The notes beneath the pieces were generated by a model that was not told the origin of the DNA, searched no databases, and saw nothing but the letters and a program-made list of their open reading frames with translations. Source: Gaiellaceae bacterium (lineage in GTDB: Bacteria > Actinomycetota > Thermoleophilia > Gaiellales > Gaiellaceae). From it: DNA of 62,334 bases. The stretch covers positions 1 through 62,334 of the forward strand of contig DATLDK010000087.1 of NCBI GenBank assembly GCA_035525905.1, in the 5' to 3' direction. The first letter of the stretch is position 1. Every line of letters starts with the position of its first letter. A program made the translations under genes and the position numbers. This document shows positions 1 to 62,334 of this stretch, piece after piece.

Positions 1-45
1 GTCGAGCTCGACACACCGCTCGCGTTCCGGATCGAGCCGGGCGCT

Positions 46-564
46 CTACGCGTGCTCGTGCCGCGCGCGCCAGAGTGAGGCGGCCTCGGAGAACGCGCTC
101 GGCCCGATGTCCGCCGGCAGCTCATCGCGCGCGAACCAGCCGAGCTCGACCACGTCGTCCGCGGCTTGCTCGACGCCTCCGAGGACCGCGGCGCGCCAGA
201 GCAGGCACAGCACCGTCCGCTCGCCGTGCGGCTGCGACCACATCCCGAAGAGCTCGCCGGGCTCGATCTCGAGCCCCGTCTCCTCGCGCACCTCGCGGCG
301 GAGGCCGTCGAGCGGCTCCTCGCCCTCTTCGAGGAAGCCGCCGGGGAGTCCCCAGCAACCGGCTCCCGGATCGAACGCTCTCCTGCCGAGGAGAATGCGC
401 CCGTCGTGCTCGATCAGGGCGTGCACGCCCGGGACGGAGTTCGCCCAGGCGACGTAGCTGCAGGACGAGCACGTGAAGCTGGACTGGCGATGCTCACCCT
501 CCGCGCCACACCGGGGACAGAAACGCCAGCCATCGAGGAGCCCCATCCGGCTAACGTAACCCAC
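46..564 (-). CDS. NUDIX hydrolase with N-terminal zinc ribbon (NudC/NADH pyrophosphatase-like)
   Basis: 172-aa ORF. It has a CPRCG...CSSC zinc ribbon followed by the Nudix box GGFLEEGEEPLDGLRREVREETGLE. The first codon is GTG at 564; an alternative ATG is at 546. Confidence 0.8.
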   Translation of the reverse strand: MGYVSRMGLLDGWRFCPRCGAEGEHRQSSFTCSSCSYVAWANSVPGVHALIEHDGRILLGRRAFDPGAGCWGLPGGFLEEGEEPLDGLRREVREETGLEIEPGELFGMWSQPHGERTVLCLLWRAAVLGGVEQAADDVVELGWFARDELPADIGPSAFSEAASLWRARHEHA

Positions 565-565
565 G

Positions 566-940
566 GTGAGCCCCCGTCACGTCCCTGCCACGGCCCACGA
601 GCTGACCCGCGTCGGGCTGCTCTCCGGCCTGCCGGGAGAACAGCTCACGAGGCTCGCGGCGCGGCTCGAGCGCGAGGACGTCGCGCCAGGCGCAACGGTC
701 GTGCGTCAGGGCGAGGAGGGGGACCGCTTCTACGTCGTCCTCTCCGGGATGCTGAACGTGACCCAGGAGGGGATCGGCGAGCGCCGCATGCTGCGGCCCG
801 GCGACACCTTCGGCGAGGTGGCGCTCGCGATGGGGATCCCGCGAACCGCTTCCGTGCGCGCGGTCACGCCGGCGGTGGTCGCGAGCTGCGATCAACAGAC
901 GTTCGACGAGCTCCTGCGGCCGCTATTCGCCGATGAGTGA
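566..940 (+). CDS. stand-alone cyclic-nucleotide-binding (CAP effector) domain protein
   Basis: 124-aa ORF with RQGEEGDRFYVVLSG ... FGEVAL ... PRTASVRAV, typical of a cNMP-binding beta-roll. No output domain is present. Confidence 0.7.
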   Translation: MSPRHVPATAHELTRVGLLSGLPGEQLTRLAARLEREDVAPGATVVRQGEEGDRFYVVLSGMLNVTQEGIGERRMLRPGDTFGEVALAMGIPRTASVRAVTPAVVASCDQQTFDELLRPLFADE

Positions 941-1649
941 CGTTCTGCTGCTGCACGCGGGCATCGCGGACAGACGCATGTGGAAGCCGCAGGTGGAGGC
1001 GCTCGAGGCTGCCGGTCACCGCACGGTCGCGCCTGACCTGCCCGGGTTCGGCGAGGCGACGCTGGAGGCAGGAGTCGTCGACTATCTCGCCTTTGCGAGG
1101 GCGCAGCTCTCGGGCGCGGCCGCCGTCGTAGGCTGCTCGTTCGGAGGCCGGATCGCGCTCGAGCTCGCCGTGGCGGAACCCGACGTCGTGGAGCGCCTGG
1201 TCCTGATCGGCGCCGGCCTCGGTTCCTGGGACTGGTCCGACACAGCGCAGGCCGGTTTTGCCGAGGAAGAGGAGGCCCTCGAGCGAGGCGAGCTTGCGGC
1301 CGCCGCGTCGCAGCAAGCTCGGATGTGGCTGACCCCCCACACGGACCCGGACGTGCGCGAGCTGACCGAGGCGATGGTGCTGCGCTCCTACGAGCAGCAG
1401 CTACCCGTGGAGGGGCAGGTGCAGGCGTCCTGGCCGGACGTATCGGCCGAGTCCCGGCTGGGCGAGATTGACGTTCCGACGCTGATCGTCGTCGGCACCG
1501 AGGACCTCGAGGACATCACGGCCATGGCCGCGAAGCTCGTGGCCGAGATCCCCGGCGCGCGCCTGGCGACGATCGAGGGTGCCGGGCATCTCCCGAGCCT
1601 CGAGCGGCCGGACGAGGTCAACCGGCTGCTGCTCGAGTTCCTTCGCTGA
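933..1649 (+). CDS. alpha/beta-fold hydrolase
   Basis: 238-aa ORF. It has the nucleophile elbow VVGCSFGGRIALELA and a C-terminal GAGHLPSLERPDEV. Its ATG overlaps the upstream stop by 8 nt. Confidence 0.8.
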   Translation: MSDVLLLHAGIADRRMWKPQVEALEAAGHRTVAPDLPGFGEATLEAGVVDYLAFARAQLSGAAAVVGCSFGGRIALELAVAEPDVVERLVLIGAGLGSWDWSDTAQAGFAEEEEALERGELAAAASQQARMWLTPHTDPDVRELTEAMVLRSYEQQLPVEGQVQASWPDVSAESRLGEIDVPTLIVVGTEDLEDITAMAAKLVAEIPGARLATIEGAGHLPSLERPDEVNRLLLEFLR

Positions 1650-2439
1650 CGACGGCGTCCGACAGCGCCGGCCACGCGGTCTTCGCCCACTCGCCGAACT
1701 CGCGGTCGGTCAGGCACGCGAGCGCGAGCGCCCGCTCGGGATCGACCCAGAGAAACGTCCCGGCCCCCCCGAAATGGCCGAACGTCGACGGCGAGGGGAG
1801 GGTCCCGGTCCAGTGGTTCGGCTTCGCATCCTTCAGCTCGAACCCGAGGCCCCAATCGAGCGGGTCGAAGCGGCCAACCCCGGGGAGGACCCCCTTCAGG
1901 CCCGGGAACTGAACCGCCGTGGCTTCGGCGAGCGTCTCGGGGGCGAGAAGCCTCGGCTGCAGCAGCTCGAGCGCGAGGAGCTCGAGGTCGGCGAGCGTGC
2001 CGTGGACGTCTGCGCCGGCGGACCCGCGCAGCTCCGCCTGCATTCCGAGCGGCCGGAAGACGGCGGCGGCGAGGTACTCCGGGAATGGGATCTCCGTTCG
2101 CGCCGCGACGTGCGCGGCGAGTACCTCGAAGCCCTGGTTGGAATAGATCCGGCGCTCTCCCGGACGCGCGATCGGACCGCCCTCGTCGAAGGGAAGCCCA
2201 CTCGTGTGGGCGAGCAGGTGCCGCACGCTCGACGCGGGCGGCCCCGCGGGCTCGTCCAGGTCGACCGCCCCCTCCTCCACGGCCACGAGCGTCGCAAGCG
2301 CGGTCGCGAGCTTCGTTACCGACGCCCAGCGGAAGACGTGATCGGCCGGCCCGTGCCGTGCGACCAGCCCCTCCGGCCCCACGACGGCGGCCGCGGCATG
2401 CTCGGCTTCCCAGGGATCGATCCGGCGGAGCGCGTCCAC
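1618..2439 (-). CDS. serine hydrolase, beta-lactamase-related family
   Basis: The C-terminal 274 codons of the 1618..2934 ORF carry the S-x-x-K motif (FRWASVTKLATA). I trimmed the start to the in-frame GTG at 2439 because the upstream part is antisense to the ybdK-like gene. Confidence 0.65.
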   Translation of the reverse strand: MDALRRIDPWEAEHAAAAVVGPEGLVARHGPADHVFRWASVTKLATALATLVAVEEGAVDLDEPAGPPASSVRHLLAHTSGLPFDEGGPIARPGERRIYSNQGFEVLAAHVAARTEIPFPEYLAAAVFRPLGMQAELRGSAGADVHGTLADLELLALELLQPRLLAPETLAEATAVQFPGLKGVLPGVGRFDPLDWGLGFELKDAKPNHWTGTLPSPSTFGHFGGAGTFLWVDPERALALACLTDREFGEWAKTAWPALSDAVVSEGTRAAAG

Positions 2440-2463
2440 GGCGCGCGATACTAGCCGCCTCGC

Positions 2464-3663
2464 GTGAAGCAGATTTACCCCAATTCCATCACCGGCAAGG
2501 GCGCTCCCGCGGGCGGCAGCGTCCTCGATCACAAGTTCGGGCAGTCCGATCCGTACACGCTCGGCGTCGAGGAGGAGTACATGTTGCTCGACGGCGAGAC
2601 GTTCGACCTCGTCCAGCACATCGACACCGTGCTCAGGGCGATCACGGGGCACGAGCTCGAGCCCAGGATCAACGCGGAGCTGATGCAGTCCGTGCTCGAG
2701 ATCGCGACTCCCGTGTGCCGCAACGCGGGCGACGTCCAGCGCGAGCTGCTGGAGCTCCGCGGCTACGTGACCGGAATCGCCCGGCAGAAGGGCCTCCGCG
2801 TCGGGTCGGCCGGCACACACCCGTTCAGCCTCTTCGAGCGCCAGCGGATCACGGCCCGCGACCGCTACCGGAACCTCGTCGACCAGCTGCAATACATCGC
2901 GCGCCGCGAGCTCATCTTCGGCATGCACGTCCACGTCGCCGTCGACGATCCGGAGAAGGCGATCCAGGTCGTGAACGGGCTATTGACTCAGCTCGGGCCG
3001 CTCCTCGCCCTGTCGGCATCGTCGCCGTTCTGGCGCGGCGAGCCGACGGGCCTCTCGTCGTCCAGGCAGATGGTCTTCGCCGCGTTTCCCCGTTCCGGCC
3101 CGCCGCCACGCTTCCGCGACTACGCGGACTACGCGGAGGTGGTCGGCCAGCTGGAGCGCACCGGGTGCATCGCGGACTACACCCACATCTGGTGGGACAT
3201 CCGCCTGCACCCTCGGCTGGGCACGATCGAGATCCGGATCTGCGACGCGGTCACCCGCGTCGAGGACGCCGTCGCCCTTGCGGCCTACTGCCAGGCCCTC
3301 GTCAAGCTCCTCTCGGAGCAGCACGACCGCGGCGAGCAGATCCCCTCCTTCCATCGCATCCTCACGACCGAGAACAAGTGGCTCGCCGCGCGCTACGGAC
3401 TCGAGGCGCCCGTGATGGATCTCGCGACCGGGGCTCGGAATCGCATGCCCGTCGCGCAGCTGATCCGGCGGACCCTGAAGGAGATCGAGCCGCACGCCCG
3501 CGAGCTGGGCTCGGAGCGGGAGCTCGAGGGCATCGGCGAGATCCTCGGGCGCGGCAACGGCTCCGATCGGCAGCTGAGGGTCTTCAACGCCAACCGCGAC
3601 ATCGTCGAGGTCGTCGAGGAGATCGCGAAGGCGACCGAAGCCGCCGTGCCCGCGCGCGCCTAG
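2464..3663 (+). CDS. carboxylate-amine ligase, YbdK / glutamate-cysteine ligase family 2
   Basis: 399-aa ORF with an N-terminal FGQSDPYTLGVEEEYMLLD and overall GCS2-like sequence. The start is GTG. Confidence 0.8.
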   Translation: MKQIYPNSITGKGAPAGGSVLDHKFGQSDPYTLGVEEEYMLLDGETFDLVQHIDTVLRAITGHELEPRINAELMQSVLEIATPVCRNAGDVQRELLELRGYVTGIARQKGLRVGSAGTHPFSLFERQRITARDRYRNLVDQLQYIARRELIFGMHVHVAVDDPEKAIQVVNGLLTQLGPLLALSASSPFWRGEPTGLSSSRQMVFAAFPRSGPPPRFRDYADYAEVVGQLERTGCIADYTHIWWDIRLHPRLGTIEIRICDAVTRVEDAVALAAYCQALVKLLSEQHDRGEQIPSFHRILTTENKWLAARYGLEAPVMDLATGARNRMPVAQLIRRTLKEIEPHARELGSERELEGIGEILGRGNGSDRQLRVFNANRDIVEVVEEIAKATEAAVPARA

Positions 3664-4493
3664 GGCGTCGCGAGCGACCTCACGTTGAACGACGTCGTGT
3701 CGACGACCGCGAGCCGGTTGCCGCCGGGCCGCGCCAGCACGAGCGAGCGGCCGGCGTCGGCGAGCGACAGGCGCACCAGGGAGAGCGTCTCCGTGCTCGA
3801 CTGCCAAGGCAGGTCGATGCACACCGCCCGCCTGTTGGACGTGTTCAGCGCGTGGACGAAGGCGGTGCCGTTCGGCTTGGCGTAGAACGTGTACGCCCAG
3901 GCCCCGTTCGCGCTGCGCGCGCGCGACCATGGCGAGCCGTTCATCGCCGCCTCGTCCTCCTCGCCTTTGGCGACGATCGCGCCGCCGACCGGCTTCCCGG
4001 TGACCAGGCTTACGGCCCGGACGCTGTAGGGAGCGTTTGGTCCGGAGCCGTGGTACTGGACCGCAAAGAGCGTGCGTGCATCGCGCGAGAGCGCGTCGAA
4101 CGACCAGAGACCCGGCAGGGTCACGGTCTTCCGCAGCTGCAGCCGCGCCGTGCTCAGAACTACGAAGCGCGTCCGGTCGCCGGCGCCGAAGCCCGCGAGG
4201 ACGAGCGTGCGGCCGTCGCGCGAGACGCCCTCCGTCGTGCCGTCGTAGGCGACGATCGGGACGCCGAAGCCGCCCTTGATCGTCGAGTAGCGGAGCATGC
4301 GGCCGTCGCTCGTGCGCACAGCAGCGACGATCGTCGATCGTGCCACCGGCATCACGACGTAGCGGACACCGCGCGTCGCATCGAGCGTCCCATCCCAGCC
4401 CGTCATCAGCCCGGGCGACGGTCCTCCTCCGCCGGCAGCCGCGCCAGACACGAGCGCGAGCGGGACGAGTGCGAGTGCGAGCAGCCTGAGCAT
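3660..4493 (-). CDS. secreted hypothetical protein
   Basis: The last 277 codons of the 3660..5519 ORF begin with the signal peptide MLRLLALALVPLALVSGAAAG. GC3 is high. I recognise no family. Confidence 0.6.
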   Translation of the reverse strand: MLRLLALALVPLALVSGAAAGGGGPSPGLMTGWDGTLDATRGVRYVVMPVARSTIVAAVRTSDGRMLRYSTIKGGFGVPIVAYDGTTEGVSRDGRTLVLAGFGAGDRTRFVVLSTARLQLRKTVTLPGLWSFDALSRDARTLFAVQYHGSGPNAPYSVRAVSLVTGKPVGGAIVAKGEEDEAAMNGSPWSRARSANGAWAYTFYAKPNGTAFVHALNTSNRRAVCIDLPWQSSTETLSLVRLSLADAGRSLVLARPGGNRLAVVDTTSFNVRSLATP

Positions 4494-4586
4494 GAGCGGC
4501 CTCCTTCGACGATGACACCACCTGTACACCCCCGAGGCCCCGAGAGGTCCCTGGACCTCCGGCTTGCGCCGCGCCGTAGAGAGGAC

Positions 4587-5546
4587 ATGGACAGACGCGA
4601 GTTCCTCGCCGCGGCTGCGACGCCCCTCCTCCTCGGCGTCGCGCCCGCGCTCGCGCGGCCCGCGGGCGGCCTCCCGCTCGCGCTCGTGACGGCCGATCTC
4701 GAGTCCAGCGTCATCGCGGTGGAGCTTCCCGGCGGTCGCGTCTACCGTCGCTTGCGGACCCCGGCCGATCCGCGCAGCATCGAATCGGTCGGTGGCATTG
4801 GCGCGATCGTGGCGCACACGAGCTCTGGACGGGTGTCGCTCATCGACTCCAGCCTCCGGGTGCGACCGATCCGGGGGCCTTTCGGCGCACCGCGCTACAC
4901 CGCGGTCTCGGACGATCTGCGTCACGCGTACGTCACCGACTCGGAGCGGCGGGAGGTGGCAATCGTCGATCTGCGCGCCCGGCGGGTCGTCCGGCGTGTT
5001 CCGGTGGGCGGGCCCGCGCGACATGTGACGCTCGACGTGCTCGGCAGGCGACTCTGGGTCGTACTGGGCTCGAAGAGCGCGGAGGTCGCGATTGTCGGCC
5101 TCGACCATCCCGGCGGCCCCAGGGTGGTCGATCGCGTGACGCCGCCCTTCCTTGCGCACGACGTCGGCTACGAGCCACACGGCGCTCACGTCTGGGTGAC
5201 GTCGGGCGACCGGAATCGGCTCGCGATCTACGACGATCACACGCTTCGGCTCGTGCGCACTTTGCGTGGCGACGCACCGCCTCAGCATGTGACGTTCCTC
5301 GGCGGCCGGGCCTTCGTGACGAGCGGCGACGATGCCGTACTCCGTACGCACGCGCTCGACGGCCGGCTTGTCCACTCGGCGCCCATCCCGGTCGGCTCGT
5401 ACAACGTGCAGCAGGGATTCGGAACGATCTTCACGCCGTCGCTCTCCCAGGGCACGCTCTGCACCTTCAGCGCTCGTGGAGCGCCGCTGGAGCGTGTGCG
5501 AGTCGCGCGCTCCTCGCACGATGCGTGCTTCGTGATGGTCGCGTGA
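4587..5546 (+). CDS. Tat-exported beta-propeller repeat protein (YVTN/lactonase-like repeats)
   Basis: The tail of the 2085..5546 ORF starts at ATG 4587 with the twin-arginine signal MDRREFLAAAATPLLLGVAPALA. Repeated AYVTDS / VWVTSGD / AFVTSGDD blades follow. Confidence 0.7.
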   Translation: MDRREFLAAAATPLLLGVAPALARPAGGLPLALVTADLESSVIAVELPGGRVYRRLRTPADPRSIESVGGIGAIVAHTSSGRVSLIDSSLRVRPIRGPFGAPRYTAVSDDLRHAYVTDSERREVAIVDLRARRVVRRVPVGGPARHVTLDVLGRRLWVVLGSKSAEVAIVGLDHPGGPRVVDRVTPPFLAHDVGYEPHGAHVWVTSGDRNRLAIYDDHTLRLVRTLRGDAPPQHVTFLGGRAFVTSGDDAVLRTHALDGRLVHSAPIPVGSYNVQQGFGTIFTPSLSQGTLCTFSARGAPLERVRVARSSHDACFVMVA

Positions 5547-5586
5547 GCGTGGACCTCCCAGGCGGCGCCCGCCGTACAGTCAGCGC

Positions 5587-6093
5587 ATGGCCGCCGGCCG
5601 CGACGAGCGCGCCTCCGTGCGCGCGGCGCAGCGAGGGTCCGCTTCGGGCATCGAGGCGCTCTTTCGGCTGCACTGGCCGAGGGCGCACCGAGCGGCGTTC
5701 CTCGTCGTCCACGACGCAGCGGCGGCGGAGGACATCGCGCAGGAAGCCTTCCTCGCAGCCATCCGCAACCTCGACCGCTTCGACCGCGGCCGCCCGTTCG
5801 GGCCGTGGCTGCACCGCATCGTCGTCAACCGCGCGATCGACTGGACTCGCGCGCGCCAGCTGCGAAACGAAGCCGAGCTCATCGAGACCGAGGCCCCTCT
5901 GGCGGGCCCGGGGCTGGACGACGCGCTCCTCGGCGCACTGGCTGCCCTCCCGCCCGAGCACAGAGCCGTGATCGTCCTCCGCCACCTGCTCGAGTACACG
6001 CCGGGAGAGATCGCCGAGCTCCTGGGCCTGCCACGCGGGACCGTCAACTCCCGCCTGCGCCGCGGCCTCGACGCGTTGCAGGAGCGCGTGTGA
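5587..6093 (+). CDS. RNA polymerase sigma-70 factor, ECF subfamily
   Basis: 168-aa ORF with region 2 (DIAQEAFLAAIRNLDRFD..FGPWLHRIVVNRAID) and region 4 (PGEIAELLGLPRGTVNSRLRRG). Confidence 0.9.
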   Translation: MAAGRDERASVRAAQRGSASGIEALFRLHWPRAHRAAFLVVHDAAAAEDIAQEAFLAAIRNLDRFDRGRPFGPWLHRIVVNRAIDWTRARQLRNEAELIETEAPLAGPGLDDALLGALAALPPEHRAVIVLRHLLEYTPGEIAELLGLPRGTVNSRLRRGLDALQERV

Positions 6094-6971
6094 GGAAGCA
6101 GCTCGAGGGCATCGAGATCTCCGGACAGCACGAGGCGCGTGAGCGCTCGTGGGCCATTGTCCAGGCCGCTTTCGCACAGCGCGAGCGGCAGCCGCGCCGC
6201 CGATCGTGGCGGCCCGTCGCGGCGATCGCACTCCTACTCGTGGTCGCGGCGGGCCTCCTCAGTCCACCGGGACGCGCCGTGCTCGACGGGGTGCGCGACG
6301 CGGTCGGCGTCGAGAAGTCCGAGCCCGCGCTCTTCTCGCTGCCGGCGCCGGGACGGCTGCTCGTGACCGCGGACTCGGGCGCGTGGGTCGTCGACGAGGA
6401 CGGCTCGAAACGCCGGCTCGGCAGCTATCGCGAAGCGTCCTGGTCCCCCTTCGGTCGCTTCGTCGTCGCGTCGCGACGCAACGAGCTGGTCGCGCTGACG
6501 CCCGGAGGCGAGGTGCGCTGGACTCTGGCACGGCCCGACGTGCGCTTCCCACGCTGGGGCGGGACGAACGCGGACACGCGGATCGCGTACCTCTCTGAAG
6601 GCGCGCTCCGCGTCGTCGGCGGTGACGGGCGCGGGGACCGGCTGCTCGACCGCCTCGCAGCCGACCGGGCCCCGGCCTGGCAGCCGGGGCGCGGGCACCG
6701 GCTCGCGTATGCTCGGCGCGACGGCACCGTCCGGGTGGTGGACGCCGACACCGGCGCTCTCGTCGGCCGCGACGCGGCGAGCTCGCTCGATGAGCCGACG
6801 CCGACCGTTTCTCCCGACGGCCGCTGGCGCGTGGTCGGGTGGGCGGACGCGGATCAATTGGTCTTCACCCGCCTTGGCCGGCCCAGGCAGATCCGCGCCG
6901 TGTCGAACGTGTCGGCCCAGTTCCGCTCACGATCGTTCCCTACGATCAGCGGATGGTGCTGCGCGCCCTGA
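6090..6971 (+). CDS. single-pass membrane protein with extracytoplasmic TolB/WD40-like propeller; putative anti-sigma partner
   Basis: GTG 6090 overlaps the sigma-factor stop (GTGA). The protein has one TM segment (VAAIALLLVVAAGLL) and SPDGRW-type repeats. No classical HxxxCxxC anti-sigma motif is present. Confidence 0.55.
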   Translation: MRKQLEGIEISGQHEARERSWAIVQAAFAQRERQPRRRSWRPVAAIALLLVVAAGLLSPPGRAVLDGVRDAVGVEKSEPALFSLPAPGRLLVTADSGAWVVDEDGSKRRLGSYREASWSPFGRFVVASRRNELVALTPGGEVRWTLARPDVRFPRWGGTNADTRIAYLSEGALRVVGGDGRGDRLLDRLAADRAPAWQPGRGHRLAYARRDGTVRVVDADTGALVGRDAASSLDEPTPTVSPDGRWRVVGWADADQLVFTRLGRPRQIRAVSNVSAQFRSRSFPTISGWCCAP

Positions 6972-7552
6972 TCGTCGCGGCGGTCCTGGTGGCTCCGGCG
7001 GAACAGCTCGGCCGCTCGTACGAAGGAAGGGCCATCGAGGTCGTGCACGTAGGCGGCCCGGGCAAGCGGATCCTCGTCTTCGGCTGCATTCACGGTGACG
7101 AGTGCGAAGGGATCGAAGTGACGACGCTGCTCCAGCAGGCGCGCTCGAAGGCCGACCTCTGGCTCGTTCCCCAGCTGAACCCGGACGGTTACGCGCGCGG
7201 GACGCGGCCGAACGCGCACGGCGTCGATCTCAATCGCGACTTCGTCGCCGCAACACAGCGCGAGACTCGCATCGCGCGCAGGCTGATCCTGCGGATTCGG
7301 CCAGACGTCACCATCTGGTTCCACCAGCCACAGGCCGTGATCCGCGCCTGGGGCCCGAGCCGGGCGACCGCCCGTCGCTATGCACGGCTCGCCGGGGCGC
7401 CGTATCGATCGTGGATCTGGCCGCCGGGCAGCGCTTCGCGCTGGCAGAACGGCCTGGGCGAGATCTCCTTCGTCGTCGAGCTCGGCCCGGGTGAGCTGAA
7501 GGACGCCGTGGCGCGCAGGCACGCGGCGGCCGTGCTCCGCCTCGCCGAGTAG
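6953..7552 (+). CDS. M14-family zinc carboxypeptidase-like protein
   Basis: From ATG 6953 (MVLRALIVAAVLVAP). Motifs are GCIHGDECEG, NPDGY and HGVDLNRDF. Confidence 0.75.
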   Translation: MVLRALIVAAVLVAPAEQLGRSYEGRAIEVVHVGGPGKRILVFGCIHGDECEGIEVTTLLQQARSKADLWLVPQLNPDGYARGTRPNAHGVDLNRDFVAATQRETRIARRLILRIRPDVTIWFHQPQAVIRAWGPSRATARRYARLAGAPYRSWIWPPGSASRWQNGLGEISFVVELGPGELKDAVARRHAAAVLRLAE

Positions 7553-7561
7553 ATTCGCGCG

Positions 7562-7993
7562 GTGTTCTGGCTCGACAACGGCACGCAAGCCGAGCTCGAT
7601 GAGCTCCTCGACCGCGGTCCGGTGCTGCTCCTCTTCTACCTCTTCGACTGGTCGCCGACCTGAACGCAGGAGCTGCGTCTCCTGCGTGACAGGAGCGCCG
7701 ATTTCGAGCAGGCAGGCGTGCGGGTCTTCGGCGTCTCCCGCGATTCGCACTGGTCGCACCGCGCGTGGAAGGAGTCGCTCGGAATCGAGGTGCCGCTCCT
7801 CTCAGACTGGAACGGCGCGCTCGCGAAGCGCTTCGGCGCAGCGCGGGTCTGGCGCTGGATGGAAGGGGTGCCGCGGCGCAGTGCCTTCCTCGTCGGCGAG
7901 GACGGTACGGTGCTCGGATCGTGGCGGTACGAGGACTCGGACGTGCCCGACTTCGACGAGCTGCTCGCGGCCGCGCGGGCGTTGGCGGGCTAG
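7562..7993 (+). CDS. peroxiredoxin-like (AhpC/TSA/BCP family) candidate selenoprotein; in-frame TGA 7661-7663 read as Sec
   Basis: Reading the frame of ORF 7718..7993 from GTG 7562 gives ...VLLLFYLFDWSPT-TGA-TQELRLLRD..., the Prx active-site block with TGA at the peroxidatic Cys position. There are no other stops, and a hairpin lies directly 3' of the TGA. Confidence 0.7.
7664..7687 (+). promoter_or_regulatory. candidate bacterial SECIS hairpin
   Basis: ACGCAGGAG (7664-7672) and CTCCTGCGT (7679-7687) form a perfect 9-bp stem with loop CTGCGT. The stem starts 1 nt after the in-frame TGA. Confidence 0.55.
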
Positions 7994-9423
7994 CGCTCGC
8001 GCTCTATCTCGGTGCGGGGGTGCTCGCCACCTCACCTGCCGTCTTCGAGACCGACCACTTCCTCGGCTACGGCGCGCCGCGCGAGGGACGGGTGACACCG
8101 GGTGACCACCTGCAGACGGCCTACAACCTCTGGCTGCCGGGGCACCAGCTCGCCCGCGGCGCGAGGCCTTGGGTCGACCCCTACAGCTTTCAGCCGGAGA
8201 TCGAGCCGCGCGTGAACTTCGCCGGTTGGCCGTTCGCGGTCGTCTACGGGCCGCTGCGGGCGCTGCTCGGCACCGTGGCGGGCTGGAACCTGTTCGTCCT
8301 GCTCAGCTACGCGGGTGCCGGCGGCTTGGCGGCGCTCTGGCTGCGCGCGCTCGGCCTGCCGCTCGGCGCGGCGATCGTGGGGGGGCTCGCCTTCACCCTG
8401 GCGCCCTACCGCGTCGCCCAGTCGACCGGTCACCTCCTCGGCCCGATCTCGATGCTGCTTCCGCTCGCGCTCTACGGGCTCGAGCGCCGGCAGGCCTGGC
8501 TCGCCGCGCTCGCGCTGGCGTCGATCCCGCTCTCCGGCCAGGTGCACCTCGCTCTCGGCGCCGTCCCGTTCGTGCTCGCCTATGCGCTCGCCCGCAGGCG
8601 AGCGTGGCTCGGTGCGATCGCCACTGCCGCGGGCGTTGCAGCAGGCGTCGTCGTCTGGGCTCTCTCACTGCATGACGCCGTCGAGCGCCCCTACTCCGAG
8701 GTCGAGCGCTACTCGGCGTCGGTGAGCGACTTCTTCAGCCGCAACCCGGCCGAGTTCGAGCGCTTCACATACGTCGGCTGGGTGCTGCCCGTCGTCGCGC
8801 TCGCAGGCGTGGGGTGCTTGTGTTTCAGAAGCACGATCTCCTCCGGCCGAAGGCTCGCCCTGGTGCTCGGCCTGGGCGTACTGGCTCCCTGCCTCCTCGC
8901 GCTCGGGGCGAGCCTTCCCGGTTACGGCGTGCTCTGGCGGCACACGCCGCTGCACTCGACCCGAGTCCCCGAGCGGCTGTTGCCGATCGCGTGCCTCTGC
9001 CTCGCGGGACTCGCAGCCGCAGCAGTCGCTTGTGTTTCAGAAACACGAGCTCGCTCGCGGCTCGTCGCGGCGGTCGCGGCCCTCGTGGTGGCGGCCGACC
9101 TCTGGGTGCCGCTCTACGACCCCCTCAACGCGGATGAGGGCAACGCGGTCTACGCCCGCGTGGCCGCCGCTCCTTCCGGGCGGCTGCTCGAGGTTCCCGT
9201 GCTGGCGCCGGACTCCTACGCCGGCAGCGTCTACCTCTACTACGCGATGCAGGCACCCCGGGAGCGGCCGCTCGGGTACTCGACCGCAGCTCCGTCCGAG
9301 GCCTTTCGCACGGCCGGCGAGCTGCCGGGCAGCGCGCGCGATCTGGGCGTCTCGGTGGTGGTCGAGTACTCGAACGGCGCGCCGGTTCGGGCGACGCGCG
9401 ACCTGCGGACACCGCTACCGTGA
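7921..9423 (+). CDS. large polytopic membrane protein, uncharacterised (possibly GT-C/YfhO-like)
   Basis: Part of the 7765..9423 ORF with many hydrophobic helices. The start is uncertain: GTG 7921 gives a basic N-terminus followed by a TM segment, and GTG 8020 is the alternative. Confidence 0.6.
   Translation: MAVRGLGRARLRRAARGRAGVGGLALALYLGAGVLATSPAVFETDHFLGYGAPREGRVTPGDHLQTAYNLWLPGHQLARGARPWVDPYSFQPEIEPRVNFAGWPFAVVYGPLRALLGTVAGWNLFVLLSYAGAGGLAALWLRALGLPLGAAIVGGLAFTLAPYRVAQSTGHLLGPISMLLPLALYGLERRQAWLAALALASIPLSGQVHLALGAVPFVLAYALARRRAWLGAIATAAGVAAGVVVWALSLHDAVERPYSEVERYSASVSDFFSRNPAEFERFTYVGWVLPVVALAGVGCLCFRSTISSGRRLALVLGLGVLAPCLLALGASLPGYGVLWRHTPLHSTRVPERLLPIACLCLAGLAAAAVACVSETRARSRLVAAVAALVVAADLWVPLYDPLNADEGNAVYARVAAAPSGRLLEVPVLAPDSYAGSVYLYYAMQAPRERPLGYSTAAPSEAFRTAGELPGSARDLGVSVVVEYSNGAPVRATRDLRTPLP
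8816..8840. repeat. AT-rich palindromic motif, copy 1 (GCTTGTGTTTCAGAAGCACGATCTC)
   Basis: The core GTGTTTC-A-GAAGCAC is at 8820-8834, inside the membrane-protein CDS. Confidence 0.8.
9028..9052. repeat. AT-rich palindromic motif, copy 2 (GCTTGTGTTTCAGAAACACGAGCTC)
   Basis: The perfect palindrome GTGTTTC-A-GAAACAC is at 9032-9046. It matches copy 1 at 23/25 positions and lies in a different reading-frame phase. Confidence 0.8.
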
Positions 9424-9429
9424 TCGGGG

Positions 9430-10251
9430 ATGGCGGTGACTGCAGACGGACGCTCCCGCGTTCTTGCCGACGGCAACGAGATCCCGCTGCTCGGCCTCGG
9501 CGTCTGGCAGGTGCCGGACGGGCTTGAGACCGAGAACGCGGTCCGGTGGGCGCTCGAGCTGGGCTACCGCCACATCGACACCGCGCAGGCCTACGGCAAC
9601 GAGGAGAGCGTTGGCCGTGCGCTCCGGGACAGCGGCGTGCCGCGCGACGAGGTCTTCATCACGACGAAGTTCCATCCGGGCCGAAAGGACGCGGGCGACG
9701 AGGCGCAACGAAGCCTCGAGCGGCTCGGCGTCGACCAGCTCGACCTCTACCTCGTCCACTGGCCGCAAGGCGGGCCGACGTGGGCCTGGCCGGGTATGGA
9801 GCGCGCTCGGGAGCGAGGCCACGCGCGCTCGATCGGCGTCTCGAACTTCAGCGTGGGCGAGCTCGACGAGGTGCTGGCAGTGGCGGAGCAGCCACCGGTC
9901 TTGAATCAGGTTCAGTTCAGCGCGCTCAAGTTCCGGCGCCAGCTGCTCGAAGCCTGCGAGGAGCGCAGCGTCGCGCTCGAGGCTTACAGCCCGCTCGGCA
10001 CCGGCCGGCATCTCTCCGACGAGCGCGTCGGCGCCATCGCGGAGCGCGTCGGACGAACGCCGGCGCAGGTGCTTCTGCGGTGGTGCCTGCAGCGGGATGT
10101 CGTTGTCATTCCCAAATCCACGCACCGCGACCGCATCGAAGAGAACGGCCAGGTCTTCGATTTCACGTTGTCCGACGAGGAGATGGCCGCGCTCGACGCA
10201 CTCGACGACACGCGCGGGACCGAGCGCGCGCTCGAGCGCCCCTGGTGGTAG
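9430..10251 (+). CDS. aldo/keto reductase (2,5-diketo-D-gluconate reductase-like)
   Basis: 273-aa ORF with LGLGVWQV, GYRHIDTAQAYGNE and LDLYLVHWP. Confidence 0.9.
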   Translation: MAVTADGRSRVLADGNEIPLLGLGVWQVPDGLETENAVRWALELGYRHIDTAQAYGNEESVGRALRDSGVPRDEVFITTKFHPGRKDAGDEAQRSLERLGVDQLDLYLVHWPQGGPTWAWPGMERARERGHARSIGVSNFSVGELDEVLAVAEQPPVLNQVQFSALKFRRQLLEACEERSVALEAYSPLGTGRHLSDERVGAIAERVGRTPAQVLLRWCLQRDVVVIPKSTHRDRIEENGQVFDFTLSDEEMAALDALDDTRGTERALERPWW

Positions 10252-10262
10252 GCCAGCCTCGG

Positions 10263-11039
10263 CTACATGCCCATCGCGTGATACCCGGCGTCGACGTAGA
10301 GCGTCGTCCCGGTGACGTTCCTCGCATCGTCCGAGAGTAGATAGGCAGCAGCGGAGCCGACATCGTCGGCGTCGATGTGGCGGCGCAGGGGCGCACGCTC
10401 GACGAACATCGTCTCCATCTCGGTGAAACCGGCGATGGAGCGGGCGGCCAGCGTCCGCACCGGGCCGGCCGAGACCGCGTTGACCCGGATCTCCTTCTCG
10501 CCGAGGTCCCAGGCGAGGTACTTGACGGATGCGTCGAGCGTCGCCTTCGCCACCCCCATGACGTTGTAGTGCGGCACCGCGCGCTCACCGCCCAGGTACG
10601 TCATGGTCACGATCGAGCCGCCTCCGGCCGCCTCCATCAGCGGCTCGGCAGCGCGCGCAGCCGCGACGAGCGAGTACGCGCTGATATCGAGAGCCATCCA
10701 GAATCTGTCGCGCGGAGTGTCGGTGAAGCGCCCTTCCAGGTCCTCGGCGGCGGCGAAGGCCACCGAGTGGACGAGGAGGTCGAGCTTCCCGTCCCAGGCA
10801 GTGGCCGCCTCGCCGAAGACGCGGTCGATGTCGGCGTCCGAACGCACATCGCACGGCGTCACGAGCTCCGAGCCGACGGACGACGCCAGCTCGCGTACGT
10901 TGCTCTCGATCCGTTCGCCCTGGAACGTGAAGGCGAGCTCGGCGCCCTCCTCCGCCAGCCGCTTCGCGATCGCCCAGGCGATCGAGCGCTTGTTGGCCAC
11001 GCCCAGGACGAGCGCGCGCTTGCCGTCGAACCTGCCCAC
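10263..11039 (-). CDS. fabI: enoyl-[acyl-carrier-protein] reductase (NADH)
   Basis: 258-aa ORF starting GKRALVLGVANKRSIAWAIAKRLAEEGAELAFTFQ, with FabI-like sequence throughout. Confidence 0.9.
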   Translation of the reverse strand: MGRFDGKRALVLGVANKRSIAWAIAKRLAEEGAELAFTFQGERIESNVRELASSVGSELVTPCDVRSDADIDRVFGEAATAWDGKLDLLVHSVAFAAAEDLEGRFTDTPRDRFWMALDISAYSLVAAARAAEPLMEAAGGGSIVTMTYLGGERAVPHYNVMGVAKATLDASVKYLAWDLGEKEIRVNAVSAGPVRTLAARSIAGFTEMETMFVERAPLRRHIDADDVGSAAAYLLSDDARNVTGTTLYVDAGYHAMGM

Positions 11040-11087
11040 GGCGCGAGTCTAAGGCAGCCATGGAGAAGTGCGGCTACTCTGCCGTTC

Positions 11088-14000
11088 GTGCGCCGCCTCG
11101 TCGGATCGATCGCACTCGGCGCGGCGCTCTTGGCCGCGGCGACCGCGTCTGCAAGCCTCCAGCCGATCGAGCGGCATCAGGGCGAGATCGAGATCCCGCG
11201 CGTGCGCGCCGGCACGATCACCGTCCCGAAAGCGCATCGCGAAGGACGCATCACGGTCATCCTCACGCTCGCGGACCCGCCGCTCGCGGCGTACTCCCGA
11301 ACACTGGCGGGGAGTAGTGGCGTGCGGCGGCTACAGACGTCGACGGGCGCGGCGCGGGCGTACGTCGCCAAGCTCCAGCGGGCGCAGCGCGCCGCCGCCG
11401 CAACGCTCAAGCGAGCGATCCCGGAGGCGAAAGTCGAGCGGAGCTTCACGATCCTGCTCAACGGGATGGCGGTGAACCTCCCTACGACCGAGCTGGCGCG
11501 AGCGGCGAAGCTCTCGTTCACCCGGAAGCTCTACCCGAGCTACCGCTACACGCTAGCCCTCAACCGCAGTCCCGGGCTGATCGGCGCCGACGCTCTCGCT
11601 GCGGCCGGCGGCGGCGCCGGCGAGGGCATGAAGATCGCGGTCGTGGACGACGGCGTCGACCCGGCAAACCGGTTCTTCAACCCGGAGGGCTTCAGCTATC
11701 CCCCGGGGTTCCCCAAGGGTGGAGTCAAGTGGACGACGCCGAAGGTGATCGTCGCGCGTGCGTTCGTCGGCACGGGCGCGGACGAGCGCAGCCGGCTCGC
11801 GCTGGATCCGAAGGCCTCGTTCCACGGCACGCACGTCGCCGGTATCGCGGCCGGGGACGCGGGCACGACCGCCCCCGCCGGCACCGACCATCCGACGACG
11901 CCCGGGCTCTCAGGCGTCGCTCCGCGGGCGCAGATCGGCAATTACCGGGTGTTCAACGTCCCGACTCCCGCCGGCCACGTGGGCAACACGCCCGAGATCG
12001 TCGCCGCTTTCGAGTCCGCCGTCCGGGACGGGATGGACGTGATCAACTTCTCGGGCGGGGGCCCTCAGACCGATCCCGAGAGCGACGCCCTGGTCGAGGC
12101 AGTCCGAAACGTCGCGGCGGCAGGCGTCGTTCCCGTGATCTCGGCTGGCAACGACCGCGACGACTACGGGCTCGGCTCCGCCGGCTCGCCCGGGACGGCC
12201 CCGGACGCGATCTCGGTCGCCGCGCTCTCCAACGCGCATGTCTTCGCCCCGGCCCTGAGCGTGACCGCGCCCGGCGCCCCTGCTCCACTGACCCGGATTC
12301 CGTTCGCGCGCGGAGCGGGCGGTGCGTCCCCGGCCGGCTGGGCGACTTCCGACGTTCCGCTCGTGGACGTCGGCACGCTGATCGGCGTCAACGGCGCCCC
12401 GGTGCCGCGGAATCTCTGCGGGCCCGTGGGCAACCTGAACGGTGGCGCTTCACCCCTCCCGGCCGGCTCGCTGACAGGGGCGATCGCGCTCGTCACGCGG
12501 GGTGTCTGCACCTTCGCCTTGAAAGCCGCTCGCGTGAAGGCCGCCGGCGCGATCGGCCTCGTCGTCGTCGACAACCGACCCGGGGAAGCGAACGGCATCC
12601 CCGTCGCCCTGGCCGTTCCCGCCGGCATGATCTCCGACGCCGACGGCGCGGCGCTGCGCTCCTATTTGGAGAGCCGCGGCGGCCGCACGGCGATCCGCAT
12701 CGGGCGCGACAACCAAGAGCTCGTCACGGGCCGCAGCGGGGTCGTCACCAGCTTCTCCTCGGGAGGCCTAACGGCGTTCGGCCACCTGCTCAAGCCCGAT
12801 CTCGGGGCGCCGGGCGGGCAGATCCTCTCGTCCACGCTCCCGATCGCGGGCGGCCCGTTCGCCTCGTTCGATGGGACGAGCATGGCGGCGCCCCACATCA
12901 CGGGCGCAGTGGCATTGCTGTTGCAGCGTCACCCGAATTGGACGCCGCGTCAGGTCAAGTCGGCGCTCGTCTCGACGGCGGCAAGCGCCTGGGCGGACAC
13001 CGCGCGCACGGTCGAGGCGCCGGTGCTCACGGCAGGATCGGGCGAGGCGGACGTCGTCGCTGCCAACGACCCGAAGCTCTTCACCGACCCGGTCTCCCTC
13101 TCGTACTCCGACGTCAACGTCAGCCACGGCACCGCGTCGAAGTCGATGCTGCTCGCGGTCTCCGACGCGGGCGGCGGCGCCGGCTCCTGGACGATCGAAG
13201 TGCGGCCGCAGTCGCAGCCGAGCGGTGTCCAGATCATCGTGCCGGGCACGATCACCCTGACGCCCGGCGGAGACGCCCAGGTTCCGGTCACCGTCAGGGC
13301 GGCTGGCGATTCCTCGGTCGGCGAGGCCTACGGCTTCCTGCTCCTGCGCCGCGGCAGCGTGACAAGGAAGGTGGCGTACGCGCTGCTCGTGACGCGGCCC
13401 GGACTCGAGCAGGCGCCGGTGATCCCGCTGGGCCAGTTCCAGTCGGGCGACACGCGCAAGGGAGTCTCGCGGGCCTCCGTCTACCGCTATCCGGCAGCCG
13501 CCTTCGGTCCGGCCCCGAGCTACGTCGGTGCGCCGGTGAACGAGGACGGCGCCGAAACGCTCTACCGGATTCGGATCGACGAGCCCGCGATCAACCTCGG
13601 CGCGGCGGTGATCGCGGCCTCGCCGGGAGCGCTGATCCACCCCTGGGTCCTCGGCTCCCCGGACGAGAACGACGTGCAGGGCTATGCCGGCACGCCCGTG
13701 AACGTCAACAACCTGACGCTCGACTTCCCACTGGACATCGGCGCCGCGGCGACGGTCTTCCCGCGCACGAAGTCGTACTACGTCTCCGTCGACTCCGGGC
13801 GGGACCAGTTCACGGGCCGCTCGCTGGCCGGGTCCTACGTGCTGCGCGCGTGGGTGGACGACCTGCAGCCGCCGCTGCTCGGGCTGATCACGAGCCGCGT
13901 TGCGGCCGGGCGGCCGACGATCGCGCTGCGCGTGCTCGACCTCGGCGCCGGCGTCGATCCGTATTCGCTCGTGATCGGCTACCGGCAGGCGCTTGTGGCA

Positions 14001-14471
14001 GCCGCCGCGTACGACCCCGTCAGCGGAATCGCGATCTTCCCGCTGCCGGCCCAGGCGCCCGCGCTCAGGCCTGGCAAGCAGCTCCTGTCCGCCTCCGCAG
14101 CCGACTTCCAGGAGGCGAAGAACGTCGACTCGGTGGGAGACGAGCTGCTGCCGAACACCGCTTTCGCGTCCGGCAACATCACCGTCGTCAACGGGCCGGC
14201 GGTCACGTGGGTGACGCCGGACGTCAATGAGTGCACTCCCGCCCAGACGCCTCTCCTCGTGCTGGCGTCCTCCACGGCCGCGGTCCGCTCCGTACGGTTC
14301 CTGGACGGCCGCAAGCCGATCGCGGCGCAGAGCCGCGGCGGAGCCGGGCTCTTCTCCGGTGTCTGGAGGCGCGGTTCGGCGGCCAAGGGCAAGCACACCC
14401 TGCGGGCGATCGTCACGGACGCCAAGGGGCGCAAGGCAGAGGCGCAGCGCGTCGTACGCGTCTGCAAGTAG
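11088..14471 (+). CDS. secreted subtilisin-like serine protease (S8) with PA-domain insert and long C-terminal extension
   Basis: GTG 11088 precedes the signal peptide VRRLVGSIALGAALLAAATASA. The catalytic triad contexts are KIAVVDDGVD, HGTHVAGIAAG and GTSMAAPHITGAVALL. A PA-like segment (GAIALVTRGVCTF) is present. Confidence 0.85.
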   Translation: MRRLVGSIALGAALLAAATASASLQPIERHQGEIEIPRVRAGTITVPKAHREGRITVILTLADPPLAAYSRTLAGSSGVRRLQTSTGAARAYVAKLQRAQRAAAATLKRAIPEAKVERSFTILLNGMAVNLPTTELARAAKLSFTRKLYPSYRYTLALNRSPGLIGADALAAAGGGAGEGMKIAVVDDGVDPANRFFNPEGFSYPPGFPKGGVKWTTPKVIVARAFVGTGADERSRLALDPKASFHGTHVAGIAAGDAGTTAPAGTDHPTTPGLSGVAPRAQIGNYRVFNVPTPAGHVGNTPEIVAAFESAVRDGMDVINFSGGGPQTDPESDALVEAVRNVAAAGVVPVISAGNDRDDYGLGSAGSPGTAPDAISVAALSNAHVFAPALSVTAPGAPAPLTRIPFARGAGGASPAGWATSDVPLVDVGTLIGVNGAPVPRNLCGPVGNLNGGASPLPAGSLTGAIALVTRGVCTFALKAARVKAAGAIGLVVVDNRPGEANGIPVALAVPAGMISDADGAALRSYLESRGGRTAIRIGRDNQELVTGRSGVVTSFSSGGLTAFGHLLKPDLGAPGGQILSSTLPIAGGPFASFDGTSMAAPHITGAVALLLQRHPNWTPRQVKSALVSTAASAWADTARTVEAPVLTAGSGEADVVAANDPKLFTDPVSLSYSDVNVSHGTASKSMLLAVSDAGGGAGSWTIEVRPQSQPSGVQIIVPGTITLTPGGDAQVPVTVRAAGDSSVGEAYGFLLLRRGSVTRKVAYALLVTRPGLEQAPVIPLGQFQSGDTRKGVSRASVYRYPAAAFGPAPSYVGAPVNEDGAETLYRIRIDEPAINLGAAVIAASPGALIHPWVLGSPDENDVQGYAGTPVNVNNLTLDFPLDIGAAATVFPRTKSYYVSVDSGRDQFTGRSLAGSYVLRAWVDDLQPPLLGLITSRVAAGRPTIALRVLDLGAGVDPYSLVIGYRQALVAAAAYDPVSGIAIFPLPAQAPALRPGKQLLSASAADFQEAKNVDSVGDELLPNTAFASGNITVVNGPAVTWVTPDVNECTPAQTPLLVLASSTAAVRSVRFLDGRKPIAAQSRGGAGLFSGVWRRGSAAKGKHTLRAIVTDAKGRKAEAQRVVRVCK

Positions 14472-14492
14472 ACGGCGAGTAGGGTCGGCCGC

Positions 14493-15242
14493 ATGAAGGT
14501 GGCCGTCGTGACGGGTGCGTCCAGCGGGATCGGCGCCGCAACCGCCAGAGAGCTGACGCGCCGAGGCTGGGAGTGCGTGCTCGTCGCGCGCCGGCAGGCG
14601 CGGCTGGAGCCGCTCGCGACCGAGTTGAGCGCCGAGCACGAGCTCTGCGACGTCTCGGACCCGACCGACGTCGAACGGGCGGCAGCTGCAATCCTCACAC
14701 GCCATCCGACGGTCGACCTGCTCGTCAACAACGCGGGCATCCCGGCCCGCGGAGACTTCTTCACGCTCGAGCCGGAGCGGATCGAGGCGGTGCTGCGCAC
14801 CAACTACCTCGGCGGCGTGTGGTTCACCCGGGCGCTCGAGCCGGCGTTGCAGGCGGGGTCGCACGTCGTCAACGTCGTCTCGGTAGCCGGTGTGGTCGCC
14901 TTCGGACCAGCGGGCCCGTACGCGGCGTCGAAGCACGCGCAACTCGCATTCTCCCGGTCGCTCGCGGGCCTGCTCTCGGGACGCGGCGTGCAGGTGCACA
15001 CGGTCCTACCAGGCTTCGTCGAGACGGAGGGTTTCCCGCAGAAGAGCGTGCTCACGAGCGCGTTCTTCCGTCGAGCCGTGATCGGACCGGAGCTCGTCGC
15101 GCAGCGGATCGTGCAGGCCGTCGAGTCGGGCCAGCGCGAGCTCTACGTCCCGCGGTGGTACCGCGTCTTCGGGCTCGCCCAGGCGCTCCTACCGGGCTTG
15201 ACCGCGCGCCTCGTGGCGCGGTCGGGGTATCGCCGGACCTAG
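14493..15242 (+). CDS. short-chain dehydrogenase/reductase (SDR)
   Basis: 249-aa ORF with VVTGASSGIGAA, NNAG and YAASKHA. Confidence 0.85.
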   Translation: MKVAVVTGASSGIGAATARELTRRGWECVLVARRQARLEPLATELSAEHELCDVSDPTDVERAAAAILTRHPTVDLLVNNAGIPARGDFFTLEPERIEAVLRTNYLGGVWFTRALEPALQAGSHVVNVVSVAGVVAFGPAGPYAASKHAQLAFSRSLAGLLSGRGVQVHTVLPGFVETEGFPQKSVLTSAFFRRAVIGPELVAQRIVQAVESGQRELYVPRWYRVFGLAQALLPGLTARLVARSGYRRT

Positions 15243-15526
15243 CGGGTCTTCGCGAACCGCTGGACGGCAGCGAGCAGCTCTTCGGTCTTCTCGCGTGCCT
15301 GCGCTTCGTCACCGGAGGCGATCGCCCCCGCGACGCAATGGCTGACGTGGTCGTTGAGCACCTTCAGGCCGACGCTCTCGAGCGCGGTCATCGCTGCGCC
15401 GATCTGCGTGAGGATGTCGATGCAGTAGCGCTCCTCGCCGACCATCTTCTCGATCCCCCGGACCTGTCCCTCGATTCGGCGCAGCCGCTTGCCGATCGCG
15501 ACCTCGTCGTAGCCGTGTCCGGTCAT
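15239..15526 (-). CDS. csoR: CsoR/RcnR-family metal-sensing repressor
   Basis: 95 aa from ATG 15526. It has [16 protein letters not shown] and the C..H..C ligand pattern ([14 protein letters not shown]). The start overlaps the copA stop (ATGA). Confidence 0.85.
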
Positions 15527-17583
15527 GCGCGCACACTCCGAAAACGCCGCAGCCTGAGCGAGTTGGAGACGACGAAGAGACTCGAGAACGCCATCGCGCC
15601 GGCGGCGACGATCGGGTTGAGCAGGCCCGCGACCGCGAGTGGGATCGCCGCGACGTTGTACGCGAAGGCCCAGAAGAGGTTCCCCTTGATCGTTCGCAAC
15701 GTCCGGCGTGCGAGCCGGATCGCGTCGACGGCGGCGCGCAGGTCGCCCGAGACGAGGGTCAGGTCGGAGGCTTCGATCGCCACATCGGTGCCCGTGCCGA
15801 TCGCGATGCCGAGATCGGCTTGAGCGAGCGCCGGCGCGTCGTTCACCCCGTCGCCGACCATCGCCACGATCTCGCCCTCGCTCTGCAGGCGCCGTACCTC
15901 GGCGACCTTGTCCTCGGGGTAGACCTCCGCCAGGACGCACTCGACCCCGATCTCCGCGGCGATGCGGTCCGCCGCTGCGCGCGAGTCGCCGGTCAGTAGC
16001 ACCGGCCTCAGGCCGAGCGCGCGCAGCTCACGCACGGCCTCTGCGCTCGAGGACTTGACGCTGTCCTCGACGACGAGACGCGCGCGCAGCTCCCCGCCCC
16101 AGCTGACTCCTTCGCGGTCGACGACGATCTGGAGCCCCTCGACAGTGCCGGCGACACCGCGGCCGGGCGAGTTCCTGAATCCGGTCACCTGCGGCAGCGC
16201 TCCCACTTCCGCCTGCGCTGCCTCGGTGACGGCGAGGGCGACCGGATGCTCACTGGCGCTCTCCACTGCTCCCGCAAGCCGCAGCGCCTCCGTTCGGGAG
16301 GTTCCGTTCAGGAGCACGACGTCCGTCAGTCGCAGCTTTCCTTCGGTGACCGTCCCCGTCTTGTCGAGCACGACCGTGGTGGCGCGGCGCGTGCTTTCGA
16401 GGATCTCCGGGCCTTTGATCAGCAGGCCGAGCTGTGCGCCGCGGCCGGTACCGACCATCAGCGCGGTCGGTGTTGCCAGGCCGAGAGCGCATGGGCAGGC
16501 GATGATCAGGACGGCGACGGCAGCCGTGAAGGCGGCGGACACGTCGCCGCCGAGTGCGAGCCACCCCGCCAGCGTCGCCAGCGACAGCCCCAGCACGACT
16601 GGGACGAAAACGGCTGAGACGCGGTCGACGAGGCGCTGGATGGGCGCGCGGCCGGCCTGCGCCTCGGCGACGAGCCGTGCGATCTGCGCCAGCGCCGTCT
16701 CGCCGCCGACGCGGGTGGCTCGGACGACGAGCCGGCCATAGGAGTTGATCGTGCCGCCGGCGACGGCAGCCTCGGGTGACACCTCGACCGGAAGCGACTC
16801 GCCGGTGAGGAGCGACTCGTCGATCGCGGAGGAGCCTTCTTCGACGACGCCATCGGTGGCGATGCGCTCGCCCGGCCGGACGACGAACCGATCGCCTGCG
16901 ATCAGCTGTTCCACCGGGATCACGACCTCGACACCGTCGCGGAGAACCCGGGCCTCCTTCGCCCCGTGCTCGAGCAGCGCGCGAATCGCGTCGCCAGACC
17001 GGCTGCGTGCCCGGCTCTCCAGGAACCGCCCGAGCAGGATCAGCGTCGTGATCACGCCGGCGACCTCGAAGTACAGGTCTGCGTCCAGCCCCCCGAGGAA
17101 GACGATCGCGGACCACGTAAACGCGGCCACGGTCCCGATCGAGACGAGGGTGTCCATCGTGGCGGCGCCGTGGCGGGCATTCACGAGCGCCGAGCGATGG
17201 AACGGCCAGCCGCCCCACGCGACGACCGGCGTCGCCAGGGCGAGCGCAACCCACTCCCATCCCTCGAACTGCAGCGGCGGGATCATCGAGAGCAGCAGGA
17301 GCGGCGCCGTCAGGGCGGCAGAGACGACGAGGCGGCGCAGCGTCCTCGAGGTGGCGGGCGCAGCCTTAGAGCCCGGAAGCAACGCCCTGTAGCCGGCCGA
17401 CTCGACAGCCGAGACGAGCTCGAGCGGAGTCACGCCATCCGGAAAGGCGACCGTCGCGACCTCGGTCGCGTAGTTCACGGTCGCCTCGACGCCCTCGAGC
17501 CGGTTCAGCTTCTTCTCGACGCGGACCGCGCAGGCAGCGCAGGTCATCCCCTCGATCGGCAGCTGGAGGCGCTGAGTGGCCAC
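15523..17583 (-). CDS. copA: copper-translocating P1B-type ATPase
   Basis: 686-aa ORF with an N-terminal GMTCAACA metal-binding domain, CPC ([12 protein letters not shown]), DKTGT and [10 protein letters not shown]. Confidence 0.9.
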
Positions 17584-17589
17584 CGGCGC

Positions 17590-17787
17590 TTATGCGGCTT
17601 CGTAGCCGGCTTCGTCGATCGCCGCGCGCAGGGCGTCGTCTGCGAGTCCATCGCCCCGGACGACCACGAGCTTCGTGTCGAGATCGGCGTCGACGAACTC
17701 GACGCCCGGAACCCGGGCGATCTCCTCTTCGACGGCGGACTTGCAGTGGCCGCAGGTCATGCCGGACACGGTGTAGGTGAGCTCCAT
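17590..17787 (-). CDS. copZ: copper chaperone, heavy-metal-associated domain
   Basis: 65-aa ORF with GMTCGHC. It lies 6 nt upstream of copA. Confidence 0.9.
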   Translation of the reverse strand: MELTYTVSGMTCGHCKSAVEEEIARVPGVEFVDADLDTKLVVVRGDGLADDALRAAIDEAGYEAA

Positions 17788-17796
17788 GGCCGCATC

Positions 17797-17813
17797 ATAC
17801 CCTGTGGGGGTAT
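17797..17813 (-). promoter_or_regulatory. CsoR-type operator ATACCC-N5-GGGTAT
   Basis: ATACCCTGTGGGGGTAT lies 10 nt upstream of the copZ ATG and fills the 25-nt alr-copZ spacer. Its last base is the first base of the alr stop codon. Confidence 0.7.
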
Positions 17814-18832
17814 CAGCTGTCGACGATCGCCGTGCGCGTTCGCTCGGCCGCCCTGTTGATCCCCGCCACGAGCTCGTAGGCGATCGTCCCGGCCACGCGG
17901 GCGTGTGCCTCGGCCTGGACGCCGTGGCCGAGCAGCGTCACCGGCGTCCCCACGGGCAGCTCGCGTTCGAGCTCGACCGCGAAAGCGTCCATCGAGATCG
18001 TGCCGACCACGGGCCGTAGCTCACCCGCGACACGAACCTCCGTCCCCGTCAAACCGCGGCGGAAACCGTCCGCGTACCCGACGGGAACGACTCCGATCCA
18101 GGTAGGCCGGTTTGCCGTGAACTGGCGCCCGTAGCCCGTCGACTGCCCGGGGTCGAGCCGGCGGACCTGAGCGAGGTGCGAGTCCCAGCGGAGGGCCGGC
18201 TCGAGCCCATCCTGGCGGGGGTCGGTACCGAACGGCGAGATCCCGTAAAGGGCGATCCCACAGCGTGCCGCGTCGAAGCGAGCCGAGGGATAGCGAAGCG
18301 CCCCGGCGCTGTTGGCGAGGTGGCGCGTCAGGTAGGAGTGCTCTTCGGTCGCCAAGCGGAACCGCTCCACCTGCTCCTCCGTGAAGGCTGCGTCGCAGTC
18401 CGCGGAAGCGAAGTGGCTCATCACCCCCACGACCTCTCGCGTCGGGGCCGGAAGCTCGGCAAGACCCCACCGCCCCATGCCCGTGTCGAGCTTGAGGTGC
18501 ACCCGGACGCCCTCCGGGATCTCGCCGTCGACGATCACGAGCTCGAGACCCGCGTCGCGCGCCTCTGCGATCTCCCGACTCGAGGCAGGCCCGAGCACGA
18601 GGATGCGCACGGGGCCGAGCGCTCGCCGCAGAGCGAGCCCTTCCGGCACGGTCGCCACGCACAGCGCAGTCGCCCCGCTCCCGAGCGCCGCGGCACCGAC
18701 GTCGACGGCGCCGTGCCCGTACCCGTCGGCCTTGACCACCGCCCAGAGCTCCGCTCCGTCGAGCGCTTCGAGCAGCCGCCGTGCGTTCCGACGGATCGCG
18801 CCGAGATCGACGGTGAGCTCCGAGCGAGCCAT
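17813..18832 (-). CDS. alr: alanine racemase
   Basis: 339-aa ORF with the PLP-lysine motif AVVKADGYGHG. Confidence 0.9.
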   Translation of the reverse strand: MARSELTVDLGAIRRNARRLLEALDGAELWAVVKADGYGHGAVDVGAAALGSGATALCVATVPEGLALRRALGPVRILVLGPASSREIAEARDAGLELVIVDGEIPEGVRVHLKLDTGMGRWGLAELPAPTREVVGVMSHFASADCDAAFTEEQVERFRLATEEHSYLTRHLANSAGALRYPSARFDAARCGIALYGISPFGTDPRQDGLEPALRWDSHLAQVRRLDPGQSTGYGRQFTANRPTWIGVVPVGYADGFRRGLTGTEVRVAGELRPVVGTISMDAFAVELERELPVGTPVTLLGHGVQAEAHARVAGTIAYELVAGINRAAERTRTAIVDS

Positions 18833-20151
18833 CAGCGAAGCACTTCGGGTAGTGCGGCGATCACATCGCTCGCCACGAGGCCCGGCTGTGGCAGGCTCCG
18901 TGCCGCCAGACCGTGGGCTGTCGCTGCAGCCGCAGCCGCGAGCCGCGGCTCGACGCCCTTGGCGAGGAACGCCGCGACGATTCCCGTCAACACGTCACCT
19001 GTGCCGGCGGTCGCGAGCCCCGGCGCGTCCGTCACGCACACGAGCGTGCCTTCGCCGGGCACGGCGATGATCGTGTCTGCGCCCTTGAGCAGGCAGACGG
19101 AACCGAAGCGATCGGCGCCTCGCCGTGCGGCTTCGAGGCGGTGAGCGTTCACCCACGCCGAGTCCTCGCCCAGCAGGCGCGCGAGCTCGCCGGCATGCGG
19201 TGTGAGAACCGCGCGGGGGCCCCACTCCCCGGGCTCGAGCCGGTGGAGCGCGTCCGCGTCCAGCACGAGAGGCTGCTCTCCCGCAACCAGGAGCTCGTCG
19301 CGCAGACGCAGCGCCTCCGGCTCGCGGCCGAGCCCCGGACCGATCGCGATCGCGCGCGCCTTCGCCGCGGCGTCGAGCGCGCTGGCCCAGGTCACCTTCA
19401 CGGGCTCGAGCAGGCGGGTCTCGACGATTCCCAACGACCGCTCGGGCACCGCAACCGCGACGTAGCCGGCATCGGCACGAAGCGCGGCCTCGGCCGCAAG
19501 GCACACGGCTCCGGTCATCCCCGGCGAGCCACCGGCGACCAAGACCGCGCCGGCCGTGTACTTGTTGTCCGCAGCCGTCCGGCGGGGCACGACCGAGAGA
19601 ATCGCGGGCGTCACCAGTCGCAGCTCGGTCTCTGCGGGGTCGAGGCCGATCTCCGCGATCGTCACCTCGCCGGTGTGGAAGAGGCCGGGTGCGATCGCGA
19701 GACCCGCCTTGACGCCGTGGAAGGTGATGGTCACCGTCGCGCGCACGGCCTCACCCGCGATCTCGCCGCTCGATGCATCGACGCCCGACGGAACGTCGAC
19801 CGAGACCACCGGCGCGCCTGCGGCATTGATGCGCGCGATCGTGGCAGCCGCTTCGGCGCGCGGAGTGCCGTGAAACCCGGTGCCGAAGAGCGCGTCGACG
19901 ATCACGTCCGCCTGCTCGACCGCGGTCGTCTCGACGGCGTCGCAGCCCTCCTCGCGCAGGATGCGAACGGCGATGCGGCCGTCGCCGCCGTTGGCGCCGC
20001 CACCGCAGACGACGGCGATCCGGTGCGCCTCGGGGAACCGCTGGAGGACCTCCCGCGCGACTGCCGCGCCGGCGCGCTCCATCAGCTCGGCGACGTCGCG
20101 GCCCTCTTCGACCGCCCGCATCTCCGCGGCGGTGTAGAGCGGCTCGAGCAT
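18832..20151 (-). CDS. nnr: bifunctional NAD(P)H-hydrate repair enzyme (epimerase/dehydratase, YjeF-type)
   Basis: 439-aa ORF with YjeF_N (VVCGGGANGGDG) and YjeF_C (KYTAGAVLVAGGS...GTGDVL) halves. Confidence 0.85.
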   Translation of the reverse strand: MLEPLYTAAEMRAVEEGRDVAELMERAGAAVAREVLQRFPEAHRIAVVCGGGANGGDGRIAVRILREEGCDAVETTAVEQADVIVDALFGTGFHGTPRAEAAATIARINAAGAPVVSVDVPSGVDASSGEIAGEAVRATVTITFHGVKAGLAIAPGLFHTGEVTIAEIGLDPAETELRLVTPAILSVVPRRTAADNKYTAGAVLVAGGSPGMTGAVCLAAEAALRADAGYVAVAVPERSLGIVETRLLEPVKVTWASALDAAAKARAIAIGPGLGREPEALRLRDELLVAGEQPLVLDADALHRLEPGEWGPRAVLTPHAGELARLLGEDSAWVNAHRLEAARRGADRFGSVCLLKGADTIIAVPGEGTLVCVTDAPGLATAGTGDVLTGIVAAFLAKGVEPRLAAAAAATAHGLAARSLPQPGLVASDVIAALPEVLR

Positions 20152-20519
20152 CAGGGGTCGTCGACTACGGCGACCGCTGAGGCCAGTTCGCGGGAGTGGG
20201 TCATCGACAGGTCGATCCCGCCCGCTCCCACGCGCTCGGCCCAGGCCGCGACACGACCGGACAGGCGTACCGATGGCTTCGGCCGTCCGGCGATCTCGAT
20301 GTCCTTCCAGGCGAACGCGCGAGCGACACCGAACCCGAGTGCCTTCCCCACCGCCTCCTTGCCTGCGAAGCGCCCCGCGTAGCTCTCGGCCGGATTCTTC
20401 CGCGAGTCGCAGTACGCCTGCTCGGCCGGGGTGAAGCAGCGGTCCTTGAAGCTCGCGTACCGCTCGAGCGAACGGCGCACCCGCCCGATCTCGATCAGAT
20501 CGACGCCGACACGGGTCAC
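20151..20519 (-). CDS. acpS: holo-[acyl-carrier-protein] synthase
   Basis: 122 aa from GTG 20519, with VGVDLIEIGRV, RFAGKEAVGKAL and SMTHSRE. Confidence 0.85.
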   Translation of the reverse strand: MTRVGVDLIEIGRVRRSLERYASFKDRCFTPAEQAYCDSRKNPAESYAGRFAGKEAVGKALGFGVARAFAWKDIEIAGRPKPSVRLSGRVAAWAERVGAGGIDLSMTHSRELASAVAVVDDP

Positions 20520-21292
20520 GGCGTGCGGTTGATCCAGTCCGGCACCTGGGCGATCGAGCTCAGCACCGCATCGGGGACCGTGCTCGAGTGCTCGAGCGTT
20601 TCCGGCCTGAACTTGCCGGTGCGCAGGAGCAGTGTCTTCATCCCGAAGAGCTGCGCGCCGCGAACGTCCTGCTCCAGGTCGTCGGTGACGAGCCAGGTGA
20701 GCTCCGGCTCGGCGTCCAAGGCTGCCAGCGCGGCCGCGAACGCTCCGGCGCTCGGCTTGCCGATCACGGTCGCCTCGACCCCGGTCGCATACTCGAGGGC
20801 AGACACGAAGGCGCCCCCGTCGAGCATCGGGCCCCGGGTCGTCTGCCACCAGGGGTTGCGGTGCAGGCAGAAGAGGTCGGCGCCGCCCTGGATCTCCGAG
20901 AATGCCCGCGCGAGGTTCATGTAGCTGAACACCTGGTTCGGCTCCACCGTCTCGTCGCACCCGCCCAGCAGCACCGCCTCCGCGCTGTCGCCGACGAGCT
21001 CGATGCCGGCGAGATCGGGCACGATCGCGGACATGACGAGCGCGTACACGCGGCGGCCGCCAAGCTGCTCGGCCGCGGCGATCGGGGCCGTCTGGACATC
21101 CGCATCCTCCAGCTCGTGGCCCATTTCGCGCAGCTCCTGCACGAGCGTCGCTCGCGAGCGCGTCGAATCGTTGGTGACGAACCGCAGCCGGTGACCCTCC
21201 GCCCGCAGCCTCGCCAGGGCCTCCACCGCACCGGGGATCGGCTCGCCGGACACGTGGAGGACGCCGTCGATGTCCATCAGAATGGCGGCCAT
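20516..21292 (-). CDS. HAD-superfamily (IIA/NagD-like) phosphatase
   Basis: From ATG 21292 the protein starts MAAILMDIDGVLH (DxDG motif). FVTNDS and GKP are present. The stop overlaps the acpS start (GTGA). Confidence 0.75.
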   Translation of the reverse strand: MAAILMDIDGVLHVSGEPIPGAVEALARLRAEGHRLRFVTNDSTRSRATLVQELREMGHELEDADVQTAPIAAAEQLGGRRVYALVMSAIVPDLAGIELVGDSAEAVLLGGCDETVEPNQVFSYMNLARAFSEIQGGADLFCLHRNPWWQTTRGPMLDGGAFVSALEYATGVEATVIGKPSAGAFAAALAALDAEPELTWLVTDDLEQDVRGAQLFGMKTLLLRTGKFRPETLEHSSTVPDAVLSSIAQVPDWINRTP

Positions 21293-21698
21293 GGAGCCTG
21301 ACTCTATCCGTGTCACGCGGTCGGTCGTGCTGCCGGTTGGCGAGGTGGAGCTGCGGTTCTCACGCTCGAGCGGCCCCGGCGGCCAGCACGCGAACACGGC
21401 CGAGACACGCGTCGAGGCGATCCTCCACGTGGAGTCCTCAACTGCTCTGACGGAGGCGCAAAAGCGCCGCGTGGTGGAGAAGGCCGGGCCTACCTTGCGG
21501 GCAATCGCCCAGGACGAGCGCAGCCAGTGGCGGAACCGGGAGCTCGCCGTCGAGCGGATCGTGGAGCAGCTCCGCCAGGCGCTCAAGGTCGAGCGCCGAC
21601 GCGTCGCGACGAAGCCGACCAAGGCCTCGCGCGAACGCCGGCTCGATTCGAAGAAGCGGCGCGGAGAGACGAAGAAGCTCCGTCGCCCGCCGGACTAG
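21291..21698 (+). CDS. arfB: alternative ribosome-rescue factor / peptidyl-tRNA hydrolase ArfB-like
   Basis: It has the GGQ motif (SGPGGQHANT) and a basic C-terminal tail (KKRRGETKKLRRPPD). The ORF opens at 21270, and in-frame ATGs lie at 21270, 21282 and 21291. Confidence 0.8.
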   Translation: MEPDSIRVTRSVVLPVGEVELRFSRSSGPGGQHANTAETRVEAILHVESSTALTEAQKRRVVEKAGPTLRAIAQDERSQWRNRELAVERIVEQLRQALKVERRRVATKPTKASRERRLDSKKRRGETKKLRRPPD

Positions 21699-21707
21699 AC
21701 TCGAACC

Positions 21708-23159
21708 GTGGACGTGCTACGGCTTGCGACCCTGCTCGAGGAGCTGCCGCCCGAGCGCACGCGGTTGCTCGACAACCTGGGCCGGCTGCGGCGAGAGGTG
21801 GGGCCGATAACTCCGGAGCTCTCCGATGCGCTCGCAGACCGGATGAACGTGCGCCGCGGCGAGGTGCACGAGGTCGTGTCGTTCTACTCCTTCCTGCAGG
21901 TGCCGGTCAACGCGATCCGCGTCTGCACCGGGCCGATCTGCGACTGCGCGGGCTCCCGCGCTCTGCTCTCCGAGAGCGCGGTCGAGGTGCCCTGTCTCGG
22001 GCACTGCGATCTCGCACCCGTCGTCCTGCACGGCGATGACGTCCTCGGCGGCGTCACGCACTCGACGAACGGGTTCCTGCTCGCAGCGGACGACCTGCGA
22101 GAACCGGCGCTAGTGACTCAGGAGGAAGTCATCGCGCTCCTCGAGGCCTCCGGCCTCACCGGGATGGGAGGCGCGGGCTTCCCCACCTGGCGCAAGTGGG
22201 ACGCCGTACGACGGGAGCCCGGCCCGCGCGTGGTCATCGTCAACGCCGACGAGGGCGAGCCGGGGACGATCAAGGACCGCTACGTGATGGAGCTGCGCCC
22301 TCAGCTCCTCCTCGAGGGGCTCGCGGCGGCGATGCGCTTCTGCGAGACAGACGAGGCGTACATCTACCTGCGCGAGGAGTACGCGACCTCGCGCGCAGTG
22401 CTGCAGGAGGCGATCGCGGCGCGCGGGCTGCCGGTCGAGCTCGTGATCGGCGCCGGAGCGTACATCTGCGGCGAGGAGACGGCCATGCTCGAGTCGATGG
22501 AAGGGCGGCGGGGGATGCCGCGGCTGCGGCCGCCCTTTCCGGCGCAGTCGGGCTACCTCGGCCGACCGACGCTGATCAACAACGTCGAGACGCTCGCGCA
22601 TGTCGCGCTCATCCTGAGAGGCGACTGGCAGCCGACCCGCCTCTGGTCGGTCTCGGGCGCCGTGGGCAAGCCAGGCTGCTACCAGGCGCCGCTCGACATC
22701 ACTCTGCGGGAGCTGATCGACGGTTACGCGGGCGGACTCGCAGGCGAGCCGAGCGCGATCGTCCCCGGGGGCGCCGCCAGCGGGATCCTCCCGCCGGCTG
22801 CACTCGACGTACCGCTGACCCGCGAGGGCCTCGCGGAATGGGGCTGCGGGGTGGGCTCCGCCGCCGTACAGATCTTCCCGGCCTCGTACGCACCCGTTCG
22901 CCTCCTGGCCGAGACGATGCGCTTCTTCGCAGAGGAGTCGTGCCAGAAGTGCACCCCTTGCCGCATCGGCAACCGCGCACTCCACCACGTCGCCGCGGAG
23001 CTGGGGCACCGGCGCGCCCCGATGGCCCGCCACCAGATGGACGAGTGGCTGGAAGCAATGGTGCTGACCTCGATCTGCGGGCTAGGGCAGGCGGCCCCCA
23101 TCCCCGTACGGAACGCGTTCAGGCACTGGCCGGAGCTGTTCGAGACAATGCCCGCATGA
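21708..23159 (+). CDS. NAD-dependent formate dehydrogenase diaphorase subunit (fused NuoE-like + NuoF-like)
   Basis: 483-aa ORF with an N-terminal thioredoxin-like 2Fe-2S part, GMGGAGFPTWRKW (FMN/NADH site) and ESCQKCTPCRIG (4Fe-4S). Confidence 0.8.
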   Translation: MDVLRLATLLEELPPERTRLLDNLGRLRREVGPITPELSDALADRMNVRRGEVHEVVSFYSFLQVPVNAIRVCTGPICDCAGSRALLSESAVEVPCLGHCDLAPVVLHGDDVLGGVTHSTNGFLLAADDLREPALVTQEEVIALLEASGLTGMGGAGFPTWRKWDAVRREPGPRVVIVNADEGEPGTIKDRYVMELRPQLLLEGLAAAMRFCETDEAYIYLREEYATSRAVLQEAIAARGLPVELVIGAGAYICGEETAMLESMEGRRGMPRLRPPFPAQSGYLGRPTLINNVETLAHVALILRGDWQPTRLWSVSGAVGKPGCYQAPLDITLRELIDGYAGGLAGEPSAIVPGGAASGILPPAALDVPLTREGLAEWGCGVGSAAVQIFPASYAPVRLLAETMRFFAEESCQKCTPCRIGNRALHHVAAELGHRRAPMARHQMDEWLEAMVLTSICGLGQAAPIPVRNAFRHWPELFETMPA

Positions 23160-25846
23160 TCGAGTTCACCCTCGACGGACGGACGGCCTCCGCGGCGCAA
23201 GGCGAGCTCCTCGTGCACGCTGCCGCCCGGAACGGCGTCTTCATCCCAACGCTGTGCCACGACGACAAGCTCGCGCCCTATGGCGGCTGCCGCATGTGCG
23301 TCGTGGGCGTCGAGGGGTCCCCTCGCCCCCTCCCGGCCTGTGCCACGCGCGTAACCGAGGGGATGGCGGTGTCCACCAATTCCGCCGTGCCGCAGCTGCG
23401 CAAGACGCTGACGGAGATGCTCCTCTCCGAGCACCTGAATGACGACCCGGGCGGGCGGCCGAACGAGCTCACCGATCTCGCCCACGAGCTCGGCGCCGAG
23501 GCGCCGTTTCTTCTCCCCGACGCGAAGCGGGAGCCGTACGACGACCGCAACAGGCTGATGGGCTACGAGCCGGACACCTGCATCCTCTGCAATCGCTGCG
23601 TGCGCTACACACAAGAGGTCATGCAGTGCTCGGCCCTCTCGCTGGAGGGCCGGGGGCCGGACGCGCGGATCGTTCCAACGTGGGAGCGCTCGTGGCTCGA
23701 CACCGAGTGCGAGCTGTGCGGCGGCTGCCTCTCGACCTGTCCGACCGGCGCCATCTACGAGAAGTTCCTCGAAGGATCGGGGATCGAGGAGCGAGCGCTC
23801 GAGCAGACGAAGACGACGTGCACCTTCTGTGGAGTCGGGTGCCAGCTCGATCTCAACGTCGACCCGGAGACGAAGAGGATCGTCAAGGTCACCTCGAAGT
23901 CCGAGTACGCCTCGAACGAGGGCAACCTCTGCGTCAAGGGCCGCTTCGCCTTCAACTTCGTCCACCATCCCGACCGCCTGACCGAACCACTCGTCAGAGG
24001 AGAGGACGGAGAGCTGCACCCGACCAGCTGGGAGCATGCCCTCGAGGTCGCCGCGACCGGGCTGAAGGGGGTGATGGAGCGCCACTCGCCGCAGGCGGTC
24101 GGGGTCCTCGCCTCGGCGCGGCTGACGAACGAGGAGAACTACCTGATCCAGAAGCTCGCCCGGACGGGGCTCAAGACCCATTCCGTCCATTCCTGCGAAG
24201 CCACCTGACACGCTCCGACCCTCTACGGCCTGGTCAGGTCGTTCGGCAGAGGCGCTTCCACCAACTCGATCCCGGAGATCGAGAACGCCCGGTTCCTGCT
24301 CGTGATCGGTTCGAACACGACCGAGGCGCACCCGGTGCTGGCGCTCCGGATCAAGAAGGCGGTGCGGAAGGGCGCCACCCTCGTCGTCGCCGATCCGCGG
24401 GCGATCTGGCTGACCAAGCTGGCCAAGCGCCACCTGCAGCTCCGGCCCGGCTCCGACGTCTGGCTGCTGAACGCGATCATGCACGTGATCCTCGACGAGG
24501 GATTGCAGGACGACACGTACATCGCCTCCCACTGCGAGGACTTCGAGTCGGTGCGCGAGGTCGTCGCCCGGTACACGCCGGAGGAGGCCGAGCGTGTCAC
24601 GGGCGTCTCGGCGGACGCGATCAGGGCCACCGCGCGCGAGTACGCCGGCGAGCGCCATGCCGCGATCTTCTACACGCTCGGGATCACGGAGCACGCCTGC
24701 GGCGTCGACAACATCTGGTCGCTCGCGAACCTGGTCCTGATGACCGGCCATCTCGGCTACGAGTCGACCGGCCTCAACGCGCTGCGCGGCCAGAACAACG
24801 TCCAGGGACTGAACGACTCGGGCGCCAACCCGCACTACTTCCCGGGCTACCAGCCCTGGGACGACCCCGACGTGCAGGCGAAGTTCGCCGATGCCTGGGG
24901 CGTCGACCTGCCGAAGCGTGCCGGGTACCGGCTCGACCAGATCATGTCCGGGCTCCACGACGGCCGCGTGAAGGCGCTCTACCTGATCGGCGAGAACCCC
25001 GCGCAGACCGAGCCGAACGCCAAGCACGTCGAGGAGGGGCTCGCGAAGCTCGAGTTCCTGGTCGCCCAGGACCTGTTTCTGAACGAGACCTCGACGCGGT
25101 TCGCCGACGTCGTGCTCCCCGCGTCGAGCTTCGCGGAGAAGGATGGCACCTTCACGAACACCGAACGCCGCATCAACCGCGTGCGCGCGGCCGTCCCGTG
25201 CCCGGGGAGCGCCCGCGGCGACCGGGAGATCGTGATTGCGCTCGCGAGGGCTCTGGGGTGCGACTGGCCCGACTACCCGGACGCCGAGTCGGTCTGGAAC
25301 GAGCTCGCCGACCTTTCGCCGAACTGGTTCGGCGTCCGTTACCCCCGGCTGGAGGAGCACGGGATCCAGTGGCCGTGCCCGTCGCAGGACCATCCGGGAA
25401 CGATGTTCCTCCACGAGGGCCACCCCTCGCTGCCCTCGGGGAAGGGCAAGTTCCATCCAGTCGAGTATCAGCCGCCGATCGAGGAGCCGGACTCCGAGTA
25501 TCCGTTCGTGTTGTCGACCGGGAGAACGCTGTATCACTACAACTCCGGCGGGATGACCATGCGCGAGGACGGGATCACCGACAAGCAGCTCGATCCGTTC
25601 TTCGAGATCGCCGCCGAGGATGCGTCCGCGCTCGGCGTCGCCGAAGGCGAGTGGGTCCGCCTGGTCTCGCGCCGCGGGGACATCCGGGCCCGGGCGAAGG
25701 TGTCGCAACGCGTCTATCCGGGCCTCGTCTGGATGGCCCTCCACTTCGCCGAGGCAAGGGTGAACACGCTCACGCACGACGTCGGCGACCCGCTGATCGG
25801 GACGCCCGAGTACAAGGTCTCCGCGGTTCGGCTGGAGCGCGTCTGA
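23156..25846 (+). CDS. fdhA: formate dehydrogenase catalytic (molybdopterin) subunit, in-frame TGA 24206-24208 read as selenocysteine
   Basis: The track ORFs 22196..24208 (tail) and 24302..25846 share one frame with no other stop between them. The N-terminus has 2Fe-2S and 4Fe-4S motifs plus TCTFCGVGC. Around the TGA the sequence reads HSCEAT-TGA-HAPTLYGLVRSFG, the Sec/Cys Mo-ligand block. The ATG overlaps the upstream stop (ATGA). Confidence 0.85.
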
Positions 25847-26586
25847 CCTCCCTCGCCGCCGCGCACGTCGAGCCGCTGCTCCGGGGCCGCATCGGGCGGC
25901 CCTACGTCTACCGGGTGCAGTGCGAGACGACCCAGCGGCTGCTCGACGCGGCGCAGCCTGAAGGGGCCGTCGCGGTCACGGAGGAGCAAACGCTCGGCCG
26001 CGGGCGCATGGGGCGTCGGTGGGAGGCTCCCGCCGGCAGCTCGATCCTCCTCTCGGTGCTGCTGAGACCGCCCGCCGATCGGCCCGCAGCGGAGCTGACG
26101 CTCGTGGCCGGGGTGGCGACGGCGATCGCCGTCGAGCAGGCGACTGGGCTCGCCGTGCAGATCAAGTGGCCGAACGACGTGATGCTGGACCGGCGCAAGG
26201 TGGCGGGCTGCCTGGCCGAGCTGAAAGAAGGCGCGGTCGTGCTCGGAATCGGCGTGAACGTGAACCAGACTCGGGTGGAGCTTCCCGTGGAGACCAAGGC
26301 CTCTGCCGGGTCGCTTCGCTCGCTGACCGGGCGCGTGTACGAGCGAGCCGCGATCGTCGCAACCCTTCTGCTCGAGCTCGAGCAGCGCTACGACGCCTGG
26401 CGGGAGCACGGGCTCGACGCGATCTACGACGACCTCGGCGCGCGGGACTTCCTCCGTGGACGCAGGGTCAGCGTCGACGGCGTCTCCGGCGTCGCGCAGA
26501 TGATCTTGCGCGACGGCCGGCTCGAGGTCTCCACGGAGTCAGGCCTGGCGGTCGTCGAGAGCGGCGAGGTTCTGTTCGAGCGCTGA
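25843..26586 (+). CDS. birA: biotin--[acetyl-CoA-carboxylase] ligase (group I, no HTH)
   Basis: It has EEQTLGRGRMGRRWEAP, the KWPNDV motif and a C-terminal SH3-like tail. The start is uncertain: only CTG 25843 (overlapping the fdhA TGA) lies far enough upstream of the ETTQ block, and GTG 25915 would truncate the protein. Confidence 0.7.
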   Translation: MTSLAAAHVEPLLRGRIGRPYVYRVQCETTQRLLDAAQPEGAVAVTEEQTLGRGRMGRRWEAPAGSSILLSVLLRPPADRPAAELTLVAGVATAIAVEQATGLAVQIKWPNDVMLDRRKVAGCLAELKEGAVVLGIGVNVNQTRVELPVETKASAGSLRSLTGRVYERAAIVATLLLELEQRYDAWREHGLDAIYDDLGARDFLRGRRVSVDGVSGVAQMILRDGRLEVSTESGLAVVESGEVLFER

Positions 26587-27078
26587 CAGCTCGTCCGGCG
26601 TATTCGCGTTCACCAACAGGCGCGCGTCCGCCTCGACGACTCGGCGATTGACGCCGCGCAGAGAGAATTCCCCAGCCGCGAGGCGGCTCTCGAGCTCGGG
26701 GAGGTCGGCCTTCGCATAAGCGCCTGGGAGCGGCCCCGTCTGCGTGACCGCCCTGGCCTCGCCCAGCTCGCGCAGCAGCGCCGGCGTCACGAGCGGGCAA
26801 TCCACGGGGAGGAAGACGGCGACCTCGGTCGCTGACGCGTGCAACCCGGCGATCACCCCGACGATCGGCGCCCGCGGCTCCCGCGGCTCCACGACGACCT
26901 CGAACGGGAGGTCGAGATCGCCTTTCCCGACCGCCAGGCGGTGCGGGAACGCATCCCCCAGCGTGCGCCAGCCACGCAGGGCCAGCAGCTCGCCGTCGAA
27001 GAGCGCAAGCGGCTTGGGCGCGCCGAAGCGCGCGGAGGCGCCGCCCACGAGCAACACGCCGGTTACGTAATCCGCCAC
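26539..27078 (-). CDS. mobA: molybdenum cofactor guanylyltransferase
   Basis: From GTG 27078, with GVLLVGGASARFG, LPVDCPLV and NANTPDEL. It overlaps the fdhD 3' end by 16 nt and converges on birA with a 48-nt overlap. Confidence 0.75.
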   Translation of the reverse strand: MADYVTGVLLVGGASARFGAPKPLALFDGELLALRGWRTLGDAFPHRLAVGKGDLDLPFEVVVEPREPRAPIVGVIAGLHASATEVAVFLPVDCPLVTPALLRELGEARAVTQTGPLPGAYAKADLPELESRLAAGEFSLRGVNRRVVEADARLLVNANTPDELSALEQNLAALDDRQA

Positions 27079-27836
27079 GACTCCGTATAGACGTTGAGCG
27101 AGCCGCCCCGGACGAAGCCGCAGAGCGTGATCCCACGGTCGGTGGCGAGCTCGATCGCCAGCGACGAGGGCGCTCCGACTGCCACAAGGAGCGGGCAGCC
27201 GGACACAGCCGCCTTCTGGACGAGCTCGAAGGACAGGCGGCCGCTGACGCAGATGATCCAACGCGATAGCGGCAGCAGCCCGTCGAGGAACGCCCGGCCG
27301 ACGACCTTGTCCAGCGCGTTGTGCCGGCCCACGTCTTCCCGCACGCAGAGCAACTCACCCTGCGACGAGAAGAGGCCGCTCGCGTGCAGGCCTCCTGTCG
27401 CTTCGAACGCAGCCTGCGCCGCGCGCAGGCGGTCGGGCAGCGTCACGACGAGCGCGGCCGGAACACTGAGGTCGCTCTCGATGCGCGGCGTCTCGAACGA
27501 CACCGCCTCGAGCGCGCCCTTGCCGCAGACCCCGCATGACGACGATGTGTAGAAGCTCCGCTGCACCCGGCCAAGGTCGACTCCGGGCGCGTCCAGCTCG
27601 ATCGTATTCGCCGCCAGGTCGTCGGGCACGCGGGCGGAAACGGGTTGCAGCCCCTCGGTCAGCGCAAAACCCAGCGCGAGCTCCTCGTCATGCCCCGGGG
27701 TGCGCATGGTCACCGCGACGGGCAACCCGCCGATTCGCAGCTCGAGCGGCTCCTCGACGGCGACGAGGTCGCCTGCCTCGCCGCCCGGCACGCGGATCAC
27801 GGTCACGCGCGCCGTCGTGAGCGCAGGCGCCTCCAC
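27063..27836 (-). CDS. fdhD: formate dehydrogenase accessory sulfurtransferase
   Basis: 257-aa ORF with SSSCGVCGKGALE and VGRHNALDKV. Confidence 0.9.
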   Translation of the reverse strand: MEAPALTTARVTVIRVPGGEAGDLVAVEEPLELRIGGLPVAVTMRTPGHDEELALGFALTEGLQPVSARVPDDLAANTIELDAPGVDLGRVQRSFYTSSSCGVCGKGALEAVSFETPRIESDLSVPAALVVTLPDRLRAAQAAFEATGGLHASGLFSSQGELLCVREDVGRHNALDKVVGRAFLDGLLPLSRWIICVSGRLSFELVQKAAVSGCPLLVAVGAPSSLAIELATDRGITLCGFVRGGSLNVYTESWRIT

Positions 27837-27893
27837 GAGCCGATCCTACTTCGCGCAGGTTTACGGCCGATGAGGCATCTCGGATGTAAGGAA

Positions 27894-28253
27894 ATGATGA
27901 GCGAGCAATCCGCAGTCGACTTCGGTAGCGGGCTTCGTGCCCATCTCGGCCTCGAGCGCGCCGAGCTCGACCTCGTCCCGGAGCCCGAGGCGCCCGTGGA
28001 GCCAGTCGCCGCGACGGTGGACGCCCCCGGCCCGGACGCGGCGGTGACGGAGCAGTTCGAGGCCCTCGCAGCGCTCGAGGCCGAGCTGCTCGAGCGCGAG
28101 CGCAAGCTGACGCTGCGCGAGGCCACGCTGGCGAGCCGCGCCGGCAGTCTGCTCGCCGCCGCGCAGGCGCTCTACGACGACGTGCTCGGCGGCGGTCCCT
28201 CGCCTCACGACGACGAGCTCGGCCGCCTGCGGCGGCGGAAGAGCGTGGCCTGA
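27894..28253 (+). CDS. hypothetical acidic coiled-coil protein
   Basis: 119 aa from ATG 27894, preceded by an AAGGAAA Shine-Dalgarno sequence. GC3 is high. I recognise no family. Confidence 0.5.
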   Translation: MMSEQSAVDFGSGLRAHLGLERAELDLVPEPEAPVEPVAATVDAPGPDAAVTEQFEALAALEAELLERERKLTLREATLASRAGSLLAAAQALYDDVLGGGPSPHDDELGRLRRRKSVA

Positions 28254-28260
28254 CGCCCGC

Positions 28261-28458
28261 ATGCTGGCACGGATCCGCGAGGACCGACTGCTGCGGTGGA
28301 GCGCCTACGCCGCCGTGCCGTTCCTGTGGCTCGCGCTCGCGCTCCTGAACCCCTTCCTCCTGCTCGTGCCGCCGCTGATCACGCTCGCGCTCTGGAAGGC
28401 GATGCAGTACGAGATCCTGTCGCGCGTCGACCCGGTCGACGAGCCCGACTTCTTCTAG
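28261..28458 (+). CDS. small membrane protein (two predicted TM segments)
   Basis: 65-aa ORF with very high GC3. It starts 8 nt after the previous gene. Confidence 0.5.
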   Translation: MLARIREDRLLRWSAYAAVPFLWLALALLNPFLLLVPPLITLALWKAMQYEILSRVDPVDEPDFF

Positions 28459-28465
28459 CTGCTCG

Positions 28466-30292
28466 CTACTCGACCGTGACCGTCTTCGCGAGATTGCGCG
28501 GCTGGTCGACGTTGAGGCCCTTCAGCCGTGCGATCCGGTAGGCCAGCAGCTGCAGCGGGATCACGGCGAGCACGGCCTGGAGGAACTTCGGCGTCTTCGG
28601 CACGTAGATGACGTCGTCGGCGTGGTGCTGGATGTCCTCGTTCCCGTCCGTCGCGATCGCGATCACGTGCGCACCGCGCGCCCGCACCTCCTGGATGTTC
28701 GAGACGAGCTTGTCGTACACGTGGATGTCCGTCGCCACGACGACCACCGGGGTGTCCTCGTCGAGGAGCGCGATCGGTCCGTGCTTCATCTCGCCCGCCG
28801 AGTACGCCTCGGTCGGGATATAGCTGATCTCCTTCAGCTTCAGAGCGCCCTCGAGCGCGACCGGCAGGCCGATGTGGCGTCCGAGGTAGAGGAAGAAGGG
28901 CTTGTCGACGAAGCGGCGCGCGATCTCCTCGATCGGATGGTCGCCGTCGAGGAACTGGTTGATCTTCTGCGGGAGCTCGTAGACCTTGTCGAGGATGAAC
29001 GAGAGTTCGCCGGGCGGCATCGTCTCGCGGATCTGGGCGAGCTTCAGCGCGATCAGGTAGAGCAGCGACACCTGTGCGGTGAACGTCTTCGAGGCCGCGA
29101 CGCCGACCTCCATGCCGCACCGCGTGAAGAGCACCGAGTCGACCTCCCGGGTGATCTGGGAGCCCATCATGTTCGTGATCGCGACCGTGCGCGCGCCCTT
29201 CTCGCGGGCAAGCTTCATCGCCTCGAGCGTGTCGCGCGTCTCGCCCGACTGGGAGATCCCGATCACGAGCGTGTTCTCGTCGATTACCGGGTTCCGGTAG
29301 ATCCACTCCGACGCGATGTCTGGCTCGACCGGGATGCGGGCCCACTCCTCGATCACGTAGCGGCCGACGACGCCTGCGTGGTAGGCCGTGCCGCACGCGA
29401 GGATGACGATGCGGCGCAGATCCCTCAGCTCCTGCTCCGAATGGCCTAGCCCGTCCAGGACGAGCGTCCCGTGGCGGACGCGGTCACCGATCGTCTCCGC
29501 GACGGCCTCGGACTGCTCGTAGATCTCCTTGAGCATGAAGGTCTCGTAGCCACCCTTCTCGGCGCCTTCCTCGTCCCAGTCGAGCTCGACCGGCTCGTGC
29601 TCGACACTCGTGCCGTCGGCGCGCGTGAAAACGGCGCCCCCGGGCGTGACCGCCACGATGTCGCCGTCGTCCGGGAACTGCACGAGGCGCGTCTCGCTGA
29701 GGAACGCAGCCGCGTTCGAGGCCAGGAACATCTCGCCCTCGCCGATCCCGACGACGAGCGGCGTCTGGTGCCGGGCGGCCACGAGCTCGTCGGGATGGTC
29801 GTGATGGATGACGACGAACGTGAAGTGGCCCTCGAGCTCGGTGAAGGTGCGGCGCACGGCCTCGGCGAGGTCGCCCGCGTAGTGGCGCTCGATCAGGTGG
29901 ACGACCGTCTCGGCGTCCGTCTCCGACGTGAACGTGTGGCCGTCCGCGAGCAGGCCGTCGCGGAGCTCCCGGTAGTTCTCGACGATGCCGTTCAGGACGA
30001 TGGAGAGCTTGGCGCCGTCGCAGCCGATCAGGGGGTGCGCGTTCGCCTCGGTGACAGCTCCGTGCGTCGCCCAGCGAGTGTGGCCGAGGCCGTGCGTCGC
30101 GCGGGAGCCATTGGGGCCCGCCGCGACCTTGAGGTTCTGGAGGTTGCCGATCGCCCGGACGTAGTCGAGTCCGTCGGCCTCCCTCAGCGCGATCCCGGCG
30201 GAGTCGTACCCGCGGTACTCGAGACGCTCGAGCCCTTGCAGGAGAAGCGCCTTGCACTCTCTGGGCCCGACGTAACCGATGATTCCGCACAT
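28466..30292 (-). CDS. glmS: glutamine--fructose-6-phosphate aminotransferase
   Basis: 608-aa ORF starting MCGIIGY and ending NLAKTVTVE. Confidence 0.95.
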   Translation of the reverse strand: MCGIIGYVGPRECKALLLQGLERLEYRGYDSAGIALREADGLDYVRAIGNLQNLKVAAGPNGSRATHGLGHTRWATHGAVTEANAHPLIGCDGAKLSIVLNGIVENYRELRDGLLADGHTFTSETDAETVVHLIERHYAGDLAEAVRRTFTELEGHFTFVVIHHDHPDELVAARHQTPLVVGIGEGEMFLASNAAAFLSETRLVQFPDDGDIVAVTPGGAVFTRADGTSVEHEPVELDWDEEGAEKGGYETFMLKEIYEQSEAVAETIGDRVRHGTLVLDGLGHSEQELRDLRRIVILACGTAYHAGVVGRYVIEEWARIPVEPDIASEWIYRNPVIDENTLVIGISQSGETRDTLEAMKLAREKGARTVAITNMMGSQITREVDSVLFTRCGMEVGVAASKTFTAQVSLLYLIALKLAQIRETMPPGELSFILDKVYELPQKINQFLDGDHPIEEIARRFVDKPFFLYLGRHIGLPVALEGALKLKEISYIPTEAYSAGEMKHGPIALLDEDTPVVVVATDIHVYDKLVSNIQEVRARGAHVIAIATDGNEDIQHHADDVIYVPKTPKFLQAVLAVIPLQLLAYRIARLKGLNVDQPRNLAKTVTVE

Positions 30293-30377
30293 CTCAAGCC
30301 CCCTATTCCCGACTCACCCGGGGCCAACCTCCCCCGAGAACGCAAAAAGCCCGGCAAAGCTCCCGACACGACGCGGG

Positions 30378-31637
30378 CTAGCCGAGCTCCCTCTTGACGA
30401 GGGACGCAATCCTACCACAGAGGTCCTGAGCCAACTCCTCCGTCTCGGCCTCGCCGAGCACGCGGATCAGTGGCTCGGTGCCCGAGGCGCGCACGAGGAC
30501 GCGGCCGCTGCCGTTGAGCTCCGCGTTCAGACGCTCCGCCTCCGCAAGAGCGTCCGCCGGCACCTCCCGGCGCGCGACCCGCACGTTCTCCTTGGCCTGG
30601 GCGTAGCGCGGCATCACAGCCGCGGCCTCGGCGAGCGTGCGACCCGCGACAGCTCCGCAGAGCAGTAGCGCCGCCGCGAGTCCGTCACCCGAGACATGGT
30701 CGCGTAGGCAGATGATGTGCCCGGACTGCTCGCCGCCGAGAATCGCGTGCTCGCGCCGGAGTGCCTCGAGCACGTATCGATCCCCAACCGCGGTGGTCAC
30801 GACCCGGATGCCCCGCTCCTCCATCAGGCGGTGGAAGCCGAGATTGGTCATGACGGTGACGGCGACGACGTCGACTCCGAGGTGCAGAGCGAGGATGGCG
30901 AGGATCTGGTCGCCGTCGACCACGTTCCCATCGCGGTCGACGGCCAGCATGCGATCGCCGTCGCCGTCGAAGGCAACCCCGAGATCGAGCCCGCCGGCCG
31001 TGACGGTCTCCTGGAGCAGCGCGAGGTCGGTGGCGCCGCAGCCGCTGTTGATGTTGTCGCCGTCGGGAGCGGCGCCGATCGCCGTCACCTCGGCGCCCAG
31101 GTGCTCGAACGCCTCCGGCGCGATGTCCGAGTAGGCGCCATTGGCGCAGTCGACGGCGATTCGCAAGCCCGAGAGGTCCGTCCCGAAGCGCTCGACGACG
31201 TGCTCGAGGTAGCTGTCCGTGGCGACGCCGACCCGGTCGATGGCGCCACCGCCGCGGGCCGGAGCGTCGAGCAGCGCTTCGATCTCCTCCTCCGACTCGT
31301 CGCTCAGCTTGTTGCCGGAGCGGTCGAAGAACTTGACGCCGTTGTACTCCGGCGGGTTGTGCGACGCGGAGATGACGACGCCGAGGTCGAGCGCGAGGAG
31401 GGCCACGGCTGGGGAGGGCAGAACCCCGGCGAGGACGGCGTTGCCGCCTGCGGAGACCACGCCCCGTGCGAAGGCCTCCTCGAGCTCTGGCCCCGAGGCG
31501 CGCGTGTCGCGGCCGACGAAGACGCGGCCCCGCCCGGACCAGAGGGTCGCAGCCTTGCCGAGCTGCTCGACGAGCTCGACGGTCAGGTCCGCGCCGACAA
31601 CACCCCGGACGCCGTCCGTCCCGAAATAGCGGCGCAA
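30378..31637 (-). CDS. glmM: phosphoglucosamine mutase
   Basis: 419-aa ORF with FGTDGVRG and the phosphoserine loop SASHNPPEYNGVKF. Confidence 0.95.
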   Translation of the reverse strand: MRRYFGTDGVRGVVGADLTVELVEQLGKAATLWSGRGRVFVGRDTRASGPELEEAFARGVVSAGGNAVLAGVLPSPAVALLALDLGVVISASHNPPEYNGVKFFDRSGNKLSDESEEEIEALLDAPARGGGAIDRVGVATDSYLEHVVERFGTDLSGLRIAVDCANGAYSDIAPEAFEHLGAEVTAIGAAPDGDNINSGCGATDLALLQETVTAGGLDLGVAFDGDGDRMLAVDRDGNVVDGDQILAILALHLGVDVVAVTVMTNLGFHRLMEERGIRVVTTAVGDRYVLEALRREHAILGGEQSGHIICLRDHVSGDGLAAALLLCGAVAGRTLAEAAAVMPRYAQAKENVRVARREVPADALAEAERLNAELNGSGRVLVRASGTEPLIRVLGEAETEELAQDLCGRIASLVKRELG

Positions 31638-31644
31638 GAGCGGG

Positions 31645-32040
31645 TTAGCGCTTGGAGAACTGGGGCGCCTTGCGCGCCTTGTGGAGGCCGGCCTTCTTCC
31701 GCTCGACCTTGCGTGCGTCGCGCGTCAGGAACCCCTCCCGCTTCAGCGGCAGGCGCAACTCCGGATCGGCCTCGACGAGCGCGCGCGCGATGCCGTGACG
31801 GACGGCGCCGGCCTGGCCGGACGAGCCGCCGCCGTGGACGCGGACGCGGATATCGAAGGTGCCCTCGACCCCAGCCGTCTTCAGCGGGGCGAGCGCCGCC
31901 ATGCGGTGCGTCATGCGCGGGAAGTAGTCCTCGAGCGTGCGGCCGTTGAACCAGGTCTTGCCGTCGCCCGGACGCAGGATCACGCGCGCGACGGACGTCT
32001 TGCGCTTGCCGGTGCCGAGGTATTGCGCCTGCTCTGCCAC
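31645..32040 (-). CDS. rpsI: 30S ribosomal protein S9
   Basis: 131-aa ORF ending [11 protein letters not shown]. Confidence 0.95.
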
Positions 32041-32480
32041 TACTTGACCTCCAACGTCTTCGGTGCCTGAGCTTCGTGCGGATGCACGGGGCCGGCGTAG
32101 ATCTTCAGCTTGTTGATCTGCTGGCGCGACATCCGGTTGCGGGGAAGCATGCCCTTGACGGCCTTCCTCAGCACCTCGGTCGGACGGCGGTCGAGCTGCT
32201 CGCGCAGCGTCCGCGAGCGCAGGCCGCCCGGATAGCCGGAGTGGCGGTGGTACATCTTCTGGTCGAGCTTCTGGCCGGTGACCGCGATCTTCTCCGCGTT
32301 GACGACGACCACGAAGTCACCGGTATCGACATGAGGCGTGTACTGCGCCTTGTTCTTGCCGCGCAGGGTGTCGGCGATCTGCGTCGCGAGCCGCCCCAGC
32401 GTCTTGCCTTCGGCGTCGACGACGTACCAGTCACGACTGACCTCACCGGGCTTGGCTGTCCATGTCTTCTGAAGTGTCAT
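32040..32480 (-). CDS. rplM: 50S ribosomal protein L13
   Basis: 146-aa ORF with [15 protein letters not shown] and HSGYPGG. Confidence 0.95.
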
Positions 32481-32497
32481 GTCTTCTGACGTGTCAT
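32461..32497 (-). repeat. 17-bp tandem duplication across the rplM start codon
   Basis: CATGTCTTCTGAAGTGT (32461-32477) is followed by CATGTCTTCTGACGTGT (32478-32494) and then CAT. On the coding strand this reads ATGACACGTCAGAAGAC-ATGACACTTCAGAAGAC-ATG. Confidence 0.85.
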
Positions 32498-33723
32498 TTC
32501 ACAGAAAGAGGGCGCACATCGGGTGCGCCGGCGGCGGATTGTAGCAGGATCCAAAGTGCCGGAAACGCCACGAAAGCGGTCGCGGAGAAGGCGAGTGCCT
32601 CGACACCGAACTGGCTGTAGGCGACCCCGCCGACGAGCACGAGCGTCGCACCGGTGAAGCTCGAGAGCTGGTCAGTGAGGCCGATCAGCTTCCCGCGCTC
32701 CGCGGGCAGGGCGCGGTCCGCGAGCTCCGTGACGGCTGCGACGTAGGAGACGTTCCAGCCGAGGCCGAGCAGGAAGAGCGACGCCGAGGTCCAGGCAACG
32801 CTCTCGAACCAGGCCAGCCCGAGCGTGGAGAGCGCCATCAGCAGGAGGCCGGTCACCTGGCCCGGGCGGCGCCCGAGCTTGTCGATCAGCTGGCCGATCA
32901 CGAGCACGAGCGCGTACATGCCGACGATGTGGAGGCTGATGACCGTGAACACGTCGGACTGGTGGTGCCCATGGTCGATCACGAGATACCCGGTGAGGTT
33001 CATCACCGAGACCATGCCGGCGAAGCTGGCCACCGCCGCTACGAGCGAGGTGAGGACTCCGGGCCGGCGCAGGATCTCGCGCAGCGCGGCGGGCTCGCCT
33101 TCCAGCGCGCCGCTGTCTGCGTACAGCTTGCGGGCGATCGTGCGCGGGTCGGGGCGGACGAGCAGGACGAGCGTGAGCCCGACGACCATGATCGCGGCGG
33201 CCGCGATCCACGGAACGACGAGCGCATCCGTGTCGAGGTCCTTGCCCGCGAAGAGCGGGCGGAAGACGAGCGGGCCGAGCGCCGCGCCGAAGAGCGCACC
33301 GAAGAGCACGTAGGAGATGCCTCTTGCCCTGCGTTCCGGCGGATACATGTCCGCGGCCGCAGCCCGTGCGAGAAGGATCGTGCCCTGCGACATGCCGACG
33401 AGCCCGAACCCGGCCACGACGAGCGCGGCCGACTCGACCTCACAGCCGAGCGCAGTGGTGAGGCAGCCCGCGATCCCCGCGACGCAGCCTCCGGCAAGCA
33501 CCGGGATCCGGCCGAGCCGGTCCATCAAACGTCCCGCCGGCAGCGCGGCGAGCGCTCCTGCGGTGAGGAAAATCGCCGGCCCGAGGCCGAGGATGCCCTC
33601 GATCCCCGTCACGAGCACCAACGTGATCGTCGCGACGGCGACCGCGAGCTGAACCATGCCGGAGAGGCAGGTCAGCGTGGCGGCGAGCAGGACGGTGTTG
33701 CGGCGAATCGGGAAGCTGTCCAC
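32494..33723 (-). CDS. MFS transporter
   Basis: 409-aa ORF with about 12 hydrophobic helices and the loop motif GRLMDRLGR. Confidence 0.85.
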
Positions 33724-33747
33724 CGAACCGAGCCTATAGTCCGCGAC

Positions 33748-34722
33748 TCAGCGCTCGGGCACGCAGACCCTGTCGTCCGGGCCGACTAGCTCGTCGAAGC
33801 GCTTGTTGAACACCTGGTCGGCGGTCGCGTCGTAGCGGTAGAGGCCCTTGCCTTCCCACCGGACGATGGGCGTCACCCCGGGGCCCATCACCGTCACGCG
33901 ATGCCGCTCGCCGTTCCCGGGCCCGCGCGGCTGCCTCGACGGATAGCCGGGGGGTGGCGCCTGGGCGACGAAGCTGTAGCAGAACGCCCCATTGCGCACG
34001 TGCGTGACGATGGCCGTATCGCGCTTCCAGCCCGGCCCGTAGACGGAGTTGAAGGTGTCGATGTAGACGAAGCGCGCGTAGGGATCGTTCCGCGTGGCTG
34101 ACGGCGTCCGGAACCCGTACACGGGCTCGCCGAGATACCTGAGACGGCCGAAGAGGCCCTGGAGGCTGGCGCCGTACGTCCAGTTGGGCGAGACCTCCAG
34201 TTGGGGCAGCGGTCCCGACCAGTGGGAGACGTGGAGCTCGCGGGCCGAGTGCCGCGGCAGAAAGGGCTCGAAGCCGCGCATGGGCGCCAGCCGCTGCCAG
34301 CTCTGAAGCGCCCAGTAGGAGCCGTCCGGGGCCTTGCAGGCAGCGACGAGGAGCACGAGCGCGGGGCCGTCGTACGGGCGACACCTGTTCCGGAAGGACC
34401 GCGCATACGAGGCACTGCCGTGCATGCGCCAACCGCCGCTGTAGTCCAGCTCGAACTTCACCTGCGGCCGCTGGGGATCCGGCGCCCGTGCGTTCATCGC
34501 CCCGCGGACGACGACGTCGCGACGCGCACCGTTCGTCTTGCGGTAGCTGATGAGCGCCTCGCCCCGCGCGTTGACCTTCAGCGACAGCAGAGTGACGTCG
34601 AAGTCGCCGAGGTACTCGCTGCCGGCGCTAGGCGAAGCCGTGAGCGCCGCGGCGAGGAAGAGGAGAAGAACGGCTCGGAGCAGGCGCCTCTCCTGGCCGG
34701 CTCGGTGCCCTTTTACTCCCAC
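33748..34722 (-). CDS. secreted hypothetical protein
   Basis: 324-aa ORF with a signal-like N-terminus ([21 protein letters not shown]). I recognise no family. The start overlaps the guaA stop region by 10 nt. Confidence 0.6.
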
Positions 34723-36298
34723 TCGATCGTGGACGGCGGCTTCGAGCTGATGTCCAGAGCGACCCGGTTGACGCCGGGGATCTCGTTGATGATCCGGCTC
34801 GAGATCGTCTCCAGCAGGTCGTACGGCAACCGGGCCCAGTCGGCGGTCATCGCATCCTCGGACGTGACGGCGCGGATGACGATCGGGTACGCGTAGGTGC
34901 GCTCGTCGCCCTGCACGCCGACGGACTTGATCGCCGGCAGCACGGCGAAGCTCTGCCAGAGATCGCGATAGAGCCCGGCGCGTCGGACCTCCTCCTGCAG
35001 CACGGTGTCGGCCGCGCGGAGGATGTCGAGACGCTCGCGCGTCACCTCGCCGATGATCCGGATCGCGAGCCCGGGGCCAGGGAACGGCTGGCGCCAGATC
35101 ATCCGCTCCGGCATCCCGAGCTCCTCCCCCACCCGGCGCACCTCGTCCTTGAAGAGGAGACGCAACGGCTCCACGAGGTCCATGGCCATGTCTTCCGGAA
35201 GGCCGCCGACGTTGTGGTGCGACTTGATCTTGGCCGCGACACCGTCGGTCCCGCCGGACTCGATCACATCCGAGTAGAGCGTCCCCTGGACGAGGAACCT
35301 GATGTCCCCGAGCTTGCCCGCTTCCTCCTCGAAGACGCGGATGAACTCCTCGCCGATGCGGCGGCGCTTCTCCTCGGGCTCGTCCACGCCCTCGAGGCGA
35401 GCGAGGAAGCGATCCTGCGCCTGGACGTGCACGAGCGGCACGTGGAAGTGGCCGCCGAACGTCTCAGCGACCTGCTCCGCCTCGTTCGAGCGCATGAAGC
35501 CGTGGTCGACGAAGACGCAGGTGAGCTGGTCGCCCACCGCCTTGTAGACGAGCAGCGCCGCAACCGCTGAGTCGACGCCGCCGGAGAGCCCGCAGATCAC
35601 CCGCTCCGACCCGACCTGCGCGCGGATGCGCTCGACCTGCTCCTCGATCACGGCCGCGGGCGTCCAGGCAGGCGGCGCGTCCGCGACCCCGTAGAGGAAG
35701 TTCTTCAGCACGTCCTGGCCGTGCGGGGTGTGGACGACCTCGGGATGGAACTGGACGCCGTAGAGCCGCCGCGCGGGATCCTCGAAGGCGGCGACCGGCG
35801 TGGACGCCGACCGGCCGGTAATGGTGGCGCCCGCGGGCGGCGTGACGACCGTGTCGCGGTGGCTCATCCACACCGTCTGTTGCGGCGGCAGTCCCGTGAA
35901 GAGCGCTCCCGCGCCATCCTCGAGCTCGGTCTTGCCGAATTCCGAGGCACCGGTGCGGGCGACTTCCCCACCGAGCTCGAGCGCCATCAGCTGGGCGCCG
36001 TAGCAGATGCCAAGCGTTGGAATCCCCAGGTCGAAGATGTCTTCGTCGACGCGCGGCGCTCCCTCGGCGTAGACGGACGCGGGGCCACCCGAGAGGATGA
36101 TCGCGACCGGGTTCCGTTCGCGCGCCTCCGCTGCGGAGAGCGTGTGCGGCACGAGCTCGGAGTAGACGCGGGCGTCGCGAACCCGGCGCGCGATCAGCTG
36201 CGCGTACTGCCCGCCCAGATCCAGCACCAGCACCGGCCGCTCCTCGGCGGCCGGTGCAGCAGGCGGGACGGTGATCGGCAGCGGGTGGACGGTCGCCA

Positions 36299-36299
<1 letters not shown>
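34713..36299 (-). CDS. guaA: GMP synthase (glutamine-hydrolysing)
   Basis: From ATG 36299 (MATVHPL...). It has GATase (GICYGAQLM), an ATP-PPase P-loop (SGGVDSAV) and the C-terminal PPSTIEWE. Confidence 0.95.
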
Positions 36300-38773
<2,474 letters not shown>

Positions 38774-38777
<4 letters not shown>

Positions 38778-39895
38778 CCGAAGAGCCCCCCTAGGTGGTC
38801 GAGCGTTCGTCCCGCATAGAAGCCTACGCGCCCGAGCGTCCCCGGCCGCCCGACGGCGTTCGCAGCCACGAGCGGGGACCGGGCGATCACGGCGCCGCGG
38901 TCGAGCACCTGCACCTCGCCCAGCCGCTGGCCCTTTCGCACGGGCAGGGGGGCTTCGACCGCCAGCACCACCCGCTCCTCGAGCGGCCGCTCGACGTGGA
39001 TCACGCGGAGCGCAGGCCTGGCCGCGACGGCGCTGACCGCACGCTTCCCGTACGCGGTGCGAACCGTGCCGTAGGTGCGCGCGCCGTCGATCGCCCACAC
39101 GGTCCGGTAGCGCGAGAGGCCCCAGGTGAGCAGCGCAGCCAGGTCGCTGTTACGGCCGCTGCGGGACTCGCCGCCGAGCAGAGTGGCGTAGATCGTGACG
39201 CCACCGCCCCGGGCCGCCGCGACCTCCGACCAGCCGGCCCCGTTCGTGTGTCCCGTCTTGACGCCGAGCAGGCGTGGGAACGTGGAGAGCAGGTCGTTCC
39301 ACGTGTGCAATCGGCGGCCCGCTGCCGTGGTGTCGATCAGCCGTACGGTCTCGCGAACGAACGGCTTGTGCATCGCCACGCGCGCAAGCTTGGTCAAGTC
39401 GCGTGCGCTCGAGAAGTGCCCCGGCGCGTCGAGGCCGTCGGGATTTGCGAAGTGCGTGTCCGTGAGCCCGAGCTGCCGGGCCCGATCGTTCATCAAGTCC
39501 ACGAAGCGGCTCACCGAACCGCGGCCCACGAACGCGGCGATCGCATTCGCGGCGTCGTTCGCGCTCTGGACGAGGGCTGCGCGAATGAGGTCGCGCAGGG
39601 TGACCCTCTCGCCCGGACGCAGGTTGATCGTCGACTCGCCGATCGATGCGCTGCGCGAGGAGATCGTGGCCACGTCCTCCAGTGAGGCATGTTCGAGCGC
39701 GACGAGCACCGTCATCAGCTTCGTGATCGAGGCCATGGGCAGCTGCTCGCGCTCGTGCTGCGCGGCGAGCACCTCGCCGGTGCCGCCGTTCTGGACGACG
39801 TACGCCTCCGCGTCGACCGGCGGGGGCGCGGCAGCCGCGACGACTGCGAGCACGAGCGCCGCGGCGAGAGCCAAGAGGAAGGCGACCCGCTTCAC
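38774..39895 (-). CDS. D-alanyl-D-alanine carboxypeptidase (S11, low-MW PBP)
   Basis: 373-aa ORF with a signal peptide and the motifs SITK, SAND and KTGHT. Confidence 0.85.
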
Positions 39896-39907
39896 GCGGC
39901 GGGCACT

Positions 39908-40258
39908 CTACTTGACGCGGATTCGCTGCCCGACGCTCAGCGCGACAGGGTCGATATCGGGGTTGAGGACGAGCAGTTGCTCGACAGTCGTGTCGTGCTC
40001 GTCCGCGATCACGGCCAGCGTGTCGCCCGCCTCGATCACGTAGAACTCGCCGCCGGCCGGAAGCGGCGTGGTGCCGGTCCCGGTGCTCCGCGGCTCTTCG
40101 TTCGTGGTCGGAGCGAGCTCGGTCGTGGCCGCCGCCGTTGGCGTCGCCGCGGTTTCGCCGCTGTCGAGGCCCGAGCGGACGAGCAGGATCGCGACCGTCA
40201 CCGCGAGCAGGAACGCGGCCGGGGCCGCATACCGCGCCAGCCGGTCCTGACCGCGCAT
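39908..40258 (-). CDS. membrane-anchored LysM-domain protein
   Basis: 116 aa from ATG 40258 with an N-terminal TM segment and a C-terminal LysM domain (YVIEAGDTLAVIADEHDTTVEQLLVLNP). Confidence 0.75.
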   Translation of the reverse strand: MRGQDRLARYAAPAAFLLAVTVAILLVRSGLDSGETAATPTAAATTELAPTTNEEPRSTGTGTTPLPAGGEFYVIEAGDTLAVIADEHDTTVEQLLVLNPDIDPVALSVGQRIRVK

Positions 40259-41166
40259 CACCAGCCCGAGACCGACCAGACCTCGGACCGCAGCCGGGCC
40301 GCCTCGGCGCCGGCGGCCGAGCGCCAGTCCTCGGCGCCGCCGCGGTAGGCGAAGATCACGGAGCGTGAGGCCGTCACGAGTGCGCTGGCCGGTCCGCTCG
40401 TGAACGCGCGGGCGACGTCGCGTGGGCCTGCCCCCTGTGCGCCGATGCCCGGTAGGAGCAGAACCGAGCGCGGCAGCAGCCGACGCGCCTCCGTGACCAC
40501 TCGAGGCGCCGTCGCGCCGACGACGGCGCCGACGCTCGACAGCCCACGCTCGCCGACGAGGTCCGCTCCCCAGGCAGCGACGAGCTCCGCCATTTGCTGC
40601 CAGACGCGCCGCCCGTCGGAGAGAGTGAGCTCTTGGACATCGGTGGCACCGGCGTTCGACGTGCGCACGAGGCAGAAGATGCCCGCCCCGTGCAGTCGGC
40701 ACGCCTGCAGGAACGGCTCGACCGAGTCCCCGCCGAGGTAGGTGTTCACGGTCAGCGCGTCTGCGAGCGGCTCCTCCGCGTCGCGCGGCTCGAGGTAGGC
40801 CGCTGCATAGGCGCGAGCGGTGGAGCCGATGTCCCCCCGCTTGCCGTCGGCGATCACGAGCACGCCGGCCGCGCGGGCGTAGCCGCTCACGCGCTCCAAC
40901 GCCGCCATCCCGTCGGAGCCGAGTGCCTCGAAGAACGCCACTTGCGGCTTGACGGCGACGACGTAGGGGCTCACCGCGTCCACGATCCCGCAGCAGAAGC
41001 GGGCGACCGCGTTCGCGGCGGCAGCACGGCCGAGCACGGCCTCGCCGCGCAGCTCCACCGGGAGCAGGTCGAGACGTGGATCCAGCCCGACGACGAGCTG
41101 GCTGCGCTTGCGCTCGACCGCCTCCGCGAGCCGGTCGGCGAAGGTCGCGGTGGCCACGGACGCCAT
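40258..41166 (-). CDS. pyrF: orotidine 5'-phosphate decarboxylase (type 2)
   Basis: 302-aa ORF with LVVGLDP and IADGKRGDIGST. Confidence 0.9.
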   Translation of the reverse strand: MASVATATFADRLAEAVERKRSQLVVGLDPRLDLLPVELRGEAVLGRAAAANAVARFCCGIVDAVSPYVVAVKPQVAFFEALGSDGMAALERVSGYARAAGVLVIADGKRGDIGSTARAYAAAYLEPRDAEEPLADALTVNTYLGGDSVEPFLQACRLHGAGIFCLVRTSNAGATDVQELTLSDGRRVWQQMAELVAAWGADLVGERGLSSVGAVVGATAPRVVTEARRLLPRSVLLLPGIGAQGAGPRDVARAFTSGPASALVTASRSVIFAYRGGAEDWRSAAGAEAARLRSEVWSVSGW

Positions 41167-41175
41167 GAGGCAAGG

Positions 41176-42807
41176 CTACGCGGCTGCTCGGACCTCTGCG
41201 AGCGGGATGACGCGAAGCTCGGGCGGTGGCCGGCGCAGGATCCCTCCGATCAGGAGCAGCTCGTCCGCGTCTGCGGGGTCGAGCGACGCTTCCGAGCGCG
41301 CCACGGCCGCGAGCCCTGCCTCCAGCTCGAGCCGCCCTCCCTCGCCGGCCAGCAACGTCCGCGCCGCGACGACTCGTCCGCCCGAGATGAAGAACGCGCG
41401 CCGAAAGCCTGGCTCGGCCGCCGGCACGAGGAGGCACAGCTCGAGCGCCCGCAGGCGGTCGAGCTCGGCCAGCGCCCGTGCAATGTCCTCCAGCGCCGCA
41501 ATCCGGTCACGCAGCCGCGCGGCATCCTCGAAGCGGAGGTCGTGCGCCAGCCGCCTCAGCTTCGCGCGCAGCGCCGGCAGAGCATCGGCCGGCGCGCCGT
41601 CCCAGTCTCCGAGCGCACGCGCGGCGGCCTGCGCGCGCCGTCGGCTGTTCAGAGGTCCATGCGGTCCCGGCGTTTCGGTCACACACCAGCCGGCCCCGCG
41701 CCGGCGGAGGTAGACGTGGCGGTCGGGCCTCGTGCTTCGCGCGTTCGCCGGCGGGCGGAGCTCGCGGAGCAGACGGAGCTCCTCGAGCCCGGCCTCGAGC
41801 TCGGACCCGAGGACACGCCACTCGACGCGCTCCAGCGCGCCGAGCGCCGCCTCCACCGCCGGCCGCTGCCGGTCGGTGCGGAAGTACGAGCCCAGGCGGC
41901 TTCGCAGGTCGCGCGCCCGGCCGACGTAGAGCACCTGCTCGTTGCGGTCTCGGAAGAGGTAGACCCCGGGACTCGTCGGGGCCCCCGCGACGAGACTGCG
42001 CTTGCCAGCGAGCCGCCGGGCGCGTGGCGCGGAGAGATCAACGAGCTCGGCGACCGTCGTCGCACCCGTTTCCTGGGCGAGGCCGATCAGCGCGAGCAGG
42101 ATCTCCGCCGTGGCCTCGGCGTCCGCCAGTGCCCTGTGACACGGCTGCGCCGCCGTGCCGAAGAAATAGGCGAGCGACGAGAGCCCGACTCGCTTCTGGC
42201 GGCCCGCGAGCAGCCGGCGCGCGAGCCAGACGGTGTCGACGACGGGCGCCACGATCCGCCTGCCGGTGAGGCGCTCGACCTCCCGATCGAGGAACGCCAT
42301 GTCGAAGCGTGCGTTGTGCGCGACCAGCACGGCGTCGCCTGCGAACTCGAGGAAGCGGCGCATCGCCAGCTCGACCGGCGGCGCCCCGTGCAGCGCGCGT
42401 GGCTCGATCCCGGTCAGGGCGGCGATCGGAGCCGGCAAGGGGCGGCGCGGGTTGACGAGCGTCTCGAACCGCTCCTCGAGCTCGAGTTCACGTACCCGAA
42501 CCGCACCGATCTCGCAGATCGCGGACGTGCGGGGCGAGAGGCCGGTGGTCTCGAGGTCGACGACGACGTAGGTCGCATTCTCCAGCGCAACCGCTGCACC
42601 GGGCGCTTCCGCGAGGCCGACGCTGGCACCGCGCCAGGCGAGGCGTGCATCCCCGTCGACCACATCGGCGAGGAGCGACCGCGCAAGCCCGGTCGGCACG
42701 TGACGCAGCGCGTACAGCGTCTGCGCCGCTACCTCCGCGGGAACCGGCCCGTGCCTAGCCTCGACGAGCTCGACGAGGCGGTCGGCGGCGTCGAAGGAGA
42801 GCTGCAC
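41176..42807 (-). CDS. DEDDh 3'-5' exonuclease (DnaQ-like) fused to a GIY-YIG (UvrC/Cho-like) nuclease domain
   Basis: 543-aa ORF with Exo I (YVVVDLETTGL), HNARFDMAF, H..ALADAEA, and then GVYLFRDRNEQVLYVGRARDLRSRLGSYF. Confidence 0.8.
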   Translation of the reverse strand: MQLSFDAADRLVELVEARHGPVPAEVAAQTLYALRHVPTGLARSLLADVVDGDARLAWRGASVGLAEAPGAAVALENATYVVVDLETTGLSPRTSAICEIGAVRVRELELEERFETLVNPRRPLPAPIAALTGIEPRALHGAPPVELAMRRFLEFAGDAVLVAHNARFDMAFLDREVERLTGRRIVAPVVDTVWLARRLLAGRQKRVGLSSLAYFFGTAAQPCHRALADAEATAEILLALIGLAQETGATTVAELVDLSAPRARRLAGKRSLVAGAPTSPGVYLFRDRNEQVLYVGRARDLRSRLGSYFRTDRQRPAVEAALGALERVEWRVLGSELEAGLEELRLLRELRPPANARSTRPDRHVYLRRRGAGWCVTETPGPHGPLNSRRRAQAAARALGDWDGAPADALPALRAKLRRLAHDLRFEDAARLRDRIAALEDIARALAELDRLRALELCLLVPAAEPGFRRAFFISGGRVVAARTLLAGEGGRLELEAGLAAVARSEASLDPADADELLLIGGILRRPPPELRVIPLAEVRAAA

Positions 42808-42821
42808 CCCGCGAGCTTAGG

Positions 42822-42835
42822 CGAACATACGTTCG
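42822..42835 (-). promoter_or_regulatory. LexA/SOS box (CGAAC-N4-GTTCG)
   Basis: GGCGAACATACGTTCGCC is a perfect 7-bp-arm palindrome at 42820-42837. It lies 13-30 nt upstream of the GTG start of the exonuclease/GIY-YIG gene. Confidence 0.6.
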
Positions 42836-42846
42836 CCTGCAAGCGC

Positions 42847-42884
42847 AAAAAGAGGGCCGCTCCCAGGTAGCGGAGCGGCCCTCT
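42847..42884 (-). terminator. intrinsic terminator downstream of hup
   Basis: On the minus strand AGAGGGCCGCUCC pairs with GGAGCGGCCCUCU (13 bp, 8-nt loop) and is followed by UUUU. It lies 25 nt after the hup stop. Confidence 0.8.
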
Positions 42885-42909
42885 AATCCTCGGAGATGCA
42901 GCCGGGGCT

Positions 42910-43191
42910 CTACCCGCCCTTGACGGCCGCCTTCAGCTGACTACCGGCCGAGAACTTCGGCACGGTCGCCGCCGGGATATGCACCTTCTGGCTCGGGTTG
43001 CGCGGATTGACGCCCTCGCGCGCGGCCCGCTCGCTCGTGGAGAACTTGCCGAAACCCGTGAAGGTGATCGAGTCGCGCTTCTTCAAGGCGTCGGTCACGC
43101 AATCGAGGACGGCGTCCACCGCGGCACCCGCATCCCGCCGCGAAAGACTCGACTTCGCTGCGACCGCGTCAACGAACTCCTGTTTCGTCAC
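42910..43191 (-). CDS. hup: HU-family nucleoid-associated DNA-binding protein
   Basis: 93-aa ORF with GFGKFSTSERAAREGVNPRNPSQKVHIPA. A GTG start is preceded by an AAGGAG Shine-Dalgarno sequence. Confidence 0.9.
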   Translation of the reverse strand: MTKQEFVDAVAAKSSLSRRDAGAAVDAVLDCVTDALKKRDSITFTGFGKFSTSERAAREGVNPRNPSQKVHIPAATVPKFSAGSQLKAAVKGG

Positions 43192-43234
43192 TTGCGACTC
43201 CTTCTTTCGTGGGACGTACGCTTAAACCGCGGCA

Positions 43235-43263
43235 ACCCTAACAGCAGCGTCGGACTGCCTCAA
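43235..43263 (-). promoter_or_regulatory. candidate hup promoter (TTGAGG-N17-TAGGGT)
   Basis: On the minus strand a -35-like TTGAGG and a TANNNT-type -10 lie about 45-70 nt upstream of the hup start. This rests on sequence resemblance only. Confidence 0.3.
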
Positions 43264-43275
43264 CGGTTCTATGGC

Positions 43276-43827
43276 TCAACCATGCGGGTTTTGCATGCTC
43301 GTAGCGGCCGGAACGAGGTCGCTCGAGGTGTAGAGGGACCGCAGCCGAACGCCGAGGCGGGCCAACTCGTCTGCGCCTCCCTCCTCGCGGTCGACGACGC
43401 AGATGGCGTTGCGAACGACGAGCCCCGCCTCCCGCACGGCTTCGACGGCTTCGGCAAGCGCGCCTCCGGAGGTGACGACGTCCTCGATCAGGCAGACGAG
43501 CTCGCCCGCCTGGAACGGTCCCTCGAGGCGATTGGCGGTGCCGTACTCCTTGGCCGTATCCCGGACGATCAGGAACGGAAGTCCCGAGGCGAGGGACGCC
43601 GAGGCCGCGAGCGCGACGGCCCCGAGAGCGGGCCCAGCCAGGCGGATGGCGTCCGGCTCGTGCAAGCGGACCGCCGCCGCGAGGCGCTCGCCGAGCGGTC
43701 CGAGCAGCTCCGGCAGCGTCTCGAAGCGGTACTTGTCCAGGTAGTAGCTGGAGCGACGCCCGGAACGCAGGAGAAAGTCGCCTTCGAGCAGTGCGTGCTC
43801 GCGCAGGCGCGCGCCGAGCTCGTCCAT
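43276..43827 (-). CDS. pyrE: orotate phosphoribosyltransferase
   Basis: 183 aa from ATG 43827, with the PRPP loop VCLIEDVVTSGGA. Confidence 0.9.
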   Translation of the reverse strand: MDELGARLREHALLEGDFLLRSGRRSSYYLDKYRFETLPELLGPLGERLAAAVRLHEPDAIRLAGPALGAVALAASASLASGLPFLIVRDTAKEYGTANRLEGPFQAGELVCLIEDVVTSGGALAEAVEAVREAGLVVRNAICVVDREEGGADELARLGVRLRSLYTSSDLVPAATSMQNPHG

Positions 43828-43831
43828 GGGA

Positions 43832-44017
43832 TCAGAGCACGCCGCGTGCCACGGTGAGCAGGCGCTCGGCCTCGGGGGCGCCGCGCTCGAGCGTGACCAT
43901 GGAGCCGTCGGCGTAGTAGAGGTGGACACGCTCGCGGCGGACGCCACGGCGACGCGACAGGAACAGGATCGGCCCACCCACGAAGAGCAGGAGAGCGGCG
44001 AGCCTACGCATCGTCAT
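43832..44017 (-). CDS. small membrane-anchored hypothetical protein
   Basis: 61-aa ORF with an N-terminal TM segment (LAALLLFVGGPILFL). It is packed between the Roadblock-like gene and pyrE. Confidence 0.4.
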   Translation of the reverse strand: MTMRRLAALLLFVGGPILFLSRRRGVRRERVHLYYADGSMVTLERGAPEAERLLTVARGVL

Positions 44018-44405
44018 CGGACTTGGGCTTCGCGGCGCGTCGCTTCCGCGCCGGTGCAGGCTCCGACTCAGCGAGCGAGCGCAGGCATGTCTTCAGGTCG
44101 TAGAACACGAGGCCGGACGTGGGCTCGGGAGTCGTCGTCGCGACGATGCTCCGGCCGTTCTCCCGGGCGACGAAGACGCTCCCTTCCCGCAGGGCGGCCT
44201 CGAGCTGGGTCAGCTCGCGCCCGTTGGAGGCGGAGCGCTGCTCGGCCCCTTCGAGCAGGTCGAGGGCCGCACGCGCGATCCGCGCGCTGTGCTCCGGGTC
44301 GGCGAGCGTCGACGCGATCACCTCGCCGGCATCGTCGAGGACAACGGCTGCCTCCACCCGGGACGAGATCTCGGTCAGATCGGCGAGAGCGGCGGCTGCA
44401 TCCAT
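44004..44405 (-). CDS. Roadblock/LC7 (MglB-like) domain protein with basic C-terminal tail
   Basis: 133-aa ORF. The pattern AAVVLDDAGEVIAST ... GSVFVARENGRSIVATT ... GLVFYDLKTCL resembles Roadblock/LC7. This is a family-level guess. Confidence 0.45.
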   Translation of the reverse strand: MDAAAALADLTEISSRVEAAVVLDDAGEVIASTLADPEHSARIARAALDLLEGAEQRSASNGRELTQLEAALREGSVFVARENGRSIVATTTPEPTSGLVFYDLKTCLRSLAESEPAPARKRRAAKPKSDDDA

Positions 44406-44440
44406 CGAGGGAGACGCTAACAGAGGCCCATACTGCTGCT

Positions 44441-45256
44441 GTGCGCAGACCGTTCGCCCAGCCGCTCGCGAAGTTCTACGCCGACCGTGGCCCTCATCTG
44501 GCCGCCATGATCGCGTACTTCGGCCTGCTCTCGTCCGTCTCGCTGATCTTCCTCGCCCTCGCCCTGCTCGGCTTCACCGGTCGCGCCGAGGAGTCGAGCT
44601 ACCTCGTCCGCGAGCTCCAGCATCTCTTCCCCTCCCAATCGATCAACGACATCGTGCGGGTCGTCGACACGATCACCTCGAATGCCACGACGCTCGGGAT
44701 CATCGGGGGAGCAGCCCTCGTCTGGACCTCCTTGTCGCTCTTCAGCGTGCTCGAGTCGGCGTTCAACATCGTCTACGGGCGCCCGAACCGCTCCTTTTTG
44801 AGGGGCAAGTTCCTCGCGACGCTGTTCATGGCGGGGTCGATGGTCGTGCTTTTCGTGGCCCTCGTCGTCGGATCGGTCGGCTACGACTTCCTGAAGCGGT
44901 TCGCTCCCGGCTTCGTCGCCAACGCCGTCGTCGCCTACGGCGCGTCCGTCGTCGTATCGACCGCAGCCGTCTTCGTCTTCCTCGTCGTCGCCTATGAGCG
45001 GCTGACCAACGCCAACCTCTCGTTGCGGGAGGTCTGGTCGGGCGCGTTGATCGGAGCCGTCCTCCTGCAGGGCTCCTTCCAAGTGCTGCCGCTCTTCGTT
45101 CGTTTCTCGAGCGAGGTGGTGGCGGTGCAGGCGCTCGGCGCGACGGCGCTCCTCCTCGTGTGGCTCTACGTGATGGCGAACGCAATCGTCTTCGGCGCCG
45201 AGGTGAACTGGTCGTACGGCCGCCGCGAAGAGGACGACGTCGACGGCCTGGCCTAG
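44441..45256 (+). CDS. YihY/BrkB-family membrane protein
   Basis: From GTG 44441, with LAAMIAYFGLLS and about 6 TM segments. The C-terminal VFGAEVN is typical of the family. Confidence 0.8.
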   Translation: MRRPFAQPLAKFYADRGPHLAAMIAYFGLLSSVSLIFLALALLGFTGRAEESSYLVRELQHLFPSQSINDIVRVVDTITSNATTLGIIGGAALVWTSLSLFSVLESAFNIVYGRPNRSFLRGKFLATLFMAGSMVVLFVALVVGSVGYDFLKRFAPGFVANAVVAYGASVVVSTAAVFVFLVVAYERLTNANLSLREVWSGALIGAVLLQGSFQVLPLFVRFSSEVVAVQALGATALLLVWLYVMANAIVFGAEVNWSYGRREEDDVDGLA

Positions 45257-45810
45257 TTCCCGGGCTTCAGGGCGGCGGCGGCGCGGGCACGGTGCGAGTG
45301 CTGACGCTTCCAGGCGTCCCCCAGCTGGGCCACGGTCCGCTCCTCTCCTTCGGGGATGAAGACCGGGTCGTACCCGAACCCCTGGCTCCCGTGGCGCTCG
45401 GTCGCGATCGAGCCCTCGAGCGTGCCGATGCCTCGGCGCTCCTGGCCGTCGGGGGTGAGCGCGACGAGCTCGCAGACGTAGCGCGCGCCGCGGTCGACGA
45501 CGCCGTCGAGCTCCTGCAGCAGCTTCCCTACGCCGTCCTCGGCCCAGCGCGCAGACGCGATTCCGGGCCGCCCACCGAGAGCGGCGACCTCGATGCCGGA
45601 ATCCTCACCGAGCGTCCAGATGCCCGGGTCGCCGACCCGGCGGCCGAAGTCGGCCTTCGCCCGCGCGTTCTCGTAGTAGCTCTCGCCGACCTCCTCGGGA
45701 AACGGCTCCGCGGTCTCCAGCAGCACGAGCTCCCAGTCCGGTAGCGCCGCCCTGAGCTCGTCGAGCTTGTGCACGTTCTCGGATGCGAGCCGTGCCCTTA
45801 CGGGCGCCAC
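45253..45810 (-). CDS. rdgB: non-canonical purine NTP pyrophosphatase (RdgB/HAM1)
   Basis: 185-aa ORF with ASENVHKLDEL and GFGYDPVFIPEG. Confidence 0.85.
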   Translation of the reverse strand: MAPVRARLASENVHKLDELRAALPDWELVLLETAEPFPEEVGESYYENARAKADFGRRVGDPGIWTLGEDSGIEVAALGGRPGIASARWAEDGVGKLLQELDGVVDRGARYVCELVALTPDGQERRGIGTLEGSIATERHGSQGFGYDPVFIPEGEERTVAQLGDAWKRQHSHRARAAAALKPGN

Positions 45811-46472
45811 TGCAGATGCTCGACGTCCTCGAGCGAGTTGACCTTCTCCGCGACGCGCGCGGACTCCGACCGACGTAGCGCACGCAGGACGACGTCGACC
45901 GTGCGGTCGTCCCCGAACTCGACGTAGGAGATCTGCGCGCCCAGCTTCTCGATCGCCTCGAGCACGCGCGTCGCCTCGCCCTCCGGCGCCAGCCGGATGC
46001 CGAGCTCCGCCTCCTCGGGGCGGACCCGCGAGACGAGGCGCGAGCTGACCAGCTTGAGCGGGCCGAGGGAGATGAGCACCAGCGCCGCGGCGAACACCGC
46101 GACCGCGTAGTAGCCCGTGGCGCTAGCCATCCCGATCGCGGCGACGACCCAGAGCGTGGCGGCGGTGGTCAGGCCGCGAACGGAGATCCCGCGGACGATG
46201 ATCGCGCCGGCGCCGAGGAAGCCGATCCCGGTCACGATCTGCGCCGCGATCCTGGTCGGGTCGTAGACGACGCCGGAGGCGTTCGAGAACGTCCAGTCCC
46301 CCCAACCGTAGGCCGAGACCAGGGTGAAGACGCAGGCGCCGAGCGAGACGATCAGGTGGGTGCGGAAGCCAGCCTCGTGGTCGCGGAGCTCACGCTCGAG
46401 CCCGATCGCTCCTCCAAGCCCGGCCGCGATCAACAGCCGGACGAGCGCCTCGGTGGTGGAGAGGTCAGGCAC
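45798..46472 (-). CDS. MgtC/SapB-family membrane protein with C-terminal ACT-like domain
   Basis: From GTG 46472, with [20 protein letters not shown]. The start overlaps the rph stop by 8 nt. Confidence 0.8.
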
Positions 46473-47181
46473 GTTCGACCGCGATCGCGTCGTTCTGCGC
46501 CACCATGATCTCCTCGATCCCGCCCGACGCAAGGTCGAGCAGGTCGTCGAGAAGCTCCCGCGAGAAGGGGTCCCGCTCGGCGGTTGCCTGGACCTCGACG
46601 AGCCGCCCGTCGGCCGTCATGACGACGTTCATGTCCGTCTCCGCCGTCGAGTCCTCGGAGTAGTCGAGATCGAGCAGCGCACGCCCGTCGACGACACCCA
46701 CCGAGACGGCGGCGACCTGGCCGGTCAGCGCTTTCGAAAGCCCGAACCGTTCGAGCGCGCGGCGGGCCGCGACGTATGCGCCCGAGATGGCGGCGCAGCG
46801 AGTGCCGCCGTCGGCCTGGAGGACGTCGCAGTCGAGCCAGAGCGTCCGTTCCCCGAGCGCCTCGTAGTCGCAGACCGAGCGGAGCGCGCGGCCGATCAGG
46901 CGCTGGATCTCGATCGTGCGACCACCCTGCTTCCCGCGCGCAGCCTCGCGTTCGACCCTTTCTCCGGTCGAGGCCGGGAGCAGGGAGTACTCGGCCGTCA
47001 TCCAGCCGCGGCCGGAGCGCTGCAGCCAGCGCGGGACGCGCTCCTCCACGGTCGCCGTGCACAGGACGCGCGTCTTGCCCTGCGAGTAGAGCACCGATCC
47101 GTTCGCGAGCTCGATGAAGTCCGCGACGAGGTCGAGCGGGCGGAGCTGGTCGTCGCGGGCCCGCCCGTCGTTCCGGCTCAT
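46465..47181 (-). CDS. rph: ribonuclease PH
   Basis: 238-aa ORF with [10 protein letters not shown] and [11 protein letters not shown]. Confidence 0.95.
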
Positions 47182-47996
47182 GCCGCAGCCTCGAGTGTCG
47201 CGAGCTTCACTCGCTCGACCGTGTCGATCGGGAGCTGGAGGAACCGCCGCCCCATCTCGCGGAACGAATCCGGATCGCCGGTGGTCAAGAAGCGGTAGGC
47301 GCCCTCGCGGCCGCCCTCGCGGTCGATCCGCTTCCGGGCGAGCGTCTCGGCCACCTCGCGGGCGGTCTCGTCGGCCGAGAAGACGAGTGTCACGTCACGG
47401 CCGAAGACCCGCTGCAGGATCGGCCGGATCAGTGGGTAGTGCGTGCAGCCGAGGATGACGGTGTCGACAGCGGCTGCCTTCAGCGGCGAGGCGTACTCAC
47501 GTACGGCCTCGGCCGTCTCCTCGGCGAATGGGTCGTCGCCTTCGATCAGCGGCACCAGCCGAGGGCAGGCCACGGGGACGACCTGCGCGCCCGCGTCGAG
47601 CGCGTGAACGAGCTGCTCGTAGCGTCCGCTGGAAACGGTTGCCTGCGTCGCCAGCAGGCCGATCCGACGGTTGCGGGTCGCCTGTACCGCGGCGTGTGCC
47701 TCGGGCGCGATCACGCCCACGACGGGCACGTGCAGCTCGGTCTGGAGCTCCGGCAACGCAGCGGCCGTCGCCGAGTTGCACGCGACCACCACGAGCTTGA
47801 CGCCCTGCGCCTCCAGGAACGAACCGATTTCCCGGGCGAAGCGGCGCACCTCGTCCAGTGGGCGGGGCCCGTAGGGGAGCCGCGCGCCGTCGCCGAGGTA
47901 GAGGAAATCCTCGTGGGGCAGCGTGACCAGGCACTCGTGCAGAACCGTGAGGCCGCCGACCCCCGAGTCGAACACCCCGATCGGCCGCTCGTCCAT
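47178..47996 (-). CDS. murI: glutamate racemase
   Basis: From ATG 47996, with [20 protein letters not shown] and LGCTHYPL. Confidence 0.9.
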
Positions 47997-48038
47997 GCGC
48001 GGGATTGTAGGGAGGCAGGGAGTCGGTAGGCTCGGCCG

Positions 48039-48707
48039 GTGCAGGTGCTCGCTCTCACACACGGCCCGAGCGTTGGGCCGGGAGTCTTCCAGGACGCCGT
48101 CCGCGACGGTGGGCACGACCTGCTGGAGTGCCAGGTCCCGGTCGACGGCCTACCGAGGGAGCCCGCGCAGGCTGTGCTCGTCCTCGGTGGCGCGATGCAC
48201 CCCGACGAGGACGAGCAGCACGCCTGGTTGCGGCCGGAGCTCGACTATCTCCGAGGCCTGCTGGACGATGGCACACCCGTACTCGGCGTCTGCCTCGGCT
48301 CCCAGCTCCTCGCCCGAGCCGCCGGCGCGACCGTGTATCGCTCGGCGGAGCCGGAAGTCGGGTGGCTGCCGGTCGAGCTGACGGACGCCGCCGCCGGGGA
48401 TCCCGTCGCGGCCTCGCTCCCGGAGCGCTTCGAGGCGTTCCAGTGGCACCACTACACGCACGAGCTCCCCGCTGGCGCAGTGGAGCTGGCGCGGAGCAGC
48501 GTCTGCACCCAGGCCTTCCGCCTCGGGAACGCGTGGGGCGTGCAGTTCCACCCCGAGGTACGGTCCGCGCAGGTCGATGCCTGGCTCGGCGAGGACCCGG
48601 CCGACGTCGTCGACCCGCAAGCGCTCCGGGAAGCGACGCGGGAGCGGATCGCGGCCTGGAACGACCTCGGTCGGGGCCTCTGCGCGGCGTTTCTCGCGGC
48701 GGTTTAG
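48039..48707 (+). CDS. class-I glutamine amidotransferase-like protein
   Basis: 222-aa ORF with LGVCLGSQLLA (nucleophile elbow) and QFHPE. Confidence 0.75.
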   Translation: MQVLALTHGPSVGPGVFQDAVRDGGHDLLECQVPVDGLPREPAQAVLVLGGAMHPDEDEQHAWLRPELDYLRGLLDDGTPVLGVCLGSQLLARAAGATVYRSAEPEVGWLPVELTDAAAGDPVAASLPERFEAFQWHHYTHELPAGAVELARSSVCTQAFRLGNAWGVQFHPEVRSAQVDAWLGEDPADVVDPQALREATRERIAAWNDLGRGLCAAFLAAV

Positions 48708-49066
48708 CCCAGCTCGGCCGGCAGCGACTCGTCGCGCGACCACTCGTGCCACGAGCCCCGGTAGTTGGACGCGCGGTAGCCGAGCGAGCGGAGGATGTCG
48801 GCCGCGAGCTCGGAACGAGAGCCCGAATGGCAGTACGTCACGACCTCTAGGGCCTCCGGAGGCCCGAGGCGCTCGCGGATCTGCTCCGGCGTGAAGGCGA
48901 GCAGCTCCTGAAGATCGAAGTGCCGCGCGCCGGGGATCCGTCCCGGCCGGGGATCGCATGGCGCGGCCACCTCACCCGTGTACTCACCAGCGCTGCGCAC
49001 GTCGAGCACGACGTAGCGCTCCTCCTCCAGCCGCCGGGCGATTTCCTCCAGGGTCACGTCGCTCAC
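48704..49066 (-). CDS. rhodanese-domain sulfurtransferase
   Basis: 120 aa from GTG 49066, with the active-site loop YCHSGSRS. The start overlaps the upstream stop (GTGA). Confidence 0.8.
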   Translation of the reverse strand: MSDVTLEEIARRLEEERYVVLDVRSAGEYTGEVAAPCDPRPGRIPGARHFDLQELLAFTPEQIRERLGPPEALEVVTYCHSGSRSELAADILRSLGYRASNYRGSWHEWSRDESLPAELG

Positions 49067-49638
49067 AGCGAGGCGACCAGCTGGAGCTCGGCGGCGACGG
49101 ACGGCCGCTCGGACGCGCGCTCGAGCCACGCGGCGAGAGCCGGCCAGGCCTCCAGCGGGATCCCGAGCATGTCTCGGGCGCGCACGACCCAGGGAAGGAA
49201 CGCGATGTCTGCGAGCCCGAACGCGCGGCCCGAGAGCCAGGTGGAGCGCTGCAGCAGCTCGTCGAGAAAGCCCAGCTCGGCCTCGAAGCGCTGCTGCGCC
49301 CCCTCCTCGCCGCGCCGGAGCCCGTAGTACGGCGTCGAGAAGTCGTCGAAGCGGAAGACGAGCAAGCGTCCGGCCGCGCGCTCGCCGGGATCGTCGGGCC
49401 AGAGCGGCGGCTCCGGGTGACGCTCGTTGAGGAACTCGTTGATCACGGCGGACTCGGGGAGAATCCAGCCGTCCTCCTCGACCACGGGCACCTTGCCGGC
49501 CGGGTTCTTCTCGTACAGCCAGCCGGGACGGTCGGCCAGGTCGATCTCGATCGGGTCGTAGGGAATGCCCTTCTCGGCCAGGGCGATGCGCACGCGCGCG
49601 CAATAGGGACAGCGCGCAGCGTCGTAGAGCGTGATCAC
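49063..49638 (-). CDS. glutathione S-transferase-family protein with glutaredoxin-like CPYC N-terminus
   Basis: 191 aa from GTG 49638, starting ITLYDAARCPYCARVRIAL. KVPVVEEDG..ESAVINEFL is present. The start overlaps the upstream stop (GTGA). Confidence 0.75.
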   Translation of the reverse strand: MITLYDAARCPYCARVRIALAEKGIPYDPIEIDLADRPGWLYEKNPAGKVPVVEEDGWILPESAVINEFLNERHPEPPLWPDDPGERAAGRLLVFRFDDFSTPYYGLRRGEEGAQQRFEAELGFLDELLQRSTWLSGRAFGLADIAFLPWVVRARDMLGIPLEAWPALAAWLERASERPSVAAELQLVASL

Positions 49639-50591
49639 TCCGGCTCCCACCCGTGATCGGCACCCTCGAGACCGATCTCCGCCGCGATCGCCTCGAGCAG
49701 CTCGGGCGCCGGTGGCAGCTCCGCGGGGCTTGCCGCCGTCCGTGCAACCGCCCGGATTGCGGCGGGGTCGGCACCGGTCAGCCGGGCGACGACGCGTGGG
49801 TTCGCTGCGAGCGCGACGACGTCTCCAGGCGGCAGGGTGCCGTAGTGCTCGGGCACGGAGAGATACTCGTCGACCACGCGGCCGGCTTCGAGCAGCACGA
49901 AGCGCACCACCTCGTCGTGCTCGACCCCCAGCGAGAGGACGACCGCCCCGAGCCGCTCGGACAGCTCCTTCGCGAGCCGCCGCAGCATCGAGGGGTCTCG
50001 GTCGCACACGTCGTCGTACACGGCGATCCAGCCGCCGCGGGGCGCCGAGACCGTGCTGCCGCGCGAACGGCCGGGCAGCCGGGGCACGAACTGCTGCACA
50101 GCGCGCTCGACCGCCGCGGCGTCATCGGTCTGCACGTGGATGGCGCCGTAGGAGCGACCGCCACCGACTTGCCGCACCTCCAGCTCACGCACCAGGTTGC
50201 GCGACTCCTCCCGGAAGCCGAGCCTCTCGTAGAACGCCACCGACTCCAGATTGGCGTTGAGGCGGAGATGGGTGGCGCCGCGGGCCCGCAGGTTCTCGAT
50301 CACCGCGTCGACGAGCGCCCGCCCGGCGCCGCTGCCTCGCGCAGTGTGCGTCACGTAGAGATCGCCGATCCAGGCGACGTTGTTCTCGAGCCAGGAGGAC
50401 ACGAAGCCGATCGCCTCGCCGTTCTCCTCCGCCAGGAAGAGGCCGTTGGCCGCGACTGCGCGGTCGAGCTCGGGCTCGTTCGCCTCCCAGCTCGTATCTG
50501 CCCACGGCGGTGCTGCCCCCTCGGACTGCCAGAGCTCCCAGAGCCTGCGCAGCGTCGCGCGGTCCTCGTCGGTGCCGTGCCGGATCGTCAT
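49635..50591 (-). CDS. GNAT N-acetyltransferase fused to an uncharacterised C-terminal domain
   Basis: 318-aa ORF. The N-terminal ~160 aa have the acetyl-CoA motif (ARGSGAGRALVDAV ... FYERLGF). I do not recognise the C-terminal ~155 aa. Confidence 0.7.
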   Translation of the reverse strand: MTIRHGTDEDRATLRRLWELWQSEGAAPPWADTSWEANEPELDRAVAANGLFLAEENGEAIGFVSSWLENNVAWIGDLYVTHTARGSGAGRALVDAVIENLRARGATHLRLNANLESVAFYERLGFREESRNLVRELEVRQVGGGRSYGAIHVQTDDAAAVERAVQQFVPRLPGRSRGSTVSAPRGGWIAVYDDVCDRDPSMLRRLAKELSERLGAVVLSLGVEHDEVVRFVLLEAGRVVDEYLSVPEHYGTLPPGDVVALAANPRVVARLTGADPAAIRAVARTAASPAELPPAPELLEAIAAEIGLEGADHGWEPE

Positions 50592-51412
50592 GCCGGCGGC
50601 AAGACCCGGAGGCCGGTGAGGAGATAGTGGGCGGTCAGGTTCTCGAAAGGGTGGAAGCGGTCGGCGAAGGCGCGAAGATCGGCAACCTCACCATAGAACG
50701 CCGCCACGGCCTTGCGCAGTCCGAGGTCGCCTGCGGGCCAGGCGTGCGGTCGCGCCAGGTGGCGGGCGAGGAACCAGTCCGCCGTCCACTCCCCTAGGCC
50801 CCGGATCGCCACCAGGCGGGCGCGTACCTCCTCGTCGGGAAGGGCCGTCAGCGCGTCGAGATCGAGCTCGCTCCGCGCCAGTCCCAGCACGTACTCCGCC
50901 TTGCGCGTCGAGAAACCGACACCGATGAGCTCGTCCTCTGTCGCGCCGGAGACTCGGTCGCGCTGCGGGAAGGCATGCGCGTGCTCGTACGCCACGCCCC
51001 AGCGCTCGATGAAGCGGCTCCGGATCGCTGCGGCGGACTGGAGCGACACCTGCTGCGCCGTGATCGAGGTCACGAGGGCCTCGAACGGATTCGGCTGGAG
51101 CGGCGGCCGGAAGCCCGCAAGGGCTGCGACGAGCGGGCCCAGCGTCTCGTCCGCCGTGGACCAATCGCGAAATTTATCCAGCTCGAACGGTGCGCCGAGG
51201 AATTGCAGCACCTGCGCCTCGATCGCGGGGTCGTGCGGCTCGACGTCGACGCCACCGGGTGCGGCCACGATCCGCACCTCACGGCCCGAGAAGACGCGGT
51301 CGATCCCGTCCTCGCGCCACATCGTCGCGCGGTCGACGCCGTAGACGCGGTAGCGGGCGACGGACAGCGCAAAATCGTACGGCTGGGGAAGACGCAGGAG
51401 CACTGCCTTCAT
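50588..51412 (-). CDS. HhH-GPD DNA glycosylase (AlkA / 3-methyladenine glycosylase II-like)
   Basis: 274 aa from ATG 51412, with LVAIRGLGEWTADWFL and a catalytic Asp context (WPAGDLGLRKA). Confidence 0.8.
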   Translation of the reverse strand: MKAVLLRLPQPYDFALSVARYRVYGVDRATMWREDGIDRVFSGREVRIVAAPGGVDVEPHDPAIEAQVLQFLGAPFELDKFRDWSTADETLGPLVAALAGFRPPLQPNPFEALVTSITAQQVSLQSAAAIRSRFIERWGVAYEHAHAFPQRDRVSGATEDELIGVGFSTRKAEYVLGLARSELDLDALTALPDEEVRARLVAIRGLGEWTADWFLARHLARPHAWPAGDLGLRKAVAAFYGEVADLRAFADRFHPFENLTAHYLLTGLRVLPPA

Positions 51413-51451
51413 GGTTTCAAGTCGCCTAGCCCGGGTGCCGATAGAGCAATC

Positions 51452-52480
51452 GTGCGCCGCCTCGCCGCCATCGCGCTCTGCACTCTCGCCGTGCCTGCTT
51501 CCGCGTCCGCGGCCCCTGACTCCTGGGCGCAAGCTCAGATCAGGCGCGTCGTCGAGGCCGGGCTCCTCTCGGAGCGAGTCGCCGGCTTCCAGCCGCAACA
51601 GCCCCTGACGCAGGGGGCACTCGCCGCGGCGCTGGAGACGTTGTCGCTCGCGGCCGAGGAGCCTGTGGCGTACCGCTACGCGGCCCCCGCGCCCGCCCGC
51701 GCGGTCACGATTCGCCAGCTGGACGCTGCGCTCGTCGGCTACCTCGGCCTCGCGGACTCCGCGCGCATGGTCACGACGGCGCTCAAGGAGGGCGGCCTTG
51801 CGCCCAAGGCCGGCGCCGGTACCGAGACCGTGGCTCGCCTGCTCGGGCTCCGCTTCAACCATCCTGCAGCGGACGATGCCCTCGAGCTCAGCCTCAACGA
51901 TCCGGCGACCCGCGCCGAGGCCGCCTACTCGCTGGCGCGCCTGCTCGACCTGTCCGGCTGGGAGCAGGAGTGGGTGCGCTCGCAGACTGCGTCACTTCTT
52001 GTCCCCGACCTGACCGGAATCCAGCGGCAAGTCCTGGCTCGCGCCGTGTCCTTCGTCGGGTACCCGTACGTCTGGGGCGGCACCTCCGAGACCGCACAGC
52101 AGCCCTTCGGGAAGCCGGAGCCGGGCGGCTTCGACTGCTCGGGCTTCGTCTGGCGCGTCTTCAAGCTCGAGCCGTTTCCGGGTGCGTCCTCACTCGCCTC
52201 CGTCCTGCGAGGCCGGACGACGTACGAGATGTCCGGAGAGGTGCCCGCCGCGCAACGGATCCGCAAGGTCGAGAATTTGCAGCCGGGGGACCTGATCTTC
52301 CAGGGCGACGGCGGCGCCAAGTCGAAGCCGGCCCAGGTCGGTCACGCCGGCATCTATCTCGGCGGTGGCTGGTTCGTCCACGCGTCCGGCAGCGGCACCA
52401 CCCTCCATCCGTTCGAAGGGTGGTACCGCGACCGGTTCGCCTGGGCCCGGCGGCCCCTGCGCGAAGCAGGGCTCAGCTAA
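51452..52480 (+). CDS. secreted NlpC/P60 peptidoglycan endopeptidase with N-terminal SLH-like repeats
   Basis: From GVG-type start GTG 51452 with a signal peptide. It has DCSGFVWRVF (catalytic Cys) and HAGIYLGGGWFVHAS (His). Confidence 0.8.
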   Translation: MRRLAAIALCTLAVPASASAAPDSWAQAQIRRVVEAGLLSERVAGFQPQQPLTQGALAAALETLSLAAEEPVAYRYAAPAPARAVTIRQLDAALVGYLGLADSARMVTTALKEGGLAPKAGAGTETVARLLGLRFNHPAADDALELSLNDPATRAEAAYSLARLLDLSGWEQEWVRSQTASLLVPDLTGIQRQVLARAVSFVGYPYVWGGTSETAQQPFGKPEPGGFDCSGFVWRVFKLEPFPGASSLASVLRGRTTYEMSGEVPAAQRIRKVENLQPGDLIFQGDGGAKSKPAQVGHAGIYLGGGWFVHASGSGTTLHPFEGWYRDRFAWARRPLREAGLS

Positions 52481-52484
52481 CCCG

Positions 52485-53102
52485 TTACTTCGTTCCGGCG
52501 AGGAGCGCGGCGAGCTCGGCCAGCGTCGGCACCTCCTCGTCGTCCGACGGCGCCGGGCGCTGCTGCCCCCGCTCCCTCGGATCCGCGGGCTTGACGCGGC
52601 CGGGGTCGCTCCTGGTGCCGTCCGGCTTGGGGCCCTCGCACTTCGACTCCTCAGCCGCCTGGTCGCATGCGACGAACCGTCCGTGGAAGGTGCCGCTGGC
52701 GCCCGCGGGGAGCAGGGCGCGGTAGCGGAACCCGTAGCCGCGGAACTTGAAGTGGCTGCCGAGCGCGACCACGTGGCCGCCCTGCCGGCCGGCGCAGAAG
52801 TACACGTCGCCGTTCTCGGTCTCCGTCTTCTTGACGCGACCCGTGCCGACACAGCGGACCTTCAGATCGCCTCCGAGGTCGAGGATGCCGATGTAGCCCG
52901 CGCGTCCTGCGAGCCGGACCGGCCTCTGGCCTTCCTCCATTGCGAGCTCGAGCTCACCGCCGAAGAAGCCTGCGCCGACGAGAACCGTCGGGCCCTCGAT
53001 CTCGGCGTCCTTTACGCCCTTCGCGTCCTTCGCAACCGCGGCAACGGGAACGAGGAGCGCGACCAGTGCCGCCGCCGCAATCGTGCGAATGCTGACGTGC
53101 AT
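52485..53102 (-). CDS. secreted hypothetical protein
   Basis: 205-aa ORF with a strong AAAGGAGGA Shine-Dalgarno sequence upstream, a signal peptide (AAAALVALLVPVAAVA) and 4 Cys. I recognise no family. Confidence 0.6.
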   Translation of the reverse strand: MHVSIRTIAAAALVALLVPVAAVAKDAKGVKDAEIEGPTVLVGAGFFGGELELAMEEGQRPVRLAGRAGYIGILDLGGDLKVRCVGTGRVKKTETENGDVYFCAGRQGGHVVALGSHFKFRGYGFRYRALLPAGASGTFHGRFVACDQAAEESKCEGPKPDGTRSDPGRVKPADPRERGQQRPAPSDDEEVPTLAELAALLAGTK

Positions 53103-53218
53103 GGTGCTGTCCTCCTTTGTGGGGGTTGCTTGCCTCGAGCGCAGGATCGGCGGCGTTCGTAAGGGCGGGAGAACGATCCCGTACGGGTTCGGTCAGCGGC
53201 CGGTAACGAGACTTTGTG

Positions 53219-53244
53219 CGGGGTAGCTCGTTCGAGCTACCCCG
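53219..53244 (-). terminator. 12-bp perfect hairpin immediately after the secreted GH13 gene (no U-tract)
   Basis: CGGGGTAGCTCG-TT-CGAGCTACCCCG ends 1 nt from the stop codon at 53246-53248. Confidence 0.5.
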
Positions 53245-53245
53245 G

Positions 53246-55364
53246 TCAGCGTCGGAGGATCGCGGGGACGACCGCGGATACCGCGGTCGTACCGTCCAGC
53301 GCGCGCGCGATTGCAACGAGGTGGACGGTTTCCCCGCGGCGATAGGCCTTCGGATCGAGGAATGCGCGGTAGGGCGGCGAGTCGTCCACTGCGAGACGGC
53401 GCCAGCTCCCGCTCGCGCGCCGCACGGCGAAGGCGACGCTGACGGTCTTGGCGTTCGGTGTCGTGGTCACGCGCACGAGCTCGGTGAGGTCGTCGGCAGC
53501 GACCTCGAGCTTCGGAACAGCGGGACGGGCGACGGGAAGATCGGCGTTCGCGCGCAGCAGCAGCGTGCCGGTCGGAGGGATCGAGACGACGAGCCCACCG
53601 GTGTCGTTGCTGCGCGAGTCGACGCCGATCAGCCCGGTCCAGTCTGCAGAGGGCGTGGACGTCGGCACGACCACTCGCTCTGTCGTCGTCCCCGCGTTGA
53701 AGGCCGCGACATACTCGCGCTTCGCCGCCGCATCGATGCGGCTGACGGCGAGCACGCCGCGCGCTGCGAGCCGGACGATCGAGGCGCCGCTCGAAAGGGC
53801 AGGGTGCGCGTCGCGCAAGGCTCCGAGGACCTTCAGCTCGTCGGCGATCGGATGCGAGGCGATCTCGAGCGAGGAGCCGGCGCCGATCGGCGCCGAGCCG
53901 ACGCGCTCGCCGGTCCGCCATCCGGCCACCTGCGTCGGAAAGAGATCCTGGCGCGCCTCCTTGTCGCCGCCGCTGCCGACGATCCCCACCTCGTCCCCGT
54001 AGTAGACGACAGGAGCGCCGCGCAGCAGGTACATGAGGCTGTAGGCGAGCTGGACGCGCCGCAGCAGCTCGGCGCCACTCGTGCCTCCGGAGCGATCCTT
54101 GATCATGCGCGCGGCCCGCCCCATGTCGTGATTGCCGAGGAAGGTGGGCGGCGTGTGTGCGACACCGCTCGGGCCCTGGAAGTAGTCGTCGTCGTCGAGC
54201 CGGGCGACGATTCCCTTCGCGCTCGCCGCGCCGGCGGCGTAGCGCGTGGCGGCGTCCTGGAAGGGGAAGTCGAGCACGTTCGGGAGCCTGCGCTCACGGA
54301 CGAAGCTCGAGAGCTCGATCGCGTCGGAGTTGAACACCTCGCCGAAAAGCTCGAACTCGGGGACGCCGGCGGCGCGAGCGGTCGCGAGGATCTTGGGCGT
54401 CCAGACCTTGAAGAACGCTCGATCGACGTGACGCGCCGTGTCGATTCGGAAGCCGTCCACCTTCGTGCGGCGGATCCAGTCGCCGTAGACCCGAGCGAGG
54501 CCGTTCACCACCACGGGCTGCTCCGTGAAGAGATCGTCGAGGCCGAAGAAGTCACCCTGCTCGAAGCAGGTCTCGCTGCACGAGCCGAAGTCGATGTCGC
54601 CCCGGTTGTGGTACCGCCGCGCATCGTTCAGCCAGGCCGGGCTCTTGGCGTGCCGGTCCTCCGCGAGCACGACCGGCACGCGTGGGAAGTTGCCCACCTT
54701 CAGGCAGGGAAACGTGCGGCCACCCGCGTACCGGGCGGGATTGAAGGCCTTGCCGCGACAGTCGCGGTAGGGAGCGGACGAGTAGCCCGTCCCCGACGGA
54801 AGGATCACGTCCGCGGTGTGGTTGACGACGACGTCGAGGTAGACCTTCAGCCCGAGCCGGTGCGCGCACGCGACGAAGTCGGCGAAGTCCGCGTTGGTGC
54901 CGAGGTGAGGGTCGACCGAGGCGAAGTCGCGGATCCAGTAGCCGTGGTAGGCGGCGCTCGAGCCCTGGACGGTCTTCTGGCCGAACGGAGGGGTGACCCA
55001 CACCGCGGTGAAGCCGAGCGCCTTGATCCGGGCGAGGCCGGTGCCTGACGTGCAGCCGCCCGTGAGGCCGCGGAGGTCACCCCCGTGGAACCAGCCGGTG
55101 TCGGCCGGGTCGTAGCCGGTGACGCTGCGAGGGCCCGTCCGACCGCCGCGGTCGTTGGCGGTATCGCCGTTCGCATAACGGTCGGTCATGACGAAGTAGA
55201 TGCGCTGCGATGCGATCGAGCTGCGGCGCGGCGGTTGCGCGAGGGCCTCGAGTAGCGCCCCCGTGGGCGGCGGCGGGGCCGAGACCTTGTGTTTCTGAAA
55301 GACCAGGTCTGTTGCGGCGCTCGCCGACGTGGCCGCGACGAGCGCGATGACTACGCCCGCCGCT

Positions 55365-55381
<17 letters not shown>
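53246..55381 (-). CDS. secreted GH13 alpha-amylase-family glycosidase
   Basis: It has DGFRIDTARHV, ELFGEVF and FLGNHDMGR. I favour the start at GTG 55381 because it has an AGGAG Shine-Dalgarno sequence and the signal peptide VSRFVRAAGVVIALVAATSASA. The ORF extends to 55417. Confidence 0.8.
55285..55309. repeat. AT-rich palindromic motif, copy 3 (CCTTGTGTTTCTGAAAGACCAGGTC)
   Basis: It matches copy 2 (9028-9052) at about 20/25 positions and has the core GTGTTTC-T-GAAAGAC. It lies 72-96 nt inside the secreted GH13 CDS, just after the signal-peptide codons. Confidence 0.7.
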
Positions 55382-56541
<1,160 letters not shown>

Positions 56542-56549
<8 letters not shown>

Positions 56550-58350
56550 CCAGCCTCCAGACGTGGAACGCCGGGCCGTCGGCCGGCAGGGTCGCAGTAC
56601 CGGCGGCGCAGAGGGCGTCGCCGCCGAGAACCGGCTCCAGGGCGCGGCACCCGAGAGCTTCCAGCGACAAGCGGATCGGATCGTGGTCGGCGCGAGCGGC
56701 CAGGCAGAGCAGCCGCTCGTCGCCGTGCTCACGCAGGTAGGCGATCGCGTCCTCGGCCACGCACGCATAGCGGAGCGCGCCGCACGCGAGAGCCTCGCTT
56801 GCTCGCCGAAGTCGAGTCAGGCGCGCGTAGCTTGCGTAGAGATCGACGTCCCAAGTCTCGGGACGTTCCCAGGGCATCGTGCGGCGCGCATCCTCGCCCC
56901 AGTCGCCTTCCAGCCCCACCTCGTCTCCGGCGAAGATCATCGGCACACCGGGAAGGGTCATCTGCAGCCCGATTCCCACGTCGTGCCGGGCGCGTGAGCC
57001 GGAGACCGTCCGGAACCGTGCCGTGTCGTGGCTGTCGAGCAAATTCCAGGAGTGCAGGACGGATTGCCACGGCACGCCGGCGCGGAAGGCCTGCATCGTC
57101 GCAGTCGCCGCCCGACCGTCCAGTCGCGGCAGTCCCACCGGCGTCCCCCAGAAGCTGCGGCGCAGCTCGTCCGGCAGCTCGTCGGATCGGAGCCACTCCC
57201 ACGCGGGCCTGAGGAAGCCGGCGTAATTCATCGTTCCGTGCCAGCCGCCGCCGCCGAGGTCGTCTCGGAAGTCGTGGCCGTGCTCCGCGACGAGCAGATG
57301 CTCGGGGCCGAGCACGCTCCTGATCGCGCGGGCCGCCTCGCCGGTGAGGTCGGAGTCCCGGTGGCGGCCGGTCATGTTCGCCACGTCGATGCGCCAGCCG
57401 TCCAGCCCCAGGTCGAGCCACCGGCGGGCGACGGTCTGCATCTGGGCGCTCAGAGCAGCCGAGCTCCAGTTCAGCTTCGGGAGCGATTTCACGCCGAACC
57501 AGCTCGCGTAGCCGCCTGGGATGGCCTCGTCGAAGTAGTAGTAGTCCGGCTCGTTCGTGAACCAGTCGTGACCGGCCCCGCTGTGATTCAGGGTCAGGTC
57601 CCCGACGACGCGCATTCCCCGAGCGTGTGCCGCGCGCACGAGCGAGGCGAGCGCCTCATCCCCGCCCAGCAGAGGATCCACGTGGTCGAAGGACGCCGCG
57701 TCGTACCGGTGCGTGCTGCCCGCGGGGAAGAACGGCGTCAGGTAGAGCAGATCCGCGCCCAGATCCTCGATGTGCCCGAGTCGCGCCTCGATACCGCCGA
57801 GATCGCCGCCGTAGAGCTCGCGGGGCGTCGCGGGGCCTCGACCGGTGGGCAACTCCTCCCAGGCGCGCCGAACGGCCCAGTCGGGCGCCTCTGCGCCGAC
57901 CCCGCTGAACGCGAAGCGGTCGGGGAAGATCTCGTAGGCAACGGAGCGAAGGTGCCAGTCCGGACCGCCCGGATCCGTCGTGAGCACGAAGTCGTCCGCG
58001 TCCGGGACGTCGTGCGGCACCAGCCCGAGCCCGTTGAGCCACGCGTAGCCGGCTGCTCCACCGGAGAGCAGCCAGCGATAGCGGGTCGAGGGATTGTCGA
58101 TCGTGAAGGTGGCCCGGTACCAGACATCGGTGTCCGTCTCCTCGTCGCGCACGGCCTTCGCGTTCCGGGGCTCCCCGTCGACGACCGACCGGAGCACCAC
58201 CTCGTCGACCGCGGTTCCGTGCGGCACGCGCAGCCGCACGGTCGCCGTGTCCCCGAGCTTCTGCGGCCGCTCGAGCACGTAGGCGTCCGAGCCGTCGTGG
58301 TGCGGGCGGTCGAGCAGCGTGGGCGGTGCGTGCACCCCGGCGAGTGTCAT
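56542..58350 (-). CDS. cytoplasmic GH13 alpha-glucosidase / maltodextrin glucosidase-like enzyme
   Basis: 602 aa from ATG 58350, with DLTLNHSG, GWRIDVANM, LVAEHGHD and LLDSHDTARF. No signal peptide is present. The start overlaps the malG stop (ATGA). Confidence 0.85.
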
Positions 58351-59288
58351 CCCTTGACCGAGCCCTGCGTGAGGCCGCTGACGATGAACCGCTGCAGCGA
58401 CATGAAGATGATCATGATCGGGATGCCAGCCAGCAGCACCCCTGCCGCGAACGGCCCCCAGTGCTCGGCGTACTGATGGTCGATGTACCCGCGCAATCCG
58501 ACGGGGAGCGTGAAGTTCTCGTTGGACTGCAAGAGCGTGCTCGCGAGCACGAACTCGTTGAAGATCCCCACGAACGAGAGGATCGCGATCACCGAGAGGA
58601 TCGGCAGCGCCAGCGGCAGCACCACGCCCCAGAAGATCTGCGCCGGCGTGGCTCCGTCGACCCGCGCGGACTCGTCGAGCTCGGTCGGGATGGTGTCGAA
58701 GAACCCTTTCAGGAGCCACGTGTTGATCCCCATCACGCCCCCGAGGTAGACGAGCAGCAGGCCCACCTTCGTGTCGAGCCCCATGAACGGGAACACCGTT
58801 CCCGTGCGCAGCACGATCAGGTAGATGGCGACGAGGGCGAGCACCTGCGGGAACATCTGGATCAGCAGCAGGAAGAGCAGCCCCAGACGGCGGCCGCGGA
58901 AACGGAAGCGGCTGAACGCGTAGGCGGCGAGCGCACCGAGCAGAACGTTCAGTAGCGCCACCGAGAGGGCGATCACGAGCGAGTTGCCGAGCCAGCGGGC
59001 GTAGTGCGAGGTCGAGGACTGAAGCTGGCTCTTGGCCGGGTCCGGCGCGAGCAGCTCGCGGAAATTGTCGAGGGTGACGCTGCGCGGGATCAGCGACGCG
59101 CCGCCGAGCGAAGAGTCGGCGTTGAAGGCTGCCGAGGCGACATACGCGATCGGGAAGAGGGCGACCGCCACCGCGACGACGGCGATCAGATGCCGCCACC
59201 AGTCTCCCTGCAGGCTGGGGCGCGGCACGCGCGACCGCTCAGCGACACGCGGCTCGACGCGGTCGATCGTCTGGTGGGCTGTGCTCAT
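58347..59288 (-). CDS. malG: maltose/maltodextrin ABC transporter permease
   Basis: 313 aa from ATG 59288, with the EAA loop DESARVDGATPAQIFWGVVLP. Confidence 0.85.
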   Translation of the reverse strand: MSTAHQTIDRVEPRVAERSRVPRPSLQGDWWRHLIAVVAVAVALFPIAYVASAAFNADSSLGGASLIPRSVTLDNFRELLAPDPAKSQLQSSTSHYARWLGNSLVIALSVALLNVLLGALAAYAFSRFRFRGRRLGLLFLLLIQMFPQVLALVAIYLIVLRTGTVFPFMGLDTKVGLLLVYLGGVMGINTWLLKGFFDTIPTELDESARVDGATPAQIFWGVVLPLALPILSVIAILSFVGIFNEFVLASTLLQSNENFTLPVGLRGYIDHQYAEHWGPFAAGVLLAGIPIMIIFMSLQRFIVSGLTQGSVKG

Positions 59289-60790
59289 CGCACGTTCTCC
59301 AGGGAGCCCGTCTTCCAGAAGGCGGCGCCAGTGATCGTCGCCACGATCATGAAGATGAAGATGGAGACGGCGCTCGCCAGGCCGAAGTCGTTGCCCTTGC
59401 CCGCCTCGAACGCGAGCTTGTAGGTGTACGTGATCAAGATGTCCGTGGCCCCCGCGACAGACTGGTCGTTCGACGGCGGGCCGCCCGCCGTGAGCAGGTA
59501 GATGGTGACGAAGCTGTTGAAGTTGACCGCGAACGACGCGATCATCAGCGGCGCGACGACGACGAGCAGCAGCGGCAGTGTCACCCGCCGGAAGATCTGC
59601 CACCCGCCGCCGCCGTCCACGCGGGCGGCTTCGATCAGCTCGCTCGGGATCGACTGCAGCGCACCGAGCGAGATCAGCAGGAAGTAGGGGACCGTCAGCC
59701 AGACGCTGACCGCGATCACGGACACCTTCGCCCACCACGGGTCGAAGAGCCACGGGATGTGCGTGTGCAGCAGGTTGTTGACGACGCCGAAATCGTCGTT
59801 CAGGAGCCCGCCCCAGATCAGGACTGCGAGAAAGCCCGGGAGCGCGTACGGGACGACGAGCAGCACCTGGTAGATGCGGCGGAACCGCAGCGTCGGCTTG
59901 TCGATCACGATCGCGAGGAAAAGGCCGAGCGCGAACGAGATCAGGACGATCGAGAGCGCGAAGACGAAGGTCCAGACGAAGACCCGGAAGAACGGCTCCC
60001 GGATGAGCGGGTCCCGCAGGACGGCGCTGAAGTTCGCAAGCCCGATGCCTGTCCGCCAGCCGGGCTCGAGCTCCTCGCCCGACGCTGCGACGAACGAGCC
60101 CTTGCCGTTGTCGCGGAAGACCTTCCCGTCCTCGATCCGCGTGAACGTGTCGTGCAGGCTGGAGTAGCGCAGTGTGGGCGCGAGCTCGAGCGCGGTCTCG
60201 GTTCCCTCGGCCCGGATCGCTCCGGACGGTGTCGGCACGGTGAAGCCCGCGAGCTCCTGGTCGAGCGCGAGCAGGTCCTTGCCCCGGATGATCGTGTAGC
60301 CCGAGGCCGACGCGATCGTGCCGAAGTCGCCGAGCTTCAGCGTCCCCTGCTCGAGCGGGCGGAGGTCGTCCTTGGTACCGACGTACTGCTTTCCGTCCGC
60401 CTCGTCCACGAGCAGCAGCACGAGGTTCCCGTCCTCGTCTCGGGCCGGCGCCATCGCGTACGACGTCCCGTCGGCAGGCGGACCGAGCGAGTTGCGCTTG
60501 ATTCCGTCGATCGCCTCGCTCTTGACGAGGATGTGGCCCGTCGACCAGTTGGTGAAGCCGACATTGACGTTGTAGATGATCGGGACGACCTGGAAGGCGA
60601 TCAGGAAGACGGTGCCCGGGATCAGGAACTTGAGCGGAATCGCGCGCCGCGGCGAGAGGTAGATCCCGTCCAGGGCCAGCGTGGCGGCCGCCAGCACCCC
60701 GAGCGCAACCCACTTGTCCTGGCCCGCGAGGACGGTCCCTCCCCACACCGCAATCGCGTTGACGACCGCGAGCAGGACGATCTTGAGCAC
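59285..60790 (-). CDS. malF: maltose/maltodextrin ABC transporter permease with large extracytoplasmic loop
   Basis: 501-aa ORF with the EAA loop IEAARVDGGGGWQIFRRVTLP. The true start may be CTG 60904, which is preceded by GGAGG-N7. Confidence 0.85.
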   Translation of the reverse strand: MLKIVLLAVVNAIAVWGGTVLAGQDKWVALGVLAAATLALDGIYLSPRRAIPLKFLIPGTVFLIAFQVVPIIYNVNVGFTNWSTGHILVKSEAIDGIKRNSLGPPADGTSYAMAPARDEDGNLVLLLVDEADGKQYVGTKDDLRPLEQGTLKLGDFGTIASASGYTIIRGKDLLALDQELAGFTVPTPSGAIRAEGTETALELAPTLRYSSLHDTFTRIEDGKVFRDNGKGSFVAASGEELEPGWRTGIGLANFSAVLRDPLIREPFFRVFVWTFVFALSIVLISFALGLFLAIVIDKPTLRFRRIYQVLLVVPYALPGFLAVLIWGGLLNDDFGVVNNLLHTHIPWLFDPWWAKVSVIAVSVWLTVPYFLLISLGALQSIPSELIEAARVDGGGGWQIFRRVTLPLLLVVVAPLMIASFAVNFNSFVTIYLLTAGGPPSNDQSVAGATDILITYTYKLAFEAGKGNDFGLASAVSIFIFMIVATITGAAFWKTGSLENVR

Positions 60791-60948
60791 GAGCCCGACA
60801 GTCCCGGAGAAGACGGCGACGAGCCGCGCCGGCGCCGACCACGCGGCGGCGGTCGCCGAGCTCAGGCGCGAGACGGGTTCGTGCGGAGCCGCCGTAGTGC
60901 TCAGCGCGCTGCCTCCGGGGTCGGAAGGAACGAGGCCTGGAAAGTGCA

Positions 60949-60974
60949 GCGGGGCGCCCGGGTGGGCGCCCCGC
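60949..60974 (-). other. intercistronic 11-bp GC hairpin between malE and malF
   Basis: GCGGGGCGCCC-GGGT-GGGCGCCCCGC lies 12 nt downstream of the malE stop (60986-60988). Confidence 0.6.
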
Positions 60975-60985
60975 TACGAGGACGT

Positions 60986-62236
60986 CTAGCCGATCTTGTT
61001 GGCGATGTTGCGTGCAGCGGTCGAGAAGGCGGTCCGGGCCTTGACTGCGCCGGCCCCCTTCGTCGCCTTCACCCAGGCACCGCCGAGGTCGCTCCAGACG
61101 CTCGACATCTGCGGGATGTTCGGCATCGGGACGCCGCCGGCGCCCGCCTTGCCGAACTGCGCGAGGACGGGATCCTGGACCGACTTGCCTGCAACCGTGT
61201 TGGCCGGGAAGCGACCGTTCGCCGCCGCCAGGGCAACCTGTCCGGCGGGCCGCATCATGTAGCTGCCGACGAGATCCTTGGCGGCGCTCTCGAGCCCGTG
61301 GGTCGTGGCGAACTTCGTCACCATGAAGCCCTGGACGCCGAGGAACGGCACCGACTTGAACTTGATCGCAGGCACCTGCACGATCTTGAAGGAGAGCTTG
61401 CTCGACTTGAGCGTGTCCGACTCCCACGGGCCGGTGATCCAGAAGGCGGCCTTGCCCTTCAGGAACGCATCCTTCGCGACGCCGTAGTCGATCTTGGAGT
61501 TGAGGAAGCCGGTCCTGTTCCACGCGTCGATCTGAGCGGCGTTCGCCAGGAAAGTCCTGTTGGCAACACCGATGTCCGACGCGTCCAGGTTGCCGGCCTT
61601 GTTGACCCCGAAGACGTAGCCGCCGAGGCCGGAGAAGAACGGGTACATGTGGTACGCGTCACCGGCGGCGCCCTGCGGCACGGCGACCGCGAGGTTGCCG
61701 CTCGCCTTCCTCTTGAACGCCAGCGCAGCGGCCTGGAACTGCGCGAAGGTCTTGGGGACCTTGGCGAGCTTCGTGTTGACGACGAGGCCGATGTTCTCGA
61801 GCACGACCGGGGCGCCGTACAGGCGCTTGACGGCGGTGCCGTACGAGAACGCGCCGAGCGCGTAGGCCGGGAACTGCGCCCTGGTCGCTGCGCTCGGGAA
61901 CAGCGGCAGGACGAGGCCGTCGGCCGCGAGCTGACCGGTCCAGTCGTGGGCGCCGATGATCACGTCCGGTGCGGTTTCCGGCTGAACCGTCTTGAGGTCG
62001 TCGCGGATCTTCCCGAAGTCCTTCTCGACCACTTCGACGCTGAGGCCCTTCGACGAGGCCCACGCGCCGACGACCTTCTCGACCGCTGCCTTCCGGTCCT
62101 TGTCCGTCCAGACCCGGATCGTTGTCGCCGCGGCGCTGTGCGAGCTGGGTGCGGCGGCAGACGGGCCGGCGACCAGGAGCAGCGCCGCAGCGACGGCCAG
62201 CAGGCCCGTCCCGAGGCGCGAGGTGCGCTTGCTCAT
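60986..62236 (-). CDS. malE: maltose/maltodextrin ABC transporter substrate-binding protein
   Basis: 416-aa ORF with a signal peptide and overall MalE-like sequence (IRVWTDKD...DVIIGAHDWTGQL). Confidence 0.85.
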   Translation of the reverse strand: MSKRTSRLGTGLLAVAAALLLVAGPSAAAPSSHSAAATTIRVWTDKDRKAAVEKVVGAWASSKGLSVEVVEKDFGKIRDDLKTVQPETAPDVIIGAHDWTGQLAADGLVLPLFPSAATRAQFPAYALGAFSYGTAVKRLYGAPVVLENIGLVVNTKLAKVPKTFAQFQAAALAFKRKASGNLAVAVPQGAAGDAYHMYPFFSGLGGYVFGVNKAGNLDASDIGVANRTFLANAAQIDAWNRTGFLNSKIDYGVAKDAFLKGKAAFWITGPWESDTLKSSKLSFKIVQVPAIKFKSVPFLGVQGFMVTKFATTHGLESAAKDLVGSYMMRPAGQVALAAANGRFPANTVAGKSVQDPVLAQFGKAGAGGVPMPNIPQMSSVWSDLGGAWVKATKGAGAVKARTAFSTAARNIANKIG

Positions 62237-62294
62237 GTGCGTTTTCCCTTCCTCTCCGAGGTTCCGCGGTGCTAGCCACCGCCAACCGAAAACT

Positions 62295-62312
62295 GTTTCA
62301 TTGTCGTGAAAC
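62295..62312. promoter_or_regulatory. inverted repeat GTTTCA-N6-TGAAAC upstream of malE (candidate operator)
   Basis: It lies 59-76 nt upstream of the malE ATG and about 9 nt downstream of a TAGCAT -10-like hexamer (62327-62322, minus strand). The -35 region lies outside the window. Confidence 0.4.
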
Positions 62313-62334
62313 GCCCGGGCGATGCTATGAGCCT

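Follow-up and report, generated by a model that had tools for sequence, protein, structure and literature searches.

The question raised by this locus is whether a TGA, located where a peroxiredoxin (Prx) would carry its peroxidatic cysteine, ends translation, is read as an ordinary amino acid or is decoded as selenocysteine (Sec), and, if Sec is inserted, which RNA hairpin serves as the SECIS element. The window referred to below is the whole stretch of DNA analysed, 62,334 nucleotides from a Gaiellaceae bacterium. Positions 7562-7993 most probably encode a 143-aa BCP/PrxQ-type peroxiredoxin with Sec at residue 34 (U34) inserted at the UGA and the hairpin at 7679-7695 acting as SECIS, and we put the probability of this reading, as judged from sequence comparisons, at about 0.88. 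The features are collected in Table 1.

Table 1. Positions of the predicted genes and RNA elements in the window
Feature	Position	Strand	Evidence or remark
Complete CDS, predicted 143-aa Sec-containing BCP/PrxQ-type peroxiredoxin, GTG start, U34, TAG stop	7562..7993	+	Frame, Pfam, structure match
TGA probably read as selenocysteine (U34), peroxidatic residue	7661..7663	+	82/82 loci, Cys alignment
9-bp hairpin, ACGCAGGAG / loop CUGCGU / CUCCUGCGU, some lineages only	7664..7687	+	Not a conserved element
Candidate SECIS hairpin, CUCCUG 7679-7684 / loop CGUGA 7685-7689 / CAGGAG 7690-7695	7679..7695	+	Invariance, covariation, consensus
FdsB-like gene	21699-23159		Pfam-based gene finding
FdsA-type formate dehydrogenase alpha subunit, Sec U351 at TGA 24206-24208	23156..25846	+	Pfam, alignment
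Formate dehydrogenase SECIS-like hairpin CGGCCU / GGUC / AGGUCG	24226..24241	+	Loop start 23 nt after UGA
FdhD gene	27063-27845	-	Pfam-based gene finding

Reading frame and annotation

The GTG at 7562, the TGA and the TAG at 7991-7993 lie in a single frame on the forward strand. In the list of open reading frames this frame is split into pieces of 33 aa (7562..7663) and 91 aa (7718..7993), and reading through gives 143 codons with the TGA counted, just as an earlier interpretation made from the DNA letters only (the sequence-only reading) had stated. The frame cannot have a longer N-terminus because it is preceded by an in-frame TAG (7550-7552), which is the stop codon of the M14-type peptidase gene upstream. 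Genes in this window of 70% GC were found by using a GC1/2/3 filter together with Pfam; GC3 alone failed to separate shadow frames.

It had also been anticipated that standard annotation would treat the locus as a fragment, and public gene calls for the locus family are fragments of either 91 aa or 105-108 aa. About 110 of the 120 best database matches are truncated and carry the label 'redoxin domain-containing'; the retention of the in-frame TGA across the relatives accounts for the listing of truncated fragments in databases. The orthologues do not begin at the equivalent of 7718, as the upstream frame is kept, with a start codon located 33 codons before the TGA in 40 of 82 loci and 44 codons before it in 25 of 82. 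Taken as a prediction, a selenocysteine peroxiredoxin gene truncated by ORF calling is strongly supported.

Peroxiredoxin identity and fold

The Pfam AhpC/TSA domain (PF00578) was matched by residues 6-117, across the TGA, with 87.4 bits against a gathering threshold of 26 (E 9e-25), and the best solved-structure match by sequence was the BCP 2cx3 (E 1.7e-18, residues 11-143). The structure was modelled on an orthologue, P0001, which is 71% identical and has the same short N-terminus. Its AF2 model (pLDDT 91.2) has a complete Prx fold, and the top Foldseek matches, with TM scores of 0.81-0.86, were Sulfolobus Bcp4 (3hjp, TM 0.86), Xanthomonas PrxQ (5iiz), M. tuberculosis BcpB (5epf) and AhpE (1xxu); the Aeropyrum pernix protein 2cx3 has the same fold (TM 0.77).

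The predicted protein shares with the Cys-type BCP/PrxQ enzymes its size class, the placing of the peroxidatic residue, which lies in the same helix and within its first turn (residue 34 in helix 32-50 of the P0001 model), and the catalytic Arg R106, which does not vary in either of the alignments A1 and A3 and corresponds to the Arg in KRAVFIV of 2cx3. It resembles the 1-Cys enzyme AhpE in having no resolving Cys. It differs from both the Cys-type BCP/PrxQ enzymes and AhpE by the predicted Sec in place of Cys, by a sequence identity of 22-31% and by an N-terminus that is ~11-20 residues shorter in the clade of this window. Within the active-site motif P-x-x-x-T/S-x-x-C(U), the S/T-x-x-U part is given by S31-P-T-U34, and position -7 is Leu, not Pro; this Leu (FYLFDWSPTU) is common to the Sec and Cys members of the subfamily.

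The predicted 143-aa product contains zero cysteines. As it lacks cysteine, the enzyme is predicted to act as a '1-Sec' peroxidase, in which the selenolate would attack the peroxide and the selenenic acid so formed would be recycled, presumably by an external thiol reductant.

Membership in the named selenoprotein families was also considered. PrxU was rejected, as the NF040737 equivalog scored 40.2 bits, far under its 270-bit cutoff. The UxxC-type Prx-like thiol:disulfide oxidoreductase family was rejected as well, the product being Cys-free with the sequence U-T-Q-E and hence without a UxxC/UxxU redox motif. Prx-SUH (NF045827, CxxU) gave no match at E <= 1e-3, the motif here being S-P-T-U, and SelL_rel_redox (NF040769) scored 22.5 bits against a 120-bit cutoff. 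NCBIfam contains no equivalog for the Sec-peroxiredoxin product.

Conservation and decoding of the TGA

The genome search gave 464 hits, and the comparison covered 82 orthologous loci from about 78 species-representative genomes of Gaiellaceae/Thermoleophilia, with Sec forms down to 50% mutual identity. At the U34 codon TGA is retained in all 82. It aligns with a TGC Cys codon in four Cys-type homologues (L083-L086), which are 66-73% identical to their nearest Sec forms, and with the Cys in the 2cx3 sequence FSPVCTKEL, so the proposed check that U aligns with the peroxidatic Cys of BCP/PrxQ homologues came out positive. Upstream of the TGA, FYLFDW is invariant in the 82 loci and the neighbouring codons vary synonymously, for example at Ser (TCG54/TCC12/TCA6/TCT4); pN/pS is 0.70 across the 30 codons upstream and 0.45 downstream. 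Conservation in 82/82 loci raises this TGA far above chance in the sequences compared, and selenium is presumably incorporated at U34. A sequencing error as the source of the TGA was rejected.

If the TGA were a true stop, the locus would be a pseudogene or split gene with only a 33-aa and/or a 91-aa (GTG 7718) product. A nonsense mutation would not, however, persist at the catalytic codon of 82/82 loci in ~78 species with both flanks and the start conserved; about one third of the Prx fold, together with the active site, would be absent from the 91-aa product; and a true stop cannot explain the suppressed synonymous change right after the TGA, which is described below. Against this stand the products of gene callers, which are 91 or 105-108 aa only, and the Sec machinery, of which no part was found in the 62-kb window (selA, selB, selD and tRNA-Sec were searched by Pfam-supported genes, ARAGORN and Rfam; a tRNA scan of the first 60 orthologous loci, L001-L060, also returned none). 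Termination at this codon is, on this balance, hardly credible.

Another possibility is that the UGA is read as Trp, Cys or Gly without Sec, by local read-through or through an altered code. Two JGI gene calls (P0001 and P0038) do give W at this position, but neither call can be reproduced by translation with table 11, and the DNA of both has TGA. A peroxiredoxin with Trp or Gly in place of its peroxidatic residue would be inactive. The codon is not reassigned, because TGA is the ordinary stop of 17 of the 33 Pfam-supported genes of the window, including the formate dehydrogenase. Reading a standard amino acid would also be at odds with a consensus-compliant SECIS and a Sec-type formate dehydrogenase in the same window, and we regard it as extremely unlikely.

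With Sec as the preferred reading of the codon, the decoding machinery is inferred from the formate dehydrogenase only, because the window carries no selA, selB, selD or tRNA-Sec. A Sec-type formate dehydrogenase had been noticed previously, and the FdsA-like gene has its TGA at the catalytic Sec/Cys site, aligned with that position in the solved formate dehydrogenases 9t1s, 7qv7 and 7bkb. The reading frame runs uninterrupted through the TGA, the Pfam domains Molybdopterin and Molydop_binding match 3' of it, and the codon is kept in 80/80 metagenomic relatives. The SECIS-like hairpin that follows (-7.6 kcal/mol) is in the minimum free energy (MFE) fold downstream of the UGA, whether masked or unmasked, and the same 80/80 relatives share its GGUC loop and all 6/6 pairs without change.

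The candidate SECIS element

Two hairpins follow the UGA of the peroxiredoxin gene. They are mutually exclusive, as the 3' arm of the 7664-7687 hairpin is the 5' arm of the one at 7679-7695. They were compared with the bacterial SECIS consensus (PMC13188914, Fig. 2 legend), which has an apical loop of 3-9 nt, an upper stem of 4-16 bp, a G within the first two loop positions that is usually followed by G or U, a UGA-to-loop spacing of 16-37 nt and an MFE of <= -7.5 kcal/mol.

The sequence-only reading had taken the first of these hairpins as the SECIS. The inverted repeat which it described is present and perfect here (ACGCAGGAG at 7664-7672 and CTCCTGCGT at 7679-7687, with CUGCGU between the arms), although the stem follows the TGA directly and not with a gap of one nucleotide. 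Were Sec insertion to depend on this element, its stability would be an argument: no other local structure is as stable (-15.7 kcal/mol), and it forms the MFE fold computed for 7655-7720 (-28.8 kcal/mol for the region). The folding energy is nevertheless unremarkable (z = -1.87; 8 of 200 shuffles fold equally well), and perfect 9-bp hairpins with loops of 3-10 nt occur at 24 positions of the 70% GC window compared with 10.7 +/- 5.2 in Markov simulations. Its loop (6 nt) and stem (9 bp) lie within the consensus ranges, but only 9 nt separate the UGA from the loop, whose first two positions are C and U.

Conservation also bears on this choice. Among the orthologues the 7664-7687 hairpin is perfect in only 21/78, with 85.5% of cells paired overall, and pairing is lost at 19-36 in 37/79 and at 21-34 in 41/79 without compensatory change, all of the variation being confined to the 5' arm. 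Given the known footprint of the ribosome, this 5' arm would lie within the mRNA channel once the UGA occupies the A site. A SECIS at 7664-7687 would also leave the invariance of the downstream GAC AGG unexplained. It is therefore very unlikely that Sec insertion relies on this hairpin, which was rejected as SECIS on its 9-nt spacing, the lack of G at loop positions 1-2 and its uncompensated broken pairs.

The hairpin at 7679-7695 is the preferred candidate. It overlies the codons for L-L-R-D-R-S, and the block 7679-7693 is nucleotide-invariant across the orthologues, synonymous sites included (CTC 76/78, CTG 78/78, CGT 78/78, GAC 78/78 and AGG/AGA 78/78). CGT and AGG/AGA are rare at the other Arg codons of the gene (at +60: CGC40/CGG18/AAG8/CGT4), and pS is 0.025 in the hairpin against 0.35-0.41 in the flanks. 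Part of this invariance arises because the LLRDR peptide is itself conserved. Of the cells in the helix 91% are paired, and there is covariation at the outer pair (GC34/CG17/GU2/UA1, a value that 0/500 shuffles reach), a signal that is small, most of the helix being invariant. Covariation and wobble changes preserve the helix, and it alone is retained by RNAalifold.

The element also agrees with the consensus, with a 5-nt loop on a 6-bp stem, which many orthologues extend to 7 bp, a G at position 2 of CGUGA followed by U in 79/79 aligned sequences, 21 nt between UGA and loop (7664-7684) and, marginally, an energy of -7.9 kcal/mol when the helix is taken in isolation. Holding open the 15 nt that follow the UGA makes it the MFE fold; in this window it competes with the stronger alternative fold of -15.7 kcal/mol. 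In each of the four Cys-type homologues the 6-bp stem, the CGUGA loop or both are degraded; these encode the same peptide with other codons and carry relics of the SECIS element, as in L084 and L086.

No Rfam SECIS family matched in the window, and a permissive scan of 7500-7800 gave chance-level miRNA/snoRNA matches. The 15-nt SECIS core has only one exact match in the window, which is itself, and matches with three mismatches occur at chance level. By codon usage, the putative SECIS is coded in synonymous positions of the LLRDR motif, with Cys-type relatives using different codons. The hairpin at 7679-7695 can be considered a real candidate SECIS, to which SelB would be expected to bind.

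Relation to known selenoproteins and SECIS elements

The prototype of the Prx selenoproteins is PrxU of Eubacterium acidaminophilum (NCBIfam NF040737). Here the structural group is the short BCP/PrxQ/AhpE-like one and not the AhpC-type. The Prx selenoprotein family (T/SxxU) is listed among the established prokaryotic selenoproteins (PMC13188914, PMC1794560, PMC5029168). The predicted protein is like this family in its AhpC/TSA domain, in Sec for the peroxidatic Cys in an S/T-x-x-U context, in a stem-loop within the coding region after the UGA and in the occurrence of Cys homologues in related organisms. It is unlike the family in being Cys-free, in having Leu for the motif Pro and in its occurrence in Gaiellaceae/Thermoleophilia. 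A literature search for Gaiella and selenocysteine found two papers in which both words occur, once in each, and none on selenoproteins.

The candidate SECIS resembles the E. coli fdhF-type element, which is also a small coding-region hairpin located shortly after the UGA and carrying G-U in its apical loop, but the loop here is CGUGA and not GGUC, whereas the formate dehydrogenase of the window has the classical GGUC. Its sequence is conserved with unusual strictness for a bacterial SECIS, owing to the overlap with the conserved LLRDR peptide, and, in the clade of this window, it competes with a stronger upstream hairpin.

Prx-like selenoproteins had been described as sparsely documented, which was an overstatement of their rarity; by 2016 a survey of >5200 genomes had reported the Prx selenoprotein in 78 organisms, with 91 proteins (PMC5029168). 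Within a known family of selenoproteins, the locus is judged to represent a new lineage that is mis-annotated systematically. Correcting the annotation adds ~78 Sec-peroxiredoxin species from one scan, which is about the 2016 count for all bacteria (78 organisms; PMC5029168), and the mis-annotated gene family spans an abundant soil Actinomycetota group. Sec would thus appear to be used for peroxide defence, beyond formate dehydrogenase, in soil actinobacterial Gaiellaceae. What is known of Sec decoding is unchanged by the locus; it offers a clean case of a SECIS in synonymous sites, on which SECIS and selenoprotein predictors could be trained, and the Cys-type relatives with SECIS relics could be useful for studies of Sec/Cys exchange.

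Possible mechanism of Sec insertion and gene context

The two overlapping hairpins suggest how insertion might proceed. A ribosome bringing the UGA to the A site would unwind the following 15 nt, including the 5' arm of the 7664-7687 hairpin, and the freed CUCCUG (7679-7684) would pair with CAGGAG (7690-7695) to form the 6-bp stem with its CGUGA loop. This second hairpin, located 21 nt past the UGA, would sit at the mRNA entrance, where it may recruit SelB-GTP-Sec-tRNASec, and Sec could be inserted in place of termination. Such switching from 7664-7687 to 7679-7695, with the former masking the latter, would, if true, add a level of regulation that has not been described in bacterial SECIS elements.

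A wider proposal joins this ribosome-driven switch, as a gate on Sec insertion in the clade of this window, to a conserved, previously undescribed redox module of Gaiellaceae and related Thermoleophilia consisting of a YbdK/GCS2-type glutamate-cysteine ligase, the Sec-peroxiredoxin and a multi-pass membrane protein, in which the cysteine-free 1-Sec BCP would be the catalytic core and would be recycled by a low-molecular-weight thiol made next door. We consider this combination speculative and rather unlikely. NCBIfam has no family for the downstream multi-pass membrane protein. The proposed order of the module is the YbdK/GCS2-type ligase, then the Sec-peroxiredoxin and then the unnamed multi-pass membrane protein.

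Recoding of TGA in the peroxiredoxin gene

The sequence-only reading had described a peroxiredoxin (Prx) frame running from a GTG start through an in-frame TGA to a TAG, and this description holds as stated. GTG 7562 is the earliest possible start, because the M14-type peptidase gene upstream ends at an in-frame TAG (7550-7552). With Cys in place of the stop, residues 6-117 of the product match Pfam AhpC/TSA, a stretch that spans the TGA (E 9e-25). The mechanical ORF list of the locus holds two pieces alone, of 33 aa (7562-7663) and 91 aa (7718-7993), and the suspected truncation by ORF calling extends to nearly all close relatives found by protein search (80-92% identity; the named ones being Gaiellaceae MAGs), which have annotated lengths of 91 or 105-108 aa.

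The stop had been placed at the peroxidatic cysteine, and full-length Cys-type relatives (~55% identical) read C there, in the active site FDWSxT-C-TNEL. Eighty orthologous loci were taken from species-representative genomes and two more from contigs of JGI gene calls, giving 82 loci from about 78 different MAGs. TGA is present at the aligned codon in 82/82, with identity between Sec forms down to 50%. 5' of it, FYLFDW is invariant while adjacent codons differ synonymously (Ser: TCG54/TCC12/TCA6/TCT4), and a start codon lies 33 codons before the TGA in 40 loci and 44 codons before it in 25. The conserved upstream peptide and starts therefore exclude a pseudogene, a sequencing error and a gene beginning at the equivalent of 7718. 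Reassignment of the codon can also be excluded, as TGA is the ordinary stop of 17 of the 33 Pfam-supported genes in the window (13 TAG, 3 TAA); since it is the commonest stop, the organism uses local context to separate Sec-UGA from stop-UGA.

Two full-length JGI calls, P0001 and P0038, have W at this position and TGA in the DNA. These calls seem to rest on a genetic code in which TGA means Trp, so that here the selenoprotein is masked by something other than truncation. The comparative data confirm recoding and document systematic mis-annotation, in addition to correcting the SECIS hairpin.

Among individual loci, L045:3088-3159 (CAWGGO010000003.1) has a 1-nt deletion 39 nt past the TGA (GACCGA-TTCG) that shifts the frame, reflecting either an assembly error or a true pseudogene in that MAG. 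Two MAGs carry two TGA-type copies on separate contigs (L021 and L025 in CAWFYY01; L011 and L041 in CAWETB01), and so have paralogous Sec-Prx genes.

Features of the window
Feature	Position	Strand	Remarks
YbdK/GCS2-type ligase	2455-3663		
Sigma factor	5587-6093		between ligase and Prx
Unannotated	~6.1-6.8 kb		between ligase and Prx
M14-type peptidase	6839-7552		between ligase and Prx
Prx read-through CDS, 143 aa	7562-7993	+	GTG 7562, TGA 7661-7663 (U34) and TAG 7991-7993 share frame
9-bp inverted repeat	7664-7687		loop CUGCGU
Candidate SECIS	7679-7695		CUCCUG-CGUGA-CAGGAG; conserved block 7679-7693 is 5' arm and loop
Membrane protein	~8020-9423		multi-pass
FdsB-like gene	21699-23159		directly before FdsA-type gene
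FdsA-type formate dehydrogenase alpha subunit	23156-25846	+	single in-frame TGA 24206-24208 (U351), HSCEAT-U-HAPTLYGL
Formate dehydrogenase hairpin	24226-24241	+	CGGCCU-GGUC-AGGUCG; 6-bp stem, classical GGUC loop, -7.6 kcal/mol
Rhodanese-domain ORF	48704-49777	-	

The candidate SECIS element

The 9-bp inverted repeat at 7664-7687, previously proposed as the SECIS, exists, and the local RNA forms it in its minimum-energy fold. On its own it is unexceptional (z = -1.87); this 70% GC window has 24 positions with a perfect 9-bp hairpin, vs 10.7 +/- 5.2 in simulations. It is not conserved alongside the TGA: its 5' arm (ACGCAGGAG) is variable, the invariant block 7679-7693 serving as its 3' arm only, and two central pairs are broken without compensation in 37/79 and 41/79 sequences. 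Together with a loop and a spacing outside the bacterial consensus, this argues strongly against it being the SECIS.

The two hairpins compared with the bacterial SECIS consensus (PMC13188914)
Property	Consensus	7679-7695	7664-7687
Loop length	3-9 nt	5 nt, fits	6 nt, fits
Stem length	4-16 bp	6 bp, fits	9 bp, fits
G in loop	position 1 or 2, usually then G/U	CGUGA, fits	CUGCGU, does not fit
UGA-to-loop spacing	16-37 nt	21 nt, fits	9 nt, does not fit
Energy (kcal/mol)	MFE <= -7.5	-7.9, fits	-15.7, fits

The correct candidate SECIS would instead be the hairpin at 7679-7695. Its codons are near-invariant (CTC 76/78, CTG 78/78, CGT 78/78, GAC 78/78, AGG 72 with AGA 6), in contrast to an ordinary Arg ten codons further on (CGC40/CGG18/AAG8/CGT4), and synonymous divergence relative to the window amounts to 0.025 in the five codons vs 0.35-0.41 in flanking coding sequence. 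Across orthologues 91% of cells pair; three pairs are invariant, one goes from UA to UG in 12 sequences, and the flanking pair varies as GC 34, CG 17, GU 2 and UA 1, which 0/500 shuffles reach. Judged from their sequences, six 'AGA GAG' variants can hold the stem via a bulged A. In an independent RNAalifold run, the inner pairs of this helix were the sole ones retained. Although it is the less stable hairpin in the window, it becomes the MFE fold when 15 nt past the UGA are kept single-stranded, mimicking the stretch unwound by a UGA-paused ribosome. Such a ribosome could act as a switch, unwinding the first hairpin and allowing the second to form.

Four Cys-type homologues (L083-L086) served as a negative control. 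They encode the LLRD(R/K) peptide by other codons (e.g. CTG TTG CGC GAC AAG, CTG CTG CGC GAC CGC), and the 6-bp stem and CGUGA loop occur together in 0/4. Partial relics are seen in two: CTC CTG CGT GAC then CGT GGC in L086, and CTG CTG CGC GAC AGG AGC in L084. As these homologues are also closer to Sec forms (66-73% identity) than the most divergent Sec-Sec pairs are to each other (50%), their sequences suggest Sec/Cys exchanges within the family.

Placement within the Prx selenoproteins

Among bacterial selenoproteins, Prx is an established family whose active site reads T/SxxU (PMC13188914, PMC1794560, PMC5029168). A 2016 count gave 91 proteins in 78 organisms (PMC5029168), and the family includes the experimentally characterised Sec-peroxiredoxin PrxU. 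Compared with the known family, the window protein is BCP/PrxQ-type, cysteine-free and from Gaiellaceae/Thermoleophilia, and on this basis is probably a new lineage-level member. In a literature search, Gaiella and selenocysteine co-occurred in just two papers, with a single mention of each, and selenoproteins were the subject of neither. PrxU itself (40 bits vs a 270-bit cutoff), the UxxC Prx-like protein and the Prx-SUH and SelL-related families were ruled out as assignments.

The nearest solved structure by sequence is Aeropyrum pernix BCP (2cx3, E 1.7e-18); in the alignment, the TGA falls opposite its peroxidatic Cys (FSPVCTKEL). An AlphaFold model was made of P0001, which is 71% identical to the window Prx and has an equally short N-terminus (pLDDT 91.2, pTM 0.87); its best matches were BCP/PrxQ enzymes and 1-Cys AhpE (TM 0.81-0.86). 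In the model, helix 32-50 carries residue 34 in its first turn. R106, the catalytic Arg, does not vary across the alignments, and the S-x-x-U part of the active-site motif is present, with Leu in place of the motif Pro. The product, like 74/82 Sec forms, contains no cysteine, and would therefore act as a '1-Sec' enzyme that relies on an external reductant.

Sec decoding and gene neighbourhood

No selA, selB or selD was found among all annotated ORFs of the 62-kb window, which also contains no tRNA and no Rfam match. The C-terminal rhodanese domain of the ORF at 48704-49777 has weak similarity to the MoeB C-terminus; the SelU/YbbB architecture is absent, and no connection with selenium metabolism emerged.

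The Sec-type formate dehydrogenase reported for the same window was recovered as an FdsA-type gene, its TGA aligning with the catalytic Sec/Cys position of the solved enzymes 9t1s, 7qv7 and 7bkb. The gene's ATG shares bases with the TGA that ends the FdsB-like gene (ATGA), and an FdhD gene is nearby. The hairpin begins seventeen nt after the TGA, its loop 23 nt after the UGA. All 80 close metagenomic relatives (82-95% identity) retain the TGA, the GGUC loop and the six stem pairs. Two unrelated genes of the window thus combine a TGA at a catalytic Sec/Cys site with a consensus-type hairpin at nearly equal distance. The decoding mechanism is most probably the standard bacterial one.

In 78/86 loci the gene directly after Prx encodes the same multi-pass membrane protein, which has no Pfam or NCBIfam family. 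A YbdK/GCS2-type glutamate-cysteine (carboxylate-amine) ligase gene is directly 5' of Prx in many lineages, the Cys-type loci L083 and L084 among them, a linkage suggestive of a thiol reductant; in the window two genes and an unannotated stretch separate ligase and Prx. The Prx GTG lies only 9 nt past the peptidase TAG in the same frame (7550-7564), with no obvious Shine-Dalgarno between them by eye, which suggests translational coupling of Prx to the upstream peptidase gene.

Follow-up and report, generated by a model that had tools for sequence, protein, structure and literature searches.

Among short repeats that endure over long periods in bacteria in the company of a protein of their own, those of the REP/REPIN-RAYT type are the only well-described case, known mainly from Proteobacteria. 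Dyad sites of another kind are the SBS, NBS and matS sequences recognized by SlmA, Noc and MatP, respectively. These sites, 13–20 bp in length, occur in tens per chromosome, many of them inside genes, are bound by a small dimeric DNA-binding protein, and arise by point mutation, not as modular inserted units. REP and REPIN sequences are short palindromic repeats associated with the tyrosine transposase RAYT (PMC3733652, PMC3116915, PMC3337134), and REP repeats carry a conserved tetranucleotide, GTAG (or CGTC), at one end (PMC3733652). Rickettsia palindromic elements are about 100–150 bp in length, lie in frame within genes, encode a peptide conserved in one frame, and carry a CGTC tag (PMC10969869, PMC3733652).

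The DNA considered in this study is a stretch of 62,334 nucleotides from a Gaiellaceae bacterium (contig DATLDK010000087.1 of assembly GCA_035525905.1), to which I will refer as the window. The assembly that contains it will be called G000, and related genomes will be given similar designations where they need to be told apart. The window contains AT-rich palindromes belonging to a family whose closest analogues are REP/REPtron and the Rickettsia palindromic elements, and which has the defining features of neither.

Palindromes in the Window

Two of the palindromes lie within an open reading frame at 7765–9423 (plus strand) that encodes what looks to be a polytopic membrane protein of 552 amino acids, assigned to no Pfam family. 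The 5' part of the frame overlaps a neighboring peroxiredoxin gene, and the true start may lie downstream of the listed one. Orthologues are present in all 26 congeners and in 28 of the 41 genera of the family. Copy 1, the 25-mer GCTTGTGTTTCAGAAGCACGATCTC at 8816–8840 (plus strand), contains the core TTGTGTTTCAGAAGCACGA at 8818–8836 and differs from the family consensus TTGTGTTTCWGAAACACAA by two mismatches, both toward G/C. Its in-frame reading is (C)LCFRSTI, in a loop that follows a transmembrane helix. Copy 2, the 25-mer GCTTGTGTTTCAGAAACACGAGCTC at 9028–9052 (plus strand), contains the core TTGTGTTTCAGAAACACGA at 9030–9048, with one mismatch to the consensus. It reads CVSETRA, a 7-codon (21-nt) insertion directly before an ancestral basic R-S-R loop. 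The original prediction, that an AT-rich palindrome occurs twice in this gene in two codon phases, is borne out: the copies are identical at 23 of 25 positions, are spaced 212 nt apart, and are translated as LCFRSTIS and ACVSETRA. So is the third copy that it placed in an amylase gene, on the minus strand at 55285–55309 (core at 55287–55305). This copy, read on that strand as GGTCTTTCAGAAACACAAGG, has two to three mismatches and is translated as DLVFQKHKV, directly after the signal peptide. Its host (53246–55417, minus strand) encodes a secreted GH13 alpha-amylase-family protein (PF00128, E = 1.4e-48) with a signal-peptide-like N-terminus, the start codon of which is probably the ATG at 55402.

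The frequency of the motif exceeds what composition would give: GTGTTTCWGAAASAC, with at most two mismatches allowed, is matched three times in the window (at 8820, 9032 and 55289), as against 0.03 expected from 100 shuffles, none of which gave three matches. A loose search of the whole of G000 (2.47 Mb, 69% GC) returned 17 matches, compared with four for a control with swapped arms. About seven convincing copies in the assembly can be extended to a 21-bp palindrome, and all of these lie within open reading frames.

It had been allowed that the two copies might stem from a duplication within the gene. This was rejected, because orthologues in other genera lack the short inserts alone and the 212-nt interval contains no repeat. 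An artefact of assembly or adaptors was also rejected, given that the sequences show natural variation, keep the reading frames open, and are conserved across independent assemblies. No half-palindromes were found near contig ends.

A Genus-Wide Family

The window sites are not private to the membrane-protein gene but belong to a palindrome family that extends through the genus. Its consensus, CTTGTGTTTC-W-GAAACACAAG, is 21 bp in length, consisting of two 10-bp arms and one central base, and can be viewed as half-sites of 9–10 bp about an unconstrained center. In the consensus, (G)AGC/GACT precedes the palindrome and AAGC/AAAGTC follows it. With at most two mismatches, the palindrome occurs in 22 of 24 congeners, at 5–41 copies each, and is missing from G010 and G013; copy number within the genus runs from 0 to 41. 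It was found in none of 16 genomes from other genera of the order, and a control with the reversed pattern gave no match in any genome searched.

In the relatives, the palindrome takes three forms: solos in frame within protein loops, intergenic doublets, and pairs that bracket the gene of a protein of about 106 amino acids. The doublets are units of about 75–100 nt at gene junctions, in which two palindromes stand 58–85 nt apart on either side of a 40–70-nt spacer that contains either of two conserved cores. When G000 was searched with the conserved spacer core CGCAACCATGCGG, nothing beyond chance matches turned up. REP repeats lie predominantly outside genes; in the present family, the doublets of G020 sit at gene junctions and the convincing copies of G000 are all intragenic. 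The palindrome is seen in both orientations and at intergenic junctions as well as in coding loops, in C-terminal tails and at stop codons, with no positional bias toward promoters.

Insertion and Conservation

Compared with the 27 orthologues that lack them, the palindromes add about five residues (copy 1) and six to seven residues (copy 2) to the membrane protein. Copy 1 is absent from G013, G014 and 25 orthologues from other genera, in which the loop is about five amino acids shorter. At the position of copy 2, G013 and G014 have a gap of seven amino acids, and the loop is about six to seven amino acids shorter in the 25 orthologues from other genera. The amylase insert is perfect in G020 and G041, takes the form of the variant TTGTGTTGAAACAACACAA in G014, and is absent from the orthologues in G012, G007, G005 and G002, which are eight amino acids shorter there.

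Where it is present, the motif is kept against synonymous drift, which answers the comparison of orthologues that had been proposed. Most of about 20 congeners have a perfect TTGTGTTTCAGAAACACAA at the position orthologous to copy 1, and about 20 species hold to AT-ending codons (TGT, GTT, TCW, GAA, ACA, CAA, TTG, AGA) while the flanks drift. Within the palindromes of the membrane-protein gene, GC3 is 0.24 (vs. 0.91) and the fraction of majority codons is 0.96 (vs. 0.77; p = 0.003). Palindromes remain perfect at dS values around 0.5–1, which speaks for constraint or homogenization. A single palindrome is read in three phases in different, unrelated host genes (LVFQKH, CVSETQ and LCFRNT). The phases and the GC3 values uphold the claim that conservation acts on the nucleotide sequence and not on the protein. 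Set against the three outcomes named beforehand as refuting it, the idea of a feature at the DNA level holds up, the motif being enriched, conserved in orthologues and no product of internal duplication; as a whole, the original interpretation is supported in part. A peptide-level motif, LVFQKH, was first considered because both differences between copies 1 and 2 are third positions in that frame. It was rejected, since the sites do not share a true frame, and translation in the alternative frames yields the junk typical of off-frame reading in high-GC DNA.

Intergenic copies come and go as units. One locus is empty in 11 genomes, holds a solo in two, and holds a doublet in five (six loci). 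Doublets in G020 align with clean empty sites in G000, and at orthologous junctions doublets are either there or missing as a whole, even between the very close genomes G003 and G019. Alignments of filled against empty sites at five loci revealed neither a target-site duplication nor a conserved insertion-site motif. Gain and loss, both of doublets and of the cassettes described below, were polarized only on the tree of one gene, in which several nodes are weak. Every intragenic copy examined falls in a linker or at a domain boundary, be it behind a signal peptide, between two transmembrane helices or between ATPase domains. The suggestion that the palindromes act on the membrane-protein gene as an operator, internal promoter or roadblock finds no supporting evidence: they are inherited inserts into loops between helices, the same element occurs in unrelated genes and at intergenic junctions, and G000 apparently lacks the candidate binder described below.

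A Candidate Partner Protein

The third form of the palindrome found in relatives is a cassette of about 0.45 kb, composed of a palindrome, a leader of about 70 nt, the gene for the protein of about 106 amino acids, and another palindrome, which adjoins or runs into the C-terminal tail of the gene. The bracketing pair, 383–407 nt apart, is present at 12 of 12 loci in the genus. Bracketing is found as well at 8 of 12 loci in nine other genera and on three to four metagenome contigs, in each case by a palindrome of its own sequence. The cassette open reading frame is a real gene, as judged by a median dN/dS of 0.17 (at dS of 0.4–1.4) and an AF2 model that is all-helical (pLDDT of 81), with an HTH-like N-terminus and two long arginine-rich helices. 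Gene callers extend or fuse this frame through the palindromes. Nothing significant emerged from searches of Pfam, NCBIfam, PHROGs and PDB sequences or from a Foldseek search against PDB. No catalytic motif is evident in the protein, which is too small and simple for a transposase of known kind.

Each cassette paralogue has its own palindrome variant (among them TTACAGGAA, CTGATAG and TTTCSGAAA), and the dispersed copies of each genome match the resident cassettes. Thus G022 has about 16 copies with CTGATAG, matching its cassette on C123, and about nine with TTTCSGAAA, matching its cassette on C138, while it lacks the type-A cassette and has only one canonical copy. A locus orthologous between G022 and G011 holds, in each, that genome's own cassette variant. 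Over the genomes, canonical copies are more numerous where the type-A cassette is present (Mann-Whitney p = 0.0005). That cassette is syntenic and single-copy in eight species, which would also fit a vertically inherited regulator.

A transposase of the RAYT/Y1 type, an IS200/IS605-like enzyme with an HUH motif and a catalytic tyrosine, was considered as the partner and rejected. Y1 transposase genes (PF01797) are present in 24 of 26 congeners, including the motif-free G010 and G013, and no palindrome lies within 1.5 kb of the six best Y1 loci.

G000: A Genome Probably without the Cassette

An operator role in G000 would need a cognate DNA-binding protein, and no homologue of the cassette protein turned up there by three routes. 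The best tblastn match to the cassette protein had an E-value of 0.057, the profile HMM matched none of 25,506 six-frame fragments at E ≤ 10, and the syntenic type-A site (C87:6364–6387) is an empty spacer of 23 nt. A borderline tblastn match on contig C9, with a distant family member as query, was rejected because an unrelated gene occupies that place on the opposite strand. The cassette is probably absent from G000, an assembly that is 94% complete and in whose missing 6% it could sit. A dimeric DNA-binding partner of the palindromes, as put forward originally, is plausible, and the relatives provide a candidate; the genome for which the idea was raised apparently has no such gene.

No copy in G000 is perfect. 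As RNA, the consensus would fold at −15.4 kcal/mol (z = −4.5) into a hairpin with 12 bp, as compared to −9.8 for copy 1, −12.0 for copy 2 and −5.0 for copy 3, the last of which is no better than shuffled sequence. The best reading of the approximately seven copies is that of relics in decay, though the decay is modest (one to three mismatches per copy) and G009, G006 and G023 show alterations at these sites as well. Since all cassettes of the family appear to have been lost from G000, its copies probably have no present function at the level of DNA. A search of 12 doublet loci against Rfam, with permissive E-value filters, gave two sub-threshold chance hits and no match to a family. A SECIS element was rejected in the absence of an upstream in-frame UGA.

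Interpretation

I consider it likely that the window sites are relic solos of a lineage-specific, REP-like palindromic element paired with a candidate small DNA-binding-like protein. The cassette protein would bind the palindrome as a dimer and, either directly or through host functions that it recruits, would keep dispersed copies identical and let them spread. The cassette would be the master unit, and the doublets and solos its dispersed copies, with 21-nt solos (exactly 7 codons) surviving within a gene only if they fall in a short loop or linker that can accommodate them. The membrane-gene copies would date from insertions in an ancestor shared by most of the genus, and the amylase copy would have a separate history. 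G000 would have lost every cassette, whereupon its copies, presumably deprived of function, would drift toward G/C and remain in the host proteins as no more than short insertions in loops.

A bolder version of this reading is possible, one that I advance tentatively and would sooner doubt than accept: protein and palindromes might constitute an undescribed, vertically inherited intragenomic replicator, in which a putative DNA-binding protein, neither HUH nor DDE, copies, replaces or homogenizes 21-nt hairpins across the chromosome, with paralogous pairs acting orthogonally and with G000 serving as a natural knock-out.

The palindromes resemble REP and REPIN sequences in being short hairpins (20–40 nt in the case of REP), present in tens of copies as singles and as doublets with short spacers. 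As with REP and REPtrons, they are confined to a lineage, several subfamilies can share a genome, intragenic copies occur on occasion, their number is very different between close relatives, and the cognate gene, flanked by repeats, is mostly single-copy and vertically inherited. Unlike in a REPtron, the bracketed gene encodes a small all-helical protein instead of a Y1/HUH transposase. The palindromes also depart from REP in that they are near-perfect dyads about a 1-nt center, AT-rich in a genome of 69% GC, and probably intragenic to a large extent. No GTAG or CGTC tag was found at either palindrome end in alignments of 12 doublets or 12 cassettes. Rickettsia palindromic elements likewise enter unrelated genes in frame, where the fold of the host protein allows it, and add a short peptide. 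They differ from the present family, whose unit is 21 nt, is read in three phases, lacks the CGTC tag, and is tied to a dedicated small protein gene. As with MITEs derived from insertion sequences, one sees small non-autonomous units with terminal symmetry, whose presence at orthologous sites varies, in families that resemble the termini of a protein-coding master element. Here, however, there is no target-site duplication (five loci), no DDE or other recognizable transposase in the master unit, and each end is a complete palindrome and not one arm of a terminal inverted repeat.

The strongest alternative dispenses with mobility. The small helical protein would be a chromosomal regulator or nucleoid-associated protein that controls its own gene through the upstream site, and the palindromes would be its operators or binding sites, each kept in place by selection for the effect of binding on transcription, chromosome organization or roadblocking, with new sites rarely arising and then being fixed. 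The family is indeed like SlmA-SBS, Noc-NBS, MatP-matS and autoregulated HTH regulators in its tens of dyad sites, many in genes, and its small candidate dimeric binder. Half-sites about an unconstrained center are what a regulator might recognize, within the cassette a site precedes the start codon by about 70 nt, the synteny of the type-A cassette in eight species looks like that of a housekeeping gene, intragenic sites hold fixed positions in about 20 species, and the sites vary in step with the resident paralogue, as co-evolution of regulator and site predicts. I nonetheless regard this account as unlikely. Regulation does not lead one to expect sites indifferent to promoters, in loops, C-terminal tails and stop-codon junctions, nor modular doublets with shared spacers that are present or absent whole, even in the comparison of G003 with G019. 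The range from 0 to 41 copies in one genus and the parallel expansion of several discrete subfamilies in one genome also tell against it, and selection acting site by site could hardly switch the 5-nt core of an entire regulon. Finally, the SlmA, Noc and MatP systems exhibit neither the polymorphism of empty, solo and doublet sites nor the bracketing of the binder gene at both ends that mark the palindrome family.

Much less probable still is a function in RNA, by which hairpins in host mRNAs would serve as translational pause sites at domain boundaries, aiding folding or membrane insertion, or as RNase or stability elements. The strength of the consensus hairpin and the position of the intragenic copies agree with this, but a filter that tolerates 7-codon insertions would put them in linkers just as well. 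Moreover, the palindromes occur in both orientations and at intergenic junctions, the hairpins of G000 are degrading (copy 3 in particular), and a pause signal leaves unexplained why the palindromes bracket, and vary together with, a specific protein gene.

HAIR heat-shock operators (CTTGAGT-N7-ACTCAAG) precede the dnaK, clpB or lon operons and are bound by HspR, a regulator of the MerR family. It is scarcely credible that the sites are HspR-type HAIR operators, sites of another known actinobacterial regulator, or parS sites of ParB that happen to be intragenic: the outer arms of the consensus, CTTGTGT-N7-ACACAAG, match the HAIR element at 12 of 14 positions (the 5/10 pair differing, with T/A in place of A/T), and the inner TGTTTCA/GAAACA resembles parS half-sites, but the half-site spacing is off by 3 bp for parS and the sites, instead of clustering, are spread across many contigs, the motif is missing from the 16 genomes of the order's other genera, where HspR and ParB sites should be needed all the same, and the association is with a small unclassified protein gene and not with chaperone genes. 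The link to HspR drawn in the original prediction is not supported: G000 has no HAIR-like site with at most two mismatches except for one weak match, intragenic on C154 and itself a relic-like GTGTC/GACAC palindrome, and the partner gene has no Pfam hit that would mark it as one of the MerR/HspR type.

If the cassette protein proves to be the specificity factor of the element, it would represent a new family of DNA-binding proteins with a readable recognition code, offered by many natural pairs of protein and palindrome. It would also point to a possible new route by which short DNA is spread or homogenized, and to a source of small insertions in protein loops. Should the replicator reading be true, in-frame insertions of seven codons would reach even essential and secreted proteins. 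Uncultured high-GC soil actinobacteria follow the overall logic of REP and RAYT, in that the repeats flank the gene of their partner, each subfamily has its matching paralogue and copy number ranges widely, while departing from it in a partner with no recognizable catalytic fold and in a 7-codon unit that is repeatedly built into proteins. For annotation, this means that AT-rich palindromes of this kind within genes of Gaiellaceae are not to be taken as operators of the host gene, and that a genome without the cassette can be expected to have eroding copies only.

The Palindrome in the Studied Genome

Copies 1 and 2 (8816-8840 and 9028-9052, plus strand) lie where they were first noticed, differ at two of 25 positions, and are indeed read in different codon phases, as LCFRSTIS and ACVSETRA. 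Their host, an ORF at 7765-9423 (+), has a translation resembling a polytopic membrane protein. Its listed start (GTG at 7765) overlaps a selenocysteine peroxiredoxin gene (7553-7993), so the true start is probably further downstream. The third copy (55285-55309) was likewise confirmed in an amylase-family gene, a minus-strand GH13 ORF at 53246-55417 (PF00128), where it reads DLVFQKHKV right behind the signal peptide. A degenerate 15-mer occurs at 3 sites in the window, as against 0.03 expected.

The whole assembly of this Gaiellaceae bacterium, G000 (2.47 Mb in 162 contigs, of which the window is C67; 69% GC), holds about seven convincing copies, none perfect, which jointly define a longer dyad, CTTGTGTTTC-W-GAAACACAAG. 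All lie within ORFs, and at points that readily tolerate a short peptide: in two loops between helices of the membrane protein, in the amylase behind its signal peptide, in a fused ECF-type ABC ATPase (two copies at a distance of 591 nt, one in the linker between ATPase domains and one in the C-terminal tail), in a family-4 uracil-DNA glycosylase at its C-terminal tail, and at the junction of the G domain and domain II of SelB. The selB copy, CTCGTGGTTCAGAAACACGAT (about 3597-3617 of locus L003, contig C9; read DLVVQKHDV), is a borderline member of the family, with three mismatches. The copies use all three reading phases (LVFQKH, CVSETQ, LCFRNT), which excludes a peptide-level motif as the explanation.

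The ATPase pair (3355-3375 and 3946-3966 of locus L001, contig C60) brackets the second ATPase domain, reads VRGSETQA in the linker and LCVSDAQA in the tail, and recurs at the same 591-nt distance in G008, G020, and G007. Since the two ATPases are separate genes in many bacteria, these palindromes may mark former intergenic junctions turned read-through.

Insertion and Constraint at the Nucleotide Level

Orthologues of the membrane gene were found in all 26 sampled congeners. Both palindromes occupy the same positions in about 20 species and are absent from the divergent congeners G013 and G014 and from 25 orthologues in other genera of the family. In the palindrome-free orthologues the two loops are about 5 and about 6-7 residues shorter, so copies 1 and 2 are in-frame, length-adding insertions into short basic loops. 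The insert at copy 2 is exactly seven codons, CVSETQA, ahead of an ancestral R-S-R. The amylase copy has a different history: its insert is present in G000, G020, and G041, a variant palindrome is found in G014, and four other orthologues lack it and are 8 residues shorter there.

That conservation acts on nucleotides, as first proposed, was upheld within the genus, where palindrome codons remain AT-ending (TGT, GTT, TCA/TCT, GAA, ACA, CAA, TTG, AGA). In the membrane gene, GC3 is 0.24 in the palindromes and 0.91 at other invariant-residue columns, the majority codon is common to 96% of species in the palindromes and 77% elsewhere (p = 0.003), and the central base changes only between A and T. 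The genome search also showed one in-frame TAG in each of four membrane-gene orthologues (G009, G007, G011, and G005), outside the aligned stretch.

Distribution and Turnover in Relatives

The element recurs in relatives. With up to 2 mismatches allowed, its 17-mer core was found in 22 of 24 same-genus genomes, in 5-41 mostly perfect copies each, and in none of the 16 searched from other genera of the order; a reversed-pattern control gave zero in every genome. Pairs 212 nt and 591 nt apart, orthologous to those of the membrane gene and the ECF ATPase, were found again in several species. Many sites in copy-rich G020 form intergenic doublets, in which two palindromes, spaced 58-85 nt, enclose a GC-rich spacer whose conserved core is CGCAACCATGCGG or, in a second type, GGAACGGCTTGGTTGAGCG. 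Similarity between doublets stops at the outer palindrome edges, and no Rfam family matches them.

For five of the G020 doublets, G000 has a clean empty site at the equivalent position, with neither a leftover solo copy nor a target duplication. The locus equivalent to G000 C59:35430 is empty in 11 genomes, has a solo palindrome in two (G011 and G023), and a doublet in five (six loci, there being two locus copies in G018); its state differs between close relatives (G003 and G019; G006 and G023). Such behavior points to a mobile or actively removable unit rather than to operators born of point mutation. In G018, this single-copy locus appears twice (C7:27553-28342 and C8:22212-23010) with different doublet spacers. 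This, along with an assembly contamination of 6%, suggests two strains binned together, and doublet content thus differs even between very close strains.

A Partner Gene Bracketed by Palindromes

One palindrome pair in G020, 407 nt apart, brackets a small minus-strand ORF. Homologues of this ORF are present in 23 of 26 congeners, in 1-5 copies each, and all 12 of the cassette loci fetched have a bracketing pair at a spacing of 383-407 nt. The upstream palindrome is about 70 nt from the start; the downstream one adjoins the point where the conserved protein ends, and translation continues into it as a tail, whose phase varies (CVSETQ for type A, LVxQEHKAF for type B). Gene callers let the ORF run on across the palindromes or join its tail to neighboring genes, such as one for a rhodanese (P0133, P0225, P0228, P0233), so database entries of the family are often 10-170 residues too long. 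A GGCACG(C/A)T block, 6-15 nt upstream of the start codon, is strongly conserved in every cassette paralogue (L075-L086); it ends about 6 nt before the ATG or GTG, with no Shine-Dalgarno sequence, and may represent either a -10-like element, the transcript then being leaderless, or a further site of protein binding.

Purifying selection acts on the ORF (median dN/dS 0.17 at dS 0.4-1.4). Its protein belongs to no family in Pfam, NCBIfam, or PHROG, and neither a PDB sequence match nor a significant Foldseek neighbor was found. In the AlphaFold model (pLDDT 81) the protein consists of helices throughout: three short ones at the N terminus, potentially a helix-turn-helix, and two long ones rich in arginine. 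A profile search gave 361 cluster representatives, nearly all of 90-140 residues. The protein family is confined to the taxonomic family of G000, where it occurs in nine other genera; no member was found in about 127 genomes from other families of the class. At 8 of 12 loci in those nine genera, and on metagenome contigs, the gene is again bracketed by perfect palindromes of 19-33 nt, each with its own sequence (CTTGTGGCTCWGAGCCACAAG, CAAGTAACACWGTGTTACTTG, GGCTTGTGTTGAWTCAACACAAGCC).

Protein and palindrome appear to be matched. Paralogues have distinct inner cores between common outer arms, TTGTGT...ACACAA. In G022, the core CTGATAG (about 16 copies) goes with a type-C cassette on C123, TTTCSGAAA (about 9) with a cassette on C138, and TTACAGGAA (about 8) with a type-B cassette, while the canonical TTTCWGAAA, for which there is no matching (type-A) cassette, is present once. 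One orthologous intergenic locus has the genome's own cassette variant in G022 and in G011 and the canonical form in G020; among the membrane-gene copies, those of G006 and G023 have the type-B core, and in G009 one new core occupies both sites. Canonical copies number 22-41 in genomes with a type-A cassette and 0-32 in those without (p = 0.0005). This difference and the matching of variants suggest that something genome-wide holds the copies in step with the resident cassette.

Probable Cassette Loss and Decay of Copies in G000

No cassette protein was found in G000: 21 family members gave a best tblastn E-value of 0.057, 150 distant representatives matched only neighboring genes that had been joined to the cassette tail in gene calling, and a profile HMM run on 25,506 six-frame fragments gave no hit at E ≤ 10. 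Eight species have the type-A cassette in synteny, and the equivalent site in G000 (C87:6364-6387) consists of 23 nt of spacer flanked by two stop codons. There are no half-palindromes at G000 contig ends. In the membrane-protein tree (one gene, weak nodes), type-A genomes are scattered across the main clade and the nearest neighbor of G000 has the cassette, making loss seem more likely than primary absence.

Each G000 copy has 1-3 mismatches toward G/C. Hairpin energies of copies 1, 2, and 3 are -9.8, -12.0, and -5.0 kcal/mol, as compared to -15.4 for the consensus. Loose scans of G000 also uncovered decayed relics of the type-C core (GTGTC...GACAC). Four loose matches outside the window (C32:20666, C42:18223, C71:944, C154:839), of the form GTGTC-N5-9-GACAC with TTGTGT/ACACAA-like arms, look like decayed remnants of a second subfamily, TTGTGTCTGATAGACACAA, abundant in G022 and G011; the eroded copies in G000 thus seem to stem from more than one subfamily.

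Interpretation

The cassette protein might only bind the palindromes, individual sites being under selection, or it might drive their spread and homogenization. I favor the latter because, in genome comparison, doublets are modular, loci vary between empty, solo, and doublet states, subfamilies exist in parallel, and the core sequence has switched across whole genomes. The idea of an operator of the membrane-protein or amylase gene was not borne out: the element also occurs at other genes and at intergenic sites, and its candidate binder was not found in G000. Nor, in a search of G000, did the window copies prove to be HAIR sites.

Among known systems, REP/REPIN-RAYT (REPtrons) and the in-frame palindromic elements of Rickettsia (RPE) come closest, but the Gaiellaceae element lacks defining features of both: it has no GTAG or CGTC tag as compared to REP/RPE, it has no flanking HUH tyrosine transposase, and its unit is not of the roughly 150 bp of the Rickettsia elements. 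The literature searched contains nothing on such repeats in Gaiellales. The sites in the window are best read as relics of a REP-like palindromic element, whose partner is a small protein of no classified family that probably binds DNA.
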